NCBI GenBank assembly: GCA_048938105.1
Contig: JBHLMN010000016.1
Location: 83,199 to 147,198, forward strand
From: Promethearchaeota archaeon
Lineage (GTDB): Archaea > Asgardarchaeota > Heimdallarchaeia > Hodarchaeales > Hodarchaeaceae
Direction of reading: 5' to 3'
Length of the DNA: 64,000 nucleotides
The position numbers were made by a program, and so were the translations under genes. The notes under the pieces are model-generated. The model worked only from the letters and a program-made list of their open reading frames with translations. It did not search any database and had not been told where the DNA came from. This document shows positions 1 through 64,000 of the stretch, in pieces (position 1 is the first letter of the stretch; each line of letters begins with the position of its first letter).

Positions 1-105
1 AAATATTTGAAAATCTGTTAAATGGGAAAAGAACTGGTACCTAATGATTATTCAACATATTACTTTCTTTCGGTGAATAAAGATTAGAATGAGGAAAATG
101 GAAAA

Positions 106-414
106 ATGATGATTCTTAGATCATTTATAATTCTAATACTCTTAATCTCTATTTTTAATCTAAAATTTCCTAGGTCAACGGTGGTTATGGAACCATTTGA
201 GGGTTTTTTTCCTTTAACTTCATTTATCACATCATATTTATTGTTTATTTTTGCAGTATTATCTCTTATAGTCTTCATTGGAAATTTAGGCCTTTATCTC
301 CTTACCTCAGATTCAGAACGGATCAAGAACTTGAAAAAAAGCACATTCTGCCTTTTCTGTATTATTTTACCATTAGGTTTTCAATTTCCACATATGCCGA
401 TATGGAAAATGTGA
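106..414 (+). CDS. Small membrane protein, TrbC/VirB2-type (T4SS) pilin-like
   Basis: Signal-like N-terminus and two hydrophobic segments separated by GLYLLTSDSERIKNLKKS, resembling the G-x-Y-x-TS...KK loop of T4SS pilins. Confidence 0.4.
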   Translation: MMILRSFIILILLISIFNLKFPRSTVVMEPFEGFFPLTSFITSYLLFIFAVLSLIVFIGNLGLYLLTSDSERIKNLKKSTFCLFCIILPLGFQFPHMPIWKM

Positions 415-418
415 TTTT

Positions 419-607
419 ATGCCGAATGAGATTCTAGTAATTATAATATCAGCTTGTTTGGATATATTTTCATCGGAACAATTTAGGGCATTTTTAATAG
501 CTCTTGGGTCTATAATCTATGCTCCCACTGGCAGTCGAATTGGAAAATATTGTCTATTGTTTGGTCTTTTCATTTTTACACTCAATAATCTAATAATAGG
601 CATTTGA
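419..607 (+). CDS. Small hydrophobic membrane protein, possibly pilin-like
   Basis: 62 aa with two hydrophobic segments; starts 4 nt after the previous stop. Confidence 0.4.
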   Translation: MPNEILVIIISACLDIFSSEQFRAFLIALGSIIYAPTGSRIGKYCLLFGLFIFTLNNLIIGI

Positions 608-734
608 AGAAGTAAATCAGTAGTTCTCAATTTAACAGATATTACAGTTTATATGACATTTTTTTTACATCAATATTCTTGGGAGTTTTTTAAGATCCTC
701 TTAATTTGATAGTGGAGCGAAGAAACAATTTTGA

Positions 735-3700
735 ATGAGGAATGATATGAAGATGTGGAAGATTCCTAAGGCAGAATTGTTTCAAAAATTAAAAATGTTT
801 ATGATTATCTTTCTATTTCTCATTTCATTTGTACTGAACACTCTCAATGCTAGTGCCCCCCTATTCTCTAATTGTATGTCCTCCTTAAATCGAAGTATGC
901 CTTTAGAAAAGGAGATTGATTCTCAAGAAATTCAGAAAAATCCATCTAATTTAGAAATTAACAATTTAATGGTTAATGAAGAACAAATACAATATTATGT
1001 AGAGCAGAGTACTCAGTTCAATATAAAAAATCATCAAATGAAAGAAATGGCCTCAAATTCGTACACTAATGTTTCTATTAAGTCAAAAGTGATAAATTCA
1101 TCATTTCGGATTTTTTCGAATGGTAATAATGGCAGCAATAGATGGCAAAATGATATTGAACCTGATTATGGGGATGTTAACGCATCTACAATTTTTTCGG
1201 AGAATATCAACTTCTTTCGCTTAAATTTTTCTGAAAATGTTGAGACCCCTGCTTCAGGAATAACTAATACAGATTTTCTTGTTTCATCAAATCCAGACAT
1301 TTTTAGTTATCCAACAATTATTTCCTTCGATTTCAGAATCCCATTTTTAACGTCAACTATCATAAATTCATCTCATACTTTGGGTTTAGAATTTAGGTTC
1401 AACAATGGTTCAATAACCTTCATTTTATCAGATTTTGGGGGGAACCTTGGAGATATTCTTGAAGAAAATGTTACACGACCAAACGGGTCTGATTATCTCT
1501 ATATCCTATGCAATGAAACACCACCCTTCAGTTGGAGACACATTTCACACAATATTACAAGATTAGTTAGTACCTACTTTACTCCAGAGGAGTACTACAA
1601 GTTTTCCTCTCTTGAAACTCTCTTCTGTTATATGATAACTTTCACCCCAGGTTACAAATTGACTCTAGACATAAACAACTTAGATTATTTTACCTTATTA
1701 TCTCCCTGTCCTCCAATTAATTACACAATTGGAGAAACGATGATTTTTACTAGTAATGGTTCATTATCTTATAATTCAATGTTGGGAAACTTCACTTTTA
1801 TTGCATATGAGGATTCTTCTTGGATTAATAATACATTAACATATTTAAAGGTAAATATTACACGAATAAAGAGCTTTAAAAGTTTTTCTTTTGCTAAAGA
1901 TTGGAATGAAACCAAAGTTCGAATAAATTTGTACGTTGACATCCCTGATATCATTGAAGCTGTAACTTCTAGTTTTATTAACATTATTCTTCCCTCAGAT
2001 TGGATTAATATCAATATTATTAATCAAAATATCAACTTTGAATTTACAAATCAAACTAGAATTCTGAATGAATACCTATTCGGAAACTTTTATCGTGCAG
2101 ACGTCTATGGAATACATTGGGGTATTATTGAAGCATGGTCACCAAATTATCTCACTAATATTGTAGTTCCCACTGATGTTAGCAGAAATGATGTTATCAA
2201 GGTTAGAGGTGATTTACATTATCCCTTATTAGGAAATATAAACTTGTATTATTTTAGTGAATCTTTCTTTTTTCACAAAAGTACACTTCCTATGATTAAT
2301 TCTACATTTATCTTTCCTGAAATAACAATAACTGATGAATTTCCAACTGGGATCTTACAATTTACTCTCAATTGGTCAAACTCATGGGAGTATGGTATTT
2401 ATGAAAAACTCGTTTATGTTCATGAGGAAGTGAGTTCTTACTCAAACATTCTATTTAAAACATCTCAGAATGTTAATATTTATCGATTCGAACCATTATT
2501 AGTAAATTTAAGTCTAACGAAAAATGGAAACAAATATTTTTCTAATTCAACATTCGTTTTCTTAATCAAAGGAAAAGAATGTCTTTCTTTTTCCCCAACA
2601 TCACACAATGATTTCATTCTCAATGTTTCTCATATTATTTGGGATCCTGGAGACTATACTTTAAGTGTCATTGCATCTGATGGCGATCTATTCTTTGCAA
2701 AGGATGTGATGAATTTGACAGTTAAACCAGCTTCAATTTTTTGGAGTTTTGAAAACTTACAAACAACTTTGTTAAAAAATGAGAGTATTTGTTTTCGACT
2801 CTATTCTTATATCCATCCTCAAGGAGAAGAATACTTCCAAACCTTATCTGGCCTCAAGATTAGGATTTGGATCAATGATACAGTAATTTCTAATTACGAA
2901 ACAAATTCAAAAGGATTTTCTGATATTGACTTCGATTTTAAATACTCGTCTTCTATGGAATTCCTTCAAGTCGCAGTAGAGGGAATGGTAGAGGGAGAAG
3001 TGTTTAAAATGCAAACACTACTATATTATATCTCAAATGAGACAACCGTAGATGGTGGAGACAGAGCTTATATGCATGAAATAATGAGATCACCTATTAA
3101 GGCAAATGAAACCTTTTTTATTTATTATAACATTGAATACTCAAACAATAATTCTAATTGGTTTGTTCCTATCGAATCATATACTGATTTAGTATTAGCC
3201 GCGTATATTTTACGAGATAATTATGTTATTGGCACCAGTATTGAAAATCACATGTTAATCTGGACACTAGAAGCGAATCAATCTATAAATGATATATTGG
3301 TAATTGAATTACCAAGCCCATCTGTATTAGTCATAAAGGAAGTGTTATCGAAAAAATTCAGAATTAAATTGGAAGCTTATTCCGAAATAACAGTTAATAA
3401 TTATTCAATTGAAATTGATCTTAAATTCTTAGGATTTCCCTTTACCAATATTTCTCTCTTAGATTCATTGAATCGCGATATAACTCATCTGTTTAAAATA
3501 ACCAGTTCAAGCTCAATTGTTTCGATATATCAACTTAATATAATAAGCGAGCTCAAAATGTCTTATTTTTTGAGAGGAGATCTTCAGGAAATTGAAATTA
3601 AAATTAGAAACCCTTTTCAGTCATCATATGCTTATAATGAAAGCATTCGGGGTAGTTGGGAAATCAAAACACCAATCAACTATTCTTATGTAGTTTTGTA

Positions 3701-4292
3701 CACAATATGGGATTTAGGATCTTGGGAATGTTATAATACTTCTCTTGAAACCTTTTCAAATGCATCAAGTGTTATTACGGCTTTCCTGCCTCTCCAAAGA
3801 TGGAACACTTCAATATCTATTCAATTAAGAATGAAATACTTCAATGATCTAATAATAGCTAGTCCGTTGCAAAATTTCACAATCAGTGACGATTTTGCAC
3901 CAGTATTAGATTATTCTATTGAGGCAAAGATTGATGTTATTCGAATACATGCCTTTGTTTACGAACCCGAAAGGGCTTCAGGTATCAAGAATGTCTCTTT
4001 AACATTGAAAGATCAGAGTAACACTGCTAATTCCATTTCCGTAAATCATTATGTTTTTGACATCCCATTTAAAACTATTAATTCCTATTTTATTATGATA
4101 ATTGTGTTTGATTGGGCTGGAAATGAGAGATCATCTGAATTTATAGATATTAAAGAAATGATTCCAGGTTCTTCTTCTCTATCAAGCTTGATTATGTCTC
4201 AATTTTTCTTTCCAACACTTTTTTCTATTGGAATAATGGGCGGTATTTTTATTGCTCGAATAATTAGGAAGAGGCGAACTTCAATTCTTTGA
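735..4292 (+). CDS. Large secreted, C-terminally membrane-anchored surface glycoprotein
   Basis: 1185 aa; N-terminal signal/TM segment (true start probably ~797); beta-rich; many N-x-S/T sequons; C-terminal TM followed by RKRR. Confidence 0.75.
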   Translation: MRNDMKMWKIPKAELFQKLKMFMIIFLFLISFVLNTLNASAPLFSNCMSSLNRSMPLEKEIDSQEIQKNPSNLEINNLMVNEEQIQYYVEQSTQFNIKNHQMKEMASNSYTNVSIKSKVINSSFRIFSNGNNGSNRWQNDIEPDYGDVNASTIFSENINFFRLNFSENVETPASGITNTDFLVSSNPDIFSYPTIISFDFRIPFLTSTIINSSHTLGLEFRFNNGSITFILSDFGGNLGDILEENVTRPNGSDYLYILCNETPPFSWRHISHNITRLVSTYFTPEEYYKFSSLETLFCYMITFTPGYKLTLDINNLDYFTLLSPCPPINYTIGETMIFTSNGSLSYNSMLGNFTFIAYEDSSWINNTLTYLKVNITRIKSFKSFSFAKDWNETKVRINLYVDIPDIIEAVTSSFINIILPSDWININIINQNINFEFTNQTRILNEYLFGNFYRADVYGIHWGIIEAWSPNYLTNIVVPTDVSRNDVIKVRGDLHYPLLGNINLYYFSESFFFHKSTLPMINSTFIFPEITITDEFPTGILQFTLNWSNSWEYGIYEKLVYVHEEVSSYSNILFKTSQNVNIYRFEPLLVNLSLTKNGNKYFSNSTFVFLIKGKECLSFSPTSHNDFILNVSHIIWDPGDYTLSVIASDGDLFFAKDVMNLTVKPASIFWSFENLQTTLLKNESICFRLYSYIHPQGEEYFQTLSGLKIRIWINDTVISNYETNSKGFSDIDFDFKYSSSMEFLQVAVEGMVEGEVFKMQTLLYYISNETTVDGGDRAYMHEIMRSPIKANETFFIYYNIEYSNNNSNWFVPIESYTDLVLAAYILRDNYVIGTSIENHMLIWTLEANQSINDILVIELPSPSVLVIKEVLSKKFRIKLEAYSEITVNNYSIEIDLKFLGFPFTNISLLDSLNRDITHLFKITSSSSIVSIYQLNIISELKMSYFLRGDLQEIEIKIRNPFQSSYAYNESIRGSWEIKTPINYSYVVLYTIWDLGSWECYNTSLETFSNASSVITAFLPLQRWNTSISIQLRMKYFNDLIIASPLQNFTISDDFAPVLDYSIEAKIDVIRIHAFVYEPERASGIKNVSLTLKDQSNTANSISVNHYVFDIPFKTINSYFIMIIVFDWAGNERSSEFIDIKEMIPGSSSLSSLIMSQFFFPTLFSIGIMGGIFIARIIRKRRTSIL

Positions 4293-4302
4293 GCTGAAAA
4301 CC

Positions 4303-5757
4303 GTGAATCATGATATCTTGATAGAAAAATTAAAGATTTTTATGATAGTCTTAATTTCACTTGTCATACTAATCATTATTGAAAGATTACTTATTTCAAA
4401 CGATTATACAAGTATCCTTCAAAACATTGCACAATCACCTTCTAATATGGCACGATATTTTCCAATTACTATTCTGTTGTACCTTTTAACAAAAGAAATA
4501 ATTTTCTCCTCCAAGCAAAATGATCCTCTGCTGAAGTTTTCAGTGATACAAAAAGGATTAGTTTTTATTCAAAATTTTAACATGTATCTTGCTTTATTCG
4601 AAACTTTTTCTGTTGGAAAAATTCAGACAAGTGAATTAAAACAATTGAAGCATCTAAAGGCATTCTCATTAGAATTAGATACAAGTAAAGCATGTGCTAG
4701 AGTTTTTCTTTATTCAAAATCTTATAAAGAGTTAAAAAAACGAATTAAGAAATCAATGCCAATTCTAGAGGTTGTCTTACCTGATATAAAATTCATATCC
4801 AAGGATAATATTACTAGATTCTTGGGTGAAAACAAATTGTTAAAGGTTAGAAAAAAATTTCTTTTAGAAGAAAATTCAGAGTTAATTTTACCTAAATCTC
4901 TAAATCTTGATACCAAACTTTCTCCCACCGTTTCTAGAATGATTCTAGCTTGCATTTTTCCAGAAGAAATGAGTATTGAAGAAAGCACTGATGAAAAGAA
5001 AATGGTACAATGTTACTTATTTCATTCTTACAGCACAAATTCCTTCTTTAAATATATGAATAATATGCTCTTCAATACTCCGAAAAAAAAAGGGGATTAT
5101 TTTTGGGATATTCGTGAACTACAGAGAATGAGATTAAAATATCAGACAGAAGAAATATCAAAGATTAATCTTCAAAAAGGGCTCCATCATTTTAAAGAAG
5201 GTTTATCTATGGTCTTATCAGAACTAAAACAAGTAATTATACAAGAACAGCAAATTAATTACTCCCCTATTAAATTATCAAGTGAATTAAAATCAAAAAA
5301 TCTTTTGAGTTCAGGAAAAACTATTAAATCCCTTGAAATGAATCAGATCTGTTCTGAATTATGTAACATTCCAGGAAATATTAGCTTTTTACAAGAAGAA
5401 AAGGAAAGGAAATGTCAACAAAGAGTAAGTTTTTGTCGAAAACTATTGACAAATGACAATTTCTCTTCGATATTAGAGATCATTTTAGATCAGAAGTATG
5501 AAAAAGATCAAATTCGTCTTTTTACAGAATTAAAAAGTCATTTTTCTCATCAACAACTTATTTGTGTTTTAGCTCATCTATCTCAATCAAATTCCTTAGA
5601 AATTCCTTATCATAAGATCATCAATATGATCTATATCCTTTTGAAATTAAATTACAAGGCACAAGGAAGTCTTAATGCAAACAAAAGACATCAATCTTCA
5701 AATTTTTTTAAGGATGAAAAATTCAAACAGATTTCTTTATCTTTGGCAAAAAAATAA
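4303..5757 (+). CDS. Hypothetical protein with two N-terminal TM helices
   Basis: 484-aa ORF, 10 nt downstream of the surface-protein gene. Confidence 0.7.
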   Translation: MNHDILIEKLKIFMIVLISLVILIIIERLLISNDYTSILQNIAQSPSNMARYFPITILLYLLTKEIIFSSKQNDPLLKFSVIQKGLVFIQNFNMYLALFETFSVGKIQTSELKQLKHLKAFSLELDTSKACARVFLYSKSYKELKKRIKKSMPILEVVLPDIKFISKDNITRFLGENKLLKVRKKFLLEENSELILPKSLNLDTKLSPTVSRMILACIFPEEMSIEESTDEKKMVQCYLFHSYSTNSFFKYMNNMLFNTPKKKGDYFWDIRELQRMRLKYQTEEISKINLQKGLHHFKEGLSMVLSELKQVIIQEQQINYSPIKLSSELKSKNLLSSGKTIKSLEMNQICSELCNIPGNISFLQEEKERKCQQRVSFCRKLLTNDNFSSILEIILDQKYEKDQIRLFTELKSHFSHQQLICVLAHLSQSNSLEIPYHKIINMIYILLKLNYKAQGSLNANKRHQSSNFFKDEKFKQISLSLAKK

Positions 5758-5815
5758 AGATGAGCTTACTTGAATTTGATCCTGTTATTAATTTCTCAAT
5801 AAAAAACTATGGTAG

Positions 5816-5923
5816 TGGGCCCACCCGGATTTGAACCGGGGATCTCTCGGTTATCAGCATCGCCCGCTCTGATGAATACCCTTCAGAACGCCGAGCGCTT
5901 TAACCAGGCTAAGCCATGGGCCC
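5816..5923 (-). tRNA. tRNA-Ile(GAU) with 33-nt intron at 30/31 (5859-5891)
   Basis: Acceptor stem GGGCCCA/TGGGCCC; T-loop TTCAAAT; spliced anticodon arm CTCGG-CTGATAA-CCGAG; BHB with helix CGCT/GGCG and bulges CGG, ATG. Confidence 0.93.
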
Positions 5924-5983
5924 TTTTTTAAGAGGAAAAAAGGTAAGAATATCACTCGGTCTACCTTAAATAAATCTTATGGA

Positions 5984-6385
5984 TTATCTATAGCTTTTAG
6001 TATATTTTGCTCGTGCTCCTGGTCCACCAAAATGTTTAGGCTCACGTCGTCGGGGGTCGCCTACTATCATGTGACGGTCATATTCGATGAATTTAACTCG
6101 CAATTCTTCAGAATCAATCCAAGCTAAAAGAGCTCGCGCAATTGCAGTTCTTGCTGCATCAGCCTGTCCCATGTACCCTCCACCCTTGACTTTAACCTTG
6201 ATATCTACACCTTGTTTTGTCTTTTCATCGATAAAATAGAATGGTTCCATTAACTTCATCCGTACAATTTCTGGCTCAATGATCTCTATTGGTTTTCCAT
6301 TTATTAGTATTCTACCTGTTCCTTCTTTAATTATGGCACGTGCGATAGCGGTACGTCGTTTTCCACTTCGTAATAGACTTTTCAT
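5984..6385 (-). CDS. rps9: 30S ribosomal protein uS9
   Basis: SGKRRTAIARA, GGGYMGQADA, GPGARAKYTKSYR. Confidence 0.98.
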   Translation of the reverse strand: MKSLLRSGKRRTAIARAIIKEGTGRILINGKPIEIIEPEIVRMKLMEPFYFIDEKTKQGVDIKVKVKGGGYMGQADAARTAIARALLAWIDSEELRVKFIEYDRHMIVGDPRRREPKHFGGPGARAKYTKSYR

Positions 6386-6396
6386 TATTTGTACCT

Positions 6397-6831
6397 TCAG
6401 ATTTTTGATTTTAATTCATCAAGTGAGAGATAAGCCGCTTTTGGATTAATTCCTTGTGTTTCTGGAATGACTTCGATATCTTTTTCTTTTAATTGCTCAG
6501 GAAAGTTTTTATATACAATCAGACGATGATAGGCCTCTTTTCCTGTGCTTTTATGATATGGAAGCATGCCACGGATCGTTCGTTTTAAAATCTGGTCAGT
6601 TTCTCTAGGGTAAAAAGGACCTTTTAAAGGATTTGACTTTGTTTTGAGTTGCCTTCTTTGTAAATATTTTGCAGCAATAAAATCTTTTTTACCTGAAATC
6701 AACCCCTTGTCTGCATTAACGACAATGATTTTTTCGCCATTTAGTAATCGTTTTGCGATAATACTAGCTAATCGACCAAGAATTGAATTCTCTGCATTTA
6801 TAATTTTGGTCTCATCTGAGGTTTCTAGCAT
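6397..6831 (-). CDS. rpl13: 50S ribosomal protein uL13
   Basis: ILGRLASIIAKRLLNGE, GPFYPR, RTIRGMLP. Confidence 0.97.
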   Translation of the reverse strand: MLETSDETKIINAENSILGRLASIIAKRLLNGEKIIVVNADKGLISGKKDFIAAKYLQRRQLKTKSNPLKGPFYPRETDQILKRTIRGMLPYHKSTGKEAYHRLIVYKNFPEQLKEKDIEVIPETQGINPKAAYLSLDELKSKI

Positions 6832-6853
6832 TGTTATTTTCCTCTCATCTCCA

Positions 6854-7246
6854 TTATTTGATTAATCGAACTTGGGATCCTTTAGGATTCTTTTCCACTA
6901 GTTCTTCAATAGTTAAACATTGACCTCCAGCATTCTTAATTTTCATTTGAGCTAATTTTGAAAATGATTCTGCAGCGACATTAAGTCGATGATTTAACGA
7001 TCCAGTACCGAGGACCTTCCCTGGGATCAACAATGTGTCTCCTGGAGAAGAAACTCGATTTATCCGGGATATATTAACTGCAACACGCATTCTATTCGGT
7101 TTAGACATTTCAGATGCTAACAATGCCCAGATTTTTGTTTTGTTTTTATTGGCAGCTCCCATTAAAATTCTGATCAAAGCAATCTTATTAGGATCTGTTC
7201 TTCCTTTAGTTTTCAATTGAGTTCCTCTTTTAAAATTCTTCAACAA
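6854..7246 (-). CDS. rpl18e: 50S ribosomal protein eL18
   Basis: VNISRINR, IPGKVLGTG, KNPKGS; conserved order rpoD-rpl18e-rpl13-rps9. Confidence 0.96.
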   Translation of the reverse strand: MLKNFKRGTQLKTKGRTDPNKIALIRILMGAANKNKTKIWALLASEMSKPNRMRVAVNISRINRVSSPGDTLLIPGKVLGTGSLNHRLNVAAESFSKLAQMKIKNAGGQCLTIEELVEKNPKGSQVRLIK

Positions 7247-8030
7247 GAATGTTAAATTCTTTTGCTTTTTCTTTCAAGAGTTTTAGAGCTTCTATCAAAA
7301 TATTTTTGATTGTAAGTGCCCCAGTACTTTCTATGATAAAAACAAAATCTCTACCAGTTGTGGATACAGTAACAGCATCAAGTTCACAAACTTCAACACA
7401 TTGATTGCATAAACTACAATTTATCACATTAACAGCTATTATTTCGTCATTTTCGATTTTGATGATATCTCGGGGGCAAACCCCAACGCAGTCTCCACAA
7501 AAAGTACAGTTATCTAAATTGAATTCAACACATGGATAGTATTTATAAGAAACTGATGAAATTGGTTGCCATTTTGCATGATCCAGACCTCTTCCAAGTC
7601 TAGCTATAGCTTCAAGAAATATTTTTTGATCTTTAGCCATTTTAAGAATTGGAATATTAGGGTGGACTGGAACTATTTTAGAATCTTGAGATAGTAGATC
7701 ATTTGAAAACACTACTTCTATGTCTTTTTCGCCATTTTTTTCTAATGTTAAAGATACCTCGCAGGAGGTACAACCTTGTCCTCCACAGGAACATAATTCT
7801 GGCCTAACATAGTTTTCTAGATCAGTTTTCAGAGGAATTAATCCTAAACGGTGGGCTACTATTTCATCATAAAGAGGTGTAGTGTTTTCTATAATGATTA
7901 CTTCATCAATAGCCATTGTGGGAACTTCACTTAGGATCATTCTTCGAATAGTATTAGCGAATGTTGGGGTTACATCAGAGAGGATAAACTTAACATAATT
8001 TTCTTGTCGTTCGACAATCTCCAGTTCCAA
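7230..8030 (-). CDS. rpoD: DNA-directed RNA polymerase subunit D (Rpo3) with 2x[4Fe-4S] domain
   Basis: FANTIRR, AHRLGLIPL, HAKWQP; two CxxCxxCxxxC motifs. Confidence 0.97.
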   Translation of the reverse strand: MELEIVERQENYVKFILSDVTPTFANTIRRMILSEVPTMAIDEVIIIENTTPLYDEIVAHRLGLIPLKTDLENYVRPELCSCGGQGCTSCEVSLTLEKNGEKDIEVVFSNDLLSQDSKIVPVHPNIPILKMAKDQKIFLEAIARLGRGLDHAKWQPISSVSYKYYPCVEFNLDNCTFCGDCVGVCPRDIIKIENDEIIAVNVINCSLCNQCVEVCELDAVTVSTTGRDFVFIIESTGALTIKNILIEALKLLKEKAKEFNILVEEF

Positions 8031-8509
8031 ATATATACTACCGCCTTTTATTGGATCATTGTATTTTAGAACCTAACACGAGAACCAATGAAAAAAAAAG
8101 GAATTTCATCTTCTTCTCTCTATTGGCTACTCGTAGTGATGTATTTTGTTTGTTATGGCCACAATTGAGTTGGCTTTAAATTTTTTTTCTAAATCTGGTT
8201 TCTTTTCAGAAGAAATATTGAATAAAACCTTTCAAGAAGATTGATAATCCATTTAGTGACAATTATGGCTACAGGATAAAAAAATAGGGTGATAAATTAA
8301 ATATTTTTATTTGATTTTATCATATTTTTGGAAGATTTCAATAAAAAAAACCAAAATCGTACATATTTGATTTATAACTCAATCCAAAATTCGTACAATA
8401 AACTTCAAGCTCCATTCTTATGAGCGTATTAAAACTCTAAATCAGAGAAATTGGGAGATTAAAAAAGACTAGAGGATTCATTTAATGGATTCAAATTTGG
8501 TGTTTTCTT

Positions 8510-8788
8510 TTGGAAATAATAATCCTTAGCCAATGGAATGAATATATTCGTGGATGGCAACTTTTAATCGAATCTGGAGATCAGATTTTTTGGACAATCC
8601 TAATTTTTGTCGCTTGGGTAGTTCGAGCAATTTCTTTAACAATGATCCTCATACAACTTGGAGATCGATTAATCCGTAAGCCAAAAAATTTTGAGTTTAA
8701 TCTTTTAGTTACGGGTATTGTATTCATTTTAGTAACAGTTCCTTTTTTTCTGGCAGGTTTACCTTTAATTTATCCTTTTATTCCATAA
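8510..8788 (+). CDS. Small two-TM membrane protein
   Basis: 92 aa; two hydrophobic helices separated by a basic loop. Confidence 0.55.
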   Translation: MEIIILSQWNEYIRGWQLLIESGDQIFWTILIFVAWVVRAISLTMILIQLGDRLIRKPKNFEFNLLVTGIVFILVTVPFFLAGLPLIYPFIP

Positions 8789-9680
8789 AATTGAGAGGAT
8801 TTTTATTCAAAGGTGAAAAATTAACCAATATCTCATTAAATTGTTCAAAAAGGTCTAGAATTTCATTTGGTGAAAGGCTAGCAGGATGGTTGCTTCGATA
8901 TTCAAGCTTGTCAAGTTCACGTTTAAAAAACCTTCTAAGCTCCTTTGGGTAATGTTTCGCATAAATCTGTAGGTTATTTCTAACTTTTTTATGCTTTCGA
9001 CAGAATAAATTTGTTAGAAAAATGAAAAAGTCTTTATTCCTTATAATTTCTGGAGGTTCCAATTTGGTTCCATGAACAAGACTTGAATGAACGTGAGGCC
9101 GAGGAGTAAAGAAGTGAGGTGGAAAAGTTTGTAATATCTCAAATTTATAGAAAAATGAAGAATAAACAGAGATTCGACTATAATCAGGATCTCCTGGTTT
9201 TGCACATAGATGATTTGCGAATTCACTTTGTAAAGTAACAGCGATTAAATCTGGCCGATTTTTGCTTTGGGTGATTTTTTTGATAAAAGGTGATGAAATA
9301 CCATAAGGAAGATTTGAAATTAGTTTTTGATGATAAGGAAGTTCTAATTTGAGGAAATCCCCTGATATAACTTCTAATTTTTCATTATAATCAATAAATT
9401 CTTTTTTAATAATGGTAGAGAGAATAGGATCTAACTCATATGAAAAAACTTTCTGACAACTTTGAAGAAGGAAATAAGTCAAGGTTCCAATTCCACTACC
9501 AACTTCAACAATTATATCTTTCTGATTCAAAGCTATCTCTGAAAGGAGGGCATCAATAACCGATTTTTCAATAACGAAATTTTGACCCCAAGATTTTTTA
9601 GGAGAAATAGCATAATTCTGAATTAGAGATTTTGTATACTTTTTCAGATTCCCTTTTTCAAGAAGGTGGAAGAAGCTCAA
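8778..9680 (-). CDS. ksgA: 16S rRNA m6,2A dimethyltransferase KsgA/RsmA/Dim1
   Basis: KKSWGQNF, EVGSGIGTLT, SNLPYGIS. Confidence 0.96.
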   Translation of the reverse strand: MSFFHLLEKGNLKKYTKSLIQNYAISPKKSWGQNFVIEKSVIDALLSEIALNQKDIIVEVGSGIGTLTYFLLQSCQKVFSYELDPILSTIIKKEFIDYNEKLEVISGDFLKLELPYHQKLISNLPYGISSPFIKKITQSKNRPDLIAVTLQSEFANHLCAKPGDPDYSRISVYSSFFYKFEILQTFPPHFFTPRPHVHSSLVHGTKLEPPEIIRNKDFFIFLTNLFCRKHKKVRNNLQIYAKHYPKELRRFFKRELDKLEYRSNHPASLSPNEILDLFEQFNEILVNFSPLNKNPLNFME

Positions 9681-9691
9681 TCTTAATCATG

Positions 9692-10294
9692 TTAAATCGG
9701 TTTTTTGGTAAATAAATAATATTTTGGTTCCCCTTCAAGCTCTAATAAAATTCGGTTTGTAAAAATTAACGCTGGATCTGAAATACCAGTCCTTTTAGTG
9801 AAATCACTAAAAGACGAGAATAAATTGTGTTTTCTGGCCTCTAGAATTGACCACAACCTTTTCTGGCCTATACCTGGTAATAGCTGGATTTGATGCATTT
9901 GGGTAGTTAATGGCTGTGCTTGATTGAAGAAAGCTACAAAACGAGATTCGAAACTAGCTACAATATCTTTTATTACAACTGGTAGAATTTCCAGAGCAGA
10001 ACTAGAAAGTTGATTATAACTTAGTTTGTTTAACCTTAGAATTTTCTTGTTAGTAGACGATAACAATAATCTATCGCCTACAGAAATTTCTGATCTGCTA
10101 GTTAAAATAACATCAAAAAATTGGAACCCTTCAACTGTGACGACAACTGCTAGTGGATTATAATCTTCAGAACGCCTGTGACTTAATGATTTTCCCTGTG
10201 GATAAAAATCTAATACAACACTCTCTCCTCTGTAAACAAATTGTGGTTTTAATTTCTTTTTTTCTCGTTTTCGCTGTTGATCTCTTCTTTTCAT
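9692..10294 (-). CDS. DUF655 putative nucleic-acid-binding protein (HhH)
   Basis: VLDFYPQG, FFNQAQPLTTQMHQIQLLPGIG; usual neighbour of ksgA in archaea. Confidence 0.88.
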   Translation of the reverse strand: MKRRDQQRKREKKKLKPQFVYRGESVVLDFYPQGKSLSHRRSEDYNPLAVVVTVEGFQFFDVILTSRSEISVGDRLLLSSTNKKILRLNKLSYNQLSSSALEILPVVIKDIVASFESRFVAFFNQAQPLTTQMHQIQLLPGIGQKRLWSILEARKHNLFSSFSDFTKRTGISDPALIFTNRILLELEGEPKYYLFTKKPI

Positions 10295-11148
10295 TAATTA
10301 GATTCCTCAGATAAACAAGCAGGAAATTAATTTCCTCTTACTCTAATACTTTTAAAGAATTGTTGTATATATAATTATCAAAAATCTTCTTCAAGCAAGT
10401 TTGTAATCAATTATCTTCAATTAACATTGCTGGCTTAAACTTATAAAACACAAGTTAACCTCTCACGTTACATTAGGTCGATTGATGGACATTCAAAGCA
10501 AGAAAAACATTTTTACAGGTGATAATTCTCCTTTAGGCTTTGTTTTATGTATATCTTAAACTGTCTTTTTCTTCAGGATTTGAAGGGTAATTTCCCTTGA
10601 AACTTCTTCCAAGGGGGATACGAGGAAAAGATTTGGAGTTTTGTAATAAAATCCTTAAAAGAGGTCTTGAGAGATCCAAATTTTATAGTAATTAAGTTTA
10701 AAATCCTTGGTACTTTGCTTTTATACTTTATTTTTAATATTCCTATAGTGACTGAAATCAATGACTTCTTTGCGGATTCTTTTATGTATGGTGATAAATC
10801 AGTCAAGTTTGAACGATATAGGAAAATAATAATAGACAAAAAAAGGCTGATTAAGGTAAATATCATATCTTCATTCTACTGTTATACCTCTAAAGGCTTT
10901 TCTATTCTAATCAAGCTTTTAATAAACTAAAATTATATTCTCTCTTTGGTGAGGTTGAGCTAGTTTAGAATTCTCTTCGTTTTTCGCTTAAAACAACTTC
11001 TCACACCTTTAATGTAATGAAACCTGAATTTAATTGTTTCAAAAAAAACGGTTTTTAATTCTCTTTTCTTATTGACTTAATACTCATTTTTATCCAAGTC
11101 TCTCTTTCTGTCTTTTACTTAGATATAAGATTAATATCTAATTTTTCG

Positions 11149-12183
11149 GTGGACTTGTTGAAATATGGATGCTTAGAATGTGGTGGAAATCTTATTCAAA
11201 CCGAATCTGATATCGTTTGTGTGAATTGTGGATTAGTTGCAAATAAAATTTATGAAAAACCAAATATCCAACTAATAAAAGCTGAAAATAGTTTTGGAAG
11301 CCAATATGCTTCAATAAGCGAAAGACCTAGTGCAATGAAATCATTAGGAACATACATTGGTTCTTATGGAAAAAAATTTTTAGCAGATGCAAAAGGATCT
11401 CAATTAAAAATACCATCTAAACAGCAATTTATGCGATTAAAATCCCTTAATGACATATATCTTCATTTTAATGGCCGTCAGCGGGAGTATCGTGGATTTC
11501 ATTTTCTTACAACGATATGTAGCACTTTACAAATCACAGATGCAGCAAAAGCAGACGCTCTTTTCTTATTTCGAAGTGTTCAATCTCATTTACATGGAAA
11601 AATGAAACTTTCTAGTTTGATTATGGGTTCTCTTTACTTATCGATACGATCTAGAAGAGAAAATATAGAGCTAGCTCGATTAGTTGCAGCTGCTCAAAAT
11701 CGTGGATATTTAATCCTCGGTAAAGATATAATAAAAGCTGCCTCATTAATTAGACAGCATGCTAGAATTCGAGTAAGTCACGTTAAATCAGAGGAGTATT
11801 TGGATAATATTATTAGTCGTCTCCAAAGAGATAATGATATTATAAAACAATTCAAGAAAAAAATCATTATCAATAAGAATGAATATTTTCACTATTTGAA
11901 GCTTGGATCAAAAAGATTACTCATCAATTTTCCTCAATCTGATCGTGGGGGACGTAATCCATTCATTCTTGCAGCAGCAATTATTATTGCTTCAGATATA
12001 TTGTTAGCACGACAAATTTTTTTTCCACACTGTTATAAACGTAAATCTAGACGAGGAATTTTAACACAAAAGCACATTGCTAGAATCTTAAGTATCGCTG
12101 AATTCACATTACGTGAACACTTTTTATTATTAGCAAAACCTCTGATGGAATTGGAAATTCGTAATAACCAATTACCGGTGTGA
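11149..12183 (+). CDS. Divergent transcription initiation factor TFB/TFIIB paralogue
   Basis: N-terminal Zn ribbon CxxC...CxxCG; cyclin-repeat motif GGRNPFILAAA; C-terminal HTH LTQKHIARILSIAEFTLR. Confidence 0.85.
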   Translation: MDLLKYGCLECGGNLIQTESDIVCVNCGLVANKIYEKPNIQLIKAENSFGSQYASISERPSAMKSLGTYIGSYGKKFLADAKGSQLKIPSKQQFMRLKSLNDIYLHFNGRQREYRGFHFLTTICSTLQITDAAKADALFLFRSVQSHLHGKMKLSSLIMGSLYLSIRSRRENIELARLVAAAQNRGYLILGKDIIKAASLIRQHARIRVSHVKSEEYLDNIISRLQRDNDIIKQFKKKIIINKNEYFHYLKLGSKRLLINFPQSDRGGRNPFILAAAIIIASDILLARQIFFPHCYKRKSRRGILTQKHIARILSIAEFTLREHFLLLAKPLMELEIRNNQLPV

Positions 12184-12434
12184 CTAATATAAAGAAAATT
12201 ACATTAAGCTTAAACCAAAACGTTTGAAACCAGAACTAAGTCTATGTTAACCATTGATCTACATACAAGAATTAGATAGTACCTTTAAAGCGATACCAAA
12301 TCAAAAAAATACCTCGAAAACATGATAAACTGTAGTCCATGTCGCTGACTCTTGGGATTAAATAAAAAAATTGGATTTTTATTCCAACATTTAATCCTAA
12401 ATTAACAAATCGAGTAATTTTCTGGTGAATAATT

Positions 12435-13961
12435 ATGGCAGATCTCGAAAGAATGAATTTAGTGGTCACAGGACATGTCGATCATGGAAAATCGACTGGT
12501 TTAGGCCACATGTTATTCCTACTCGGTCAGATTCACGATCCTAAAAAGAAACGACAACCATGGCGTATTGCTGAGAGATACTTTAAAGATAGTAAAGCTC
12601 AAGGTATGGGAAGTTGGTCGTATGCCTGGATTTTAGATCCTCTAATGGATGAAAGAGAACGGGGACTTACAATAAACGTATCTTTCATGGAATTTAAAAC
12701 CAAGAATTTTATTTTCAACCTTATTGATGCCCCTGGGCATAGTGATTTTATTAAGAACATGATAACAGGAGCCTCACAAGCAGATGCTGCAATCTTAGTA
12801 GTTTCTGCAAGGAAAGGGGAATTTGAAGATGGAACTAAAGTAGCAGGAACAGCCTCGGGAAAATATGCAAATGTTATTGGAATGACAACTGAACATATGC
12901 TTCTTCTCACCTCATTGGGTGTTACAAATATTGTAGTTGCAATCAATAAAATGGATGTTGTCGATTATGATCAAAAGCGGTATGAACAGATCAAAGATTC
13001 GATTCATAAAATCTTTACTCAGCTTATGACCGCCCTACAAATAGAAAACAAAGAAAAATATCTAGAAGCAATTAAATATGTCCCAACAAGTGGTTTAGTT
13101 GGAGTGAATGTTCTTTCAAAAGATGTAACGATTAAAAATCTTGAAGGGCATATATCTGCAGCAAAAGCCGGGGGTGGTGATCCTGAATTTATTGGATCAT
13201 TAGAAAAGGAAATAGAAGATATTAAAGCTGGATTTGAATCTTTGTCTTGGTATGATGGACCTTCCTTGCTTGATGCTTTGGATTTACTGGAATCACCTGC
13301 AGTTCGTAAAGAGAAGTTTGCACAGCAGTCAATAAGAATTCCGATTCAACAAACTCTTAATATAGGTGGTGTGGGCACCGTTCTTACAGGCCGAGTTTCT
13401 AGTGGTATTTTAAAACCAAATTCGGAAGTAGTTATTTCTCCTACAAAACAAAGTATTGAGCCTACTCCAATCTCTGTAAAAACCATCCAAGAATTCCATA
13501 AAGACATTCCACAAGCCCTTCCAGGTGATAACATCGGATTTAACATTAAAACCAAAAATATTGGTGCACGAGATATTATTCGAGGTGCAGTGGTTAGCGA
13601 TCCCAAAGATCCTGCAAAAGCTTTAAGACCAAATATCGATGGATTTTTGTCATTCGTTCTTGTAGTGCGTGGATTAGGTAAAAAAGCCAAGAAAAAAGGC
13701 GAAACTTGGGGAATCCATGAGAACTATTCTCCTGTTGTTCACTGTGGTACAGCTCAGGTCGCATGTCGGGTAACACAAGTTCAGGAAAAAGATCAGCTTA
13801 ACCAAGGTGAGAGGGGAATGATTTGGATGACCCCCCTGAATCCCCTAGTAGTTGAACCCTTATCTAAATCCCCTTCACTTGGACGTTTCGCATTACGTGA
13901 TTCTGGAAAAACAGTAGCTGTGGGAGTGGTTCAAAAAATAGAGTTAGGCAAATATGGCTAA
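12435..13961 (+). CDS. tuf: Translation elongation factor EF-1 alpha family GTPase (long, with insertions)
   Basis: GHVDHGKST, ERERGLTI, DAPGH, KNMITGASQAD, NKMD, PGDNIGFN, LGRFALRD. Confidence 0.85.
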   Translation: MADLERMNLVVTGHVDHGKSTGLGHMLFLLGQIHDPKKKRQPWRIAERYFKDSKAQGMGSWSYAWILDPLMDERERGLTINVSFMEFKTKNFIFNLIDAPGHSDFIKNMITGASQADAAILVVSARKGEFEDGTKVAGTASGKYANVIGMTTEHMLLLTSLGVTNIVVAINKMDVVDYDQKRYEQIKDSIHKIFTQLMTALQIENKEKYLEAIKYVPTSGLVGVNVLSKDVTIKNLEGHISAAKAGGGDPEFIGSLEKEIEDIKAGFESLSWYDGPSLLDALDLLESPAVRKEKFAQQSIRIPIQQTLNIGGVGTVLTGRVSSGILKPNSEVVISPTKQSIEPTPISVKTIQEFHKDIPQALPGDNIGFNIKTKNIGARDIIRGAVVSDPKDPAKALRPNIDGFLSFVLVVRGLGKKAKKKGETWGIHENYSPVVHCGTAQVACRVTQVQEKDQLNQGERGMIWMTPLNPLVVEPLSKSPSLGRFALRDSGKTVAVGVVQKIELGKYG

Positions 13962-14024
13962 CTACCTTTTTTTCTTTTTATATCTATATACTCTTCTTTT
14001 TTTCGCAAAAAAAAAAGCCTAGAA

Positions 14025-15368
14025 TTGGCGGGTCACATGACAGAGGCTAAACCAACTATTTCTCTTGTGTGGATTGGACATGTAGACCATGGAAAATCAA
14101 CAACATTAGGGCATTTATTATCCCAAATAGGGGCTATTGATAATCGAATAATGGAGAAATTGAAAGAAGAGGCCATGCAATATCAAATGGAATCGTGGCA
14201 ATGGGCTTATGTTCTCGATTCATTACCAGAAGAAAAAGAACGAGGGATTACTGCAGATGTTGCTTTCTATCCATTTGAGACAAAGAAGAGAAAATTCATG
14301 CTTATTGATGCCCCCGGGCATCGTGATTTTGTGAAAAATATGATTCGTGGTGCAGCACTAGCTGATGCATGCATTCTAGTTGTTAGTGCGGTTCCAAATG
14401 ACCTTAAATCCGGATTGAAAAGTGGTGATTATCAAAATCCAGGGGGACAAACTAGGGAACATGCAGTTTTAGCATCAGTTTTAGGAATTGAACAGATTAT
14501 TGTAGCAATTAACAAAATGGATCTAGTAGATTTTCGAGAGGATCGTTTTCAGCAAGCTACTGACCGAATAAAAGCTTTATTCCAAGAAATTCAATCACCT
14601 TGGAATAAAAAACTGGATGAGATCCCATTCATCCCCATTAGTGGATTCTTTGGGGACAATTTAGTTCAACCTTCTAAAAATTTGAAATGGCACACTGGTC
14701 CCACTTTAATTGAAGCTTTGGATGCATTCGAAGGCTCAGTGTCCAAAGAGAAGTTGGCAATGAGATTTGTAACCTATGATTTGGATGAACGTCATGGTTT
14801 TGGAACCTTTTTATTAGGGAAAGTCTTAGGCTCCTCATTGAGGACGGGGGACTCAGTGAAGGTTTTACCTTTGGGAAATGAATCTGAGGTTAAGGAAACT
14901 TGGATACAAGATGTTAAATCAACATCCATTGACCCTGGTAATCATGGTTCAGTTCTTTTGAGAAATTTGGATAAAAATACATTAGAGGAAGGGATTGTTT
15001 TAGCCCCTAAAGAATTGGATTATCGTTTTGCCTCTCTTGTACACGCAAGATTATTAATTCTTGAGGGATCTTTTGTTCCAGGTTCTTCTTTGATTTTTCA
15101 TTGTGGTACTTCTTATACAACTACCCAAGTTTTAAGAATAACAAGAATTTTGAAGATGAGTCCAAGATTTAAAAAATTATCTCGAAACTTCGAAGGAAAT
15201 ATTACTATAGCTTTTAAAGGTGAATTGATCGAAGTAGAATTGACCCTAGATTCCTCAACAGTCGTTGAAAAATTCTCTGATTTTCCTGAACTGGGTAGGA
15301 TAATACTACGACATTCTGGACAAACTATTGCTGTTGGTATTGTCAATGATATAATAAGAGAGGATTAG
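14025..15368 (+). CDS. Second EF-1 alpha family GTPase (divergent paralogue, HBS1/eRF3-like candidate)
   Basis: GHVDHGKSTT, DAPGHRDF, GQTREH, NKMD, PISG; divergent domains II/III. Confidence 0.85.
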   Translation: MAGHMTEAKPTISLVWIGHVDHGKSTTLGHLLSQIGAIDNRIMEKLKEEAMQYQMESWQWAYVLDSLPEEKERGITADVAFYPFETKKRKFMLIDAPGHRDFVKNMIRGAALADACILVVSAVPNDLKSGLKSGDYQNPGGQTREHAVLASVLGIEQIIVAINKMDLVDFREDRFQQATDRIKALFQEIQSPWNKKLDEIPFIPISGFFGDNLVQPSKNLKWHTGPTLIEALDAFEGSVSKEKLAMRFVTYDLDERHGFGTFLLGKVLGSSLRTGDSVKVLPLGNESEVKETWIQDVKSTSIDPGNHGSVLLRNLDKNTLEEGIVLAPKELDYRFASLVHARLLILEGSFVPGSSLIFHCGTSYTTTQVLRITRILKMSPRFKKLSRNFEGNITIAFKGELIEVELTLDSSTVVEKFSDFPELGRIILRHSGQTIAVGIVNDIIRED

Positions 15369-15513
15369 AATTTCTCTGATAATTTAATTTACCAGTGGTT
15401 GAAAAAAACAATAATATAACAATAATTTTAACTTTCTTGAATTTTTAAGTGGTAGAAGTTATGAAATGAGTGAAAAGTCTCCTATTAGTAGTTAGTAGTA
15501 ATTACACAAAGTT

Positions 15514-16095
15514 CTAACGAGCACTTAAAGCAACTCGCTCAATGTCCTGCTTTTTTTTAATTGCATTAGAATTTGGATTATTAGTAGAAGCTAAAATTAG
15601 TTGCTCTGCAAGGATTTCGTCAAATGTTCGAATACTATTGAAAGATGCCTTTCTTACTGATTGAGCTAATAAGCGTAAAGCTACATCAACCCTACGTTGA
15701 GGAGCGCTATCGACAGCTGTATGATAAACAATTCCACCATATGAGATACGAGTAGTTTCTTCCCTTGGTGCACAGTTCACAATAGCATCAACCAGAACTT
15801 GAATAGGGTTACTCCCAGTTTTCAACTCAATTATTTGAAGGGCAGATTTCACCACATTAAGAGCCAAGATTTTTTTTCCAGTATTCTTCCCAGGACTCAT
15901 TAACTTATTTGCTAAGCGCTCAATAATGTGAACATGTGATTTGTGGAATCGTTTATGTTCATGACGTCCTGCGCTATGTGGAACTAGTCTTTCAGTTAAA
16001 TTAATATAACGAATAAGACTGATATCTTTGACTTCTATCTCTTTACAATCCCAAAGACCAAATATCTTCATTTCTACAGAAGCTACCATTTTCAT
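15514..16095 (-). CDS. rps7: 30S ribosomal protein uS7
   Basis: NPIQVLVDAI, PREETTR, AVDSAPQRRVD, ERVALSAR. Confidence 0.98.
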   Translation of the reverse strand: MKMVASVEMKIFGLWDCKEIEVKDISLIRYINLTERLVPHSAGRHEHKRFHKSHVHIIERLANKLMSPGKNTGKKILALNVVKSALQIIELKTGSNPIQVLVDAIVNCAPREETTRISYGGIVYHTAVDSAPQRRVDVALRLLAQSVRKASFNSIRTFDEILAEQLILASTNNPNSNAIKKKQDIERVALSAR

Positions 16096-16106
16096 CTTCC
16101 ATGCAC

Positions 16107-16430
16107 TTATGTTCTTAACTCGATTTCAACAAAAATCGAACGAGATACATTCAGTCTAATTATTTGACGCATTGTTCTATCATCTGCATCAATGTCTATT
16201 AAACGTTTATGGATTCTTAATTCGTAATCTTCCCAAGTTGCAGTACCTTGTCCACTTGGTGATTTTCTTACTGGTAGTTTTAGCTTTTTTGTTGGTAAAG
16301 GAATGGGGCCTCGCATTTTTACCCCAGATTTTTCCGCAATTCTCTTCATTTCATTACAAATTCCGTCAAGCTGTTCCACATCGGTACTCATTAACCGAAT
16401 TCGTGCCACTGACACCAAGATTAGCTTCAC
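16107..16430 (-). CDS. rps10: 30S ribosomal protein uS10
   Basis: GPIPLPTK, RKSPSGQGTATWEDYELRIHKRLIDI. Confidence 0.98.
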   Translation of the reverse strand: MKLILVSVARIRLMSTDVEQLDGICNEMKRIAEKSGVKMRGPIPLPTKKLKLPVRKSPSGQGTATWEDYELRIHKRLIDIDADDRTMRQIIRLNVSRSIFVEIELRT

Positions 16431-16646
16431 CTATTCGCATATACAATTCTTTCTGCTAGAGTGCTTAACTAGGGAGAATAGTAAGGGGTTATAAGGATTG
16501 TTGGTTTTTATTATAGACCATCCTTTTTTAGATTTTAATTACGAATTATCTTGAAGAATCCAACGATGGATTTAACTGAAACATCATCAAGCAAAACAAA
16601 TCGGCTTTTAAATGATAAGGAATCTTCTAAATTAGTAGGAAAAGAA

Positions 16647-16838
16647 CGCCAGGGGAGGGATTCGAACCCTCGCGTACAAAAAGTACACTGGCTTTCTGGC
16701 GCAGCAATTCATTGCTCTTATGACTCAAGGCCAGCGCCGTATTACAGGGAAATGGATAACCATTAACCCGTCCACTTGGCTTTCGAATTGTAATACCTTT
16801 GTAGATTATAAAGCCGAAAGTATTTACAAAACCCCGGC
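16647..16838 (-). tRNA. tRNA-Ser(UGA) with three introns: 8/9 (16782-16830), D-loop ~20/21 (~16741-16770), 37/38 (16694-16723)
   Basis: Acceptor GCCGGGG/CCCTGGC with discriminator G73; long variable arm GTAC-TTTTT-GTAC; T arm GAGGG-TTCGAAT-CCCTC; removing the three inserts gives an 83-nt cloverleaf. Confidence 0.88.
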
Positions 16839-16860
16839 AAAATGGTTAGTTAATGATTAA

Positions 16861-17313
16861 TTAGGAGGTCTTATAGTCGTACATTACCACAGTTCCGACT
16901 GCTGCGACGAGAGTAAGTATAATCCCCAAGATTAATAATGTAATGGAAGTCCTGATGTCATAAGCAAAACGGGTTGAATGACGAATTAAAAAAAGGCCTC
17001 CTGATCCTATCCCAAAAAATAGTCCAGCTATCAGAGATTCGACCAGAAATTGCTCGCTTGAGGATCTGAAAACAGGTACAAGTTGAGTTGCAGTTTGTCC
17101 CATTGGAAGTGGTTGTTCAGTAAGATTGTAAAGTCCACCAGCTAAAATAAATAGAGTTGCAATGATTATTAAAGCTAAAACATACTTATGAGGCGCTTCA
17201 TAGGGGAGTTCGATATCTGGAACCCTAAAATCGATTGATGGCTTTTTAAGGCCAGGAATCCAAGGAAGCCGGGATAGATATCCCTTTGTTCTTTCAGGTT
17301 GTTTTTTTGGCAT
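16861..17313 (-). CDS. Oligosaccharyltransferase subunit OSTC/DC2-like (OST3/OST6 family), eukaryotic signature protein
   Basis: Three TM helices; AGGLYNL..P and EQFLVESLIAGLFFGIGSGGL resemble the OSTC QYIMEG motif. Confidence 0.75.
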   Translation of the reverse strand: MPKKQPERTKGYLSRLPWIPGLKKPSIDFRVPDIELPYEAPHKYVLALIIIATLFILAGGLYNLTEQPLPMGQTATQLVPVFRSSSEQFLVESLIAGLFFGIGSGGLFLIRHSTRFAYDIRTSITLLILGIILTLVAAVGTVVMYDYKTS

Positions 17314-17551
17314 ATCTATAACCTTTAAGATGAGTTAAACATTGAGATCTCTGACTAATGAACCATTTCTAGGCCAAGATTTCTCAGTATTAGATTTAAA
17401 CACCATTTTTTACTGTGTTAATTGGAATGCAACTGTAGGGGGTTACACTATAGATAAATTTACGTGATGGGGGGCAATGAGTCCAGCTTAATTTCCTTTC
17501 GAAATTCGATGATTATAAGATTAATAGTCCTTTTTATTACCTCTTCTGAAT

Positions 17552-18625
17552 CTAAACACTTTTTTCATTTAGAATTTTTTTAAAATCAATGAGAGCCATT
17601 CCTTCTAAATCTGATATTTTAATCAAAGTCAGAAGCGAAGATTCTTTAGAAACTTCAAGATTCCCAATGTTATCATCATCGTCCATAAACCAGATCGCTT
17701 TCTTTTGTAGAAATTTTGAAAGACTGTTGATTAAAAAAATTCTTTCTGAATCACTTCTTTCATTTAATGATGTTACACCAGTAATCATTGGATATTGAGT
17801 ATTTACTTGATTACTTTTAGGAGATTGATCTATATTTGGTTCAGAAAGGCCATCAAAGGGTTCAGATTTAAACCAAAGGACACTAAATTCTTTATCTGCT
17901 AAATAACTTGCAACTTCCTTTTGTAATTGGGATCTGGGCTTTTTATAACCTTTTAGTGTGTGTTGACCAATGTCCTCGAATTGATTCTCTAAAATATCTA
18001 AGGGAATATCCAAATTGTCTCCAAGGATTTTACTTAAATTTCTAAAATATCTAATCTTAGGAAATCTCTCCCCTTTTTCATATTTGTACAGAGATTGTCG
18101 TGAGATTCCCACCTTCTTGGCAAGAACGGTCATATCAAGCTCTAATCGTTTTCTCCGCGCTTTAAATTTTTCTTTTGACAAATTAACAAAAACTCCACCA
18201 CGATGAGCAAACTTGGAAATTTTAGCTGAATCTAACCCTTTATCGTACTGAAGAAACAATTGCAATGTTTTTATTGAGATTGCAGAAACATTATGTCTAC
18301 GATATAAGGTCGCTGTCTCAATGTCTTTTCCTGCAGCAGAATGAGCCACTAACAAAGGGAATCCAGAAATTAATTTTGAAATTAGTTGCAATTCAATGGA
18401 GGTTTGTTTTTTAAATAAGTCTAAATCTACTAATACTTTTGCTACAATTTTTTGCTGATTTGATCTTAAATCTGTTAAATCATTCTTTTTAGCAATGAAA
18501 TCAAAAGCATTTGATTTAATATTCTCGTTCCAAAGAGAATAGCCTGCATTGATAAATTCTTTCTTTGATTGACCAATTATGTTTTTTTTCGTGACAGTCT
18601 CCTGAATTGACATTAATGATTCCAA
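17552..18625 (-). CDS. Conserved archaeal Xre-HTH transcriptional regulator (COG1395-like)
   Basis: FDFIAKK N-terminal domain, RGGVFVNL, HTH LAKKVGISRQSLYKYEKG. Confidence 0.85.
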   Translation of the reverse strand: MESLMSIQETVTKKNIIGQSKKEFINAGYSLWNENIKSNAFDFIAKKNDLTDLRSNQQKIVAKVLVDLDLFKKQTSIELQLISKLISGFPLLVAHSAAGKDIETATLYRRHNVSAISIKTLQLFLQYDKGLDSAKISKFAHRGGVFVNLSKEKFKARRKRLELDMTVLAKKVGISRQSLYKYEKGERFPKIRYFRNLSKILGDNLDIPLDILENQFEDIGQHTLKGYKKPRSQLQKEVASYLADKEFSVLWFKSEPFDGLSEPNIDQSPKSNQVNTQYPMITGVTSLNERSDSERIFLINSLSKFLQKKAIWFMDDDDNIGNLEVSKESSLLTLIKISDLEGMALIDFKKILNEKSV

Positions 18626-18645
18626 ACACTAATTGATATTGAAAA

Positions 18646-18753
18646 TGGTGGACCAGCCGAGACTCGAACTCGGGGGTTGCGGTCATCCAAGGGTGAACCC
18701 TATGGACACTCCGCCTTGCGAAGGCGGCGTGATACCAACTTCACCACTGGCCC
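18646..18753 (-). tRNA. tRNA-Ala(CGC) with 32-nt intron at 45/46 (18677-18708); CCA encoded
   Basis: G3:U70 pair; anticodon arm CCGCC-TTCGCAA-GGCGG; BHB-like helix GCGG/CCGC. Confidence 0.93.
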
Positions 18754-19053
18754 AATTTTTAAAACATTAAAAGTTTTTTTTGGAGGAAAGAATACATCAT
18801 AATATCTTTTAACTTTGACTTGCTTATGTTTGACAGTCTTTTAAAAGAGTCTAAAAGGTTGTCTCAAAGCTTTGTCTATCATAAAGTTACTCTTATGGAC
18901 TATTAAAGATAGCTATGCGAAAAATGATCCTTGAAAACAACAGATCCTTTTATTTGAAAGAAGAAAGAGTAATGGAAATTTGATTGTCAATCCATCAAAA
19001 CAATCAATTTATTCAGACTAGATCTATAAAAAAGGAAAAAAAGAAGAAAAGTT

Positions 19054-19362
19054 TTAACCAAACAAAGAGGATAAACCGAGATCGTCACCCTCTTCCTCCT
19101 CTTTTTCTTCTTTTGCTTCTTCAGCCTTTGCTATATCTTTCGCATCTTTGACAGACTCTGATGTTCCTGGAACTGCAGCTGTCATCAAAGAGGCCCCTTT
19201 AATAGCTTCGTCAATATCTATGGATGTTAGCGACGCAACAAGGGTTTTTATTTTTGATTCATCTGGTTTTTCTCCAGCAGCTTTTATTATGGCTTCAATT
19301 CCTTTTTCTGAGATTTTCTTACCTGCTGAGTGTAAAACCAAGGCAGCATGTAAATATTGCAA
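19054..19362 (-). CDS. rpl12: 50S ribosomal stalk protein P1/aL12
   Basis: YLHAALVLHSAG; acidic tail ending GLSSLFG. Confidence 0.96.
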   Translation of the reverse strand: MQYLHAALVLHSAGKKISEKGIEAIIKAAGEKPDESKIKTLVASLTSIDIDEAIKGASLMTAAVPGTSESVKDAKDIAKAEEAKEEKEEEEGDDLGLSSLFG

Positions 19363-19903
19363 TTATAGTCACTTCCTCATGATAATGATAAATTATTCTG
19401 TTTTCGAGATTCTTGATAAATCCTAACAGTTTTGCATGCTTTTTTAATTTATTTGCGCATCGCAATGTTAATTAGAACTATCTTACTTCTATTTTTCGTA
19501 TTTTTCGATGTAAGTTTATCTGTGTAATGGAATGGATTCTAGGTGTCTTGCATAGAAATCCAACTTACCTACTATTTGTTGAGCTTTCTGAACTGGAAGT
19601 TGCTGATAATTATTAGAGACATGAAGGAAATAGACCTGGTAACGATAACGAATCCAATTACCAATATTGGATATTATTTAACAAATTTGGTAAATTCCTT
19701 TATTATTGAGGTTCTTTGATATATGATAGAGCCAAGAGATGATTTTGTTCGATTTAATCTAAGACTGTACAAGTAACCAATATTGGTTTATTATCATTTT
19801 ATGTAATCTTTAGAGGATCTAAGTAAAAATAAATTTTGAACTATAAGTTATTTACATTTAAATAACTAAGGATTAATTCTATTCCCCTTTAATATCAATT
19901 AGT

Positions 19904-20102
19904 TGGGGACGGCCGGATTTGAACCGGCGATTTTCGGACACCCTGCTGCAAGCAGTGGTGACACCGAGTTTCCTCATTTTTCCAGAACTTCATCATGAGT
20001 TTCAGTTAACCCAGTGGAGTTCACAGGGGGTTCTGGAGCCCGGCGCGATACTTTTCCGGTCTTACTGGTTCTCAGTAGGACCACTAGCTTCGCTACGTCC
20101 CC
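19904..20102 (-). tRNA. tRNA-Trp(CCA) with three introns: 18/19 (20052-20083), 37/38 (19970-20032), 45/46 (19932-19961)
   Basis: Acceptor GGGGACG/CGTCCCC; D stem GCGA/TCGC; anticodon arm CCGGG-CTCCAGA-CTCGG; 74 nt after splicing. Confidence 0.92.
19970..20032 (-). ncRNA. Intron-encoded box C/D guide RNA predicted to direct Cm34 and Cm39 of tRNA-Trp
   Basis: Boxes C (CTGTGA), D' (CTGA), C' (ATGATGA), D (ATGA); guides GTTCTGGA and CACTGGGTT satisfy the N+5 rule at C34 and C39. Confidence 0.85.
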
Positions 20103-20179
20103 AATAAATGGTGTTCTATTGTTTAATCACTAGGGTAAGTTAGAAGATGTTTCTTTTTAATAATTTTCGGACATTCTTG

Positions 20180-20893
20180 CTAAAAGCAGGTAATATTCAG
20201 AAAATCAATGGAGAGCCGTTGGGATAGCTTATGAGGGAAATTCAGGCTAAAAAACCATGATAAAAAATCAAAACAATGAGGAGTTACTGTTAAAATTGCA
20301 GTATCATGAGAAAAAACTACTTCCCTTGTTTGATTTTTTAGACTCCAATCGACTAATTTACAGATCTCACATGATCCAGTTATATCAAACTCTTGCATTA
20401 AGGTTGAAAACAATCTAGCATGATTTTTACTGAAGCTTATTTGTTTATCAAAGTAAAAATAAATATTCTTTGGTTCTAGTTTTAATAATGCCCGAAAGTA
20501 CGAGAATAAAAGCTCACGATCAATACGTAAATCTTTTTTAGAATGTAATGACGAAAATATATCTCTTAACACTCCGTCACGACAAATTATAACAGGATCG
20601 TGGTTTATAATGGAAAAAAACGTTATAATCTGGTTGTAGGCATCTATATGAAAGTTTCTGTTTTTTAATGAATCAGAATCCCCTATAAGATTGTTTTGAA
20701 TTAATTTAACTATGGTTAATGGTAGAGCTGCACGATTCAAGATGTTTCTTAATCTGTTATCTAAGGTATAATGATTTGATACGAAGGTAAGAGCACTTTT
20801 TTTAGGGTAATTACGATCTAATAAATAAATTAAATCACAATATGCTTGATTTATCATTTTATTATTCTTTATGGGAAGGTGAAAAGTGCACAT
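20180..20893 (-). CDS. DUF434 domain protein (PIN/NYN-like)
   Basis: DLIYLLDRNYPKKSALTFVSNHYTL, IDAYNQIIT, CRDGVLRD. Confidence 0.8.
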   Translation of the reverse strand: MCTFHLPIKNNKMINQAYCDLIYLLDRNYPKKSALTFVSNHYTLDNRLRNILNRAALPLTIVKLIQNNLIGDSDSLKNRNFHIDAYNQIITFFSIINHDPVIICRDGVLRDIFSSLHSKKDLRIDRELLFSYFRALLKLEPKNIYFYFDKQISFSKNHARLFSTLMQEFDITGSCEICKLVDWSLKNQTREVVFSHDTAILTVTPHCFDFLSWFFSLNFPHKLSQRLSIDFLNITCF

Positions 20894-21487
20894 TTATTCC
20901 ACCAGAATAAAATGATTATTGAGAAACCTGATCATTTTAAGAGTAGCAAGAAAACGATGTGAAATCACATTTTTCTTAAGACCTAAGTCACCAAAAGTAA
21001 GAATTCCATTACTTTCAGGGATAAAAATTGGGTCATAACCCCATCCTGTATCAGATCTGACATCCTCTAATATCTTACCTTTCACTCGTTCTGTGAAAAT
21101 TTTGATTTCATCTTCAATTTTCAAGGCAATAGTTGATTGAAAATAGGCTTCACGATCTTTAATTTCTCTCATAAGGCCTAGGATCCCGTATAAACCAATT
21201 GTTTTGAAAATATAGGCTGAATAGGGGCCTGGAAAGCCGTTTAATTTTTTTATAAAGAGACCAGAGTCTTCTACAAATATAGGATTGTTTTTTAATCTTT
21301 TTGAACAGTTTTTTAGTGAAAAGATAGCTATTTCTTCTAAATTTGATGATTGAATTTCTAGTAAGGATGTTTGCAAAAATTTTAGTTGAATTGATGTATG
21401 TTGTTTAAATATAGCATTAATTTCATTATATTTATGTATATTGCTTGTAGCAAAGAATACTCTTAATATTCTAGGTGAATCAAACAT
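20894..21487 (-). CDS. rdgB: Non-canonical purine NTP pyrophosphatase (RdgB/HAM1)
   Basis: FATSNIHK, EDSGL, GFPGPYS, GWGYDPIF, SHR. Confidence 0.95.
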   Translation of the reverse strand: MFDSPRILRVFFATSNIHKYNEINAIFKQHTSIQLKFLQTSLLEIQSSNLEEIAIFSLKNCSKRLKNNPIFVEDSGLFIKKLNGFPGPYSAYIFKTIGLYGILGLMREIKDREAYFQSTIALKIEDEIKIFTERVKGKILEDVRSDTGWGYDPIFIPESNGILTFGDLGLKKNVISHRFLATLKMIRFLNNHFILVE

Positions 21488-21625
21488 GAATGAATCTTAT
21501 TGTATTGGATGAAATAAGATTTATGTATCATTCAAATTCTCCAGTAAATGGTTATTAGTGGTAGTTAAATCATATCAAACTTAACAAAATGAGATTTTAA
21601 GATTTATTTCCCGGTGAAATAGTAA

Positions 21626-22084
21626 ATGGCGAGAATGCACGCAAGACGAAAAGGGAAAAGTGGATCTACTCGACCTATATGGAGGAAGACACCAGAGTGG
21701 GTTCCTTATTCTTCAGATGAAATTGAAAACCTAGTTGTTGAAAAAGCTAAAGAGGGCATTGGATCCGCTCAGATAGGATTGATTCTTCGAGATGCATATG
21801 CAATCCCAAGTGTTAAGAAGATCACTGGGAAATCAATTACAAGTATCATGAATGAGAATGATTTAGGGTCAAAAATGCCCGAAGATTTCCTGAATCTTGT
21901 TCGTCGAGCGTCAAATCTGCGCAAACATCTCGATAGCGGCAATAAAAAGGATAAACACTCAAGACGTGGACTTCAACTTATTGAATCGAAGATCAGACGT
22001 CTAGTAAAATATTATCGAAAAAAAGGTATTTTTGAACCAGACTTTAAGTATGAGCCATCTAAGGCTACACTTTATTTAAGATAG
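21626..22084 (+). CDS. rps15: 30S ribosomal protein uS15
   Basis: [27 protein letters not shown]. Confidence 0.98.
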
Positions 22085-22178
22085 GTTGATTTCTATCTTT
22101 TGTAGTAAAGGTTTACACCTTTAACATATTGATCACATTCAAAAGTCGGAATAAAAAAGGATTTACGAAGGTTCTCCC

Positions 22179-23084
22179 TTGTCAGAACAAGACATTGAGT
22201 CATTTCTTCTAAAGATCTCTAATATGGAAGCATTAGCTCGAGATATCAAACAACAACGGGAAGAATTTAATCGAAAAGTTACTTCAATAGCCAATAAGCG
22301 GAATCTGTTGAATGAACAGGTTAAAGAGCTAATTAAAACCGCAAAAGAAGAACGAGAAAAGCGTGATAAATGTAATGAAGCAATTTCAAAGATCAAAGAA
22401 AAAAAATTGCTTTTACTGAAAGAAGTTGAAGGATTTGAGGAACAAGCTCGGAGGTTAGACCAGCAATTAAATGGAGCTCAGGAGAAAAAAGATCAACCCA
22501 AGCGCCGATCGGAACTTTCTGCGAAAAAAATACGACATAACATTCAAGAGTTAGAATGGAAGATCCAAACAACCTCTAATTTATCAATTACAGAGGAGAG
22601 AGAAATTGTTGAAAAAATTACTCGGCTCGAGCAAAAATTTCGTGAGGTTCGTGAAACAGATGTTGTTGCTCGAGATCTTAGAACCATAACAAGTCGAATT
22701 AATGTGTTAAAAGCCAGGTTCAGGGGTTTTGAAAATGAACTTCGATCTCAAGCTCGTGAAAGCAGGTTTCACCATAAAACAATGATCCAGGCATTTAAGA
22801 ACGCTGATATTTTACGAAAACAAGCTGATGAGCTACATGCGCAATTTTTAGAAACAAAAGAACAAGCAAATTCAATTCATAATGAATATCTTAGCTATAT
22901 TCGCGAAATAAGCCGAATTCGTCAAGACATTAATAAGAATAAACAAAAATATCGTGCTCAACAAGATGCTCAACGTCGTGAGAAGATTGAAGAAAAAACA
23001 GAGGATGCCAAGAAAAAATTTGAGGAAGGTCGAAAGCTATCGTTTGAAGAGTTTCGTACATTAATTGATAAAGGTTTAATCTAA
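22179..23084 (+). CDS. Conserved archaeal coiled-coil protein (COG1340-like)
   Basis: Heptad E/K/R/Q-rich; LEWKIQT..LS..EERE; C-terminal GRKLSFEEF. Confidence 0.8.
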   Translation: MSEQDIESFLLKISNMEALARDIKQQREEFNRKVTSIANKRNLLNEQVKELIKTAKEEREKRDKCNEAISKIKEKKLLLLKEVEGFEEQARRLDQQLNGAQEKKDQPKRRSELSAKKIRHNIQELEWKIQTTSNLSITEEREIVEKITRLEQKFREVRETDVVARDLRTITSRINVLKARFRGFENELRSQARESRFHHKTMIQAFKNADILRKQADELHAQFLETKEQANSIHNEYLSYIREISRIRQDINKNKQKYRAQQDAQRREKIEEKTEDAKKKFEEGRKLSFEEFRTLIDKGLI

Positions 23085-23191
23085 TATTCTTATAATTAAA
23101 TCAACTAAAATCTAATCAAAATCAAGATTAATAATTAACTAATATATTTAGAGTCTTCAAGAGATTTACCAATACTACGGAGAAAGTTAAC

Positions 23192-24580
23192 TTGACAAAT
23201 AAGACCTCATTTTTCGAGGCATGTCAATTAGTCGCTGAAGATATACAAAAAACTAAAAGTAATTATCCTATCCATATTTTTTCACATTTTGACGCAGATG
23301 GGTTGGCTGCAGCTTCGATACTTACTGCAACTCTCTCAAGAGAGGATATTAACTTCCAAATTCGCATTCTTGAGCGTTTGGAATATGATACATTGAATAA
23401 TCTCAAGGATACATTACCTCATGAAAGTACTGTCATTTTTTCAGATATAGGGACGGGTGTTATTGAAGCATTTTCACAGTGGACACAATCTCATGATATT
23501 TTCATCTTGGATCATCATTTCCCCACTTCAAAGGTTGAATTAAGTAAAAACATTAGACATCTCAATCCTCATTACTATTCTATTAACGGAACTACTGAAT
23601 TGAGCGGTGCAGGTGTAGCTTACTTTGTTTCTATTCATATAAATCCTCATAATAAGTATCTATCACCATTAGCTCTTATTGGAGCTCTAGGGGATCGTCA
23701 AGATCAGGGAGAACATTCATCTGTAGTGGGACTCAATGAACTCATTGTCAAAGACGCAAAAAAGCTAGAAACACTGTCGGATGATGTTTCTGTATGGTTT
23801 TTTGACCGAACTCGTCCCATTATCTCAGTTTTAAGACGTGCTGAATTTCTAGGTTTTGAGAATGAAATAGAAATCAGAGCTTTTCTGGAAAAGCTAAATA
23901 TTCCCTTTAGAAAAGGGGAATATGAAAGGCCTTTTTATGATTTAAATGAAGATGAATGTCGGCGTTTAGCATCTGAATTAATTGTACAATATAATGTAGA
24001 TCCTGATGAAATTTATAAAAGGGATTATCAGTTGAATCAAGAAAAAATAGACTTTTTAAGAGATGCTCGTGTTTTTGCATCAAAATTAAATGCTTGTGGA
24101 AAGTTACTCCGTCAAGACATTGGAATATCATTGTGTCTTGGTGACCGTCAGACAACTTTACGTGATCTCAAATTAGTAGAGAATGAATATTCTAGGATTA
24201 TAGCACAGAATTTGAACTGGGCATTATCTGAAGATCATTTACAGGAATTACCAGCCATTTATTTATTAGATGGACGAAAATCAATTAATGAGAGAATGAT
24301 AGGGACAGTAATTTCAATTCTCAGTTCTAGGAGAGAATTAAAACCAAAACCATTTTTAGGATGTGCGCTTACAGCAGCAGGAAAAGTCAAGATAAGTATG
24401 AGATTATCTCATTTTCAAAATCAACGGATGGATCTTGGTTCGATATTAAGTCAAATTATTCGAGATATCGCACCAGAATCAGAAGTCGGAGGACATGCTG
24501 CTGCTGCGGGAGCTATAATTTCTGAGAGTTATCTGAGTGATTTTATAGCTCAAGTTAACCAGTTTATTCTAGAAGGGTGA
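23192..24580 (+). CDS. DHH-family phosphoesterase, archaeal RecJ-like
   Basis: HFDADG, DHH, GALGD, GGHAAAAG; typical rps15-recJ-pcc1-rps3ae neighbourhood. Confidence 0.92.
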   Translation: MTNKTSFFEACQLVAEDIQKTKSNYPIHIFSHFDADGLAAASILTATLSREDINFQIRILERLEYDTLNNLKDTLPHESTVIFSDIGTGVIEAFSQWTQSHDIFILDHHFPTSKVELSKNIRHLNPHYYSINGTTELSGAGVAYFVSIHINPHNKYLSPLALIGALGDRQDQGEHSSVVGLNELIVKDAKKLETLSDDVSVWFFDRTRPIISVLRRAEFLGFENEIEIRAFLEKLNIPFRKGEYERPFYDLNEDECRRLASELIVQYNVDPDEIYKRDYQLNQEKIDFLRDARVFASKLNACGKLLRQDIGISLCLGDRQTTLRDLKLVENEYSRIIAQNLNWALSEDHLQELPAIYLLDGRKSINERMIGTVISILSSRRELKPKPFLGCALTAAGKVKISMRLSHFQNQRMDLGSILSQIIRDIAPESEVGGHAAAAGAIISESYLSDFIAQVNQFILEG

Positions 24581-24589
24581 TTATAGTGG

Positions 24590-24844
24590 ATGTCTATCAT
24601 AAATATAAACGTAATAATTAAGATAAGTGGATCTAAAGAGAGGGTCGAGATTATTCAAGCAGCTCTTGACCCAGATAATCTTACAGCACCACCTATGGTA
24701 TTTCATTCTGTTTGTGTTGCTGAAAGTCTGATCTATACAATAAAAAATGTAAAAAATATTGAAACAATGTTAGCTACCTTGATGGATTTATTATCTGCAT
24801 TACAAGCAACAGAGGGCGTCTTAAGATTACAAAGTAACCTTTAA
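24590..24844 (+). CDS. pcc1: KEOPS complex subunit Pcc1
   Basis: 84 aa with ALDPDN motif; conserved gene context. Confidence 0.75.
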   Translation: MSIININVIIKISGSKERVEIIQAALDPDNLTAPPMVFHSVCVAESLIYTIKNVKNIETMLATLMDLLSALQATEGVLRLQSNL

Positions 24845-25446
24845 TCCAAGATACCTTTCAAAATTCGCGTTTTTTGGACTTCTACTCCTTTCAATGGATA
24901 AATTGGTTTACACTGAAAATAGACAAGTGAAGATAACTTACCTCCAGTTGCTTCTCGAATAAAATCTTCACTACTGAGTTCTCCCGCGCGGTTTGCGATA
25001 ACATCTAACATTCTACGTCTAATTGCATCCTTTTTACTTGTTTTTGAACGATGAGCTGTGAAACCTGTAACCGTAACTCTAAAAGGAACACCATCTTTAG
25101 TTTTCACTGTACTGATACTGTCTATACGTGTTCGTCGTCGTCTAACAAGAAATCTTAGGTAATCTCTCGCAAAAGAATGGCCTTTAAATCTAGTTCGTGC
25201 TTTATTGCCAACAACTTCAACAATCTGAAACTCTAACTTCACATGCATCTTTGAATAATCATTATTTATGTCTGCAAGTGAAACTTCAATGACACGGCCT
25301 ATCAGTTTATCAGGATCATCAGCTATAGTTTCCCCTATAATCTTTTCCTCACCCTCTAAAAAACCGGATGGGGTGTAAATTTGATATAACTGCTTAGTAG
25401 ACCACTTATCTACCATTCTACGAGATGATCGTGACCGATGACTCAA
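24841..25446 (-). CDS. rps3ae: 30S ribosomal protein eS1 (S3Ae)
   Basis: DKWSTKQLY, IGET, RDYLRFLVRRRRTRID, IYPL..VEVQK. Confidence 0.97.
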   Translation of the reverse strand: MSHRSRSSRRMVDKWSTKQLYQIYTPSGFLEGEEKIIGETIADDPDKLIGRVIEVSLADINNDYSKMHVKLEFQIVEVVGNKARTRFKGHSFARDYLRFLVRRRRTRIDSISTVKTKDGVPFRVTVTGFTAHRSKTSKKDAIRRRMLDVIANRAGELSSEDFIREATGGKLSSLVYFQCKPIYPLKGVEVQKTRILKGILD

Positions 25447-26387
25447 TAACTATTAGCTCCTTATTTTTTACCGTCAAAAACATACAATAAGCCGAGATTT
25501 AGAGTGGTCTTTAAGAGTTCTGTTGTGTTAACTTCTCTGAAAATCCCAAATGTTTTCTTAATTAAACCAATCTAAGATAGACAGAATTCTTTATGCTATG
25601 ACAAAGATTTCCAAAGAAAGCACGGATAAGTTTTACTAATAATTCAAGTCAGTTAATTTGAAAACCTTTTCCTTTAAATGTGGGATGAATGACAAGAAAG
25701 GATGTTTTTAAGGACATTAAAGACAAATTGATTCTAGAAAACTCACATTAAGGGAGTAAGGGAATAAAGATTTATTTTCAAACACTAAAAAAGATTTTTC
25801 ATCTCATTCTGAGAGATCGTACAGACTTCTCAACTCTAGGAGGCTGTTGTTCACAAATGGAAGTCCTGGTGAAAATTGGATATATTAATATTATTTTTAA
25901 CTTTCAAAAACTGGATGAAAATCCAAGAGGAAGTACTCTTCAAAGTTATATATTGAGCTCTCAAAGAGATATTTTCCAACACATTTCTTTTTTTTGATTT
26001 AATTTTTGATAAAAAAAGAGTTAGAATTATATTTCCATTTCCTCTTCCAGATCTACTTCTTCTTCATTGTAGAATAATAGATAAGCCAATATTAAGAGAA
26101 GAGCAATAATAACCAAAGCACTAGCAATGAATCTCGCATAATACCAATTGATAAGCGCCAAAAATTAATATCTCCGTTGTTTTTTTAGCAAAATATTACT
26201 GAATAATGCTTCTTTCTTAATAAATTTAAATATTATATTCGAGAGTTTCTTAACTCTCCTCAAGCTTCAAATCTTTTTTTTAGTTATCTTCTGGATTTTT
26301 TCGAAATATGATCATTCTTGAGGTTCTAGAATCATTTCCTTTCGTTTAATCAGTTAGAACACAGTCGGGGACTAATGTCAATGAATT

Positions 26388-27872
26388 CTAAGAATTATTG
26401 TGATCGGCTCTCCACGCTTCTTTGTACTTTTCTGCCATTGTTTCTAAGTCTAGTGTTATATTTTCCCTACAAAAGGTTCTTGATCTAATTCGAAAGAATG
26501 TTGGGTAATTGATACATTCTCCAACCAACAAAGCCTCCCCAATTTCTAAATCAGGAATCATTTTAAGTGTAGAACGATCAATACCTTCAGAAGTTCTTCC
26601 AATAAAATCCTGGTCATAGGGGTTTCTTATACGAAGAATTAAATTGGTATTACATTGAGAAAGAGCTGTTACAGATAGATTTACAGGACGTTGTGATATT
26701 AAACATAATGAAGCATAAAATTTCCTTCCTTCACGCGCAATTGTTTCTATAATCCGTTTTGAAATAGAGCGAGAGCCTTCTGGGCAGAATTGATGAGCTT
26801 CTTCAACCACAAACAAAGATGGGGGAATTTTACCTATTCTACGTTGATAATAAAAGTATTTCAGAAAATGTAATACAATAATGCTTCGACTTCGTTGATT
26901 ATGAATCTCTGATAAGTCCAAAATAATTATCTTACCAGGTTGAAAAAGGTCTGCAAGATTAGGACTAGTTTCTGTAGAAAACAGATATGTGCGTTGTAAA
27001 GAGTATAACCAGCCAATTAGTGCTTCTTTTGTGCGAACATTGATTTTCTCTGAAGTTTCAATTTTTTGAATGATATCCTGTAAACCATAAAGATTTCTAT
27101 TCTTTTGTCGAATATTAGAAATGATATTATCTAAAACTCTCGTTTGGACTACTGAAATTTCTGGAATGAACTCCGAAATTTCCCACGCTGATAATTCTGG
27201 GACTCCAATTGATATGAAAGAACCATTAATGACTTCAATCTTTGTATCTTCTGCCTTGGTTGGTAAGATGTTGGAATATTCCCCATGAGGATCTATGACA
27301 AGAACACTCATTTTTCCAGTTTTGTATAACTCTTCCAATAGAATAGATATAGCATATGATTTTCCTGCACCAGATATTGCTAATATTGCAATATGTTTCC
27401 GTAATAATCTGGAAAGATTTATCTTTATTTTGACATTATTTGAAGGAAGATCTCCCCAATATATCCCATTCTCATCAAGACCTAAAAACTTCGATATAAC
27501 TGATGCTGAAGCAACATATACCTTTGACCCAGGAGAGACAGGAAACTTCAATCGGGTTATTCTGCTGTTTTCGAAATTTATTTCTCCAAGCGGTTTTACA
27601 TTTACCAAAGTGCTTTCCCATTCTTTGATAGGAAAAATGGCTTCATAATCTCGTGATGCAATCTCATGAATGCTTGAGTCTAAAGTTTCATAATAAGCGT
27701 TACATTTCTTTATTCCCGTAATAATACCTAAAACTGTTTGATTTTTATTCTTCGGAATGGTCACAAATAGTCCTCTCTCAATCTGAGGATGATCATTCTT
27801 ATCGAGGATTAATTCTATATTCTCTAGACTTGGTGAGTCTGATGTAGTAACTACTGTTCCAATTGTAGTCAT
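26388..27872 (-). CDS. herA: HerA DNA translocase/helicase
   Basis: HAS barrel, Walker A AISGAGKS, Walker B VVEEAH, IAREGRKF, SQRP. Confidence 0.93.
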   Translation of the reverse strand: MTTIGTVVTTSDSPSLENIELILDKNDHPQIERGLFVTIPKNKNQTVLGIITGIKKCNAYYETLDSSIHEIASRDYEAIFPIKEWESTLVNVKPLGEINFENSRITRLKFPVSPGSKVYVASASVISKFLGLDENGIYWGDLPSNNVKIKINLSRLLRKHIAILAISGAGKSYAISILLEELYKTGKMSVLVIDPHGEYSNILPTKAEDTKIEVINGSFISIGVPELSAWEISEFIPEISVVQTRVLDNIISNIRQKNRNLYGLQDIIQKIETSEKINVRTKEALIGWLYSLQRTYLFSTETSPNLADLFQPGKIIILDLSEIHNQRSRSIIVLHFLKYFYYQRRIGKIPPSLFVVEEAHQFCPEGSRSISKRIIETIAREGRKFYASLCLISQRPVNLSVTALSQCNTNLILRIRNPYDQDFIGRTSEGIDRSTLKMIPDLEIGEALLVGECINYPTFFRIRSRTFCRENITLDLETMAEKYKEAWRADHNNS

Positions 27873-27893
27873 GGTAATCTCACTTATTGTAAT

Positions 27894-28985
27894 TCAAAAT
27901 TTCCAGGGGGCCCTTTTTCTACGGTAAAACCAAAAATCTGGAGTTGGATGTCGAATACGTATAAGTTGGAAAAGCGCATCTATTTCAGTTTCCTTTATTT
28001 TCGCTCGTGCATCTGCTTCGACGATAGGTGCAGGAATTCCATAATTCTTGTTATATTGAGAGACAGGTAAAATTGCCTCTGAGATGAAATTAATCTCCTT
28101 TATAAGATCAGGTTGATCTCTATTAATCGATTGGAATAATTCTATACGAAGAGGGATGTCAAAGGGTGCAGTCTTAAGATAATATGCATAAAGCGCAAAT
28201 TCCTGACTAAATTTCTTTGATATGTTAAACTGACGGTAATAAGCCATAGATCGAACGTTGGGTTCTAAAAGGTAGTAAAACAGATCCATGTCACGACTTC
28301 TATTAATTATTCTACGGTAATCTAAAGAAAGAATATCAGCCAATTCTTCAGCAACGAAGGGAATAACTTGACCAAGGAATTTTGTGAACAAATTTAATCT
28401 ACTATCTTTAACAATCCAAGCCATTTTAATTCCCTGTTTTCTTGCAAGTAAGACTAATCTTGAAAGAATAGATAAATAACTCTGGTAATAATTCAGAATT
28501 TTTTGGTTCTTTGTAAGAGGTTTTCTTATAACAGGACTTCCATCTAAAAGAAGGATATCTAATTTTTTGGTACTCTGCTCAAGGACTTGAGATGCTATTT
28601 GCAATTCAGTAATCGCTCGGCGAATCGCTCCCATATTCTCGAAATCTATTGAAGATAAACCTACATCAGATACAGTGATCTCTAAGGGAGGGGTTCTAGC
28701 AGGATAATAGGTAGTTTTTTGAATTCCTTCTGCCGTGTAAGTCGAAAATACAGCGATGGCACGAAAAGCAAAGATATCAAAGCCAATAAACAAACGTGAA
28801 GCATATCCCCCATCAATGCCTCCCATTGTTAATCCCGAAATGTCTTGAGGGAATAGTTGAGTAAACATTCGGTTATCATAAATCAAATTATGTAGATGTG
28901 GAGGTAGATCTGAGAGATCAGGGTTTAAAGAACGCAAAATTTTACAAAATTCAATTTTTTGCGAATTTATTCTTGTTATATCCAT
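27894..28985 (-). CDS. nurA: NurA 5'-3' nuclease
   Basis: GIDGG, LLDGS, VKDS, YGIPAPIVEAD; adjacent to herA. Confidence 0.9.
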   Translation of the reverse strand: MDITRINSQKIEFCKILRSLNPDLSDLPPHLHNLIYDNRMFTQLFPQDISGLTMGGIDGGYASRLFIGFDIFAFRAIAVFSTYTAEGIQKTTYYPARTPPLEITVSDVGLSSIDFENMGAIRRAITELQIASQVLEQSTKKLDILLLDGSPVIRKPLTKNQKILNYYQSYLSILSRLVLLARKQGIKMAWIVKDSRLNLFTKFLGQVIPFVAEELADILSLDYRRIINRSRDMDLFYYLLEPNVRSMAYYRQFNISKKFSQEFALYAYYLKTAPFDIPLRIELFQSINRDQPDLIKEINFISEAILPVSQYNKNYGIPAPIVEADARAKIKETEIDALFQLIRIRHPTPDFWFYRRKRAPWKF

Positions 28986-29663
28986 TAAATAATCGTTTAT
29001 TTCATTAAAAGCATTTTCAATAATAGTATGAATGAATAATACTCTCCTAGATTACTATTACAAGCCATTTAAATACTTTGGAACATTTTTAATAATAGAA
29101 CAAGTTTCATTAAACTTGTATTCTTTGTTTATTTAACGAGTTCGAAGACTCTGTTATGCAATCTAGTTCCACTAAATAAGGTACCAATTTTTAGGTTAGT
29201 ATGAAGCGATTTTTGTAATGATTTTCATTTAATCCTGAAAGACTTTCTAAGACTGAAACCATTTTTTTTAGAATATTAAGTTAAATTTTCAGAATCTAGA
29301 TCGTCAAGAAGCCCCTGAATCCATTTATGAGTTATAAGCTAGAATTACCAAGGTTTGAACTACTTGTTTTTCTTACGAAAGATTACTAGGATTCTATAGC
29401 GAAAGTACCTTATTCACAAGTTGATTTTATTCTTAATTGGCTCTACAATAACTTTAGCAATCTCTTAAATATTCCTCCTGTATCATTTAAATAGAGCAGC
29501 AACAGCCGCTTCTTCTGGGTTCTTGCTGATCTTTATCAACAGATCCTGAGTCAAATGATTATAATAGGATGTAAAAATTACTAAGATCATTGGAACCCTC
29601 TTAAAATCGTTTTACTAAGGTTAAAATAATACATCCCACGTTTAAAGAAAGGACGGAAAATAA

Positions 29664-30188
29664 ATGGCTGACATTCCGGGTGATAAAGCTCAATCCGAAA
29701 TTATACGTCTGAGAAAAATCCGTGAAAATTTAAAACATAAACGGCCTTCTTTTCGGCGGATTGAATCTTGGCGTTATAAGCGAGTAAAAGAAAGATGGCG
29801 AAAAGCACGTGGGATTGATTCTAAAACCCGCAAAAAGAAAAGTGGGTGGCCAATTTCTCCAATGATTGGTTTTCGAAGTCCTAAAAAAGTTCGTTACCAG
29901 TCATCTTCAGGAAAAGAAGAAATTTTAGTATTTTCAACCGTAGATCTATCATTAATTGATGCAAATCGCCAAGTTGGTCGCATTGCAGCGAATATAGGAA
30001 GGAAAAAGAAAGAACAAATCATTATGGAAGCTGAATTACTCAATATTCATATTTTAAATCCTATTTCAGCAAAAATAGATTTAGGCGATCTTGAAGAAGA
30101 GTTAGAGCTTGATGATGAGCTCTTAGAAGAGATAGACATTGAAGATCTAGAATTATCAGAGGACGAAGAACTTGGTGAAGAAGAATGA
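29664..30188 (+). CDS. rpl32e: 50S ribosomal protein eL32 with acidic C-terminal extension
   Basis: RPSFRRIESWRYKR, WRKARGIDSK. Confidence 0.96.
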   Translation: MADIPGDKAQSEIIRLRKIRENLKHKRPSFRRIESWRYKRVKERWRKARGIDSKTRKKKSGWPISPMIGFRSPKKVRYQSSSGKEEILVFSTVDLSLIDANRQVGRIAANIGRKKKEQIIMEAELLNIHILNPISAKIDLGDLEEELELDDELLEEIDIEDLELSEDEELGEEE

Positions 30189-30652
30189 ACTTGACTCCCC
30201 AGAAGAAAATTGCGGCAAAAATATTAGGTGTTGGCGTCAGACGTGTTTGGATCGATCCAGATATAGAAGAGGATCTGTCATTGGCGTTGACTCGAGACGA
30301 TGTTCGAAAATTAATATCAGATAGAGTTATTCGAAAGAAGAGCATTAAGGGGGTTTCAAAGGGACGTACACGTTTAACACAAATTCAAAAACGACGAGGG
30401 CAACGAAGGGGTCATGGGAAACGTAAAGGACGTGCTGGAGCTCGACAACCTAGTAAAATGGGTTGGATCAACAAAGTACGGAGTCAACGGAGATATCTTC
30501 GTGGTTTACGTGATAACAAGCTTATCAGTCCAGCACAATACAGAAAACTCTATTTTAAAGTGAAAGGAAATTCCTATCGGAGTGTTACTCATCTTCGAAA
30601 CTCAATTGAAGATATGGGTATTATTAAAAAGCCCAAGAAGAAGAGGCGGTAG
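30185..30652 (+). CDS. rpl19e: 50S ribosomal protein eL19
   Basis: QKKIAAKILGVGVRRVWIDP, RRGHGKRKG. Confidence 0.97.
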   Translation: MNLTPQKKIAAKILGVGVRRVWIDPDIEEDLSLALTRDDVRKLISDRVIRKKSIKGVSKGRTRLTQIQKRRGQRRGHGKRKGRAGARQPSKMGWINKVRSQRRYLRGLRDNKLISPAQYRKLYFKVKGNSYRSVTHLRNSIEDMGIIKKPKKKRR

Positions 30653-30657
30653 TTCTA

Positions 30658-31248
30658 ATGGCTAGAAATGCAAGATATCGTATTCCTTTCAGACGTCGTC
30701 GTGAAGGGAAGACAAATTATCATTTGAGGAGAAGACTTGTTAGAAGTAACAGAATAAGAGCTGTTGTGCGTGTAACAAACAGTCATTGTTTAGTACAATT
30801 TGTAAAAGCCCGCATTGCTGGAGATGTTACTCTTTCTGCTTCACATTCTCGTGAATTGAAGAATTATAACTGGAATACTGCTACTTCAAATCTTCCTAGC
30901 GCATATCTAGTTGGATTATTAGCAGGATTAAAAGCAAAAGATGCAGGAATATCCAATGCTATTCTTGATATTGGGCTTAATCCTCCGGTATATGGCTCTC
31001 GTATTTTTGCAGCCCTAAAAGGAATTGTCGATGCAGGAATAGAGGTTCCTCACTCAGACAAGATTTTTCCTACTAATACTCGGTTAAATGGAACTCACAT
31101 TGCAGATTTTGCTAAAAGCCTTAAGGAAAATGATGAAGCGACATTCTACAAACAGTTCTCAAACTACACCAAACAAAAAATCGATCCAGTAAAAATACCT
31201 CACTTTTTTGATAAAACTAAGAAGGAAATTCAAGCAAAATATCATTAA
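30658..31248 (+). CDS. rpl18: 50S ribosomal protein uL18
   Basis: FRRRREGKTNY, NLPSAYLVG, LDIGL. Confidence 0.97.
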   Translation: MARNARYRIPFRRRREGKTNYHLRRRLVRSNRIRAVVRVTNSHCLVQFVKARIAGDVTLSASHSRELKNYNWNTATSNLPSAYLVGLLAGLKAKDAGISNAILDIGLNPPVYGSRIFAALKGIVDAGIEVPHSDKIFPTNTRLNGTHIADFAKSLKENDEATFYKQFSNYTKQKIDPVKIPHFFDKTKKEIQAKYH

Positions 31249-31279
31249 AACTGAAAAATTAATCTGGATGTTAATTGTA

Positions 31280-31936
31280 ATGAGCAGGACTAGAGAAATG
31301 GAAAGAAAACCCCTAGCAGTAGATTTAGAATCTTGGGTTCCACGTACCGCTGTTGGACAGATGGTGAAGGATGGAACAATTGCATCAATCTACGATATTT
31401 TTAGGGATTCCCTCAGAATGGATGATGTTCGCATTGTAGACTTCTTAGTGCCAAATTTAACCGAAACAGTGCTTGATGTTGGTCGTGTTCAGCGTCAAAC
31501 TGATGCAGGAAGAAAAACTTTATTTGTAGCTACTGCTGGTGTAGGTAACAAAAATGGAATTGTAGGTGTTTCTCAAGCTAAAGCTGCAGGAGTTGGTACA
31601 GCAATTAGAAATGCTATTGTCTTGGCCAAATTAAATATTGTACCCGTTAAAAGAGGATGTGGGAGTTGGGAATGTACCTGTAGCAATCCTCATTCTATTC
31701 CATATCAAGTGGAGGGTAAAATTGGTAGTGTACGTGTGATACTTAAGCCTGCTCCTAAAGGATTGGGATTAGTTATTGGAGATGTGGCAAAAAGTGTACT
31801 AGAATTAGCTGGTATCTCTGATATTTGGAGTAAAACTTTTGGTGATACACGAACGACTCAAAACTTCTGTAAAGCTACATTTGAAGCACTTCGAGCAACA
31901 TATCATATTTCTCATATTAGAGAATGGGGTGATTAG
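31280..31936 (+). CDS. rps5: 30S ribosomal protein uS5
   Basis: WVPRT, RGCGSWEC, PAPKGLGLV; start moved to ATG at 31280. Confidence 0.96.
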   Translation: MSRTREMERKPLAVDLESWVPRTAVGQMVKDGTIASIYDIFRDSLRMDDVRIVDFLVPNLTETVLDVGRVQRQTDAGRKTLFVATAGVGNKNGIVGVSQAKAAGVGTAIRNAIVLAKLNIVPVKRGCGSWECTCSNPHSIPYQVEGKIGSVRVILKPAPKGLGLVIGDVAKSVLELAGISDIWSKTFGDTRTTQNFCKATFEALRATYHISHIREWGD

Positions 31937-31937
31937 A

Positions 31938-32435
31938 ATGCCAAAGAATATTAGAGAAAATTCTAAAAGGCTTGCTGTAATAAGAATTCGGGGCAGAGTC
32001 GATCGAAGTTTATCTATTAAGAAAACATTAGAACTGTTACGATTAAATCGTACAAATCACTGTGTTATTATCGATGATCGTGAAACCTATAAAGGAATGT
32101 TACAGAAGGCTAAAGATCTTATAGCTTGGGGTGAACTGGACTCAACAACAATGAAGGAATTACTTCTAAAAAGAGGTCGTTTAGAAGGTGGGAAGCGAAT
32201 TACAGAAGACTATATACAAAGTTTTACTAATTTCTCAAATATAGATGAGTTTGTAGACAAATTTATTAAGTTTGAAGCTAATCTTACAGATATTAAAGGA
32301 CTTAAACCCGTTTTTCGACTCCATCCTCCACGAAAAGGTCATGAACGTCATGGTGTGAAGCAACCTTTCAGCCTTGGAGGAGCTCTTGGTTATCGTGGTA
32401 ATGAAATAAACGATCTTATATTAAAAATGGCTTAG
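31938..32435 (+). CDS. rpl30: 50S ribosomal protein uL30
   Basis: AVIRIRG, GMLQKAKD..AWGE, FRLHPPRKG; start moved to ATG at 31938. Confidence 0.96.
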   Translation: MPKNIRENSKRLAVIRIRGRVDRSLSIKKTLELLRLNRTNHCVIIDDRETYKGMLQKAKDLIAWGELDSTTMKELLLKRGRLEGGKRITEDYIQSFTNFSNIDEFVDKFIKFEANLTDIKGLKPVFRLHPPRKGHERHGVKQPFSLGGALGYRGNEINDLILKMA

Positions 32436-32446
32436 AGTGAGATTTA

Positions 32447-32881
32447 ATGGCTATTAGAAAGAAAAAGAAGGTTCGTAAACAACGAGGAAGCCGAACTTAT
32501 GGCTATGGTCGGATTTCTGGGGGTCACCGTAAAAGTGGTTCTCGTGGGGGAAAAGGAAATGCTGGAATAAAGGATCATCATCGAATTGGTCGGATCTCTG
32601 AATTAATTCGTAATAAAAAAGGGTTTAATACTCCCAATATTCCATCATCTTATTTATCAATTAATGTAGGCGATATTGATGAACAACTCGACCTATTATT
32701 AACCAAGAACATTGCTATAAAAGAAGGATCCATTATCAAAATTGATATTACTAAATTGGGTTACTCTAAAGTCATAGGAAAAGGATCAGTAAAACATCCT
32801 TTTCATTTATATGCAAAGAAAATTACAACGAAAGCTCAAGAAAAAATTGAGGCTGCTGGAGGTAAAGCTTTTACAAGCTAA
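32447..32881 (+). CDS. rpl15: 50S ribosomal protein uL15
   Basis: RGSRTYGYG, GSRGGKGNAG, KIEAAGG. Confidence 0.97.
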   Translation: MAIRKKKKVRKQRGSRTYGYGRISGGHRKSGSRGGKGNAGIKDHHRIGRISELIRNKKGFNTPNIPSSYLSINVGDIDEQLDLLLTKNIAIKEGSIIKIDITKLGYSKVIGKGSVKHPFHLYAKKITTKAQEKIEAAGGKAFTS

Positions 32882-32962
32882 TTATAAGAGTAAGATTTTT
32901 AATTATAAGTCATCTTACCATATTTACACAAGTTTATTCAAATGAATGGTTTAGAAAGAAAT

Positions 32963-33040
32963 GGGCCGGTGGTCTAGCCCGGTTATGACGTCTCCCTGAC
33001 ACGGAGAAGGTCCCCAGTTCGAATCTGGGTCGGCCCACCA
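32963..33040 (+). tRNA. tRNA-Val(GAC), intronless, CCA encoded
   Basis: Complete cloverleaf; anticodon arm TCTCC-CTGACAC-GGAGA. Confidence 0.97.
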
Positions 33041-33318
33041 TTTCCTATTCATTCCCCTGTGAGAAATGTGTAAAAATATCTATTTTTCTTCTTTCTCATA
33101 AAGAAGTTAACCTTTTTGTGATTACAGTTGAAAATGATGTGTTCTTTTAAAATATGAATGTATAGGTTCTGAAATTAAGAATAAGTTATTTTACTTGAAC
33201 CTCTTTAAGCTAGGAAGACAACTAGATGCATATCAATGGTTTAATAAATGATGATTGAAACAATGCAGTCTCTCCCATATGAGGGAGCTTAAAATATTAA
33301 TCTAGCTTTCTATAAAAG

Positions 33319-33401
33319 CGTCGGGAGGGGGATTTGAACCCCCGAGCTCATAGAGCACTGGATTAGCAGTCCAGCTCCATACCAGGCTTGGATATCCCGA
33401 C
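33319..33401 (-). tRNA. tRNA-Ser(GCU), intronless
   Basis: Acceptor GTCGGGA/TCCCGAC with G73; anticodon arm CTGGA-CTGCTAA-TCCAG; long variable arm. Confidence 0.97.
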
Positions 33402-33595
33402 TCACTCTATATCCATTTTGTATTATTATATCTAATTAAGTTTCTGCTACTATGGCGTTAAAATAACGTCTAAAAGTTATTGTTCTTAATTATTCATTGT
33501 AAAATTATTTTTCAATAAGTAACTTACTTGGGTTTATATGAATATTAGTCAAAAATAGTCGGAAATATTGTCTGTACTAACAAATTGTTATTTAT

Positions 33596-34084
33596 TTGGA
33601 GATAAGAATGATATCTAAAAATTTATTGATGGCATTTCATAATTCACATAGTCGTAAAGCTGTAAAATTCTTTGCTGACACTTGTGTCGGCTTATCGTGT
33701 CAGAATGTCATCTTTAGTAAGATCACAGCCTCTGCAGCCTCCATAGGAATTCCAGATGCACAAAAATCTGTTCTTAACGCAGGAGGGAATTTACTCTTTT
33801 TTTCTGATGTAGAAGATATCTTGGAGACTTTAAATCCATCTAAAATATACCTACTTGTTTCTCGGAAGTATGGTGAGAAACCTATTCCATTTAATGAAAT
33901 AGTAACTGATTTAAAGGTTGGAAAAGTATTAGTTGTAGTTGGAGGAACATCTCCTGGACTCACAAGGAAGGAATTAGACTTGGGGCAATGTATCTTCTCT
34001 GATGAAGTCATCTTAGATATTAATCCGATTGCTTTAACAGCTTTATTTCTATATGGCCTATCTAAAGTTGTAAAAGATAGTTGA
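33596..34084 (+). CDS. DUF2122/COG4080 SPOUT-like protein
   Basis: HNSHS, K..ASAASIGIPDAQK, VVVGG..PGLTRKELDLG. Confidence 0.7.
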   Translation: MEIRMISKNLLMAFHNSHSRKAVKFFADTCVGLSCQNVIFSKITASAASIGIPDAQKSVLNAGGNLLFFSDVEDILETLNPSKIYLLVSRKYGEKPIPFNEIVTDLKVGKVLVVVGGTSPGLTRKELDLGQCIFSDEVILDINPIALTALFLYGLSKVVKDS

Positions 34085-35049
34085 AAATTGGAATGAGAAT
34101 ACTAGATTTATTTTGTGGTGCTGGGGGTTTTGCGTGTGGATTTCTTCAAGCAAATCCTAGAAATAAAGTTGTCTTAGGTATCGATAATGATTCCCAAGTG
34201 TTACATACTTATTGTGCAAACATAACACCTCAAGTATATAACAAGAATATTCAAGAAATCCACTCGTGCGAAATTCTTAACCTTCTAGATGACCAACCCC
34301 CTGATATACTTATTTCTAGTCCTCCCTGTGAATCATTTTCAGTAGCAAATCCTAATCGAGAGAGATCAGCTTATAATCAGCTTTATGCAGATGAAGTAGG
34401 GCGTCTAGTTCTAGACACAATACGTATTATTATCGATTTAGAGCCAAAACTATTCTTAATAGAAAATGTCCCTCAATTGGCTTCAACTGAAATGAAACGA
34501 TTAATTTTACATGAATTCTCTCGCTCAAAATATAGATCAGTTTATTTCAACATTTTAAATGCAGAAGATTTTGGGGTACCAAGTCAAAGGAAAAGAGTTT
34601 TCATTTCTAATATTGAATTGAAATCAACAAACACAACCTCATTCATTTCAGTGAAAAATGCATTTCAATCTTTACCTAAACCAAGTATAGAAATGAAAAA
34701 TCACCACTTAATCCCTCTTTCCAATAGAATTGTCAAGAAAATATCTAAAACACCTCCAGGAGGAGCTATTGTTTATTTTAAGGGAAGTCACAGAGGACTT
34801 TTTCGTAATTATATTCGTTTACAAGTAGATCAACTTAGTCCCACTGTAATGGGGAAAAGTCGATTTATTCACCCCTATGATACTCGCCTTTGTACAGTAC
34901 GGGAACATGCTCGTTTAATGAGTTATTCTGATGATTTTCAATTCTATGGTTCTATAGTTTCACAATATAATCAAGTTGGAGAAAGTGTACCTCCATTAAT
35001 GGCCAAAGCAGTGGCAAAACATGTCCTGAAGGATTTTCGCAAAAATTAA
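34081..35049 (+). CDS. C5-cytosine methyltransferase (Dcm/Dnmt2 family), orphan
   Basis: Motif I DLFCGAGG, IV SPPC, VI ENV, VIII QRKRVF, X GESVPP. Confidence 0.92.
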   Translation: MKIGMRILDLFCGAGGFACGFLQANPRNKVVLGIDNDSQVLHTYCANITPQVYNKNIQEIHSCEILNLLDDQPPDILISSPPCESFSVANPNRERSAYNQLYADEVGRLVLDTIRIIIDLEPKLFLIENVPQLASTEMKRLILHEFSRSKYRSVYFNILNAEDFGVPSQRKRVFISNIELKSTNTTSFISVKNAFQSLPKPSIEMKNHHLIPLSNRIVKKISKTPPGGAIVYFKGSHRGLFRNYIRLQVDQLSPTVMGKSRFIHPYDTRLCTVREHARLMSYSDDFQFYGSIVSQYNQVGESVPPLMAKAVAKHVLKDFRKN

Positions 35050-35077
35050 AAGAAAGTTTTTTGAACTAATTATTAAA

Positions 35078-35404
35078 ATGGACAAATATAAGAAAAAATG
35101 GTCTGTAGGGGTGTTCTTAACGCAGGTAAAGATTATTCGAAAAGAAGAATCTCTTTTAGAATTTGAAGTAATAGGTGAGGATCATACGTTTTTGAGTATG
35201 CTCCGTGAGACGTTAAAAGATCAACCTGGGGTTTTATTTGCAGCTTACAGGTTTCCTCATCCTCTTCTTGAAAATCCTATTTTTTATTTACAAACATCTT
35301 CGATTGATCCAGTTAAAGCTCTTCAGCAAGCCGCTGATACTATCGTCCATAAATGTGATGATTTGACAGATATCTTTAAAGAAAAACTTTCTAACTCCGT
35401 TTAA
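35078..35404 (+). CDS. rpoL: DNA-directed RNA polymerase subunit L (Rpo11)
   Basis: GEDHT, FAAYRFPHPL. Confidence 0.95.
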   Translation: MDKYKKKWSVGVFLTQVKIIRKEESLLEFEVIGEDHTFLSMLRETLKDQPGVLFAAYRFPHPLLENPIFYLQTSSIDPVKALQQAADTIVHKCDDLTDIFKEKLSNSV

Positions 35405-35424
35405 TCATTGTTCTGGGGTGTAAA

Positions 35425-35880
35425 TTGCAGAAATTAAAGAATTCACTTCGCAATTTTAGTAAAAAAAGCGGAAAAGAGGAAAATTTAGAAACATATATTT
35501 ATAAGAAAAGTAATGCAAAGCTAGGAGACTCTCTGGTCAATTTCATTTATTCAATAGCGAAAAGTATTGTTTCTGAAACAACAACAGGTACAAAAGTTTC
35601 AGATTCAATTCTTTCGGAGGCTTATCGAAGATCTTTATGGTATTCCACAAATACTTTGAGATTAAAAGGAAAAAAAGACCGAATTGCTGATATTATCGAG
35701 GCACTTATTCTCTATTTCTGGGTACACAAAGAATTAAGTCTTGAAAAGCTTATTAATCCCCTTATAGCCCAACTCGAACCAGACCGTCTTCATCATCCTA
35801 AAGAAGAGTATCTTTCTGCAATCATGTCATTTCAAAGACTTCTAGATATGCTATACAACCACTATATAGAGGAAGTATAA
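35425..35880 (+). CDS. Archaeal RNase III-like domain protein
   Basis: AKLGDSLVNFIYSIA, KVSDSILSEA, ADIIEAL. Confidence 0.8.
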   Translation: MQKLKNSLRNFSKKSGKEENLETYIYKKSNAKLGDSLVNFIYSIAKSIVSETTTGTKVSDSILSEAYRRSLWYSTNTLRLKGKKDRIADIIEALILYFWVHKELSLEKLINPLIAQLEPDRLHHPKEEYLSAIMSFQRLLDMLYNHYIEEV

Positions 35881-35979
35881 AAAGAATCTCACACAAAACA
35901 TTAGATAAATAGTTAGTTAAGCCCTTCCGCCTGATACGAAGATCTACTCCGCTTTTCTAATTCACTTTAATAAGAATCA

Positions 35980-37173
35980 TCATAAATACTCATTTCGACC
36001 TGAAAATATGTCCCCACGAATAGTTAAAACCTTTCTAACAGCCAATTTAAAATCATCAAAAGTAACTATTGTTCGTCTTTCACGAATGGCAAACATACCA
36101 GCCTCTTGTGTTATAGCACGAATATCTGCACCCGAGGCATGTCTGGTTTCGTTAGCAAAATATGAATAATCAACTTTTGGATCAATATTCATCATACGAG
36201 CATGGATTTTAAAGATTTCTAACCTTTCTTCTTGGTTTGGTAGAGGAACCTCAATATGTCGATCAAAACGGCCAGGCCGTAAAAGGGCAGGATCTAAAAT
36301 ATCAACACGATTAGTTGCGCCAATAATTTTAACATCTCCACGCGGAGAAAAACCATCCAATTCGCTAAGTAACTGCATTAAAGTCCTTTGGACTTCACGA
36401 TCTCCACTAGTAGCTATATCTAACCTTTTACTGCCGATTGCATCAAGTTCGTCAATAAATAGAATACTTGGCGAGTTTTCTCTAGCAAATGAAAAGACTT
36501 CACGAACAAGTCTTGCTCCTTCTCCAATGTATTTTTGAACCAGTTCTGAACCAATTACTCGGATAAAAGTAGCTTTGGTCTCATGAGCAACAGCTTTTAC
36601 CATAAGTGTTTTCCCCGAACCAGGGGGACCATGAAGTAATACTCCTTTAGGTGGTTCTATACCAACTTTTTCAAATAATTCGGGTTGTAATAGAGGTAAT
36701 TCAACTGTTTCACGTAGTTCCTGAAGTTGCTCTTTTAATCCGCCAATATCGGCATAGGTTTCAGAAGGTTTTGTTTCGATCTCCATAGAGCGGACACTAG
36801 GATCTAATGACTGTGGTAGAACCTCAAGAACAGCAAAATTTCTTTGATGTAAAGCAACACGAGTACTCGGAGATAGTAACTCTTTAGGTATTGATGAATC
36901 AACAACAACCACAAATGATGGCCCTGTTGAGCTTTTAACAATAGCCTTACCGTTTTCCAAGATTTCTTGTAATGTTCCAGTAAACAAAGGTGGTTGGCGA
37001 AGTTTTTGGAGTTCAAGCTTGAGATTATCTCTTTCTTCTTCTAATTTGTTTCGTTGGACTTCAAGCAATTGTCTTTCAGTTTCTAACGCACGAATTCGAC
37101 GTTCCATGCTTCGAGTGTATGAATCAGCGAAATCATCAAAAGAAGCTTTCTTATCATCCACAGTGTCTGGCAT
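35980..37173 (-). CDS. pan: Proteasome-activating nucleotidase
   Basis: Coiled coil and OB fold, GPPGSGKT, DELDA, RPGRFDR, C-terminal EYL (HbYX-like). Confidence 0.97.
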   Translation of the reverse strand: MPDTVDDKKASFDDFADSYTRSMERRIRALETERQLLEVQRNKLEEERDNLKLELQKLRQPPLFTGTLQEILENGKAIVKSSTGPSFVVVVDSSIPKELLSPSTRVALHQRNFAVLEVLPQSLDPSVRSMEIETKPSETYADIGGLKEQLQELRETVELPLLQPELFEKVGIEPPKGVLLHGPPGSGKTLMVKAVAHETKATFIRVIGSELVQKYIGEGARLVREVFSFARENSPSILFIDELDAIGSKRLDIATSGDREVQRTLMQLLSELDGFSPRGDVKIIGATNRVDILDPALLRPGRFDRHIEVPLPNQEERLEIFKIHARMMNIDPKVDYSYFANETRHASGADIRAITQEAGMFAIRERRTIVTFDDFKLAVRKVLTIRGDIFSGRNEYL

Positions 37174-37581
37174 TCTATTACCTACTTATTATTCGATTTG
37201 TTTTAAATATAACAGATTTATCAAAGATTGATATGTTGAATAAAATTGGAGATTTGACTATTGGGTCGGAGATTGTAATAGCTGGCACGATTATGCACGA
37301 TTCTGTCGAGGTCTCTCAACAAATCATCCCTTATTTTTCTTTTCTTTTCTTTTTTCATAATAAACAATGATGAAGTTTGATTTATAATTAGCGTTTATAG
37401 CAACAAAAATGTATTTATTACTGAAATCAAATGCTAAATTTTTGAATGAATGGAGAAATCACCTCAATCGGTTAGATAAGGAATAGAGGATAGATTATAG
37501 ATAATCTACATAAGAAATCAACCAAAAATAGGCTTTAAAATTAAATAAAATAACTTCCAATCTTAAGAGGAAGTATTCAAA

Positions 37582-38103
37582 TTGAGTAGGATACAAACAT
37601 GTGAGATGTGTGGGGTTGAAGCACCAGTCACCTTAATTGAAATTGATCATGTAGAGTTGCATGCATGTCCTAAATGTGCGAGATTTGGAAAACCCGTCAT
37701 TCGTCGGCCAAAAAAGAAGATTATGGATCCTAAACCTCGTTATCAACCTCAAAAGAAATCTCAACCACGACACATAAAGCCGCCCAAGAAAGACTTTCTC
37801 CATGATAAGATTCTAGTAGATGGATATGGTCAGTTAATACAAGAAACTAGGCGCAATCATGGGTTGGGACGGGCCGAATTTGCTCAAATGATAAAAGAAA
37901 AGGAAACCTTACTTGCTAGAATTGAAGCTGAGAAAGTATTGCCTACTGATCGTGTTGTAGCAAAAATTGAACGTGAACTAGACATTGAACTAAAAACAGA
38001 GGTTGCAGAGGAGGGTTCTATCATAGAGGATTTTATACCTAAGTCAACAACAATTGGTTCAATAGCTAAAATTAAAAGAAAAAAGAATAATAAATCATCT
38101 TAA
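37582..38103 (+). CDS. mbf1: Multiprotein bridging factor aMBF1
   Basis: CEMCG...CPKC Zn ribbon, HTH, C-terminal TTIG motif. Confidence 0.92.
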   Translation: MSRIQTCEMCGVEAPVTLIEIDHVELHACPKCARFGKPVIRRPKKKIMDPKPRYQPQKKSQPRHIKPPKKDFLHDKILVDGYGQLIQETRRNHGLGRAEFAQMIKEKETLLARIEAEKVLPTDRVVAKIERELDIELKTEVAEEGSIIEDFIPKSTTIGSIAKIKRKKNNKSS

Positions 38104-38230
38104 CTGAAATTATATCTTTTTAGATCAGAAATTTTATTTCAAAACTCCACGATAAACTTTAACAACTTGGTATAAGGACGAAGTAGATAGATATATAGAG
38201 GCTTTAGGCCCCTCTTATAAGATAGATAGG

Positions 38231-38665
38231 TTGAAAATAGTTTCTTCACGAGCAATCCCTTTTAAAGAGAAGATAAACTTGGTTATGCTTGATCCTCTAG
38301 CTAATGCGATGTCAACTATAGCAAATGCCGAAATTCTTGGTCGAAAAGAAGTAACCATTAGGCCTGCAAGCCGGATCATTGCGAATGTCCTTCGAGTAAT
38401 ACAAAAGTATGGCACTATTGGTGAATTTGAAGTAATGGAAGACCTGTGGATTATTTCAGTTCAATTATTAGGTAGAATTTCTAAAATTGGAGTTATTAAA
38501 CCCCGCTATCCTGTTAAAGTCAGAGATTATGTTGAATGGGAAAAACGTTTTCTTCCTGCTCGTGATATGGGGATCCTGGTAGTTTCAACTTCCGAAGGGG
38601 TAATGTCTCACCATGAAGCTAAAGAAAAAAACCTTGGTGGACGATTACTAGCTTATGTTTATTAG
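38231..38665 (+). CDS. rps8: 30S ribosomal protein uS8 (true start probably ~38279-38285)
   Basis: [35 protein letters not shown]. Confidence 0.97.
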
Positions 38666-38690
38666 TAATGAAATTTAGGAAGGTACTATT

Positions 38691-39242
38691 ATGAAGCATT
38701 ACGAGATGGAAAGGATCATTAAGGTGCCTGAAAATGTCACCGCCACTCTAACTCCAGTCCGTGGAGGAAAAACTGTCCAGATTAAAGGGCCTAAGGGAGA
38801 ACTTCTTCGAACATTTGAACGCTTAACAGTTCTCATTTCTCTTAGCGACAAGAAATTCACAGTTCAAAGCTTTTTTGGAAACAAGGCTGAAGCCTCTATG
38901 GTTGGTACCATCGCGGGACATATCTCTAATATGATAAAAGGAGTTACAGAAGGGTATACATATAAAGTTCGTGTGATTACATCACATTTTCCTGCTACTG
39001 TTGAAGTTCTAGAGAATACTATCTCGGTGAAAAACCTTTATGGAAGACGAGACCCAATAAGAATACCTTATGACAAGGCAGTTTCCGTTACTGTAAAGGG
39101 AGATATGGTGACAATGACTGGAATAGACATTGAAAAAGTCTCGCAAACAGCAGCACGGTTGGCAGAAGCAACTCGCTTGCGAGGAAGACAAAGTAAAGAT
39201 CCAACCGTCTTCCAAGATGGACTGTATGTAGTACCCTCCTAG
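38691..39242 (+). CDS. rpl6: 50S ribosomal protein uL6
   Basis: KGPKGEL, HISNMIKGVTEG, SHFP, KDPTVFQDGLY. Confidence 0.97.
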   Translation: MKHYEMERIIKVPENVTATLTPVRGGKTVQIKGPKGELLRTFERLTVLISLSDKKFTVQSFFGNKAEASMVGTIAGHISNMIKGVTEGYTYKVRVITSHFPATVEVLENTISVKNLYGRRDPIRIPYDKAVSVTVKGDMVTMTGIDIEKVSQTAARLAEATRLRGRQSKDPTVFQDGLYVVPS

Positions 39243-39465
39243 ACATCTACCAAAAAAGGTTCTTGAGTCTTGTTAATAGCTTTAGTATTAAGGCATAAAA
39301 GTATTTGATTCATCTTTAAGAATCAAGTAGAAATCTTACGGGGTTGTATCTAGTATCGCTATTGGCAAAAAGGTTAAAAAAAAGAGCTAGTAAAACTTAT
39401 TACAACCTTAAACAGAAAATGAATTCCAATATCTACTGAAATGCTTACAGTAACAGATATGTGAA

Positions 39466-39591
39466 GGGCCTGTAGCTCAGTTTAGGGTGTTCAACATTCA
39501 CACTCTCTGAAATGGTTAGAGCGTCCGGCTCATAGAGCTCAAATGAGCTTGAGAAACCGGATGGTCGTGGGTTCAAATCCCCCCAGGCCCA
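39466..39591 (+). tRNA. tRNA(CAU), probably tRNA-Ile2 (elongator Met less likely), with introns at 17/17a (39483-39512) and 37/38 (39535-39555)
   Basis: Two perfect BHB motifs (TCAG/CTGA and CTCA/TGAG); Ile-type GGGCC acceptor; G1:C72 excludes initiator Met. Confidence 0.9.
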
Positions 39592-39608
39592 ACTCCCTTT
39601 CAAAAAAA

Positions 39609-39744
39609 GGCATCATAGCTCAGTTTAGGAAAGAGTATTCCGTCTTTCTTCTGAATAGGTAGAGCGTCCGGCTGTTAAAAGGTTACAATGAGAAAAATCC
39701 TAGCAGATACCGGGTGGTCGCAGGTTCAAGTCCTGCTGGTGCCG
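39609..39744 (+). tRNA. tRNA-Asn(GUU) with introns at 17/17a (39626-39656) and 37/38 (39678-39708)
   Basis: Acceptor GGCATCA/TGGTGCC with G73; BHB helices TCAG/CTGA and CTGT/GCAG. Confidence 0.93.
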
Positions 39745-39810
39745 TTTTTTTTTTCAAAAATCACACCTGTAACATAAGTGGTTGATTTAATTACAAGAAT
39801 GATTTTGGGT

Positions 39811-41691
39811 TTATTCATCATTTTCTTCTAGAAGTGGACGGCTGGTAGTAACAAATTGTTCTAGAACTGGCTGAATCATAGTAAAGGGGACTCCTGTGGT
39901 TGCAATAAGACTACTAACCAAGATCATATTTAGATGATCCATTTCTTCAATAGTAAGGTCTTTATCTGAGAGGAGAATATTGATAAATTGTGAAACCAAG
40001 AGAGGAAATTCCGGGTCACTAATCGGTATTTTCTTTAAGACAGCCTTGATGTTATTAATAAAAGAGATTCCTATTTCAATAAATGTATTGTTTAAAGGGA
40101 TTTCAAAGAAATCAAAATTGTATAGGAGTTCATCGACCTCAGCTGAAGAGGCATCAAATTCAGAAACGAAAATTGCTTCCTTCGTAATAAATTCCAAATG
40201 AAGGACCAATTGTTTCTGTTTAAAAACATTATCACTTCTAAGTAATCGTTTAACAGTTAATCTAACGGAATGATAATATTCCTCATCACAATGATCACCT
40301 AGGTAATTGATAGCCTGAAGAAGAGTTAGAATAGCACGACCAAAATCCTTTATAGGTGTTTGATGGCCATGGAGAACATCTTGTCTGAAATCTCGTGCTA
40401 TAATCATAATGGATAATTGAAGTAGATTTTCGAAGAAATGTTCGAAATTTTTGTCCTCTGTTTGAATTAATTCGTCAAGAGTTTCTTCTAGCTCTGAGAT
40501 TTCCTCTTGATCAATGGTATAGCGCTTCATTACTACATCCAGATCTTCAACATTCTTCTGTTGAATTCCAGCTGGATATTCTCTCTTATGAATGTACACT
40601 GCTTTCAAAATCGGAACTATTGCAAGATTTTGCCTTTCAGGGTCATTTTGTTTTTCATAAATAGCTTCAACTAATTCAATAGCCTTTGATAGGTGATAGA
40701 AAACAAAATCTTCGCCAAGAAGATACTCTAATGCCAAATTAAAGATTGCTCCGAACCATTTCACATGAAAATTTTTTGAAAATGAAAAGCTTGTCAAGAA
40801 TATATTCTCTATGTGCCACATTTCACGAGTAATTAGAGACGGATTAATGTAATACTTTTGGAAAATGTAATGTTTAAGTTTTCGGGAGGGTCTATAGTCT
40901 ATAGAATCTTCCTGTAAGACCATAGTGGGTAACCATACTGGAACGAGTGAAATTGTATAGTTGAACGCTTTAGCAAACTCACTAAGATCTTTGATCTTTA
41001 TTTCACCTTTTTGGAAAGGAATATCAAGAATGGGGGGAGCAATATGATCAGATTCTTCGAAATGAAGTTCAATATTGTAGAAATCTACCAATGGATTACA
41101 TAACCCTCTTTTCATCATCTCAACGTTGACAAAAATGTCTTTGAGTGATAAAAGGGCGACTTGTGAAATTTTTTTAAGAAATGTAACTAGCTCTTCCTGT
41201 TTAAAACTTTCAGGAGGGACAATAGAAGCTAATTGGGTGAAAAAATCCAGACTAAAAACTAAAGAATTACGTAATTGAACCTCAAGACCACGCTGCCGTT
41301 GAACAGAGTGTAAAATTTCGTGAAAAATCAATCCAGTGAGCCCATTTCGATGAACAGGTTTAAGTAAGGGAGAGTTTTTTTCTAATTGAATGAAAACGAA
41401 TTCCTTATCCTTGTAACCATAAGAAAAAGATGTTTGAAAGTGATCGTCGAAGATACGTTGAAGATCATCAACCTCTTTTTGCGATAAGCCTGAATTTAAG
41501 ATAAATGAATTTACTTCATTAGAATTGTCAATGTCCGAAAAAATCAATGTCAAGTCTATGATTGGCTCGCAGAGAGTTCTTAACATTGGAGAGTGTAAGA
41601 TTTCTCTTAAATCATGTTCTATTCCCTTGAAAAAGTCTAGAAGGACAATTTTAAGGGAATCATTCAATTTTTCCATTAGGACTGCTTCCAT
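39811..41691 (-). CDS. Hypothetical protein with HExxH (zincin-like) motif
   Basis: 626 aa; GLIFHEILHSV followed by KDIFVN; helical acidic C-terminal region. Confidence 0.7.
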   Translation of the reverse strand: MEAVLMEKLNDSLKIVLLDFFKGIEHDLREILHSPMLRTLCEPIIDLTLIFSDIDNSNEVNSFILNSGLSQKEVDDLQRIFDDHFQTSFSYGYKDKEFVFIQLEKNSPLLKPVHRNGLTGLIFHEILHSVQRQRGLEVQLRNSLVFSLDFFTQLASIVPPESFKQEELVTFLKKISQVALLSLKDIFVNVEMMKRGLCNPLVDFYNIELHFEESDHIAPPILDIPFQKGEIKIKDLSEFAKAFNYTISLVPVWLPTMVLQEDSIDYRPSRKLKHYIFQKYYINPSLITREMWHIENIFLTSFSFSKNFHVKWFGAIFNLALEYLLGEDFVFYHLSKAIELVEAIYEKQNDPERQNLAIVPILKAVYIHKREYPAGIQQKNVEDLDVVMKRYTIDQEEISELEETLDELIQTEDKNFEHFFENLLQLSIMIIARDFRQDVLHGHQTPIKDFGRAILTLLQAINYLGDHCDEEYYHSVRLTVKRLLRSDNVFKQKQLVLHLEFITKEAIFVSEFDASSAEVDELLYNFDFFEIPLNNTFIEIGISFINNIKAVLKKIPISDPEFPLLVSQFINILLSDKDLTIEEMDHLNMILVSSLIATTGVPFTMIQPVLEQFVTTSRPLLEENDE

Positions 41692-41889
41692 GAAAAACAG
41701 ATTTCGATCTAGAATACCCTTTATTGTAACATTAAAAACAAATTCCCATCCAAGATTATTATCTGAAATTGAAGTAGCAAATATTTATAAAGAGTTTATA
41801 AAGAATTGATGATAAATAGTTGAAATTCAGCAATTCTATAAAATTAAGCGTTTTCAGAATTGTATTCTTCATAAAAGGTGAGTAGTGAG

Positions 41890-43434
41890 ATGGCCCACCA
41901 GCGAAAGACGTGGAAACGGTTTTTAAACATTATTCTATCTCGACTTCCTTCCTGCATCGAAAAATATTCACCTAAAGACCAAGTCCTTCTGATTGATTTT
42001 TTGGAGATCCTTCAACACTATGAAGAAGCTGACTTTAATAGAAATAAACTCTTTAATAGGATTAATAAATTCAATCAGAAATATTTTGGGTCTGATCAAT
42101 ATGAAAAAACTCCTTTTTTGTGGTTTGCTTACTCATATTATTCAAATGCAAACTTAATACTTAGTGTTGCAAGGTTCCATGCTGATGATTTTTATGAATT
42201 TTTGGTAAAACTCCTTCGTGATCACAATGAGATAAAAGGATGCTTCAAACTCATATGTGAAAATACTCCATTACTAGATCTCGCCTGGGAACAATTGCAA
42301 TATTTAAGTGCAAAACTAGTTCCCTTAACTTCTGATCATTTACACTGCCTTGAAACTATATATTCATATGTTACAGAGGCAGGGATTAACTCTCTTAATC
42401 AGAATCGATTGAAAGATGCAATTTCAAGTCGAACCAGAAGTATCAAAATTATTCAAGATTTTCCAGATCTTTTGACTCTTTTAGAAGCCCGCTGGAGATT
42501 ATTATTTTATCCTCCTGCATTTGAAATAGAAACACTTTACTTTCAGTTTCAAATTAATGAATCAATACCTTTTTTAGAGATTATTGATATTAAAAATGCG
42601 AAGAACACTACATTTTGCAGTAGTACAATTTTTAATGTAAGAGGACTTAAGAACACATACATAGGATTAATTGCAATTCCCTCCCAATTAATAGAAAGAC
42701 TGAAATCTTATCTTAAAATCTGTGAGCAAAAAGGAAAATTGATTCTAAAGGACATGTCTCAGATCATCAATATCCAGATGAGTTATTCATTATCCAATTA
42801 TAAAACTGATAAAGGATGGCATAACCTTACAGAGACGGAATGGAAACGGCTCTCTCGCCCAGTTAAAACTTCTCGCCCTCGAAAAAGACGAATAAAACCT
42901 TCATCTTTCTTTCTAACTTCTCCTTTTAATAATGATTTTAATTATCAACAACATCCTAAGGCTGATGAACTTCTCAGAATATATTGTAAATCTCAACGAA
43001 CTTTTACATACGGTGAGCTGCCTTTTGGTAATACAGGAAATCAATCCACATTGAGTTTCTCCAAGAAAGAGATAGGAGTTTTGAGAGATTTATTTGAGTC
43101 TAAAGTGCTTCAAGTGGATTTAGTTTTAAATAAACTAAATCAGGAGTTTTCATGGGATCTTTTTTGGATAAGAATTCCAAAATTAATACCTTTAGAACAG
43201 CTTTCTCGCATATTGGAGCTTCTACCTTGGACCAGAATATATTATACGAGGTCAGATATTCATTTATTGACCTTTCTGACATCGAAACTAGCCCAATGGA
43301 TGAGTAGTGATTTAGAATGGATAGTTATCCCAGTAATAAGTCTACATTATCCAATTACTCCTTCTTTAGACTGGTATGACCTTGAAACCAATCAATGGAT
43401 TACCCCTTATATGTTAAAATCACCATTGTATTAA
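41890..43434 (+). CDS. ~515-aa putative Lrp/AsnC-like (wHTH+RAM, internally duplicated) protein, paralogue 1
   Basis: Long ORF homologous to 58119-59663; SD GGTGAG places the start at ATG 41890; the fold call is inference. Confidence 0.75.
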   Translation: MAHQRKTWKRFLNIILSRLPSCIEKYSPKDQVLLIDFLEILQHYEEADFNRNKLFNRINKFNQKYFGSDQYEKTPFLWFAYSYYSNANLILSVARFHADDFYEFLVKLLRDHNEIKGCFKLICENTPLLDLAWEQLQYLSAKLVPLTSDHLHCLETIYSYVTEAGINSLNQNRLKDAISSRTRSIKIIQDFPDLLTLLEARWRLLFYPPAFEIETLYFQFQINESIPFLEIIDIKNAKNTTFCSSTIFNVRGLKNTYIGLIAIPSQLIERLKSYLKICEQKGKLILKDMSQIINIQMSYSLSNYKTDKGWHNLTETEWKRLSRPVKTSRPRKRRIKPSSFFLTSPFNNDFNYQQHPKADELLRIYCKSQRTFTYGELPFGNTGNQSTLSFSKKEIGVLRDLFESKVLQVDLVLNKLNQEFSWDLFWIRIPKLIPLEQLSRILELLPWTRIYYTRSDIHLLTFLTSKLAQWMSSDLEWIVIPVISLHYPITPSLDWYDLETNQWITPYMLKSPLY

Positions 43435-43465
43435 GTAAATAGAAGCTGAAGCTCAACATAAGCAA

Positions 43466-43508
43466 GAAAAGAAAAAAGAGGATGAGGGGAAATGGATAGC
43501 ATCTCCCC
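43466..43508 (-). terminator. Hairpin plus U-tract ending the micropeptide transcript
   Basis: Minus-strand stem GGGGAGATG/CATTTCCCC followed by TCATCCTCTTTTTTCTTTT. Confidence 0.55.
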
Positions 43509-43537
43509 GATTTGGTTGAAATAGAATGTTTAAACAA

Positions 43538-43573
43538 TTATGGAAAAGGAGGAGTCGTACCTGGGGGCATCAT
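43538..43573 (-). CDS. Micropeptide MMPPGTTPPFP
   Basis: SD GAGGT 4-7 nt upstream; downstream hairpin and U-tract; positional homologue at 59773-59811. Confidence 0.55.
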   Translation of the reverse strand: MMPPGTTPPFP

Positions 43574-44021
43574 TTAGACCTCATCCCTCCACTCCAATAG
43601 TTCAATATAACATCCTAACTATTCTCTAGATAAAATCTCCGTGATAGATACTACGATCGTTCTTTTAATAACACCTAAGAATTTTAAAAAAGATATTTAG
43701 AAAAGCAGTCTTGATTTACCACGAATTAATATATCTTATTTCTATTATAATCTCCTGACTTCTAATAAATTTATAGAAGCCTCTTAATAATAAAAACAAT
43801 CTAAAATTCATGATTGAAAGCAAAAATATTGAAAAAACTCCTTTAAAGGTCAGAAAGAGCTAGTGAACTATAACAGATGAAGTGGGTGATTTTCTACAAA
43901 TTCTCGGGATCTAGAAATACTCCAATAATGGAAAAAGGGGTTTTTTCCCATTTATTCCACACCTGAGGAAATAGGGTTTCCAACTAACTTAGTTAACCCC
44001 ATATAACGCATCCAAGAGAAT

Positions 44022-46169
44022 CTATTTGATTGGATCAAAAACTAAATTCTGATAGGAATCGTGTAATCTTTTTTGTAAAGGAAGATTCTGGAGTTTATCT
44101 TGGTTCATAAGGGATTGCAATTCGACTGAAAAATTATTTGTCTTTAGGAGAGAAATTTGACCATTAATCGAAATGATACAACGTCGTTCATCAGGTTTTG
44201 CTTTTAAAAGGTTGCGAAATTGTTCATACTCATTCTTGGTTAAGCCAAGTAAGTTGGATATGACATAAGGATCAAATTTTGTAAAGAAAACAGTCACAAC
44301 TCCTGCGTTAGTTAGTATAGGCTGTTTAACTATCGGATCAGTGCCAATAAAAATCATGGATATATCGTAAGCTCTTAAAGTCCAAGGGCCTTTAGCGATC
44401 ATCGTCTCTGAAGTCCTAGCTCTGGGACTCTTAGCTGGAATGAGTTTTTGAATCTCATCTAGGATGAAAATATTCTTAGGAAGAGTTTCTTCCTTGAAAG
44501 GTGATCGAAAGCTTCTAACGAAATAGTAAATATATTGCAGCACTACATTTAAGAAAATTTGCCTTCCACTTTGATCTTCCATGGATTCAAAGGCAGAAAG
44601 GTCAATAATAGCGTTATGTTCTAATAAATCAGATATTTCATAAGTTGTTTTGTGAACGGTGAAACATCTGCCCGTATTGCCAAATAAAAGCTTTTCAATG
44701 CAATTCATGATACCAGCAGTTGTATTTTCTAGATAGGCACCTTTCATTCCTAATTTATCAGGTATTTTAAGCCACTTGAGCAATGTTTGAAAATCACCTT
44801 GATCTTTTACTGTCTGAATAACCGCAAGGTGAAGGAGACGGCGCATTTGGGGTGAAACTGCATCCATGTCTTCAAAAATGTGTTCAAGTATAGATACTAC
44901 GAATTGGATATGATCATTTAGTGGTATAATAGATTCTCCTGCTTCATTTTTAGGTATTTGGAAAATATTTATACCCCAAGGAAATTCAGTTGAGCCAGGC
45001 TTCAAATATATGAAGGTATTACAAAAGGATTGGACTGGAGCTAAATATTCACCTTTTGGATCAAAAATGAGAAATCGAACATTCTTTTGATGAAATTCCT
45101 TAATTAATCCATAAATAAAACGGCTTTTTCCCTCACCGGTCATACCAAACACTACCATATGCCTACTGAGATCTTTACCATCAATCAACAAGGGAATATC
45201 CGAGGTTTTACCACTAACGATTGGAATGCCAAGATTAATAGCTCGTTGAGGTGAAGTTTCGCTTATACCCGTGGATAAGGTGTAATCTGTTTTGTTTGAA
45301 ACAAGACTATAACCTTCGTGAGAGAATTGTCTTTGAGGAGGAGTAATGAAGTTCATCAAAGAATATCCATCTAGGATAATTGGTGAAATCAATTTTCGTT
45401 TAGAACAGAGCCTCCTGAAAGAAGAAAAACGCCGCCAGAAAGTTGGATAAAATCGTACTTTGAATCCATTGGACATAAATAAGACAGATAAGCGATCAAG
45501 TTTGGATCGTAAAGATTCTTGGCTTTTTTCTACCACTAATATACGGGGTGAAAACTCAAAACAACCTGTTTCTTCCATAATGTTTATTTTTTGAGGATGA
45601 AAACGACGTTCTACTTTTCCTTGTTGGATATCAAATCGTACATGAACCATTCGATTATCTTGCTCATTTTGAGTTTGAGATTCTTTGGGAAGTTCTACAG
45701 ACTTGAAAACAAGCTGAATAAATGCAAATTGAGGAGAATCAGTTGAAATTTCAAGGATAGTGTCTATAAAACTCTCACTAGTCGTGAAATATCTGTCAGT
45801 TTTATCTTTTAATCCAAGAATTCCACCACAATAATATTTGGAGCCATCAGAACTCACCTGAAATTCAGTCTGTAGTAATTCTAGAAGAACATGGATAGGA
45901 GATTCACCTATCTTATGAAAATCAGGATGGAGTCCTAATGCGGCAGCAAACTGTTGGATAGTAGCTATCCCTTTTTCTCCCCCTTTCTTACGGAGGTGTC
46001 CATATTCTATAGGAACCATATTAATCCATACAGATTTGGGATCAAATACTGCATATTCCAAGGAAAAGGCATTCTTAGCATTCTGAAATACTTTGACGCT
46101 AGTTTTATCTACATTCAAAGGAATATAGCGGAAGTTGAAAGCTGGTACGGATTGAGTCATGAGAATCAC
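44022..46169 (-). CDS. HerA/VirB4/FtsK-family ATPase (DUF87)
   Basis: RHMVVFGMTGEGKS, LIFDPKGEY, Walker B FILDE. Confidence 0.85.
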   Translation of the reverse strand: MILMTQSVPAFNFRYIPLNVDKTSVKVFQNAKNAFSLEYAVFDPKSVWINMVPIEYGHLRKKGGEKGIATIQQFAAALGLHPDFHKIGESPIHVLLELLQTEFQVSSDGSKYYCGGILGLKDKTDRYFTTSESFIDTILEISTDSPQFAFIQLVFKSVELPKESQTQNEQDNRMVHVRFDIQQGKVERRFHPQKINIMEETGCFEFSPRILVVEKSQESLRSKLDRLSVLFMSNGFKVRFYPTFWRRFSSFRRLCSKRKLISPIILDGYSLMNFITPPQRQFSHEGYSLVSNKTDYTLSTGISETSPQRAINLGIPIVSGKTSDIPLLIDGKDLSRHMVVFGMTGEGKSRFIYGLIKEFHQKNVRFLIFDPKGEYLAPVQSFCNTFIYLKPGSTEFPWGINIFQIPKNEAGESIIPLNDHIQFVVSILEHIFEDMDAVSPQMRRLLHLAVIQTVKDQGDFQTLLKWLKIPDKLGMKGAYLENTTAGIMNCIEKLLFGNTGRCFTVHKTTYEISDLLEHNAIIDLSAFESMEDQSGRQIFLNVVLQYIYYFVRSFRSPFKEETLPKNIFILDEIQKLIPAKSPRARTSETMIAKGPWTLRAYDISMIFIGTDPIVKQPILTNAGVVTVFFTKFDPYVISNLLGLTKNEYEQFRNLLKAKPDERRCIISINGQISLLKTNNFSVELQSLMNQDKLQNLPLQKRLHDSYQNLVFDPIK

Positions 46170-46183
46170 CTCTCAAATCTATT

Positions 46184-46525
46184 TCAAATTATGTTAAACT
46201 CCCTATTACGCAAATTAACATATCTCCGTCTTAATTGATGAATAGTTCTCCAGGACACTTCTTCTTCAACGGGGATTTCATTCATTAGCACCAGAACTGT
46301 GTCTAAAACGTGATTTAGGGGAGTATTCATCATTCGTTCCTTTAATCTGAAATCAGTTGGACTTATAGACCGTATTTTTTGTATAGTGACATTTTTTTTG
46401 GGTTTCTCTGTTTTTGGCAAGAACAATTGGATAGCATTCACCTTAATCACATCAATAACTTCTAAAGAGAGGAGAATATAACTACCCCAAAAATATAAAG
46501 TGAAACTCCTTGAAAAGCAGAACAA
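46184..46525 (-). CDS. Small hypothetical protein upstream of the ATPase (true start probably later)
   Basis: Ends 14 nt before the ATPase start; internal SD AAGGTGA. Confidence 0.5.
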   Translation of the reverse strand: MFCFSRSFTLYFWGSYILLSLEVIDVIKVNAIQLFLPKTEKPKKNVTIQKIRSISPTDFRLKERMMNTPLNHVLDTVLVLMNEIPVEEEVSWRTIHQLRRRYVNLRNREFNII

Positions 46526-46805
46526 TGAAAAATCTTAGATCACATAACCACTCAAAACTTTGGCGCCTCAACCCCGAGGGAATGGTTATTGACGTTTATA
46601 GTACGATAAGAAAGCTAGGTTACCCAATTGAAGTTCTTAAAGACTATTCAGAGAAAATGAACCGTTACTCTTTTCTAATATTTGATTAAAAGATTTTTTT
46701 ATCTTAAACTTCCTCTACCTCTTCTACTTCAATTTCATGTTCAATTTCGACTTCATTTTTATCTTCATTTTCAAGAGTGACAAATGATTATGAATTCTAG
46801 GATTC

Positions 46806-47759
46806 TCACTTATATTTTGTAAGCACAAATTTAGCGAATTTATTACTCTGTTCATAATCTCTTGGATAGGGAAACATTATCTGGAAATAATCAAACCCCA
46901 AGGCAATTAGGTTGTCAAATCCCTGTTGGACGTCTTCTGGTGTACCATAAAAAACATTCAAGTTATTAATGGACTTTTTATATTCTTCTAAGCTCATATT
47001 CCTCAATTTGGCCCTTTCTGTTAAAATTCTCTCTAATTGGTCTTCTGTTTCAGTAACAATTACCGAGGCAAAGTAGGACTTTCCTATAGAATCATAATCA
47101 CGATCTATTTTTTCACAAAGCTGTTTTAATACCTCCAACAACTCTGGAATAGTTTTTGGATTGATGAACCATCCAAAGTTACAATAATCGGCATATTTTG
47201 CAACCATGTTCAGAATTCTCTTTTTTCCAGTTCCCCCAATGAAAATCGGTGGCAATTGCTGAATAGGCTTAGGTGCTGAAAAAGCATCCTTAATTTGATA
47301 GTGATTTCCAATAAAATTAACCTTGGGTTGTGTCCATAATTTTTTTATTATTTGGATCGATTCTTCTAATTGATCCATGCGATCTTTGATGGAGGGAAAC
47401 GGAATGCCATAAGCATTGTATTCAATCTCCTTCCATCCAGCACCGATACCAAATTCTAGTCTTCCATTTGAAATCATATCCACTGTAGCAGCTATTTTTG
47501 CAAGAACAGCAGGGTAACGATAACTATTACACGTAACTAGAGTACCAAGACGTAATTTATTAGTCTTAGCAGCTAAGGCAGAGAGTAAGGTCCAAGCTTC
47601 CATACAACTTTTTTCTTCGGATTTATTGTCGAGAAAAAAATGATCACTAGACCAAATGGAGTCATACCCTACTTTTTCAGCATTTAATGCGATCTTTTCT
47701 ACAGTGTCATAATCGAATCCAAACTGGGGTTCAATCTGAATACCAAAACGAATATTCAA
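46806..47759 (-). CDS. LLM-class (probably F420-dependent) oxidoreductase
   Basis: GYDSIWSSDHF, LGTLVTCNSYRYPAVLAK, GRLEFGIGAGW. Confidence 0.93.
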   Translation of the reverse strand: MNIRFGIQIEPQFGFDYDTVEKIALNAEKVGYDSIWSSDHFFLDNKSEEKSCMEAWTLLSALAAKTNKLRLGTLVTCNSYRYPAVLAKIAATVDMISNGRLEFGIGAGWKEIEYNAYGIPFPSIKDRMDQLEESIQIIKKLWTQPKVNFIGNHYQIKDAFSAPKPIQQLPPIFIGGTGKKRILNMVAKYADYCNFGWFINPKTIPELLEVLKQLCEKIDRDYDSIGKSYFASVIVTETEDQLERILTERAKLRNMSLEEYKKSINNLNVFYGTPEDVQQGFDNLIALGFDYFQIMFPYPRDYEQSNKFAKFVLTKYK

Positions 47760-47873
47760 AAATTATCACCAATCCTAAGGAATACAAAACCACTTATTTA
47801 TTATCTTGTCCGTGATGAATCAGAAACAATTTCAGCTCATATAAAGGAAATATTGTTTGATGTGATATAAAAA

Positions 47874-48557
47874 ATGAGGTTCGTTGATCTTAGTCATCCT
47901 TTTGAAGATGGTATGCCTGGATTTAGAATAAAGGACGAAGATGGTTCGTATGTTACACTTTCTGCAAAGATTCGTCCATTTCTGACCCATAAGCAAACAA
48001 AACCAAAATATCGAGGAAATGTATCCTTTGAAATAACAGAAATTCTCTTCCAGACTTCAGTCGGCACATATCTTGATTCACCATTTCATCGGTACCCTAA
48101 TAAAAGAGACATTGGGGAATTATTACTTGATGAGGTTATTCTTCCAGGCATAACAATTGATGTTCGTGGCCATAATCCCTTTCAATCAGTCAGTTGCAAA
48201 ATTCTTCCTCCAAATATCGATTATTATGGAAAAGCTGTGTTATTTAATTTTAATTGGAGTATTTATTGGGGTAAAGAACAATATTACGAATATCCATTTA
48301 TTTCAGAAGAACTGATATCTTTTCTCGTAGACAAAAAGGTGAAATTAGTTGGTGTTGATACAATCAATGTTGATAATTCACGGGATCTTACAAGACCAGC
48401 CCATTCATTATTTTTAAAAAACGATATACTCATCGTAGAAAATTTAACTAATTTAGAGTTTCTTCATGGGAAAGAATACAGATTTTTTGCTGTTCCAATA
48501 AAAGGAAAAAAAGCAGCATCCATGCCTGTAAGAGCATTTGCAGAGGTTTTTGACTGA
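47874..48557 (+). CDS. Cyclase/kynurenine formamidase family protein
   Basis: DLSHP, GTYLDSPFH, VGVDTINVD, AH, IVENLTNL. Confidence 0.88.
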   Translation: MRFVDLSHPFEDGMPGFRIKDEDGSYVTLSAKIRPFLTHKQTKPKYRGNVSFEITEILFQTSVGTYLDSPFHRYPNKRDIGELLLDEVILPGITIDVRGHNPFQSVSCKILPPNIDYYGKAVLFNFNWSIYWGKEQYYEYPFISEELISFLVDKKVKLVGVDTINVDNSRDLTRPAHSLFLKNDILIVENLTNLEFLHGKEYRFFAVPIKGKKAASMPVRAFAEVFD

Positions 48558-48885
48558 CATTACCTTTGATAGTTCTTTTTCACTAGTTAAACTTAATAGA
48601 ATTGATTTATTTCTGGTGTATCACTACTTCCTCTCCCTAGATGTAGTTTAAAAATCAAAAGAAAAACCAGAGGATGAAACTATTCATTCAAAGAAATAAA
48701 TTCTTAGATTATTTACTCTCCCGAGAATATCATTAAAAATGCAAGGAATCTCATTGAACATGGAACTGATAGTCATTCTCTAGAGATTTTCCTATTTACT
48801 GGCATAAAAGCTGCGATGTTCAATAAGGAATAGGTTCACGGAAAATTTAATATTAAAAGTGATCAAGATGATTAAGGTTGAAAAT

Positions 48886-48996
48886 ATGGAAGATGAAAGA
48901 TTAATTTTTAGAATGATCACTTCTGATACACCAAAGCGGATAAAAAAGAAGCTTTATGATGCAATTGAAGAATATGAAGAAAATCGTTCAATTTGA
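48886..48996 (+). CDS. Possible 36-aa protein MEDERLIF...EENRSI
   Basis: Short ORF with upstream AAGGT and protein-like composition. Confidence 0.3.
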   Translation: MEDERLIFRMITSDTPKRIKKKLYDAIEEYEENRSI

Positions 48997-49668
48997 TGAA
49001 TGAACCGTTCCTTTCGTAATAGGCTTCTCTCGTAAAATATATGAAAATATTTCATATATCGCGAGCACCTATCCACTCAATTTTCGAAAATCAGCAGTTG
49101 TCAATTCTTTTTGATAATAGGAATATTATGTACAAACGATTCTAAATGTGTCTCAAATTGGCAAATGGTATTGATTCATCCCCTCTATACTGAAGTATAT
49201 TATTGGGAACGATCCTTACAACAGAAAAATCCGCTAATTAAGAATTTCTACAAACATGATATAGGCAAGTCTAAACTGAATTAGGATAAAAATTTTCTCT
49301 TTTTTTCAGAAAAATTTGATTAAATATAGTATAAATAAGGTAGGCATGACTATATGACTTTATTCATAGAAAAGAACTTTTGAAAAAAATATTATATTAT
49401 TTCAATTAATATAGACATGCCCAACAATCTTTAGAGAGATTTAGAACCATTATTGAATAATTAGTAGAAATCAAGAACTCCTGAATATAAAAAATACTCC
49501 TCAAACCTTTTTATACTTGGATTAAAGTGAATAACTCTTTTTATCTGCCAGTTTTCTTTAAATTCATAAAAAAGTTAATTCTGTAGTTATTCCAAAAATA
49601 TTTTCATTAGGTTTTACTAATAATACTGATCTTTAAAGCCTTGAAAAAAATATGGAAGCCAAATAGGA

Positions 49669-50289
49669 TTAAGAATTATTCTGAAATAAGATGGAACCCA
49701 TAATTTGATTATACACCTTTAAAATTTCAGTGCCTAAGAGTTGAAAGGTCTTATCTACGTTAATATTTTCCTTAGCAGAAGTCTCGATATAATGGATAGT
49801 AAAACAATTTTTTTTTTGGACATGTTTTGTTAATTCTATTGCATAATCAATACCAAGTTGAGGTGATAATTTACCTTGAACCTCAGGATTACTTCGGAGA
49901 TCACATTTTGCACCAACAATCAAAAGGGGTCGAAATCCCTCACCATTTAGTTTCCAATAAGAATTAATCCATTTTGAGAGATTTATATAGGAATTTTGAT
50001 TTGTAATATCAAAAAAACAAAGCGCGCCAATAGCTCCACGATAATAGAGATCACTTACAACTTTAAACCGAGGCTGTCCTGCAAGATCCCAAATTTGAAA
50101 TTTTATTGTGAAATAAGTTTTTGTGGAAGAATTAAAAATAAAAATTTCTTTAGAAGCAAAGTCAGCTCCAAGAGTCATCATGTATTGGGTCTGGAAGGTT
50201 TCACCTAGCCAAGCTCGACGAAAAGAACTTTTACCAACGCCTCCATCACCAATCAATAATATTTTAGCTCTAAGGGTAGACCTTGGCAT
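49669..50289 (-). CDS. Rab-like small GTPase (eukaryotic signature protein)
   Basis: G1 GDGGVGKS, G2 TLGADF, G3 WDLAGQ, YYRGA, G4 AKCD, G5 ETSAK. Confidence 0.93.
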   Translation of the reverse strand: MPRSTLRAKILLIGDGGVGKSSFRRAWLGETFQTQYMMTLGADFASKEIFIFNSSTKTYFTIKFQIWDLAGQPRFKVVSDLYYRGAIGALCFFDITNQNSYINLSKWINSYWKLNGEGFRPLLIVGAKCDLRSNPEVQGKLSPQLGIDYAIELTKHVQKKNCFTIHYIETSAKENINVDKTFQLLGTEILKVYNQIMGSILFQNNS

Positions 50290-50529
50290 TGTTCCTCATA
50301 CTCTTGGAAAAATAGTCGATCAACTTCAAAAATCGCAATGTTAATCCATTATCTCTCGTTTTCCGTGACATAATGAAATATTTAAGATTTATCATTCGAA
50401 AATTAGAAATCAGTCAAACCAACAATCTTCTGTTGGATATAGAATTTCCCTCTCATGCCCAAAGCCAAGGAATGATACTAGAATAACTAAATAATTAAAA
50501 GTGATGGAATATTGCCCTCCTTAGCCTAT

Positions 50530-51426
50530 CTATGATCTAATTAAACCATATACAAGAGAATGACTTGAATCATCAAGGATCTTAATTGAGAAACCAGAGG
50601 ACTCAATTAGTTCATGAAGAATAGGTTGCGAAACAAAGTATAGAATGTGCCGATAGATTTCTCTCGTTTCTAAATTATAACCACGGGAAAACGTATTGTA
50701 ACACATATAAGTCACAGATTGGGCCCCATATTCTGTTTTTATAGCAGGAAATTCATAATATTCTGCAGCTATTACTCCCATTCCTAACTCTAAGAGTAGT
50801 TCCCCCTCGTGACCACTCCATCGGTTAAGAGAAGTAGGTAATTGTTTTTGAATTTTATAGGTGGAAAATAAGAATATCCCATTTTCCGTCAGCTGATTTT
50901 GGACTGCTTCAAATAAAACATCTAAAGTACTAAACGAAAAACTTGGGAAGGTATTCATCGGGAGAAGAATGACATCAAAAGAAGTCTCATCAAACGCAGA
51001 GGTGGTTAAAAAATCCTCAAAAATCATATCACAATGCTTGAGAGAAGGATATTCACTTCGATAAAGATGGAAAAAAGGCTCAAAATGCGTACAAATATCA
51101 ATCCCTTGAAAATTCATCGAATCATGATGCCATTTTTTGCCTTCTATGAGTTTTCTTAAGACTCTTCCATAACCCGCACCGATTTCTAAGATAGTAGAAG
51201 GATTCTGTTGGAAAACGAATGGAAGTTCAGGATCCTCTCGTATTGCATGATTATTCCTTCTCCGCCAGAATACTTTTGCCCAAGTCTCGGTCTCATGAAA
51301 ATTAAACTTAATGTCACTTATCCTATCACGAGGGAGGAGAAATTGTATTTTCTGAAGCTCTTCATACTCCTCTTGAATAGTATCTGAATGCATAAGGAAT
51401 GACACCACCCAATTACGAATTTTCAT
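50530..51426 (-). CDS. Class I SAM-dependent methyltransferase
   Basis: ILEIGAGYGR, GIDI, FDVI, L..NGIF. Confidence 0.85.
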   Translation of the reverse strand: MKIRNWVVSFLMHSDTIQEEYEELQKIQFLLPRDRISDIKFNFHETETWAKVFWRRRNNHAIREDPELPFVFQQNPSTILEIGAGYGRVLRKLIEGKKWHHDSMNFQGIDICTHFEPFFHLYRSEYPSLKHCDMIFEDFLTTSAFDETSFDVILLPMNTFPSFSFSTLDVLFEAVQNQLTENGIFLFSTYKIQKQLPTSLNRWSGHEGELLLELGMGVIAAEYYEFPAIKTEYGAQSVTYMCYNTFSRGYNLETREIYRHILYFVSQPILHELIESSGFSIKILDDSSHSLVYGLIRS

Positions 51427-51475
51427 CTATAAGTTTAAGTTATTGTTTCCAGATGTAAATTACCAAGATAACATC

Positions 51476-52105
51476 TCAAGCATTTGACGAAGGTTTTTGC
51501 TTTTGAGTGAACTCAAAGAGCTTCAGACGATCTAGAAAGAAAAAAGTTTGGTAATCAGACTGCACTTCCCTTCCTATAGAAATTTCTCTCATTGAACCAA
51601 TTTTAATTGTAGAAAGTTGATGATCAAACAAATTATTAGAATATTTCTCTAAATCTCGGGAAGTGCACGAAATTACTAATAATGGAGAGTTCTTAAGATT
51701 ATGGATTACAAAATCAAATATCCGTTCATAATTCCCCTCACCTGCATATTTTATTAAAACAACTTCTGGCTTGAAATTAATTACTTCTTCTTTTGAAGCC
51801 TCAATGGATTGATCAATAATTTTTAGTCGATCAGAAGTAAGTGCTTCCTCAAAATAAGGGATTTGATAATTAGGAATCTCTGTTTGATAATCCTTCCAAG
51901 AAGCATCAAAAAGTAACCAATTACCACCTAATAAATAAGGAGTAAGTACATCTAAACCACAAAACGGGTAAATTCCATTAAAAAGTTCACCGAAACTATT
52001 TCTTAGAATAATAGAACAAAGAAAACACAATCTTTCCGAATATACCCTTAAATCGTGTCTGTTTTTGATTTTCTTACCAAGATCAACAATCTCACCAATA
52101 ACCAT
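51476..52105 (-). CDS. Hypothetical protein
   Basis: 209-aa ORF; YPFCGLD may be a degenerate methyltransferase motif I. Confidence 0.6.
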   Translation of the reverse strand: MVIGEIVDLGKKIKNRHDLRVYSERLCFLCSIILRNSFGELFNGIYPFCGLDVLTPYLLGGNWLLFDASWKDYQTEIPNYQIPYFEEALTSDRLKIIDQSIEASKEEVINFKPEVVLIKYAGEGNYERIFDFVIHNLKNSPLLVISCTSRDLEKYSNNLFDHQLSTIKIGSMREISIGREVQSDYQTFFFLDRLKLFEFTQKQKPSSNA

Positions 52106-52420
52106 CTCAATTTCATCAATTGAAATCTATATCACCTTTGTAGAAAAGATAAATGTAAGAATCTATATAAAATCAATGCGAGGATTCTAAAATCCCTCTA
52201 ATTGAAGCTGTTGACTCCTATAACTAATTGACATAAGAATCCTCTTAAAGAACTTTAATTCCATATTTTTTTGTAATTTAGTTCGTGTGTTGATGAACAG
52301 AAGACTGTGAATCACGATTTGGTCAGGAAATCAAAACCTTAAATATAGTGGACTTCACACTTTTCAAAAACTAAACCTCTAATAACCTTTTATTAAAAGA
52401 AGAATATATTATGAATACTT

Positions 52421-52822
52421 ATGTTTAAATTATACGAGGTAGTAAAAATGAAGGACATTGCTATTATATTAGAAAACAGGCCTGGTACTCTTGCTAATTT
52501 AGGAGAAACTCTAGGCAAGGCTAAAATTAATATTGAAGGCCTCTGCGGAGCCGTGTGTGAAGGAGAAGACTTAATACACATTTTGGTAGAAGAACCTAGA
52601 AAAGCCTACAATGTACTTAAGCAAGCTGGGTTTAAGATAAAAGAAGAACGAGAAGTGCTTGTCCTTGATATCAAAGAAATCGTGAAAAAACCTGGTTCTG
52701 GTGGAAATTTATTCCGTAAATTAGCCCTTGAAGGTATAAATATTGATTTAATTTACTTAGCTGAAGATAATAGAATAGTTATTGGAGTAGATGACCTAAA
52801 GAAGGCCAAAGCTATCTTTTAA
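52421..52822 (+). CDS. Tandem ACT-domain protein
   Basis: LENRPGTLANL..LGKAKINI and KKPG...GINIDLIY. Confidence 0.9.
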   Translation: MFKLYEVVKMKDIAIILENRPGTLANLGETLGKAKINIEGLCGAVCEGEDLIHILVEEPRKAYNVLKQAGFKIKEEREVLVLDIKEIVKKPGSGGNLFRKLALEGINIDLIYLAEDNRIVIGVDDLKKAKAIF

Positions 52823-53111
52823 CTCGAAAACCCCGTCTCAACTAGAATACCAAGTATTGGCAATATTGAGTAATGGAAGCACTACACCATCCAGCACTGA
52901 TGAACAATTAGATAAAAAAACAGAGAGTATCTTAGAGTAAATCATGCTGTATAAAATAATTATCAAGAAAAAGGATTTAACATCGTCATCAATTTTTATT
53001 TAAACTTTAATCCCCTTAACGAAGATAATAAAAAGGAACTCTTTAACACATAAAATCCTATGGGATGAAGGAAATTTACTTTTCTATACCTCTAAGCGGT
53101 GAGGAGTCTAA

Positions 53112-53801
53112 ATGAGTCTACAAGACGAACCGAATTCCACGGTATTAGACTTGGAGAAGGAACTAAGTCATTATTGGTTTTGTCCCAATGATAGAAATAT
53201 GCTCCAGATTCATTATACGAAGCAAAGTCAAAACCCTTACTTCGTGATTGATAGGAAGAACATAGCAATTGGGATTCAGAATGCAATTGCCATGAGAAAA
53301 ATAACCCCAGAGGCTGAAGAGCAGACACTTGAACTCGTGAACTTCATCTTTGAAAAGGATCCAGCTAAAGAGATAATAGATCTCGTAGGAGTCTATTGTA
53401 ACAGCTGTGGGAAAATATATTCAGCGCCAAAACTCAGTAAGATTGAAGATGGTGATTATTCCAAGGATAGGGCCCGAGCGATATTTGAGAGTACACGAGC
53501 ACTAGAAACAAAAAATTTCGGCCCCTTCCGAGTTGTGGACCATTTTGGGATAGCTAGATATGCCCGAGGGGATCAAGGGAGCACGAGAACAGGTTTTTTC
53601 TGGCTATGGATCTTGGGTATCCGAACAATACTCATGATGATTTTACTCTATTATATTCTTGGATTAGAAGTAAAGATCGGAAAAAGGTGGTTGCCAATAG
53701 GCCCAGTTATGTTTATTGGCGGATTGATAGCCCTAATTTTCATTGGTTTCTATTATGATATCTTTGGTGCTATAGGGGATATGTTTGGTGGGATTTATTA
53801 A
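53112..53801 (+). CDS. Hypothetical protein with Zn-binding motifs and C-terminal TM helices
   Basis: CPND...CNSC; hydrophobic C-terminus; SD GAGGAG. Confidence 0.7.
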   Translation: MSLQDEPNSTVLDLEKELSHYWFCPNDRNMLQIHYTKQSQNPYFVIDRKNIAIGIQNAIAMRKITPEAEEQTLELVNFIFEKDPAKEIIDLVGVYCNSCGKIYSAPKLSKIEDGDYSKDRARAIFESTRALETKNFGPFRVVDHFGIARYARGDQGSTRTGFFWLWILGIRTILMMILLYYILGLEVKIGKRWLPIGPVMFIGGLIALIFIGFYYDIFGAIGDMFGGIY

Positions 53802-53879
53802 ATAATACTAAATTTTAGTAGATATTCTTCCATTTAAATCTCCCCAATCCACGTCCATTTGTTTCCTCCGAAAAGCAAG

Positions 53880-53903
53880 AACAGCGTATAGACATCAGAC
53901 TGA
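53880..53903 (+). repeat. Dispersed intergenic repeat, copy A (partial)
   Basis: AACAGCGTATAGACATCAGACTGA matches the 5' part of copies B-D. Confidence 0.55.
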
Positions 53904-54114
53904 ACGCCCTGAAACCGAATCTCCTCGGAGAATTTGTTTTATTTTCGGAAAAAAGATGAATTACAGGATCATTAATTCAAAATTAGATACTTTCATAATA
54001 ATGATTATTTTAAGTAAAACAATCCTATTGCCAATATGTTGGAAAAGTGTACCTTTCTATTAAGAAGTATTTTCAGTTTTCAATAAAATTATATAGGATA
54101 TAATTAGTGAATAA

Positions 54115-54798
54115 TTGGAAATAGAGATGGGAAGACCTTCATTATTGCCTAAGAAGAATTACTATTTAGCTTTTGTACATATAGGATTGATCTCTATCTT
54201 CTTTCTCACATGTGTGGTTGTACCAGCGTTCAGACTCCTCCCTTTTTTCGAATGGAAGATATTTGAGGTTAATAACACATTCATGGAAATTAAACAGTGG
54301 ACTACTAGATGTTATTTTGATGGAATAACTCGTTCTACAACTTATTCCAATGAATTCTATGCTGATACTTTTCACGAATACTCGTTCAAGGAACTAAAAA
54401 GAGATTACACAATATACGAGATTTTCCCCAAATTGTCTGGAGAATACCTAGAGGTTCTGACACTGTCAGGGATGGGGATGATTTTGCTAGGAACGATTAT
54501 TTTTGGATTAAAACTTGGATTGAATTATTACTTATGGCAATCCAAAAAACAAATTCATTCGTGGCTATATCATGGCAGTTCAATAGTTGCTATTCTCGTA
54601 ATTGTAATACATTGGACTCTCTTAATTCTAGCGTTTGTAGGAAATCCAACCCACACATACCTAGATTACTCCACAATGAGTTTCATTGTCCCTCCAACAC
54701 CAAATCTTGTACTGGTTTTTTTAATGGCCGTGGGGATAGTTAGTTTAGTGATCTCAGATCATATTGAATCGATTCAAACACATCTCAAGAAAACTTAA
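54115..54798 (+). CDS. Four-TM membrane protein
   Basis: Four hydrophobic segments with a large first loop. Confidence 0.7.
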   Translation: MEIEMGRPSLLPKKNYYLAFVHIGLISIFFLTCVVVPAFRLLPFFEWKIFEVNNTFMEIKQWTTRCYFDGITRSTTYSNEFYADTFHEYSFKELKRDYTIYEIFPKLSGEYLEVLTLSGMGMILLGTIIFGLKLGLNYYLWQSKKQIHSWLYHGSSIVAILVIVIHWTLLILAFVGNPTHTYLDYSTMSFIVPPTPNLVLVFLMAVGIVSLVISDHIESIQTHLKKT

Positions 54799-54965
54799 AA
54801 AAAAAGGGTTTTCCTGAAATGGATCGGAATCTATGGGCGTAATTATCATTATGAATAAGTCTCAGTCGAAAGAAATTCAATATTAACTATACTCGCGCCT
54901 TCGATATTCGCCAGTTCGTTTGACTCCAATTTAAAATATATGTACTGTCAAGATTTTAATACTCC

Positions 54966-56417
54966 TTGAGAGCTAGAGATCTTTCAAAGAAGGAAATCAC
55001 AATGGTTCAATCAGGAAAAATAATCTGGAAGAGTGCAGCAGAACTCGCTAAAGGTATTAGAGATGGGGAATTATCGCCAGTTGAGGTCTTGGATTCGTAC
55101 CTAGACAGGATTAAGGAGATCAATCCAAAAATCAACGCAATCGTTACATTACTAGAGGATAGTGCCAAAGAAGAGGCAAAGAAGGCTGAGAAAAGGGTAA
55201 AAGAAGAAAAAAAATTAGGTGTCTTACATGGTGTTCCCGTTGTTATTAAAGATAACATACCAGTCAAAGGAGTAAGAACTACTTACGGATCCAAATTATA
55301 TGAGAACCACATGCCAGAAGAGGATATGATTCTAGTTGATAGGTTAAAGCGTGCTGGTGCAATTGTTTTAGGCAAAACAAATATGCCCGAGTTTGGTTTG
55401 ATTGGAATAACGGATAATCCCGTTTTTGGGGTTACAAAAAATCCATGGAATACGAACAAGACAACTGGAGGTTCGAGTGGGGGATCAGCAGCAGCTGTAG
55501 CTGCTGGCTTGTGTCCCATTGCAATTGGAAACGATGGTGGTGGTTCCATAAGGATTCCATCCAATTTTTGCGGTGTTTTTGGATTAAAACCGCATCTAGG
55601 GCGGATTCCACGCTATCCATCATTACCTGGGTGGGAAACAATGGCAGTCGAAGGACCCATAACTCGAACGGTCGAGGACGCTGCGCTGATGATGGACGTG
55701 ATGGCTGGACCTGATGATAGAGATTACTTATCCCTTCCATCAGCAAATGTAAACTACCGCGAAAGATTAGAAGAAGATGTTTCTGCAAAGAAATTCGCGT
55801 TTAGTCCCGATTTGGGTCAATTTGTTATTGATCTAGATGTTACAGAAGTCGTGAAGAATGCTGTTTCCTCCTTTAGTGATTTGGGTTACGAAGTAGAAGA
55901 AGTAAAGTTAGATTTGGTGGATATGGGCGAGGGCTTCTTATATCAAATCATTTCTGAAACTGCTGCGGGACTCGAAACATTTAGAGAGGAATGGGAGAAA
56001 GTGATGTATCCAGCTTATACTGCTTTCATGGGATTAGAAGAGAATTTGAAAGCTGTGGATTTTGTGAAGATCCAATACAAACGCAAGGAGTTGTGGGAGC
56101 AGGTATGGAAACAGGTTTTCAAGAAATATGATTTTCTCCTGTCACCCGTTACCGCTGTTCCTGCATTCGATATAGAAATAGGAATTGGACCTTTTGAAGT
56201 AAATGAAGAATCAATTGGCCCTACTGGTTGGTTATTAACTTTTCCATTCAATTTCACTGGCCAGCCTGCAGCTTCGGTTCCATGCGGATTCACGAAAGAG
56301 AATCTTCCAGTTGGTCTTCAGATTGTAGGGAATCGCTTTGACGAACTTGGTGTGCTCCAGGCTTCGAGAGCTTTCGAAAAAGGATTACCTTGGAGAGATA
56401 AGAAACCGTCCATATAA
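54966..56417 (+). CDS. Amidase signature family enzyme
   Basis: IKDNI, GKTNMPEFG, GGSSGGSAAAVA, DGGGSIRIP. Confidence 0.95.
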   Translation: MRARDLSKKEITMVQSGKIIWKSAAELAKGIRDGELSPVEVLDSYLDRIKEINPKINAIVTLLEDSAKEEAKKAEKRVKEEKKLGVLHGVPVVIKDNIPVKGVRTTYGSKLYENHMPEEDMILVDRLKRAGAIVLGKTNMPEFGLIGITDNPVFGVTKNPWNTNKTTGGSSGGSAAAVAAGLCPIAIGNDGGGSIRIPSNFCGVFGLKPHLGRIPRYPSLPGWETMAVEGPITRTVEDAALMMDVMAGPDDRDYLSLPSANVNYRERLEEDVSAKKFAFSPDLGQFVIDLDVTEVVKNAVSSFSDLGYEVEEVKLDLVDMGEGFLYQIISETAAGLETFREEWEKVMYPAYTAFMGLEENLKAVDFVKIQYKRKELWEQVWKQVFKKYDFLLSPVTAVPAFDIEIGIGPFEVNEESIGPTGWLLTFPFNFTGQPAASVPCGFTKENLPVGLQIVGNRFDELGVLQASRAFEKGLPWRDKKPSI

Positions 56418-56565
56418 ACAAATAATCTTTTGTGAAGACGATTTTCACTATATCAATATGCTACATATGGGTTAAGTATAAAGCTTTTAACTTAAAAAGA
56501 ATTTATGTGAGGGGATGAAATGTAAAATGGGGTCTGGCTAGAGTAGACGAATAGGGGTTATCATT

Positions 56566-56988
56566 ATGAGTTGGAGAGAATTCGATAAAACCTTAAATAA
56601 GTTATTTGAGTCATTCCAAAAAGAAACAAAGGCAAGTAAAGAAATTAGTGAGTCCAATGATCTAAATCAAGCCACATCACGTTTTACTAAATGGTTGGAA
56701 GAGCATATTCAAGAGTGCCGCATAGAGGAAGAATTTCCTAGAATTCGGTTAATTTGTATCAAATGCGGAGAGAAAATCACAGATGATCGTTTTGTAGTGA
56801 TTCTTCACCCTGATTTCCCTGTGGATTATTCAAAGTCATTTTATCTCCACTCGAAAGGAAAATGCACCCCACGATGGGATCTGATTCGGTCCACACGGGA
56901 AAAATGGCTGAGGGAACATGATAAAACCTATCAAGAACGCGAAAGGAAGAGAAAGGCGTTAATAGAGGCGTTACTTTCCCATTTTTAG
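56566..56988 (+). CDS. Hypothetical protein with CxxC...HxxxxC motif
   Basis: 140-aa ORF with CIKC and HSKGKC. Confidence 0.65.
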   Translation: MSWREFDKTLNKLFESFQKETKASKEISESNDLNQATSRFTKWLEEHIQECRIEEEFPRIRLICIKCGEKITDDRFVVILHPDFPVDYSKSFYLHSKGKCTPRWDLIRSTREKWLREHDKTYQERERKRKALIEALLSHF

Positions 56989-57040
56989 TTTAACAACAAA
57001 TAGTGGGGGATTGTAGTGATCACTCTAATTTCCAAAAATA

Positions 57041-57133
57041 CAAAACAACGTACAGACATCAGATCGTGAGTACTATAACTGAAGATTTACACTCCTGAAG
57101 CTCCCTGACGATAGCTTGTGGAAAAAGTTTAAT
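57041..57133 (+). repeat. Dispersed intergenic repeat, copy B
   Basis: AAACAACGTACAGACATCAGA...ATTTACACTCCTGAAGCTCCCTGACGATA. Confidence 0.8.
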
Positions 57134-57270
57134 GTTCACCCTCAATTTATTTGAAGTAATTATGTTGAAAGGGTTATAAACACTGTGAAAAAACGCTCTA
57201 ACATTTTAAAGAGTTCATTTACCTAGAAAAAACCCATGTTTCATTAGCTTTTTTTGCTTTTGGCAAAATT

Positions 57271-57666
57271 TCAAAGATTCCTTTCCAAAGAGCTGTCCAT
57301 TTTAGCAGATTGATCGGGATCAGCTTTGTATAAAGCAAATTGACACGAACCACAGAATGGTTGGAATTGAAAATATAACCTACAGTAAAACATCGGAGTC
57401 TCAATTGCATTTGGTTGTGAGACCTCCCTACGAGTACAGTAAAGACAATCAATATCGTATTGCTTTTCTAACGCATCCTGATAGGATGCTGGTTCCCCAG
57501 CAATGTAAAAAGAACAACAGGGAGGACATTTGACAGTTATTTCTTTCAACTTAAGACAAAAGCACACATTTTTCGCCTGTAATAAGTAAAGGCAATTCAG
57601 TGGATCTGCATTCCTCCTTTTCTGATTTTTCTTTGTTAATCCTATTAAATTGGTAAAGTAAGACAT
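57271..57666 (-). CDS. Cys-rich putative zinc-binding protein (start uncertain)
   Basis: At least 11 Cys, including CFC, CPPCC, CLYC, CGSC. Confidence 0.5.
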   Translation of the reverse strand: MSYFTNLIGLTKKNQKRRNADPLNCLYLLQAKNVCFCLKLKEITVKCPPCCSFYIAGEPASYQDALEKQYDIDCLYCTRREVSQPNAIETPMFYCRLYFQFQPFCGSCQFALYKADPDQSAKMDSSLERNL

Positions 57667-57853
57667 TTTCGATCACTAAATATCTGTTATAGGTAGAAGA
57701 AAGAATGAAACTGTCAAACAAATGTCGAGTTATCCCCCGTACTAACTCTTGAGAGATCATCCCGTTGAATTCTAGATATCTTCTCAACAAAGGATCTCTA
57801 GTGGATTGAACGTTCTGATCCAGAATCTTGATGACAGTCATTCTTACTTCCAA
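57551..57853 (-). CDS. Hypothetical protein overlapping the Cys-rich ORF
   Basis: 100-aa ORF divergent from the 58119 gene. Confidence 0.45.
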   Translation of the reverse strand: MEVRMTVIKILDQNVQSTRDPLLRRYLEFNGMISQELVRGITRHLFDSFILSSTYNRYLVIENVLLYQFNRINKEKSEKEECRSTELPLLITGEKCVLLS

Positions 57854-58118
57854 TACCTAATTGTCTAACTTGCTTTTATACTCAAAATTAGGTTAGATTG
57901 ATAGAAAGAGGAATTATCTAGAAATCATGAATTTTTTTATATTCTATATAATAAATTTATATTTTCTTAAGAAAATATATATAAGGAAGAGAAATTAGAA
58001 AAATCAAAATTTATAAATAATATTTAAAATTCTTTCATTATGAAACTAATTACCTCGAAAATAAAGACAATTAGAGATTTTTTTTGAGGACACCATTCTT
58101 CTAAAGGTGAGTAGTGAG

Positions 58119-59663
58119 GTGGTTGATCGCCATAGAAGGCTAAAACAATTTATTAGGATAGTTGTAGATCAGCTCCCAGCATACATCAAAGAATATCATG
58201 TGTCAGATCGAAAACTCCTTGAAAAATTTCAAAGCACACTTCAACACTTTGAAGAAGCTGACTATGATAGAGATCGCCTCTCTAAACGGTTCACCGGCTA
58301 TCGAATGGGATATAGAGACACAGAAGAATATCTAAATATACAATTTTTGTGGTTTACAATCGAATACTTCAAGGACGCAAATCAACTACTAAGAGTAGCA
58401 GAGTTTCACGGGGGAGATTTTTATAGATATTTAGTGAAATGTCTGCGTGGTGTACCCAGTACACCAGGAGTATTTCAGTTAATTCAAAAAAAAACAGCAC
58501 TAACAGATTTATCATGGGAAAAGTTACAGAATTTAGCCTCCAAACTTACAATCCCACTAACAAGTGAAGAACTCCTTGTTATTAAGACAGTGTATTCATT
58601 CATCAAAGAGGAAAGAAAAAGAAAGAAAGGACTGAGTCTCCTCAATCCAGATCACTTACGAACTCATATTGTGAGACAAATAAGTCCAAGGTGGACATAT
58701 ACACGTCTTTCCCGTTTATTTGCACACATAGATGCCCGATGGGACTTATGGTTTTATCCTCCAGCTTTTGGGATGGAACGCTATTATTGCTATTTTCAAG
58801 TCGATGAATCCACCTCATTATTCGATATTATAAATTTCAAGGATCAGGCAAACACAGCCTTAAGTACCAGTGATGTGTATCAAATTAGAGGATATCACAA
58901 CACCTTTCTTGGGAGAATAGTAACTTCAACTCAAGAGATAAAACGATTACGATCATACCTCGAAGAACATGAAAACCTCATAGTACATCAATTATCAGAA
59001 ATTACCAATACTTATACAAGTTGGTCATTAACGCAATATCGAGCAGAAAGAGGCTGGGAAAGACTCTCTAATGATGAAATGAGACGCTTGATTCAACAAT
59101 TGAATACATCCCAGACATGTGAAGAAGAAGGAGATTTTTTCCTTTCACGAGAATGTGGAAAACAATGGTTTTACAAACAAATGTCTGATCCACACAAAAT
59201 AATTGCCCTTCTTTGCAAATATTTCAAATTTTATTCATTTAATGAGCTTCCATGGCGTACACCACGAGATCTGTTAAGGTTCACCCATGAAGAATTATAT
59301 CTTTTAAAGGAGTTATATCGTCAAAAAGTAGCTCATGTTGGGTTCCAAGTAAGACGATTAATAGATGAGTTCGCGATTGACACCTATTGGGTAAGTCTGC
59401 CAAAACGACCAATTGAACAGCTCTCCTGCCTACTAAGATATCTTCCTTTTTGTCAAATCTACTACACAAAAATACATGTCCATCTATGGACTCGATTACC
59501 TGCTGATTTTGCCCATCAGCTTAGAACCATTCCAGAATGGACAGTTGTTCCAATAATTCAAAACCATCAACCACAAAATCTTGAGGATGATTGGTATGAT
59601 CCTATAACATATGAATGGAAGACTCCCATATTGCTAGAGAATCATGGCGAGGATCTAGGATAA
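58119..59663 (+). CDS. ~515-aa putative Lrp/AsnC-like protein, paralogue 2
   Basis: Shares blocks with 41890-43434 (LQHxEEAD, VAxFHxxDFY, PLTS, ARWxLxFYPPAF, IYYT) and the same AAAGGTGAGTAGTGAG leader. Confidence 0.75.
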   Translation: MVDRHRRLKQFIRIVVDQLPAYIKEYHVSDRKLLEKFQSTLQHFEEADYDRDRLSKRFTGYRMGYRDTEEYLNIQFLWFTIEYFKDANQLLRVAEFHGGDFYRYLVKCLRGVPSTPGVFQLIQKKTALTDLSWEKLQNLASKLTIPLTSEELLVIKTVYSFIKEERKRKKGLSLLNPDHLRTHIVRQISPRWTYTRLSRLFAHIDARWDLWFYPPAFGMERYYCYFQVDESTSLFDIINFKDQANTALSTSDVYQIRGYHNTFLGRIVTSTQEIKRLRSYLEEHENLIVHQLSEITNTYTSWSLTQYRAERGWERLSNDEMRRLIQQLNTSQTCEEEGDFFLSRECGKQWFYKQMSDPHKIIALLCKYFKFYSFNELPWRTPRDLLRFTHEELYLLKELYRQKVAHVGFQVRRLIDEFAIDTYWVSLPKRPIEQLSCLLRYLPFCQIYYTKIHVHLWTRLPADFAHQLRTIPEWTVVPIIQNHQPQNLEDDWYDPITYEWKTPILLENHGEDLG

Positions 59664-59697
59664 TAAGAGTCAGAAAAACATAACATCGGAAAAGGAT

Positions 59698-59747
59698 AAA
59701 AAAAAGTGGGAGGAACGGAGAAATTTCGATGATATCGAAATTTCGCC
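59698..59747 (-). terminator. Perfect 11-bp hairpin plus U-tract ending the second micropeptide transcript
   Basis: GAAATTTCGAT-N3-ATCGAAATTTC at 59720-59744; T8 tract on the minus strand. Confidence 0.6.
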
Positions 59748-59772
59748 TTAATATCTTAATACTTTCACAAGT

Positions 59773-59811
59773 TTAATGGCCAGGTGGATTGCCATCATTA
59801 GGGGGGGACAC
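59773..59811 (-). CDS. Micropeptide (M)SPPNDGNPPGH, GTG start
   Basis: SD GAGGT 8 nt upstream; same position and PP..PP pattern as 43538-43573. Confidence 0.5.
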   Translation of the reverse strand: MSPPNDGNPPGH

Positions 59812-60191
59812 TTCATTCAACCTCTTACTTCTCTTCTCCTACTCCTGTTTTAACAATCTAATATTTTTTGAAAATATAACAAGCGTTTTTACCTTTAAAA
59901 ATACCCAAAAAATTTCTAGAGAAATTTTGAAAGGCATGGTTTATTACGCTCATACCTAGATTAATATATTTCTATAAAAACACCCCAAAAATCCCCCACC
60001 CCTTGATAAGATAATAATAAGCACCCTAGTTTATTCTATCTTAGTTACTTGTTAGTAAATTTTCCAAGTCATTATAGGGTGATAAAGAACTACCGCTCTA
60101 CTACTAACCCAGAGGATGACTATCGTATGAAGAACTCCACAATTCGAATTGATAATCGAGATTACTTGTATGGGAAAAGTGCTGAAACACT

Positions 60192-61553
60192 TCAGCTCCG
60201 AAGAGTACCTAAAGCCTCTCGAACATAAGAGGCGACAGCTGTTTCTGTCATTTTTTCTTTAGGAATCTTTTTGTCTTCTTTCCAAGTATCAATAAGTTGC
60301 CATAAATGTTCAAGATTGATAGTTGAGTTCAATTCCTTCATTTCAGGGGTAGCACGAATCTTAATCTCGTCAAAAAACCATTCCGTTACCTCTGGGAGTC
60401 CAGAATATATGATAATTATTGTTAAACATAATAGAACTATATTAAAAATGAATAAAAGGTACTTAAACACGGGGCCTAATCCTTGGAAATTCTTAATAGT
60501 CTGAAAAATGCCATAGAAGATTAAGACCAATAGCCCCATCCGAACTCGCTTTACCCAGCGTCTTCTAGTGGGAGTAAACCAGTCAGGTAAGGATCGAAGC
60601 TGTAAAAAAGCCGAACAGGGAAAAGTTACAAAGGAAAATGCATAAAAAACCAAGAAAAATAACTCAAATTCCAAAGAAACCAAAACAAAATCGTAAGTCG
60701 TTGTTCCTACTATTAATATAAACCCTAAAGAACTCAAGAAAGACAGGATTGAAAGGATAACAGTTTTATTCCGAAATTCATACTTTCGGGGGAGAATTAG
60801 AGAAGAGGAAGCAGACCAGAGAAAGAGGAGGCCTAGAAAGGTTAAGGAGTATTGCAAGAGGAATATAATGAGAGAAGGCAAAAGATAAGGAAGAAAATGG
60901 TGAAGGATAGTATAGGAAGAATCTCGAAAGAACAAGTACAGATTACACCCTTGACCAAGGCCAAATGACACAAAAGACAAAAGAAAGAATCTTGTTATTA
61001 ATGATTCCTTATTTTTGGTATATAATGAGAAGCCTGTGATTAGATAAAAGAGGATAGCCAAGAATAAAACCATAAACGGGAAAATTATTGAAATAGCGAA
61101 CTTATAAGAATCTAACGGAGTCATTATTAAAAAAGGGGGGTTCCAAGACTCAGGAACAGATCTTCCTGTTAATAAAATGATGTTCTCCCAAAATGATTGA
61201 GGAAAAAAAAGAATAAATGAAAAAATAAGAGAAGTTAGAACAGAAAGCACAATAAATAACTTCCATTTCCTCAACGAGAGAAGAACAATAGATGAGACCA
61301 GAAAAAATCCCATTCCAGCTAAAGAGTTTTCTGATATTGCCAGAACCGGAAGTAAAAGAAGAATTATTGGAACAACTACAAAGAGTAGGCAAAATATTAT
61401 ATCTCGAAAAGATTGTGTCTTCAAGATATTACGAAAGCGGCTTTTATCAATGGGAGGGATTACCATACTCATTCTCCACGGATAATTATTAATTGCTTTT
61501 ATAAATAACTTAACAAAGGGAAAGGAATATCTTGGACTTCCCTGACACCCCAT
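60192..61553 (-). CDS. Polytopic membrane protein with soluble C-terminal tail
   Basis: About 10 hydrophobic segments. Confidence 0.75.
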   Translation of the reverse strand: MGCQGSPRYSFPFVKLFIKAINNYPWRMSMVIPPIDKSRFRNILKTQSFRDIIFCLLFVVVPIILLLLPVLAISENSLAGMGFFLVSSIVLLSLRKWKLFIVLSVLTSLIFSFILFFPQSFWENIILLTGRSVPESWNPPFLIMTPLDSYKFAISIIFPFMVLFLAILFYLITGFSLYTKNKESLITRFFLLSFVSFGLGQGCNLYLFFRDSSYTILHHFLPYLLPSLIIFLLQYSLTFLGLLFLWSASSSLILPRKYEFRNKTVILSILSFLSSLGFILIVGTTTYDFVLVSLEFELFFLVFYAFSFVTFPCSAFLQLRSLPDWFTPTRRRWVKRVRMGLLVLIFYGIFQTIKNFQGLGPVFKYLLFIFNIVLLCLTIIIIYSGLPEVTEWFFDEIKIRATPEMKELNSTINLEHLWQLIDTWKEDKKIPKEKMTETAVASYVREALGTLRS

Positions 61554-61699
61554 ATCCTCAAAATGGTTTTCCTAGATTGTGTTTGCTTCACTTATTCCAC
61601 CTCAGTGCCCCAATTCCTAGTGTTAGGAAACGACTGGGTCTGTTGTTACTGTGGATCAACGATTTTTCAAATTCTACTTCCTTTAATCACTCCACAACG

Positions 61700-61760
61700 C
61701 AAAAACAACGTACAAACATCAGACCGACTGTCCTCACATTGAAAATTTACACTCCTGAAG
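61700..61760 (+). repeat. Dispersed intergenic repeat, copy C (3'-truncated)
   Basis: AAAACAACGTACAAACATCAGACCG...CCTCACATTGAAAATTTACACTCCTGAAG. Confidence 0.8.
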
Positions 61761-61767
61761 TCATTCA

Positions 61768-62607
61768 TCAAATTCTATTCCTTTTGATCACAAGTGTGAG
61801 AACATAAACCAGAATAATTATCTCGAATAGCGGAAATGTCGTTGTGTGGGAGGTTGACCAGGCATTTGTAGAAATTAGAATCTGTTCGAAGTAAGCAATC
61901 ATTTGGTGTTGGTTGAAAGGATGAATTGAGAGTAGAATGGGTTGAGTTGATCGTCCAATTGAGCTTCCAAATAAAAAGGCCTCCCTCTTGGCAGAAAGTA
62001 ATATTCCAGTTATTACATCATAATGATAGGTTTCATTCGCAAACTCGGTATGAATTTCGAGTTTCCATGATTCACGATCTATTCCAGTGACATTGACTCT
62101 CTCTTTTGCAGTTACATTAAGGCATGTATCGCTGAACCCAATATGAATTTGGGAACCAACAGAAAGCTCACGAGGATCTATATACTCAGATGTATATTCC
62201 TCCCAAGAAATGCCCTGTTCATTCACATATAATCTGGTTGATAGATTGATAAGAAAAGAATAACGGAACCAGACAGATGTGGTGGCATTATGCAGGTACA
62301 CATCAGCCATTTCTTCAAGAAAGGACCCAAACATATTGTAACTTAAACTAAATTCCGCATAGGTCGGATCCTGTATCGCTTCACAATCATCAGAGTCATA
62401 ATCATTCCTATCAATGTGGGTGCCATTTAAAATACAAATGGGGGAAAAGTTAGTGAAATTCAACCGATACGTGGAAAAAGTACCCTCTGGAGGATAAAAA
62501 AGATCAGAAGAGGCACGAGTGAAATTCACAAGAGGGAAGACAGAGAGGATACTTAGAAAACAGATAAAATGAGAGATTTTGAGGGATTTCAGCAAAACTC
62601 CTTCCAA
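61768..62607 (-). CDS. Secreted protein with C-terminal membrane anchor
   Basis: Signal peptide, YHYDVITGILL beta motif, Thr-rich linker, TM, KRNR. Confidence 0.75.
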   Translation of the reverse strand: MEGVLLKSLKISHFICFLSILSVFPLVNFTRASSDLFYPPEGTFSTYRLNFTNFSPICILNGTHIDRNDYDSDDCEAIQDPTYAEFSLSYNMFGSFLEEMADVYLHNATTSVWFRYSFLINLSTRLYVNEQGISWEEYTSEYIDPRELSVGSQIHIGFSDTCLNVTAKERVNVTGIDRESWKLEIHTEFANETYHYDVITGILLSAKREAFLFGSSIGRSTQPILLSIHPFNQHQMIAYFEQILISTNAWSTSHTTTFPLFEIIILVYVLTLVIKRNRI

Positions 62608-62740
62608 AAGTAACAGATACTAAAACTAGAAAACTTTCATATAAAAAATTTTCAGTAACTGAAGAATTCTAGATTAAGATTGTAAAGGGATAAAAGATTT
62701 TCTTATTCTAGAAAATGAAACCTTTCACAGAATAGAAAAA

Positions 62741-62833
62741 ACAGACATCAGACCGAAAGCCCTCACATTCAAAATAATTGAAATAATTGACTCCTGAAGC
62801 CCCCTGACGATAACTAGGGGGACAAAACTTAAT
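62741..62833 (+). repeat. Dispersed intergenic repeat, copy D
   Basis: ACAGACATCAGACCG...CCTCACATT...ACTCCTGAAGCCCCCTGACGATA, with an internal AAATAATTG duplication. Confidence 0.8.
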
Positions 62834-63029
62834 TTCCGCAATTTTTGAGAAAATGAGTCCTTGTGTGATTAGTGGGAGATGATATTGATATTGATGGATA
62901 TGAGGATTTTGATGAATGAGTTAAAATCTTCAAAAAAGCCCCAAGATAAAGAATTTGATATGGTCTTTATTCTATAGAGAACATCTTCAAATTTTATATT
63001 ACCAAGAAAAGAAAGAAGAAATAAGAGGA

Positions 63030-63998
63030 TTATGTTCCTTTTTGTAATATATTATGAAATTTAATTTTTACCGCTTCAATACATAATCTTGAAACAGCTG
63101 AATGATTTTCCTCACTCTGAAACTCCAAAAGAACCATCGAAAACAATACCAAGCTTATTCCAGCTATGATCCAGGTAGAATAGATAAACATCCCGAAAAT
63201 TAACTCAATCGTGAAGGGAACAAATATCTGTAACAATAGATAGAATGTTGTTTTGACTGACCCGAGCTGAGACAAAGCCCAATTTTCAAGACCAAAAGTG
63301 ATTGTCGTAGTAAAAACCCCCAAAAAGATGAGATACGGCAAAGTGTATCCTAAAGATGAAAGTGAGGGAGGTTGTGTTAACATGGATAAAATAAACAATG
63401 GGATGAACGTGTAGACCAGTGTGGCGTACAAAAAACTTAAAGGATCATGTTGACCCTGTTCAGATTTAATTTCTGTAATTAAGTGGCTAGATAAGACAAT
63501 ATTTAACCCCCAGACAAAAGCAGCTACTAGCAACAGGACTACTCCAATTCCATTTGTATTAGATACATTTACTATATCACCATTATAACTAATAAGAAAA
63601 ATTCCAACGGATGCCAGTGTAGCGACTGTTAAAATTCGCTTTGAAAGGGAAGTACTTTCGATTCTCCAGGATAAAAATGGAACCATTATAATGTAACTAG
63701 TTGAAAGAAGAGTGGCGAGGCCTGCTGTGGTTAAATCTTGACCCATAGTTGACGTGAGATAGCCTGTTGCAATCAAAAATCCGATAAGCATCATTTTTCT
63801 ATTTTTCAACAAAGATAAACCGTTGCGAGCTTTTATAATTGGTAAGAATAACGAACTCACTATTAAAGCTACTGCGAACCTCAATGTCATTATATCTAAA
63901 GGAGTGGAAACCTCGAGTAATATCTCCACAACAATGGGACTAACTCCCCATAATAGACTACTCAATAACATAGCGACTTGTGCATTCTTTTTCTGCAT
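63030..63998 (-). CDS. DMT/EamA family transporter
   Basis: LLWGVS, TLRF, GQDLTTAGLA; about 10 TM helices. Confidence 0.9.
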   Translation of the reverse strand: MQKKNAQVAMLLSSLLWGVSPIVVEILLEVSTPLDIMTLRFAVALIVSSLFLPIIKARNGLSLLKNRKMMLIGFLIATGYLTSTMGQDLTTAGLATLLSTSYIIMVPFLSWRIESTSLSKRILTVATLASVGIFLISYNGDIVNVSNTNGIGVVLLLVAAFVWGLNIVLSSHLITEIKSEQGQHDPLSFLYATLVYTFIPLFILSMLTQPPSLSSLGYTLPYLIFLGVFTTTITFGLENWALSQLGSVKTTFYLLLQIFVPFTIELIFGMFIYSTWIIAGISLVLFSMVLLEFQSEENHSAVSRLCIEAVKIKFHNILQKGT

Positions 63999-64000
63999 GG

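Follow-up and report, generated by a model that had tools for sequence, protein, structure and literature searches.

In the present study, a module of two genes, one encoding a large protein with two Lrp-like units (the double-Lrp protein) and the other, in convergent orientation, a micropeptide, was found to be real, conserved and undescribed; its function may be suggested from the sequences. We consider it probable (roughly 0.6) that the micropeptide is the cognate ligand of the neighbouring double-Lrp protein and controls what is predicted to be a DNA-binding regulator. Literature searches found no description of a peptide/double-Lrp pair, in agreement with the preliminary description of this DNA, the author of which knew of no such system in Asgard archaea. 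We are aware of neither an archaeal peptide signal that is encoded by a gene and has a defined receptor nor an Lrp-fold protein that reads a peptide.

The cassette in the window and its promoter element

The window, i.e., the whole 64,000-nt stretch of DNA that was analysed, contains two large genes on the plus strand, copy 1 (41890-43434) and copy 2 (58119-59663, GTG start), which encode 514 aa each and correspond to the two paralogous genes of approximately 515 aa noted in the preliminary description. The two proteins are 36% identical over their entire length (E 3e-115) and are the only members of the family in this 5.85-Mb genome. Copy 1 is preceded by an SD sequence (41876-41881, plus strand), and most homologues have a similar one. 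The convergent minus-strand micro-ORF with the SD sequence GAGGT, part of a unit claimed to follow the stop of each large gene after ~35-40 bp, was found at both copies, and the translations given for them, MMPPGTTPPFP and (M)SPPNDGNPPGH, were right. The micro-ORF of copy 1 (43573-43538) has an ATG start and 11 codons plus stop, with a Met-Met-Pro-Pro start and a Pro/Gly/Thr tail; that of copy 2 (59811-59773) has a GTG start and 12 codons beginning with Met-Ser-Pro-Pro, a frame that agrees with the family pattern. GAGGT (43582-43578 and 59824-59820, minus strand) is separated from the start codon by 4-7 nt in both. In copy 2, an out-of-frame ATG lies 4 nt 5' of the start codon; the 22-codon ORF that begins with it (59747-59815, minus strand) is not conserved in the family.

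Each micro-ORF is followed by a putative terminator on the minus strand. At copy 1 (43472-43508) this consists of a 9-bp hairpin with one G-U pair (43486-43508), a pyrimidine run and a U6 tract (43477-43472), and at copy 2 (59698-59744) of a perfect 11-bp hairpin (59720-59744) and a U8 tract (59705-59698); the U-tract ends 35-38 nt from the stop codon of the large gene in both copies (38 nt in copy 1). The strong hairpin described earlier is present at both copies but is not general in the family, in which the pyrimidine run and a U6 tract within ~70 nt 3' of the peptide gene (43/50) are the recurrent parts. Folding of the whole RNA was no better than that of shuffled sequences for copy 1 (z -0.85) and gave z -2.0 for copy 2. 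Pairing between the 5' and 3' parts of the RNA that would hide the SD sequence was rejected as compositional, since cognate duplexes (-10.5 kcal/mol) were comparable to non-cognate ones (-10.7 kcal/mol, p 0.67), and a search of Rfam gave no match.

The AT-rich upstream segment of the preliminary description is indeed conserved, but its nature is that of an 18-nt promoter element, in which a TWGGGWG box directly abuts a TATA box, often in two or three tandem copies; the GGAGT start motif, also proposed there, was recognized by eye at some loci but not at all of them. Upstream of the copy-1 micro-ORF, a proximal element (43604-43621, minus strand, 11 bits) lies at -48 from the start codon, the modal position in the family, and a distal one at 43664-43681 (minus strand, 15.6 bits). 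In copy 2, the proximal element is degenerate, and tandem elements are located at 59894-59911, ~59973-59990 and 60014-60031 (minus strand; 17.5 and 17.2 bits, the middle copy being assigned by pattern). Across the family, the element was detected at 12 bits or more upstream of 42/46 peptide genes, mostly 46-60 nt before the Pro-Pro codons, and a strong SD sequence precedes 39/50. Together with the U-tract, these features suggest that the peptide gene is a transcription unit of its own.

Two or three copies of the element are present before 26 of the 46 peptide genes, and it almost never precedes a large gene (1/59). This asymmetry is compatible with the peptide being an output, i.e., with a double-Lrp protein that regulates the micro-gene and a peptide that acts on another target, such as a protein that binds Pro-rich motifs. 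We regard this as quite improbable, considering that peptides with one target in common would be expected to be conserved, as opposed to the 48 tails that track 50 proteins, and that the element is common to unrelated core genes. Although rare genome-wide, it precedes two such genes at comparable spacing in 21/21 and 17/19 loci of the genus; because this position is conserved across the genus, it represents a real promoter class, and its role as a private operator of the cassette was rejected. A conserved genus-wide promoter class is a by-product of this study. The two core genes are a 1185-aa gene (735-4292, probably secreted; element at 676-693, plus strand) and a 197-aa gene (element at G000:C6 ~200057-200074, minus strand), with loci L134-L173. 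Other candidates in this genome, named by eye, include an encapsulin-ferritin-like 77-aa gene, a small GTPase and roadblock-like genes. The element-bearing genes possibly form a regulon or a TFB-specific promoter class; four TFB paralogues are encoded in the genome (contigs C31, C38, C52 and C56 hold TFB and family-5 matches), and recognition of the element by one of them is a guess.

Regarding the surroundings of copy 1, a 626-aa protein without a family match is encoded divergently (39811-41691, minus strand) and may be a regulated gene, and a 715-aa HerA/VirB4-type ATPase (44022-46169, minus strand; DUF87, E 3.5e-16) lies upstream of the peptide gene. This position between the 626-aa gene and the ATPase is fixed at the 8 loci of the copy-1 clade. 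The similarity of the ATPase to CedD (E 6e-14) is far under the cut-off. The ATPase stands alone and its N-terminal 320 aa have no assignment; a separate NurA-HerA pair is located at 26388-28985 in the window.

Recurrence and pairing across the genus

We covered 21 genomes of one Hodarchaeota genus, namely, this genome and 20 others, the relatives being labelled Candidatus Hodarchaeota or Heimdallarchaeota. The large-protein family is present in 20/20 of the others, a single genome having as many as 10 matches; in the other families of the class, only weak partial matches in one genus were obtained; a profile search of 1.84 billion representatives yielded 193 proteins. No M(x)PP gene was found in the g5 loci, which are distant homologues of ~496 aa in another family.

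The recurrence of the module beyond two copies, as the preliminary description had anticipated, was borne out when the opposite strand was scanned for up to 400 nt behind homologues: a convergent M(x)PP micro-ORF was present in 50 of the 66 loci with an intact 3' end, which are kin and not independent. Since the same scan behind 2306 other long ORFs of this genome gave 45 hits (2.0%), or 10 (0.4%) with an SD sequence, the linkage is far above chance. Held-out homologues that were 23-34% identical to anything used earlier had the micro-ORF in 4/6 informative loci, and peptide genes are spread over nearly every supported clade of the protein tree (a quick version). The other 16 loci comprise 3 with a re-oriented peptide gene, 2 with a contig edge within 160 nt, 9 from peptide-less clades and 2 without a peptide gene.

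The fixed peptide-less clades contain 9 proteins (L020, L047, L048 and L051; L050, L052, L055, L056 and L059), one clade lying before an acyl-CoA ligase-like gene and the other being flanked by a DnaJ-like gene and a small GTPase (all named by eye). Further homologues without a nearby peptide gene are L016, L026, L101 and L124. All of these proteins retain most of the conserved residues, and those of the two clades may recognize either peptides supplied in trans or a different ligand. Among RRNPPA systems, too, some receptors lack a peptide gene.

These peptide-less genes bear on the possibility of a toxin-antitoxin-like addiction cassette, in which the large protein would be harmful and neutralized by the peptide. 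Multiple copies, varying neighbours and a cassette-like insertion are compatible with such a cassette, as are intact peptide genes beside broken or remnant large genes (the second copy of L044 and L058). Obligate pairing is, however, contradicted by at least 11 intact large genes that lack a peptide gene despite sufficient flank; PADLOC, NCBIfam and IMG/VR gave no match, the fold is that of a regulator, and the copy-1 clade shows synteny and vertical inheritance. Therefore, we consider addiction very unlikely. Broken or remnant large genes still flanked by a peptide gene were located at L044:2065-2365 (the second copy), L058 and G005:C314:8377-8532. Complete peptide genes with a promoter and U-tract and no visible large gene were also observed, one at L102:2702 (plus strand) and one in L103 near the contig end; one of these orphans is beside a scaffold gap and the other at a contig end, and the sole large gene detected in the L102 genome has no peptide gene.

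Except in the copy-1 clade, the neighbours of the cassette vary widely, which gives it the likeness of a self-contained cassette, and no common target gene was found among the neighbours of the loci. Cassettes cluster in the chromosomal region of the 1185-aa gene (G009:C1, G011:C3, G020:C5, G002:C88, G006:C150 and G001:C16), which suggests a hotspot and not a virus; a viral origin was rejected on the basis of one IMG/VR query without a match, and one metagenome scan gave none.

The micro-ORF is 9-16 codons long and encodes no hydrophobic core. Counted from Pro-Pro, the length is 9-10 codons in 44/50 and 9-11 in 48/50; all three stop codons are used (TAA 34, TGA 9 and TAG 7), and third codon positions are 76% A/T, against 75% G/C in the first and 71% G/C in the second. 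The narrow range of lengths, the use of all three stop codons, the A/T bias of third positions and the SD sequence indicate that the micro-ORF is selected as a peptide, as the preliminary description had suggested; pairwise synonymous counts on peptide pairs offered too few sites to decide. The motif on which that argument had been based fared less well. PP-x3-4-PP occurs in just 11/53 distinct peptides; the conserved feature is instead a Pro-Pro head after Met, Met-Met or Met-Ser, i.e., M(x)PP, in front of a tail rich in Gly and Pro (28% Gly, 20% Pro and 9% Asp).

An invariant Pro-Pro start and a usually convergent geometry might point to a translation sensor or antisense control, in which aIF5A-dependent stalling at Pro-Pro would determine whether transcription terminates or continues as antisense RNA into the large gene; the preliminary description had listed a polyproline sensor among its options. 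A bias at the nucleotide level also agrees with this: 35/50 loci use CCC for the first Pro (43565-43567 on the minus strand of the window in copy 1), compared with 15% genome-wide, and this excess possibly reflects pairing with the G-rich leader. On the other hand, PPG or PPP occurs in just 18/53 peptides, the peptide gene has its own terminator, the next gene is on the opposite strand, and covarying 5'-3' RNA pairing was absent (p 0.67). A regulated gene downstream on the same transcript, which defines an attenuator leader peptide, was not found, the U-tract lying within ~70 nt in 43/50. Moreover, the pairing survives re-orientation and the diversity of the tails would be left unexplained, such that we regard a sensor of this type as highly improbable.

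Pairing between each large protein and its own peptide, as the preliminary description had proposed, was substantiated by strict linkage and by the co-variation of the peptide gene with the protein. Of the 50 peptides, 48 are distinct, and the more alike two proteins are, the more alike are their peptides (Mantel r 0.24, 0/2000 permutations), a trend that linkage by itself would partly produce. Peptides of sister proteins remain related also where the peptide gene has changed to the strand of the large gene, or where the large gene is inverted; the re-oriented pairs are L010, with the peptide gene upstream, and L043/L045, with both genes on the same strand. This retention of pairing after re-orientation points to a trans-acting product. 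The large gene at L010:252-1915 is inverted relative to its flanks in comparison with L023, in two related genomes and beside a 23S rRNA-like sequence, and the difference is either a real inversion or an assembly artefact. A sliding partial correlation for specificity residues gave no clear peak (maximum r 0.18 at residues 346-375).

The double-Lrp protein and its predicted ligand

The AlphaFold2 model of the large protein, which was built from 63 sequences, has a pLDDT of 93 and a pTM of 0.90. With domain limits taken from the secondary structure of this model, copy 1 is predicted to consist of a helical bundle (1-147), wHTH1 (148-200), RAM1 (201-310), a basic linker, and a degenerate wHTH2 with RAM2 (346-514). 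In Foldseek, the best match for residues 148-514 is the siroheme decarboxylase NirDL, with which they share the tandem Lrp/AsnC fold (E 5.6e-6; superposition with Z 12.8, VIA, and rmsd 5.1 over 275 aligned residues at 11% identity), and the Atlas neighbours are uncharacterised archaeal double-Lrp clusters with HTH_24/HTH_AsnC (TM 0.5-0.66). Thus, the Lrp/AsnC-like character assigned to the protein in the preliminary description holds on the predicted model, as a helical bundle plus a tandem, NirDL-like wHTH-RAM fold. At the sequence level, the protein is too diverged for Lrp/AsnC membership: Pfam HTH, HTH_AsnC-type and AsnC_trans_reg profiles matched 0/63 members at E 0.1, and searches of Pfam, NCBIfam, PADLOC and PDB sequences gave no match. 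A TPR receptor was ruled out because the model is wholly accounted for by the 147-aa bundle and two alpha/beta Lrp units, which leave no room for a superhelix of 5-9 TPR repeats. In the fold search with the bundle, the best Z was 7.7 to designed bundles and Foldseek gave E >=0.6, with no TPR protein prominent.

In Lrp/AsnC proteins, the RAM domain is the ligand-binding part and the wHTH domain the DNA-binding part, and the known effectors are amino acids or small molecules rather than a gene-encoded peptide. The first HTH segment of the family has a mean net charge of +4.6, being basic in 95% of members, and no operator was identified. The most conserved polar and aromatic residues (Y26, R51, Y71, F76, W78, E134 and Q137) are in the helical bundle, which is a candidate pocket for Pro-Pro.

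Considering that the top structural match is an enzyme of the same fold and that a conserved head with a variable tail recalls precursor peptides, the protein might also be a RiPP-like enzyme, with a cavity between the two RAM domains in which the peptide would be converted to a small natural product. The invariant residues are E134, Y304 and W503, and no conserved catalytic His/Arg set is apparent in the RAM part, in which no His or Arg is invariant. The tails have no conserved modifiable residue, the neighbours share no protease, transporter or tailoring gene, and transcription is separate and convergent, with the basic HTH retained. An enzyme of this type is improbable.

The cognate-ligand reading is favoured by the linkage (50/66 vs 2%), the held-out loci (4/6) and the diversified codes that track the protein, by the Lrp/AsnC fold, the selection on the peptide, the basic first HTH and a product that, judging from re-oriented pairs, probably acts in trans and, indirectly, by the signal-peptide-bearing forms that adjoin a second double-Lrp family (family B, described below). 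Points counted against it are the polar peptides that lack an export signal, an enzyme (NirDL) as the closest solved fold, the 0/63 result for Pfam HTH, peptide-less homologues, a shared promoter element and the lack of a common target gene. On the cognate-ligand reading, the micro-gene would be transcribed alone from its own promoter, with its SD sequence and U-tract, and its product would be a leaderless peptide of 9-16 residues, in which the Pro-Pro head is constant and the Gly/Pro tail varies. This peptide may then bind the adjoining double-Lrp protein, the head serving as a common anchor and the tail as a specificity code, and binding would switch the DNA binding of the protein and, hence, the expression of near or distant genes. 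X-Pro-Pro heads resist common aminopeptidases and, thus, would suit a stable signal.

A second family and comparison with known systems

A genome scan for Pro-rich small genes revealed a 52-codon gene arranged head-to-head with a 496-aa double-Lrp protein on contig C14 of this genome (L196:2847-3005, plus strand, and L196:1244-2734, minus strand, respectively), followed by 124-aa and 146-aa genes. This family B occurs in 19/20 genus genomes, with the small gene in 24/30 loci; its profile gave one weak match outside the genus at the phylum level. The small genes, which encode 28 distinct propeptides, have 43-56 codons, a basic N-region, a hydrophobic core and a tail of 9-15 residues that starts with Asp-Pro or Pro-Pro, and a G-x-A-type site is present in 13/19 of those scored. 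Their layout resembles that of secreted pro-pheromones, with predicted mature tails, and the hydrophobic part may be either cleaved or retained as an anchor. The tails are closer to the M(x)PP peptides of the first family (family A) than composition-matched shuffles are (36.8 vs 32.4 +/- 0.9), and the promoter element of family A peptide genes was found before 0/28 family B genes. Since the protein profiles are only weakly alike (HHalign probability 2%, E 0.022), the analogy rests on architecture and peptide likeness. Still, one lineage appears to have twice coupled a double-Lrp protein to a Pro-rich decapeptide, with and without an export signal.

The genome also has 31 matches to family-5 peptide-binding ABC (solute-binding) proteins, which makes peptide uptake possible. 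On account of family B and these matches, export and re-import of the family A peptide as a leaderless cell-to-cell signal, similar to RopB/SIP, is somewhat favoured over an internal role; we offer it as a tentative possibility, and a peptide that is active solely inside the cell appears rather unlikely. It may perhaps be, although we hold this with limited confidence, that Hodarchaeota have expanded peptide cell-to-cell channels on tandem Lrp receptors, in leaderless and signal-peptide forms, as an independent archaeal quorum sensing of the RRNPPA kind. This lineage has been proposed as the closest to eukaryotes. In nature, the cassette occurs as more than 50 cognate pairs, in which a soluble, well-predicted protein is matched with a synthesisable 9-16-mer; therefore, the binding of cognate and swapped peptides is testable without culturing the organism, and if such binding were observed, direct tests of peptide communication in Asgard archaea would become feasible.

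In comparison with Lrp/AsnC (feast/famine) regulators, the Asgard protein shares the order of a wHTH followed by RAM units (two here, by fold) and a basic HTH, and differs in the fusion of two units with a 147-aa bundle that has no significant structural match, and in the lack of a Pfam AsnC match. NirDL (PDB 4ch7, 4czc) has the same tandem Lrp-like topology over residues 148-514, whereas the Asgard protein is 11% identical to it, has an extra N-terminal domain and has no recurring haem-pathway neighbour that would suggest a haem-synthesis context.

The receptors of RRNPPA and LCP systems form their peptide pocket from 5-9 TPR or TPR-like repeats (PMC9765709). Two-gene receptor-peptide cassettes in multiple copies are shared with RRNPPA systems, namely, group III Rgg/SHP, Rap-Phr, PlcR-PapR and AimR-AimP, and some of these, those of group III Rgg/SHP, are also convergent (PMC9765709, PMC13361665). 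The layout of a signal peptide and mature tail is shared by family B only, and the M(x)PP family lacks the TPR superhelix, the secretion signal and sequence homology. RRNPPA/LCP systems are characterized by a neighbouring small ORF that follows an SD sequence and encodes a cognate peptide of variable sequence, and such an ORF was found here (50/66 loci, 48 distinct peptides). The cassette would, thus, work in the manner of these systems without being a member, TPR repeats being absent from the predicted model.

The closest parallel is with RopB/SIP and other LCPs of Firmicutes, in which an ultrasmall SD-led ORF without a signal sequence also adjoins a cytoplasmic regulator, the cognate codes are diversified, the genes are missed by annotation and leader-bearing sister systems exist (PMC10518010). 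RopB has a C-terminal TPR domain in place of the tandem Lrp fold predicted for the Asgard protein, and LCPs are 8-9 hydrophobic residues encoded mostly divergently from the receptor, in contrast to the polar, Pro/Gly-rich and convergent Asgard peptides (PMC10518010). RopB/LCP systems are bacterial, with export and signalling demonstrated (PMC10518010), whereas the Asgard pair is archaeal and its signalling would be a possibility. Nevertheless, the relationship between Rgg/SHP and RopB/LCP in Firmicutes, with and without an export signal, is paralleled by that between family B and the M(x)PP family (PMC10518010, PMC13361665).

Follow-up and report, generated by a model that had tools for sequence, protein, structure and literature searches.

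A micropeptide gene paired with a double Lrp/AsnC-like protein resembles a peptide/receptor module in Hodarchaeales

We found that a gene for a 514-residue protein and a convergent micropeptide gene form a pair that occurs about 46 times in 20 genomes of one Hodarchaeales genus (Asgard archaea). Within the window (the whole 64,000-nucleotide stretch of DNA that was analysed), comparison with these loci supports the pair described here, copy 2, as a second, diverged copy of the protein/micropeptide module. From its genes, the pair looks like a peptide/receptor module. Our best reading of the whole, to which we give slightly less than even chances, is that the peptide serves as cognate ligand to an Lrp-like regulator encoded tail-to-tail with it. 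Copy 2 would then be a complete two-gene module, with a peptide gene that has its own BRE/TATA-like boxes, Shine-Dalgarno sequence (SD) and T-run and that is translated from its GTG into the leaderless 12-residue peptide MSPPNDGNPPGH. This peptide would bind the partner protein, a single chain that starts with a conserved, aromatic-rich helical bundle and continues with two Lrp/AsnC-like units, in effect a built-in pseudo-dimer. All peptides would be anchored alike by their invariant Met-(x)-Pro-Pro head, while the fast-evolving Gly/Pro/Asp/Asn tail would give each paralogue its own partner. Binding would switch the output of the protein, which would most likely be its attachment to DNA at the GGGTG-TTTATAA boxes repeated before the peptide gene. 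What the analysis shows is the pairing of the two genes, the frame of the peptide and its conservation, and the predicted fold of the protein; peptide binding, and any regulation or cell-to-cell signalling by the peptide, we infer from these.

Bacillota and their phages are known to encode peptide ligands for intracellular regulators. In the literature, we found no description of such a ligand in Archaea, nor of one read by an Lrp/AsnC-type protein. If our reading is true, peptides would join amino acids among the ligands of the Lrp/AsnC fold. Hodarchaeales are among the closest archaeal relatives of eukaryotes, and the module bears on whether archaea near the eukaryotic stem control their genes by means of peptide codes. 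Synthetic peptides of 12 residues and soluble proteins of about 500 aa make a concrete and cheap test set. For annotation, the loci indicate that genes of 10-13 codons, some of them GTG-started, are real yet systematically missed.

A duplicated gene pair and its flanking elements

The first-pass annotation had described copy 2 as having the same leader and the same ORF length as copy 1, and the same downstream layout with a new hairpin and a new peptide; all of this is borne out by the sequence. In the window, the 16-nt leader AAAGGTGAGTAGTGAG is present exactly twice (41874 and 58103; 0.04 expected), each time immediately 5' of a large gene. The 5.85-Mb genome has no further occurrence, and related loci carry aGGTGAGnAGTGAG-GTG variants of it. 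Counted from the GTG that lies within the leader, both large ORFs have 518 aa; counted from the start codons that align, they have 514 aa. The two proteins are 36% identical over 509 aa. On the minus strand, both copies have the same order of promoter-like boxes, SD GAGGT, tiny ORF, hairpin, pyrimidine tract and T-run. The hairpin sequences are unrelated between the copies, and the 3' UTR folds at a z of about -3 in both.

Table 1 Features of copy 2, with the two genes of copy 1 for comparison (window coordinates).
Feature	Position	Strand	Remarks
Copy 1 of 514-aa protein	41890..43434	+	start ATG 41890
Copy 1 micropeptide gene	43538..43573	-	MMPPGTTPPFP
Leader of copy 2 large gene	58103..58118	+	SD-like GGTGAG and spacer AGTGAG, directly 5' of GTG 58119
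Copy 2 of 514-aa protein	58119..59663	+	translation, start GTG 58119
T8 run, probable transcription end of peptide gene	59698..59705	-	35 nt from stop codon of large gene
Pyrimidine tract CTCCGTTCCTCCCAC before T-run	59706..59720	-	similar CCTCC-rich tracts in most loci
3' UTR hairpin, 11-bp CGAAAUUUCGA stem	59717..59747	-	from folding; 3' UTR z -3.0
Alternative 22-aa ATG frame MKCPPLMMAIHLAIKLVKVLRY	59748..59816	-	judged not the gene
Copy 2 micropeptide gene	59773..59811	-	GTG start 59811, TAA 59773, 39 nt; (M)SPPNDGNPPGH, i.e., MSPPNDGNPPGH
SD GAGGT of copy 2 peptide gene	59820..59824	-	GAGGT or near variant 6-8 nt from start in most loci
Proximal promoter-like box, degenerate, TATTAGATTGTTAAAACAGG	59844..59863	-	about -50 from start; aligns with consensus box TAGGGTGTTAATAAGG of locus L004
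Promoter-like box TTTTTTGGGTATTTTTAAAGGTAA	59889..59912	-	-101; PWM score 20.5
Promoter-like box TTTTTGGGGTGTTTTTATAGAAAT	59968..59991	-	-180; PWM score 22.5
Promoter-like box ACTAGGGTGCTTATTATT	60009..60032	-	-221; PWM score 11.6; conserved in sister locus L004

The copy 2 protein aligns end to end with 60+ family members (E 1e-57 to 1e-122). It is placed in the tree beside L004/L005 (SH-aLRT 96); its best identity between species is 42%, and a close orthologue (P0006) is 66% identical. A convergent M-x(0-2)-P-P ORF of 10-16 aa behind an SD was found at 46 of the 63 family loci, and copy 2 combines full-length homology with such an ORF, its SD and its T-run. In the 5.85-Mb genome, SD-preceded M(x)PP ORFs with G/P-type tails are found only as the two that adjoin the 514-aa genes. 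Scans of metagenomes with the protein and with a degenerate peptide-coding pattern gave no matches. Two syntenic subgroups of the large-protein family are without a peptide gene, and these peptide-less subgroups count against the ligand-regulator reading.

The family is confined to one genus, is present in 1-10 copies per genome that are often clustered, and diverges fast, as the between-species identity of copy 2 illustrates. Neighbour genes differ among paralogues, and the copy 1 clade adjoins a HerA/FtsK-like ATPase. All of this would suit a selfish or conflict module, i.e., a fast-evolving addiction, defence or self-recognition cassette in which the peptide is antidote or trigger and the protein is effector. 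We consider this improbable: a Pfam search found no nuclease, toxin or defence domain, no integrase or transposase adjoins the pairs examined, and some subgroups are syntenic housekeeping-like loci.

Upstream of the peptide gene, most loci have a proximal promoter-like box at -53. In copy 2 this box is degenerate, a further point against the ligand-regulator reading. About 35 sites scoring at least 17 bits for the GGGTG-TTTATAA box occur genome-wide, some of them before ordinary genes at promoter distance. The box might be an operator confined to the cassettes, but it probably represents a strong BRE/TATA consensus, present here in several copies.

Reading frame of the micropeptide gene

The frame of the copy 2 peptide had been left uncertain by the first-pass annotation, which pointed to an ATG 3 nt from the SD that opens a competing 22-aa frame and proposed a comparison of related loci. 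The ATG frame exists, and in 46 related loci from 20 genomes of the single genus it is the GTG Pro-Pro frame that is conserved and not the ATG frame. The GTG of copy 2 aligns with the start codons of the family and lies 8 nt from the SD, which is the family mode (range 4-11 nt). Codon variation within Pro-Pro is restricted to third positions and is synonymous (first codon: CCC 31, CCT 9, CCA 5, CCG 1; second codon: CCA 23, CCT 19, CCC 4). In 40/46 loci the stretch that runs from Pro-Pro to the end measures 9-10 residues, and the tails are rich in Gly, Pro, Asp and Asn (27% Gly, 21% Pro) and nearly devoid of hydrophobic residues. Together, the synonymous Pro-Pro codons, the constrained length, the tail composition and the modal SD spacing argue for the small ORF as a genuine gene. 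From this comparison of loci, we regard it as settled that the GTG frame encoding MSPPNDGNPPGH is the conserved frame of the family. The 12-codon ORF of copy 2 lacks a hydrophobic leader, and 109 nt separate its end from the partner gene's stop codon. Among other pairs of loci, the peptide ORFs of L011 and L012 show 5 synonymous differences (including Ser TCC/AGT), and those of L008 and L031 are 100% identical with 40 upstream nucleotides that are 65% identical.

It is very improbable that the copy 2 product is the 22-aa hydrophobic peptide, or that the unit yields no peptide and acts as a non-coding antisense RNA. ATG surpasses GTG in strength as a start codon and here comes first on the transcript, which folds at z -2.0; yet the ATG falls short of the 4-11 nt spacing range of the family, GTG is also used for MSPP peptides by L007 and L011, and the synonymous variation favours the Pro-Pro frame. 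Alternative-frame ORFs occur at 12/46 loci in differing frames and with unlike sequences, and no related locus has an alternative-frame peptide similar to that of copy 2. A frameshift at the C7 run (59799-59805) is unnecessary as an explanation of the 22-aa frame, and the GTG frame reads this run as Pro-Pro. On the plus strand, mini-ORFs lie 3' of the purine tract (MISKFRLNILILSQV for copy 2, MDSISPIWLK for copy 1), and the other loci compared by eye have no counterpart of them. A longer in-frame precursor, of 41 aa at L008, is not kept in frame by the upstream region of L064, which is closely similar. DNA contigs from two studies are identical across the parts covered, and hence uninformative on the frame.

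Could the act of translation matter rather than the peptide? Pro, Gly and Asp motifs depend on EF-P/eIF5A for translation. Met-Pro-Pro followed by Gly, Asp, Asn and Pro residues makes poor substrates for peptidyl transfer, and as a cis-acting translational sensor the ORF would stall ribosomes when aIF5A or charged tRNA-Pro/Gly is in short supply. Such stalls would change how the small RNA terminates or how stable it is, and thereby its antisense interplay with the large-gene mRNA that converges on it. Consistent with this, M-(x)-P-P at the very start is the only invariant feature, the tail keeps its composition and length and not its sequence, pN/pS is about 0.67 on seven close pairs, and a hairpin and a T-run lie 3' of the ORF. 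Also in line with a sensor, the plus strand has no T5 run from the stop of the large gene to the far side of the small gene, so the convergent transcripts probably overlap. We nevertheless think a sensor unlikely. The geometry of an attenuator is not conserved: a T-run follows the small ORF at 43/46 loci but begins anywhere from 1 to 67 nt past the stop codon, and 11/30 3' UTRs fold markedly better than shuffles (z below -2). There is nothing downstream to control except the 3' end of the partner gene. Tails are identical or near-identical in orthologues, and in exported relatives (described below) a like tail forms the C-terminal end of a 50-aa pre-peptide, a position from which start-proximal stalling is impossible. 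A locus-specific 5'-3' pairing that masks the SD was likewise not supported (own -9.2, cross -9.1 and shuffled -8.9 kcal/mol; permutation p 0.43); the complementarity of the pyrimidine tracts to the purine-rich 5' end is generic purine/pyrimidine.

Predicted fold of the large protein

The AF2 model of the copy 2 protein (pLDDT 91.5, pTM 0.88) has an aromatic-rich N-terminal helical bundle (about 1-140) followed by two Lrp/AsnC-like HTH+RAM units (about 149-514). In it, a wHTH precedes a beta-alpha-beta-beta-alpha-beta RAM domain and the RAM domains are paired, which supports a double Lrp/AsnC-like fold. The closest solved structure among the matches listed is NirDL (4ch7; Z 14.3, rmsd 4.6 over 276 residues of model 149-514), which is also matched by Foldseek (E 9.5e-5), and 4czc matches at Z 13.8. 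Sequence searches were negative: no Pfam family was found at E<0.01 for either copy or at E<1 among 25 members, the family has no sequence match to PF01037 or PF13404 (AsnC-type RAM and HTH), the large protein has none to TPR or Rgg Pfam domains, and a PDB sequence search with the large protein and an ESM Atlas search with the N-terminal bundle were empty. The first-pass label of a regulator/micropeptide module thus holds in part: the module stands at about 46 loci, while "regulator" is a name we infer from the predicted fold, whose closest structure is an enzyme.

That closest structure, and the lack of any single-unit Lrp/AsnC regulator among the best 50 matches of the copy 2 model, are points against the ligand-regulator reading. 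Two features of the protein sequence also weigh against it, namely that the most variable stretch is the predicted recognition-helix region (181-195) and that a basic PRKRR loop kept by most members is lost in copy 2 and its orthologue P0006.

An enzyme of Lrp fold that modifies, cyclises or conjugates the adjacent peptide, as in a minimal RiPP-like pair, would account for the NirDL match and for the one dedicated peptide that each protein has. It would also suit the N-terminal bundle, which is the most conserved part of the protein and has invariant Tyr, Arg, Trp, His, Glu and Gln residues. We rate this as quite unlikely, given a peptide without a leader or recognition sequence and, beyond Pro-Pro, without a conserved modifiable residue. 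No conserved transporter, protease or further tailoring gene lies beside the pair. Identity to NirDL (4ch7) in the structural alignment is only 10%, and a related family of about 490 aa matches genuine Lrp/AsnC regulators.

This ~490-aa family also comes from the genus and is built on the same plan (NirDL Z 13.6; second unit against Lrp/AsnC regulators, Z 7-7.7), and its secondary-structure elements lie at nearly the same residue numbers as those of the 514-aa family. A comparison of the two families by hhalign was collinear but not significant (E 0.057, probability about 1%). The ~490-aa cassettes (e.g., G000:C14:13743-15500) are like the 514-aa module in genus, protein size, architecture and the composition and length of the tail. 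They differ in that their peptide has a signal/TM leader of 35-40 residues and a head-to-head gene, whereas the 514-aa module is leaderless and tail-to-tail. The tails of the exported pre-peptides (ADPNGVPPGPKP, QAPPISPPGGGNMG and TAPPGDNAGGA) resemble the leaderless MEIPPISPPNGRE and MMPPGDRGNGK, which argues for the Pro-rich tail as the functional product in its own right. It is conceivable, but doubtful, that Hodarchaeales run orthogonal peptide-receptor circuits on a double Lrp/AsnC scaffold, with leaderless or exported peptides that each have their own receptor paralogue. If they do, this would be the first signalling or regulatory system based on gene-encoded peptides in Archaea, with an evolutionary origin separate from that of the bacterial RRNPP systems.

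Peptide divergence and comparison with known systems

No tail is shared between paralogues within one genome; over 63 within-genome pairs, identity reaches at most 62%. Peptides of closely related proteins are alike, with a tail dissimilarity of 0.48 at a tree distance below 0.5 versus about 0.8 at saturation. Tails saturate quickly, and the correlation of protein and peptide distances over the family is not significant (Mantel test, rho 0.07, p 0.16), which counts against the ligand-regulator reading. The pairs usable for co-variation number about 43 and are non-independent, with saturated tails. The diversifying receptor-ligand specificity suggested by the first-pass annotation is not demonstrated by these data, and the pN/pS given above is compatible with relaxed constraint.

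To our knowledge, the effectors of Lrp/AsnC proteins are amino acids or a tetrapyrrole, and never a gene-encoded peptide. In the Lrp/AsnC (FFRP) superfamily, ligands bind between or inside paired RAM domains; siroheme decarboxylase, an AsnC family member, holds its ligand inside a barrel of two ferredoxin-like domains (PMC4835899). Like NirDL/AhbAB (PDB 4ch7, 4czc; PMC4835899), the large protein is predicted to have two HTH + ferredoxin-like (RAM) units in a single chain. Unlike Lrp/AsnC proteins and NirDL, the 514-aa family has an extra conserved 140-residue helical bundle. The neighbours of the large gene that were examined are not nir/ahb genes.

In layout, the module resembles the RopB/LCP systems of Firmicutes (e.g., SIP), in which an 8-9-codon ORF without a secretion signal or propeptide lies beside the gene of a cytosolic receptor (PMC10518010). 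Here too, a tiny leaderless ORF (10-13 codons) adjoins the gene of a putative receptor and encodes a peptide of final length with no signal or cleavage site, and there are many pairs with distinct peptides; the resemblance is one of layout only. The receptor is a TPR-type RRNPP/Rgg protein in RopB/LCP and a predicted double Lrp/AsnC-like protein here, and LCPs are hydrophobic (MWLILLFL) whereas the peptides here are Pro/Gly/Asp-rich. RopB/LCP pairs are bacterial and mostly divergent, with secretion and re-import shown, while the module here is archaeal and convergent, with any secretion and re-import hypothetical. Rgg/SHP and PrgX/prgQ (RRNPP) likewise have a regulator gene adjoining a short peptide gene. 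Unlike these RRNPP cassettes, the module has no TPR domain and no homology to them, and its peptides do not arise by the processing of a longer, hydrophobic precursor. In pCF10, overlapping opposing transcripts add antisense control, and the convergent layout here would permit control of the same kind.

The micro-ORF converging on each large gene

An exact search of the window and the 5.85-Mb assembly, the scope of all genome-wide searches here, found the 16-mer AAAGGTGAGTAGTGAG at two sites only, abutting two ORFs of equal length (518 aa counted from a leader-internal GTG; 514 aa each if started at ATG 41890 in copy 1 and GTG 58119 in copy 2). The first-pass annotation had described one leader before both large genes and ORFs of the same length, and both observations hold. 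The two proteins share 36% identity over 509 aligned residues. The leader comprises an SD, GGTGA, and then a spacer; because related loci carry aGGTGAGnAGTGAG-GTG variants of it, it is a conserved translation-initiation region and not specific to this window.

Coordinates of the features in window numbering, unless a contig is named
Feature	Position	Strand	Description
Leader AAAGGTGAGTAGTGAG	41874; 58103		copy 1; copy 2
Large gene, copy 1	41890-43434	+
Large gene, copy 2	58119-59663	+
Basic-loop site, copy 2	59119-59145	+	residues 328-346
Downstream unit, both copies	past each large gene	-	promoter-like boxes, SD GAGGT, tiny ORF, hairpin, CCTCC-rich pyrimidine tract, T-run
Copy 2 frame A	ATG 59816	-	22 aa, MKCPPLMM...
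Copy 2 frame B	GTG 59811 (to 59773)	-	(M)SPPNDGNPPGH; overlaps frame A
Copy 2 boxes	60032, 59991, 59912; degenerate 59863	-	box scan and L004 comparison
Copy 2 box region	59844-60032	-	conserved spacing
31-aa ORF MSVINHAFQNFSRNFLGIFKGKNACYIFKKY	59858-59953	-	begins past -180 box, spans -101 box
HerA/FtsK-like ATPase (DUF87)	44022-46169	-	715 aa
tRNA genes	5816-5923; 18649-18753; 39466-39591		105-126 nt, intron-bearing
Sister cassette L065	C14:13743-15500		496-aa protein at C14:13743-15233

The downstream units have the same set of elements, and in both the T-run ends 35-40 nt from the large-gene stop codon. Their hairpins differ in sequence (3'UTR folding z ~ -3 in each), in agreement with the earlier description of a common layout with a new hairpin and a new peptide. 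DNA contigs of two studies are identical wherever they overlap the region.

In a set of 63 loci of the family, drawn from 20 genomes in a single genus, a convergent ORF of 10-16 codons starting M-x(0-2)-P-P was present at 46. The copy 2 start had been left uncertain at first pass, and rival readings take the 22-aa frame as the product or the unit as a purely non-coding RNA. GTG 59811 aligns in register with the start codons of other loci and lies 8 nt from the SD, a spacing found in 21 of 38 loci (7 nt in 7 of 38; observed range 4-11 nt), whereas ATG 59816 lies 3 nt from it, outside this range. GTG-started MSPP... peptides also occur at loci L007 and L011, and alternative-frame ORFs of at least 15 aa exist at only 12 of the 46 loci, in differing frames and with dissimilar sequences. 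We thus assign the copy 2 frame to GTG 59811: among relatives this frame is conserved and the 22-aa ATG frame is not.

Both Pro codons vary at the third position alone (first: CCC 31, CCT 9, CCA 5, CCG 1; second: CCA 23, CCT 19, CCC 4; 46 loci), and 9-10 residues separate Pro-Pro from the stop in 40 of 46. Peptide tails are rich in Gly (27%) and Pro (21%), followed by Asp (8%) and Asn (7%), with hydrophobic residues nearly absent. The L011 and L012 ORFs differ by five synonymous changes, Ser TCC/AGT among them, and those of L008 and L031 are identical although the preceding 40 nt are only 65% identical. Genome-wide, just two SD-preceded M(x)PP ORFs have a Gly/Pro-type tail, each beside a 514-aa gene. 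Combined, Pro codon usage, length, composition, synonymous changes and genome-wide specificity show, at the level of sequence comparison, that the micro-ORF is a translated and selected frame specifically tied to the large gene.

Three to four BRE/TATA-like boxes (GGGTG-TTTATAA; consensus TTTTGGGGTGTTTATAAAGG) lie at about -225, -185, -105 and -50 relative to the start codon of the peptide gene, with spacing conserved in many loci (copy 2, L004, L031, L036, L008, L064, L003 and L025). Such boxes are rare (~35 sites of at least 17 bits genome-wide), some precede ordinary genes, and strong promoter function may be all that they represent. In several loci the stretch from the -105 to the -50 box contains a common block, ATGGCGA...hairpin-like...GGAATTTTT, perhaps a small additional transcript or a site where a regulator lands. 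The 31-aa ORF in this region is probably no gene, since the sister locus L004 keeps just 4 codons there.

Predicted fold of the large protein and a sister system

No Pfam family matched copy 1, copy 2 or 25 aligned members, and a PDB sequence search with the 514-aa protein gave no match. When 1.84 billion representatives were searched with a profile, only 189 proteins were returned, all of the ~510-aa architecture or fragments thereof. In the search of relatives' genomes, members occurred in all 20 genomes of one genus, and the 39 other genomes gave a single weak match; on this sampling the family is restricted to that genus. One homologue named in NCBI assigns the source genome to Hodarchaeales.

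An AlphaFold2 model built from a 25-sequence alignment (pLDDT 91.5, pTM 0.88) superposes at residues 149-514 on NirDL, a fused Lrp/AsnC-like siroheme decarboxylase (4ch7, Z 14.3 over 276 residues; 4czc, Z 13.8; Foldseek E 9.5e-5), and the next structural match falls to Z ~7-8. Siroheme decarboxylases are AsnC-family proteins that hold their ligand within a barrel of two ferredoxin-like domains (PMC4835899). The predicted helical bundle at residues 1-140 gave no informative match in a structure search; it contains many of the invariant positions, chiefly aromatic (F76, W78, Y102, W133 and others). A basic loop, K-x-x-P-R-K-R-R, is found near residue 335 in most members (mean net charge +3.5). 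At this site copy 2 has the acidic SQTCEEEGD (charge -4), and its 66% identical orthologue P0006 the likewise acidic PEGEEEGDE.

The same genus holds a sister ~490-aa system, present in as many as 9 copies per genome. In the present genome (G000) its cassette L065 places a 496-aa protein head-to-head with a 52-aa pre-peptide, a hydrophobic leader followed by C-terminal ADPNGVPPGPKP. Profile-profile comparison of the two families (15 homologues gathered for L065) was collinear and non-significant (E 0.057). The L065-family model (pLDDT 83) has the plan of the 514-aa family, matching NirDL with Z 13.6 over residues 155-487; strands and helices of the first Lrp unit fall at near-equal residue numbers in both models, and the second unit scores Z 7-7.7 against genuine Lrp/AsnC regulators. 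Pre-peptide tails of this family (QAPPISPPGGGNMG, TAPPGDNAGGA, ADPELPPPPPPGH) resemble the leaderless MEIPPISPPNGRE and MMPPGDRGNGK. By analogy, what functions in both systems appears to be a Pro-rich 10-14-mer, partnered by a double-Lrp protein.

Candidate mechanism

In the best supported reading, which we propose tentatively and as a nearly even prospect, the 12 residues are synthesized directly as the final peptide, which then binds the protein encoded next to it. Conserved protein residues would recognize the Met-(x)-Pro-Pro head and variable ones the variable tail; peptide binding would alter what the protein does, most likely its binding to DNA, with the GGGTG-TTTATAA boxes upstream of the peptide start as candidate targets. 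The start-proximal Pro-Pro could instead act as a stalling sensor coupled to convergent transcription, but the distance from stop codon to T-run varies (1-67 nt), pairing of the 5' and 3' ends is non-specific, and exported relatives of the peptide exist in the L065 family. Other rivals to peptide binding read the pair as a RiPP-like enzyme and substrate, or as a conflict or addiction module. Our literature search found no paper on the pairing of a 514-aa protein with a Met-Pro-Pro peptide. In layout, the class of RopB/leaderless communication peptides (PMC10518010) comes closest among published systems, but neither the fold of its receptor nor the chemistry of its peptide is related to that of the Hodarchaeales pair.

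Divergence of the protein-peptide pairs

In the ML tree, L004/L005 form the sister group of copy 2 (SH-aLRT 96; L004 peptide MNPPTNPPPGVGSPKE), and L009 (MMPPTPTPPKP) is that of copy 1. Peptides of close proteins are alike or identical (MMPPKDGGTGNN twice; MNPPQTGGGSPK/MNPPQDGGGSPK; MPPKDPPGIN/MPPKDPGGIN), and tail dissimilarity rises from 0.48 at tree distances below 0.5 to 0.70 at 0.5-1.0 and ~0.8 beyond. Because peptide similarity fades so fast with protein distance, protein and peptide distances show no significant overall correlation (rho 0.07, p 0.16). Peptide pN/pS is ~0.67 (seven pairs). Within a genome every cassette has its own tail (63 pairs compared, identity at most 62%), and six between-genome pairs reach at least 70%. 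All-distinct tails within genomes fit orthogonal pairs. The diversifying receptor-ligand specificity suggested at first pass is nevertheless not demonstrated, since old paralogy with weak constraint would yield the same pattern.

No peptide gene accompanies two syntenic subgroups (L016/L020/L044/L050 and L052/L054/L056/L057/L058), whose members could be peptide-independent or served in trans. In one the large gene is followed by an ORF starting MVNPQNSPKYPL, at a guess AMP-ligase-like, and in the other by a small gene starting MVRLIFKNRTFSEG. At L045 (G016:C88; MPPEEPTSQ) and L047 (G001:C2; MPPNEPTGQ) the peptide gene follows the large gene co-directionally, ~400 nt downstream, with an SD of GGAGGT and a conserved intervening stretch. 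At L055 (G013:C70) a tandem mini-ORF, MMAPNDHGNDGK, precedes the co-oriented MMPPRDGPDSGL by ~120 nt and has Ala-Pro in place of Pro-Pro; judging from this arrangement, some cassettes may encode two peptides. Downstream of the L005 large gene (G019:C63), the sequence is G+C-rich and rRNA-like by eye, with no peptide unit; this probably marks a join made in assembly at the end of the contig. The HerA/FtsK-like gene, which precedes the copy 1 peptide gene and shares its strand, is retained at seven other copy 1-clade loci (L003, L007, L011, L012 and L024-L026). The intron-bearing tRNA genes in the window are consistent with an archaeal genome.
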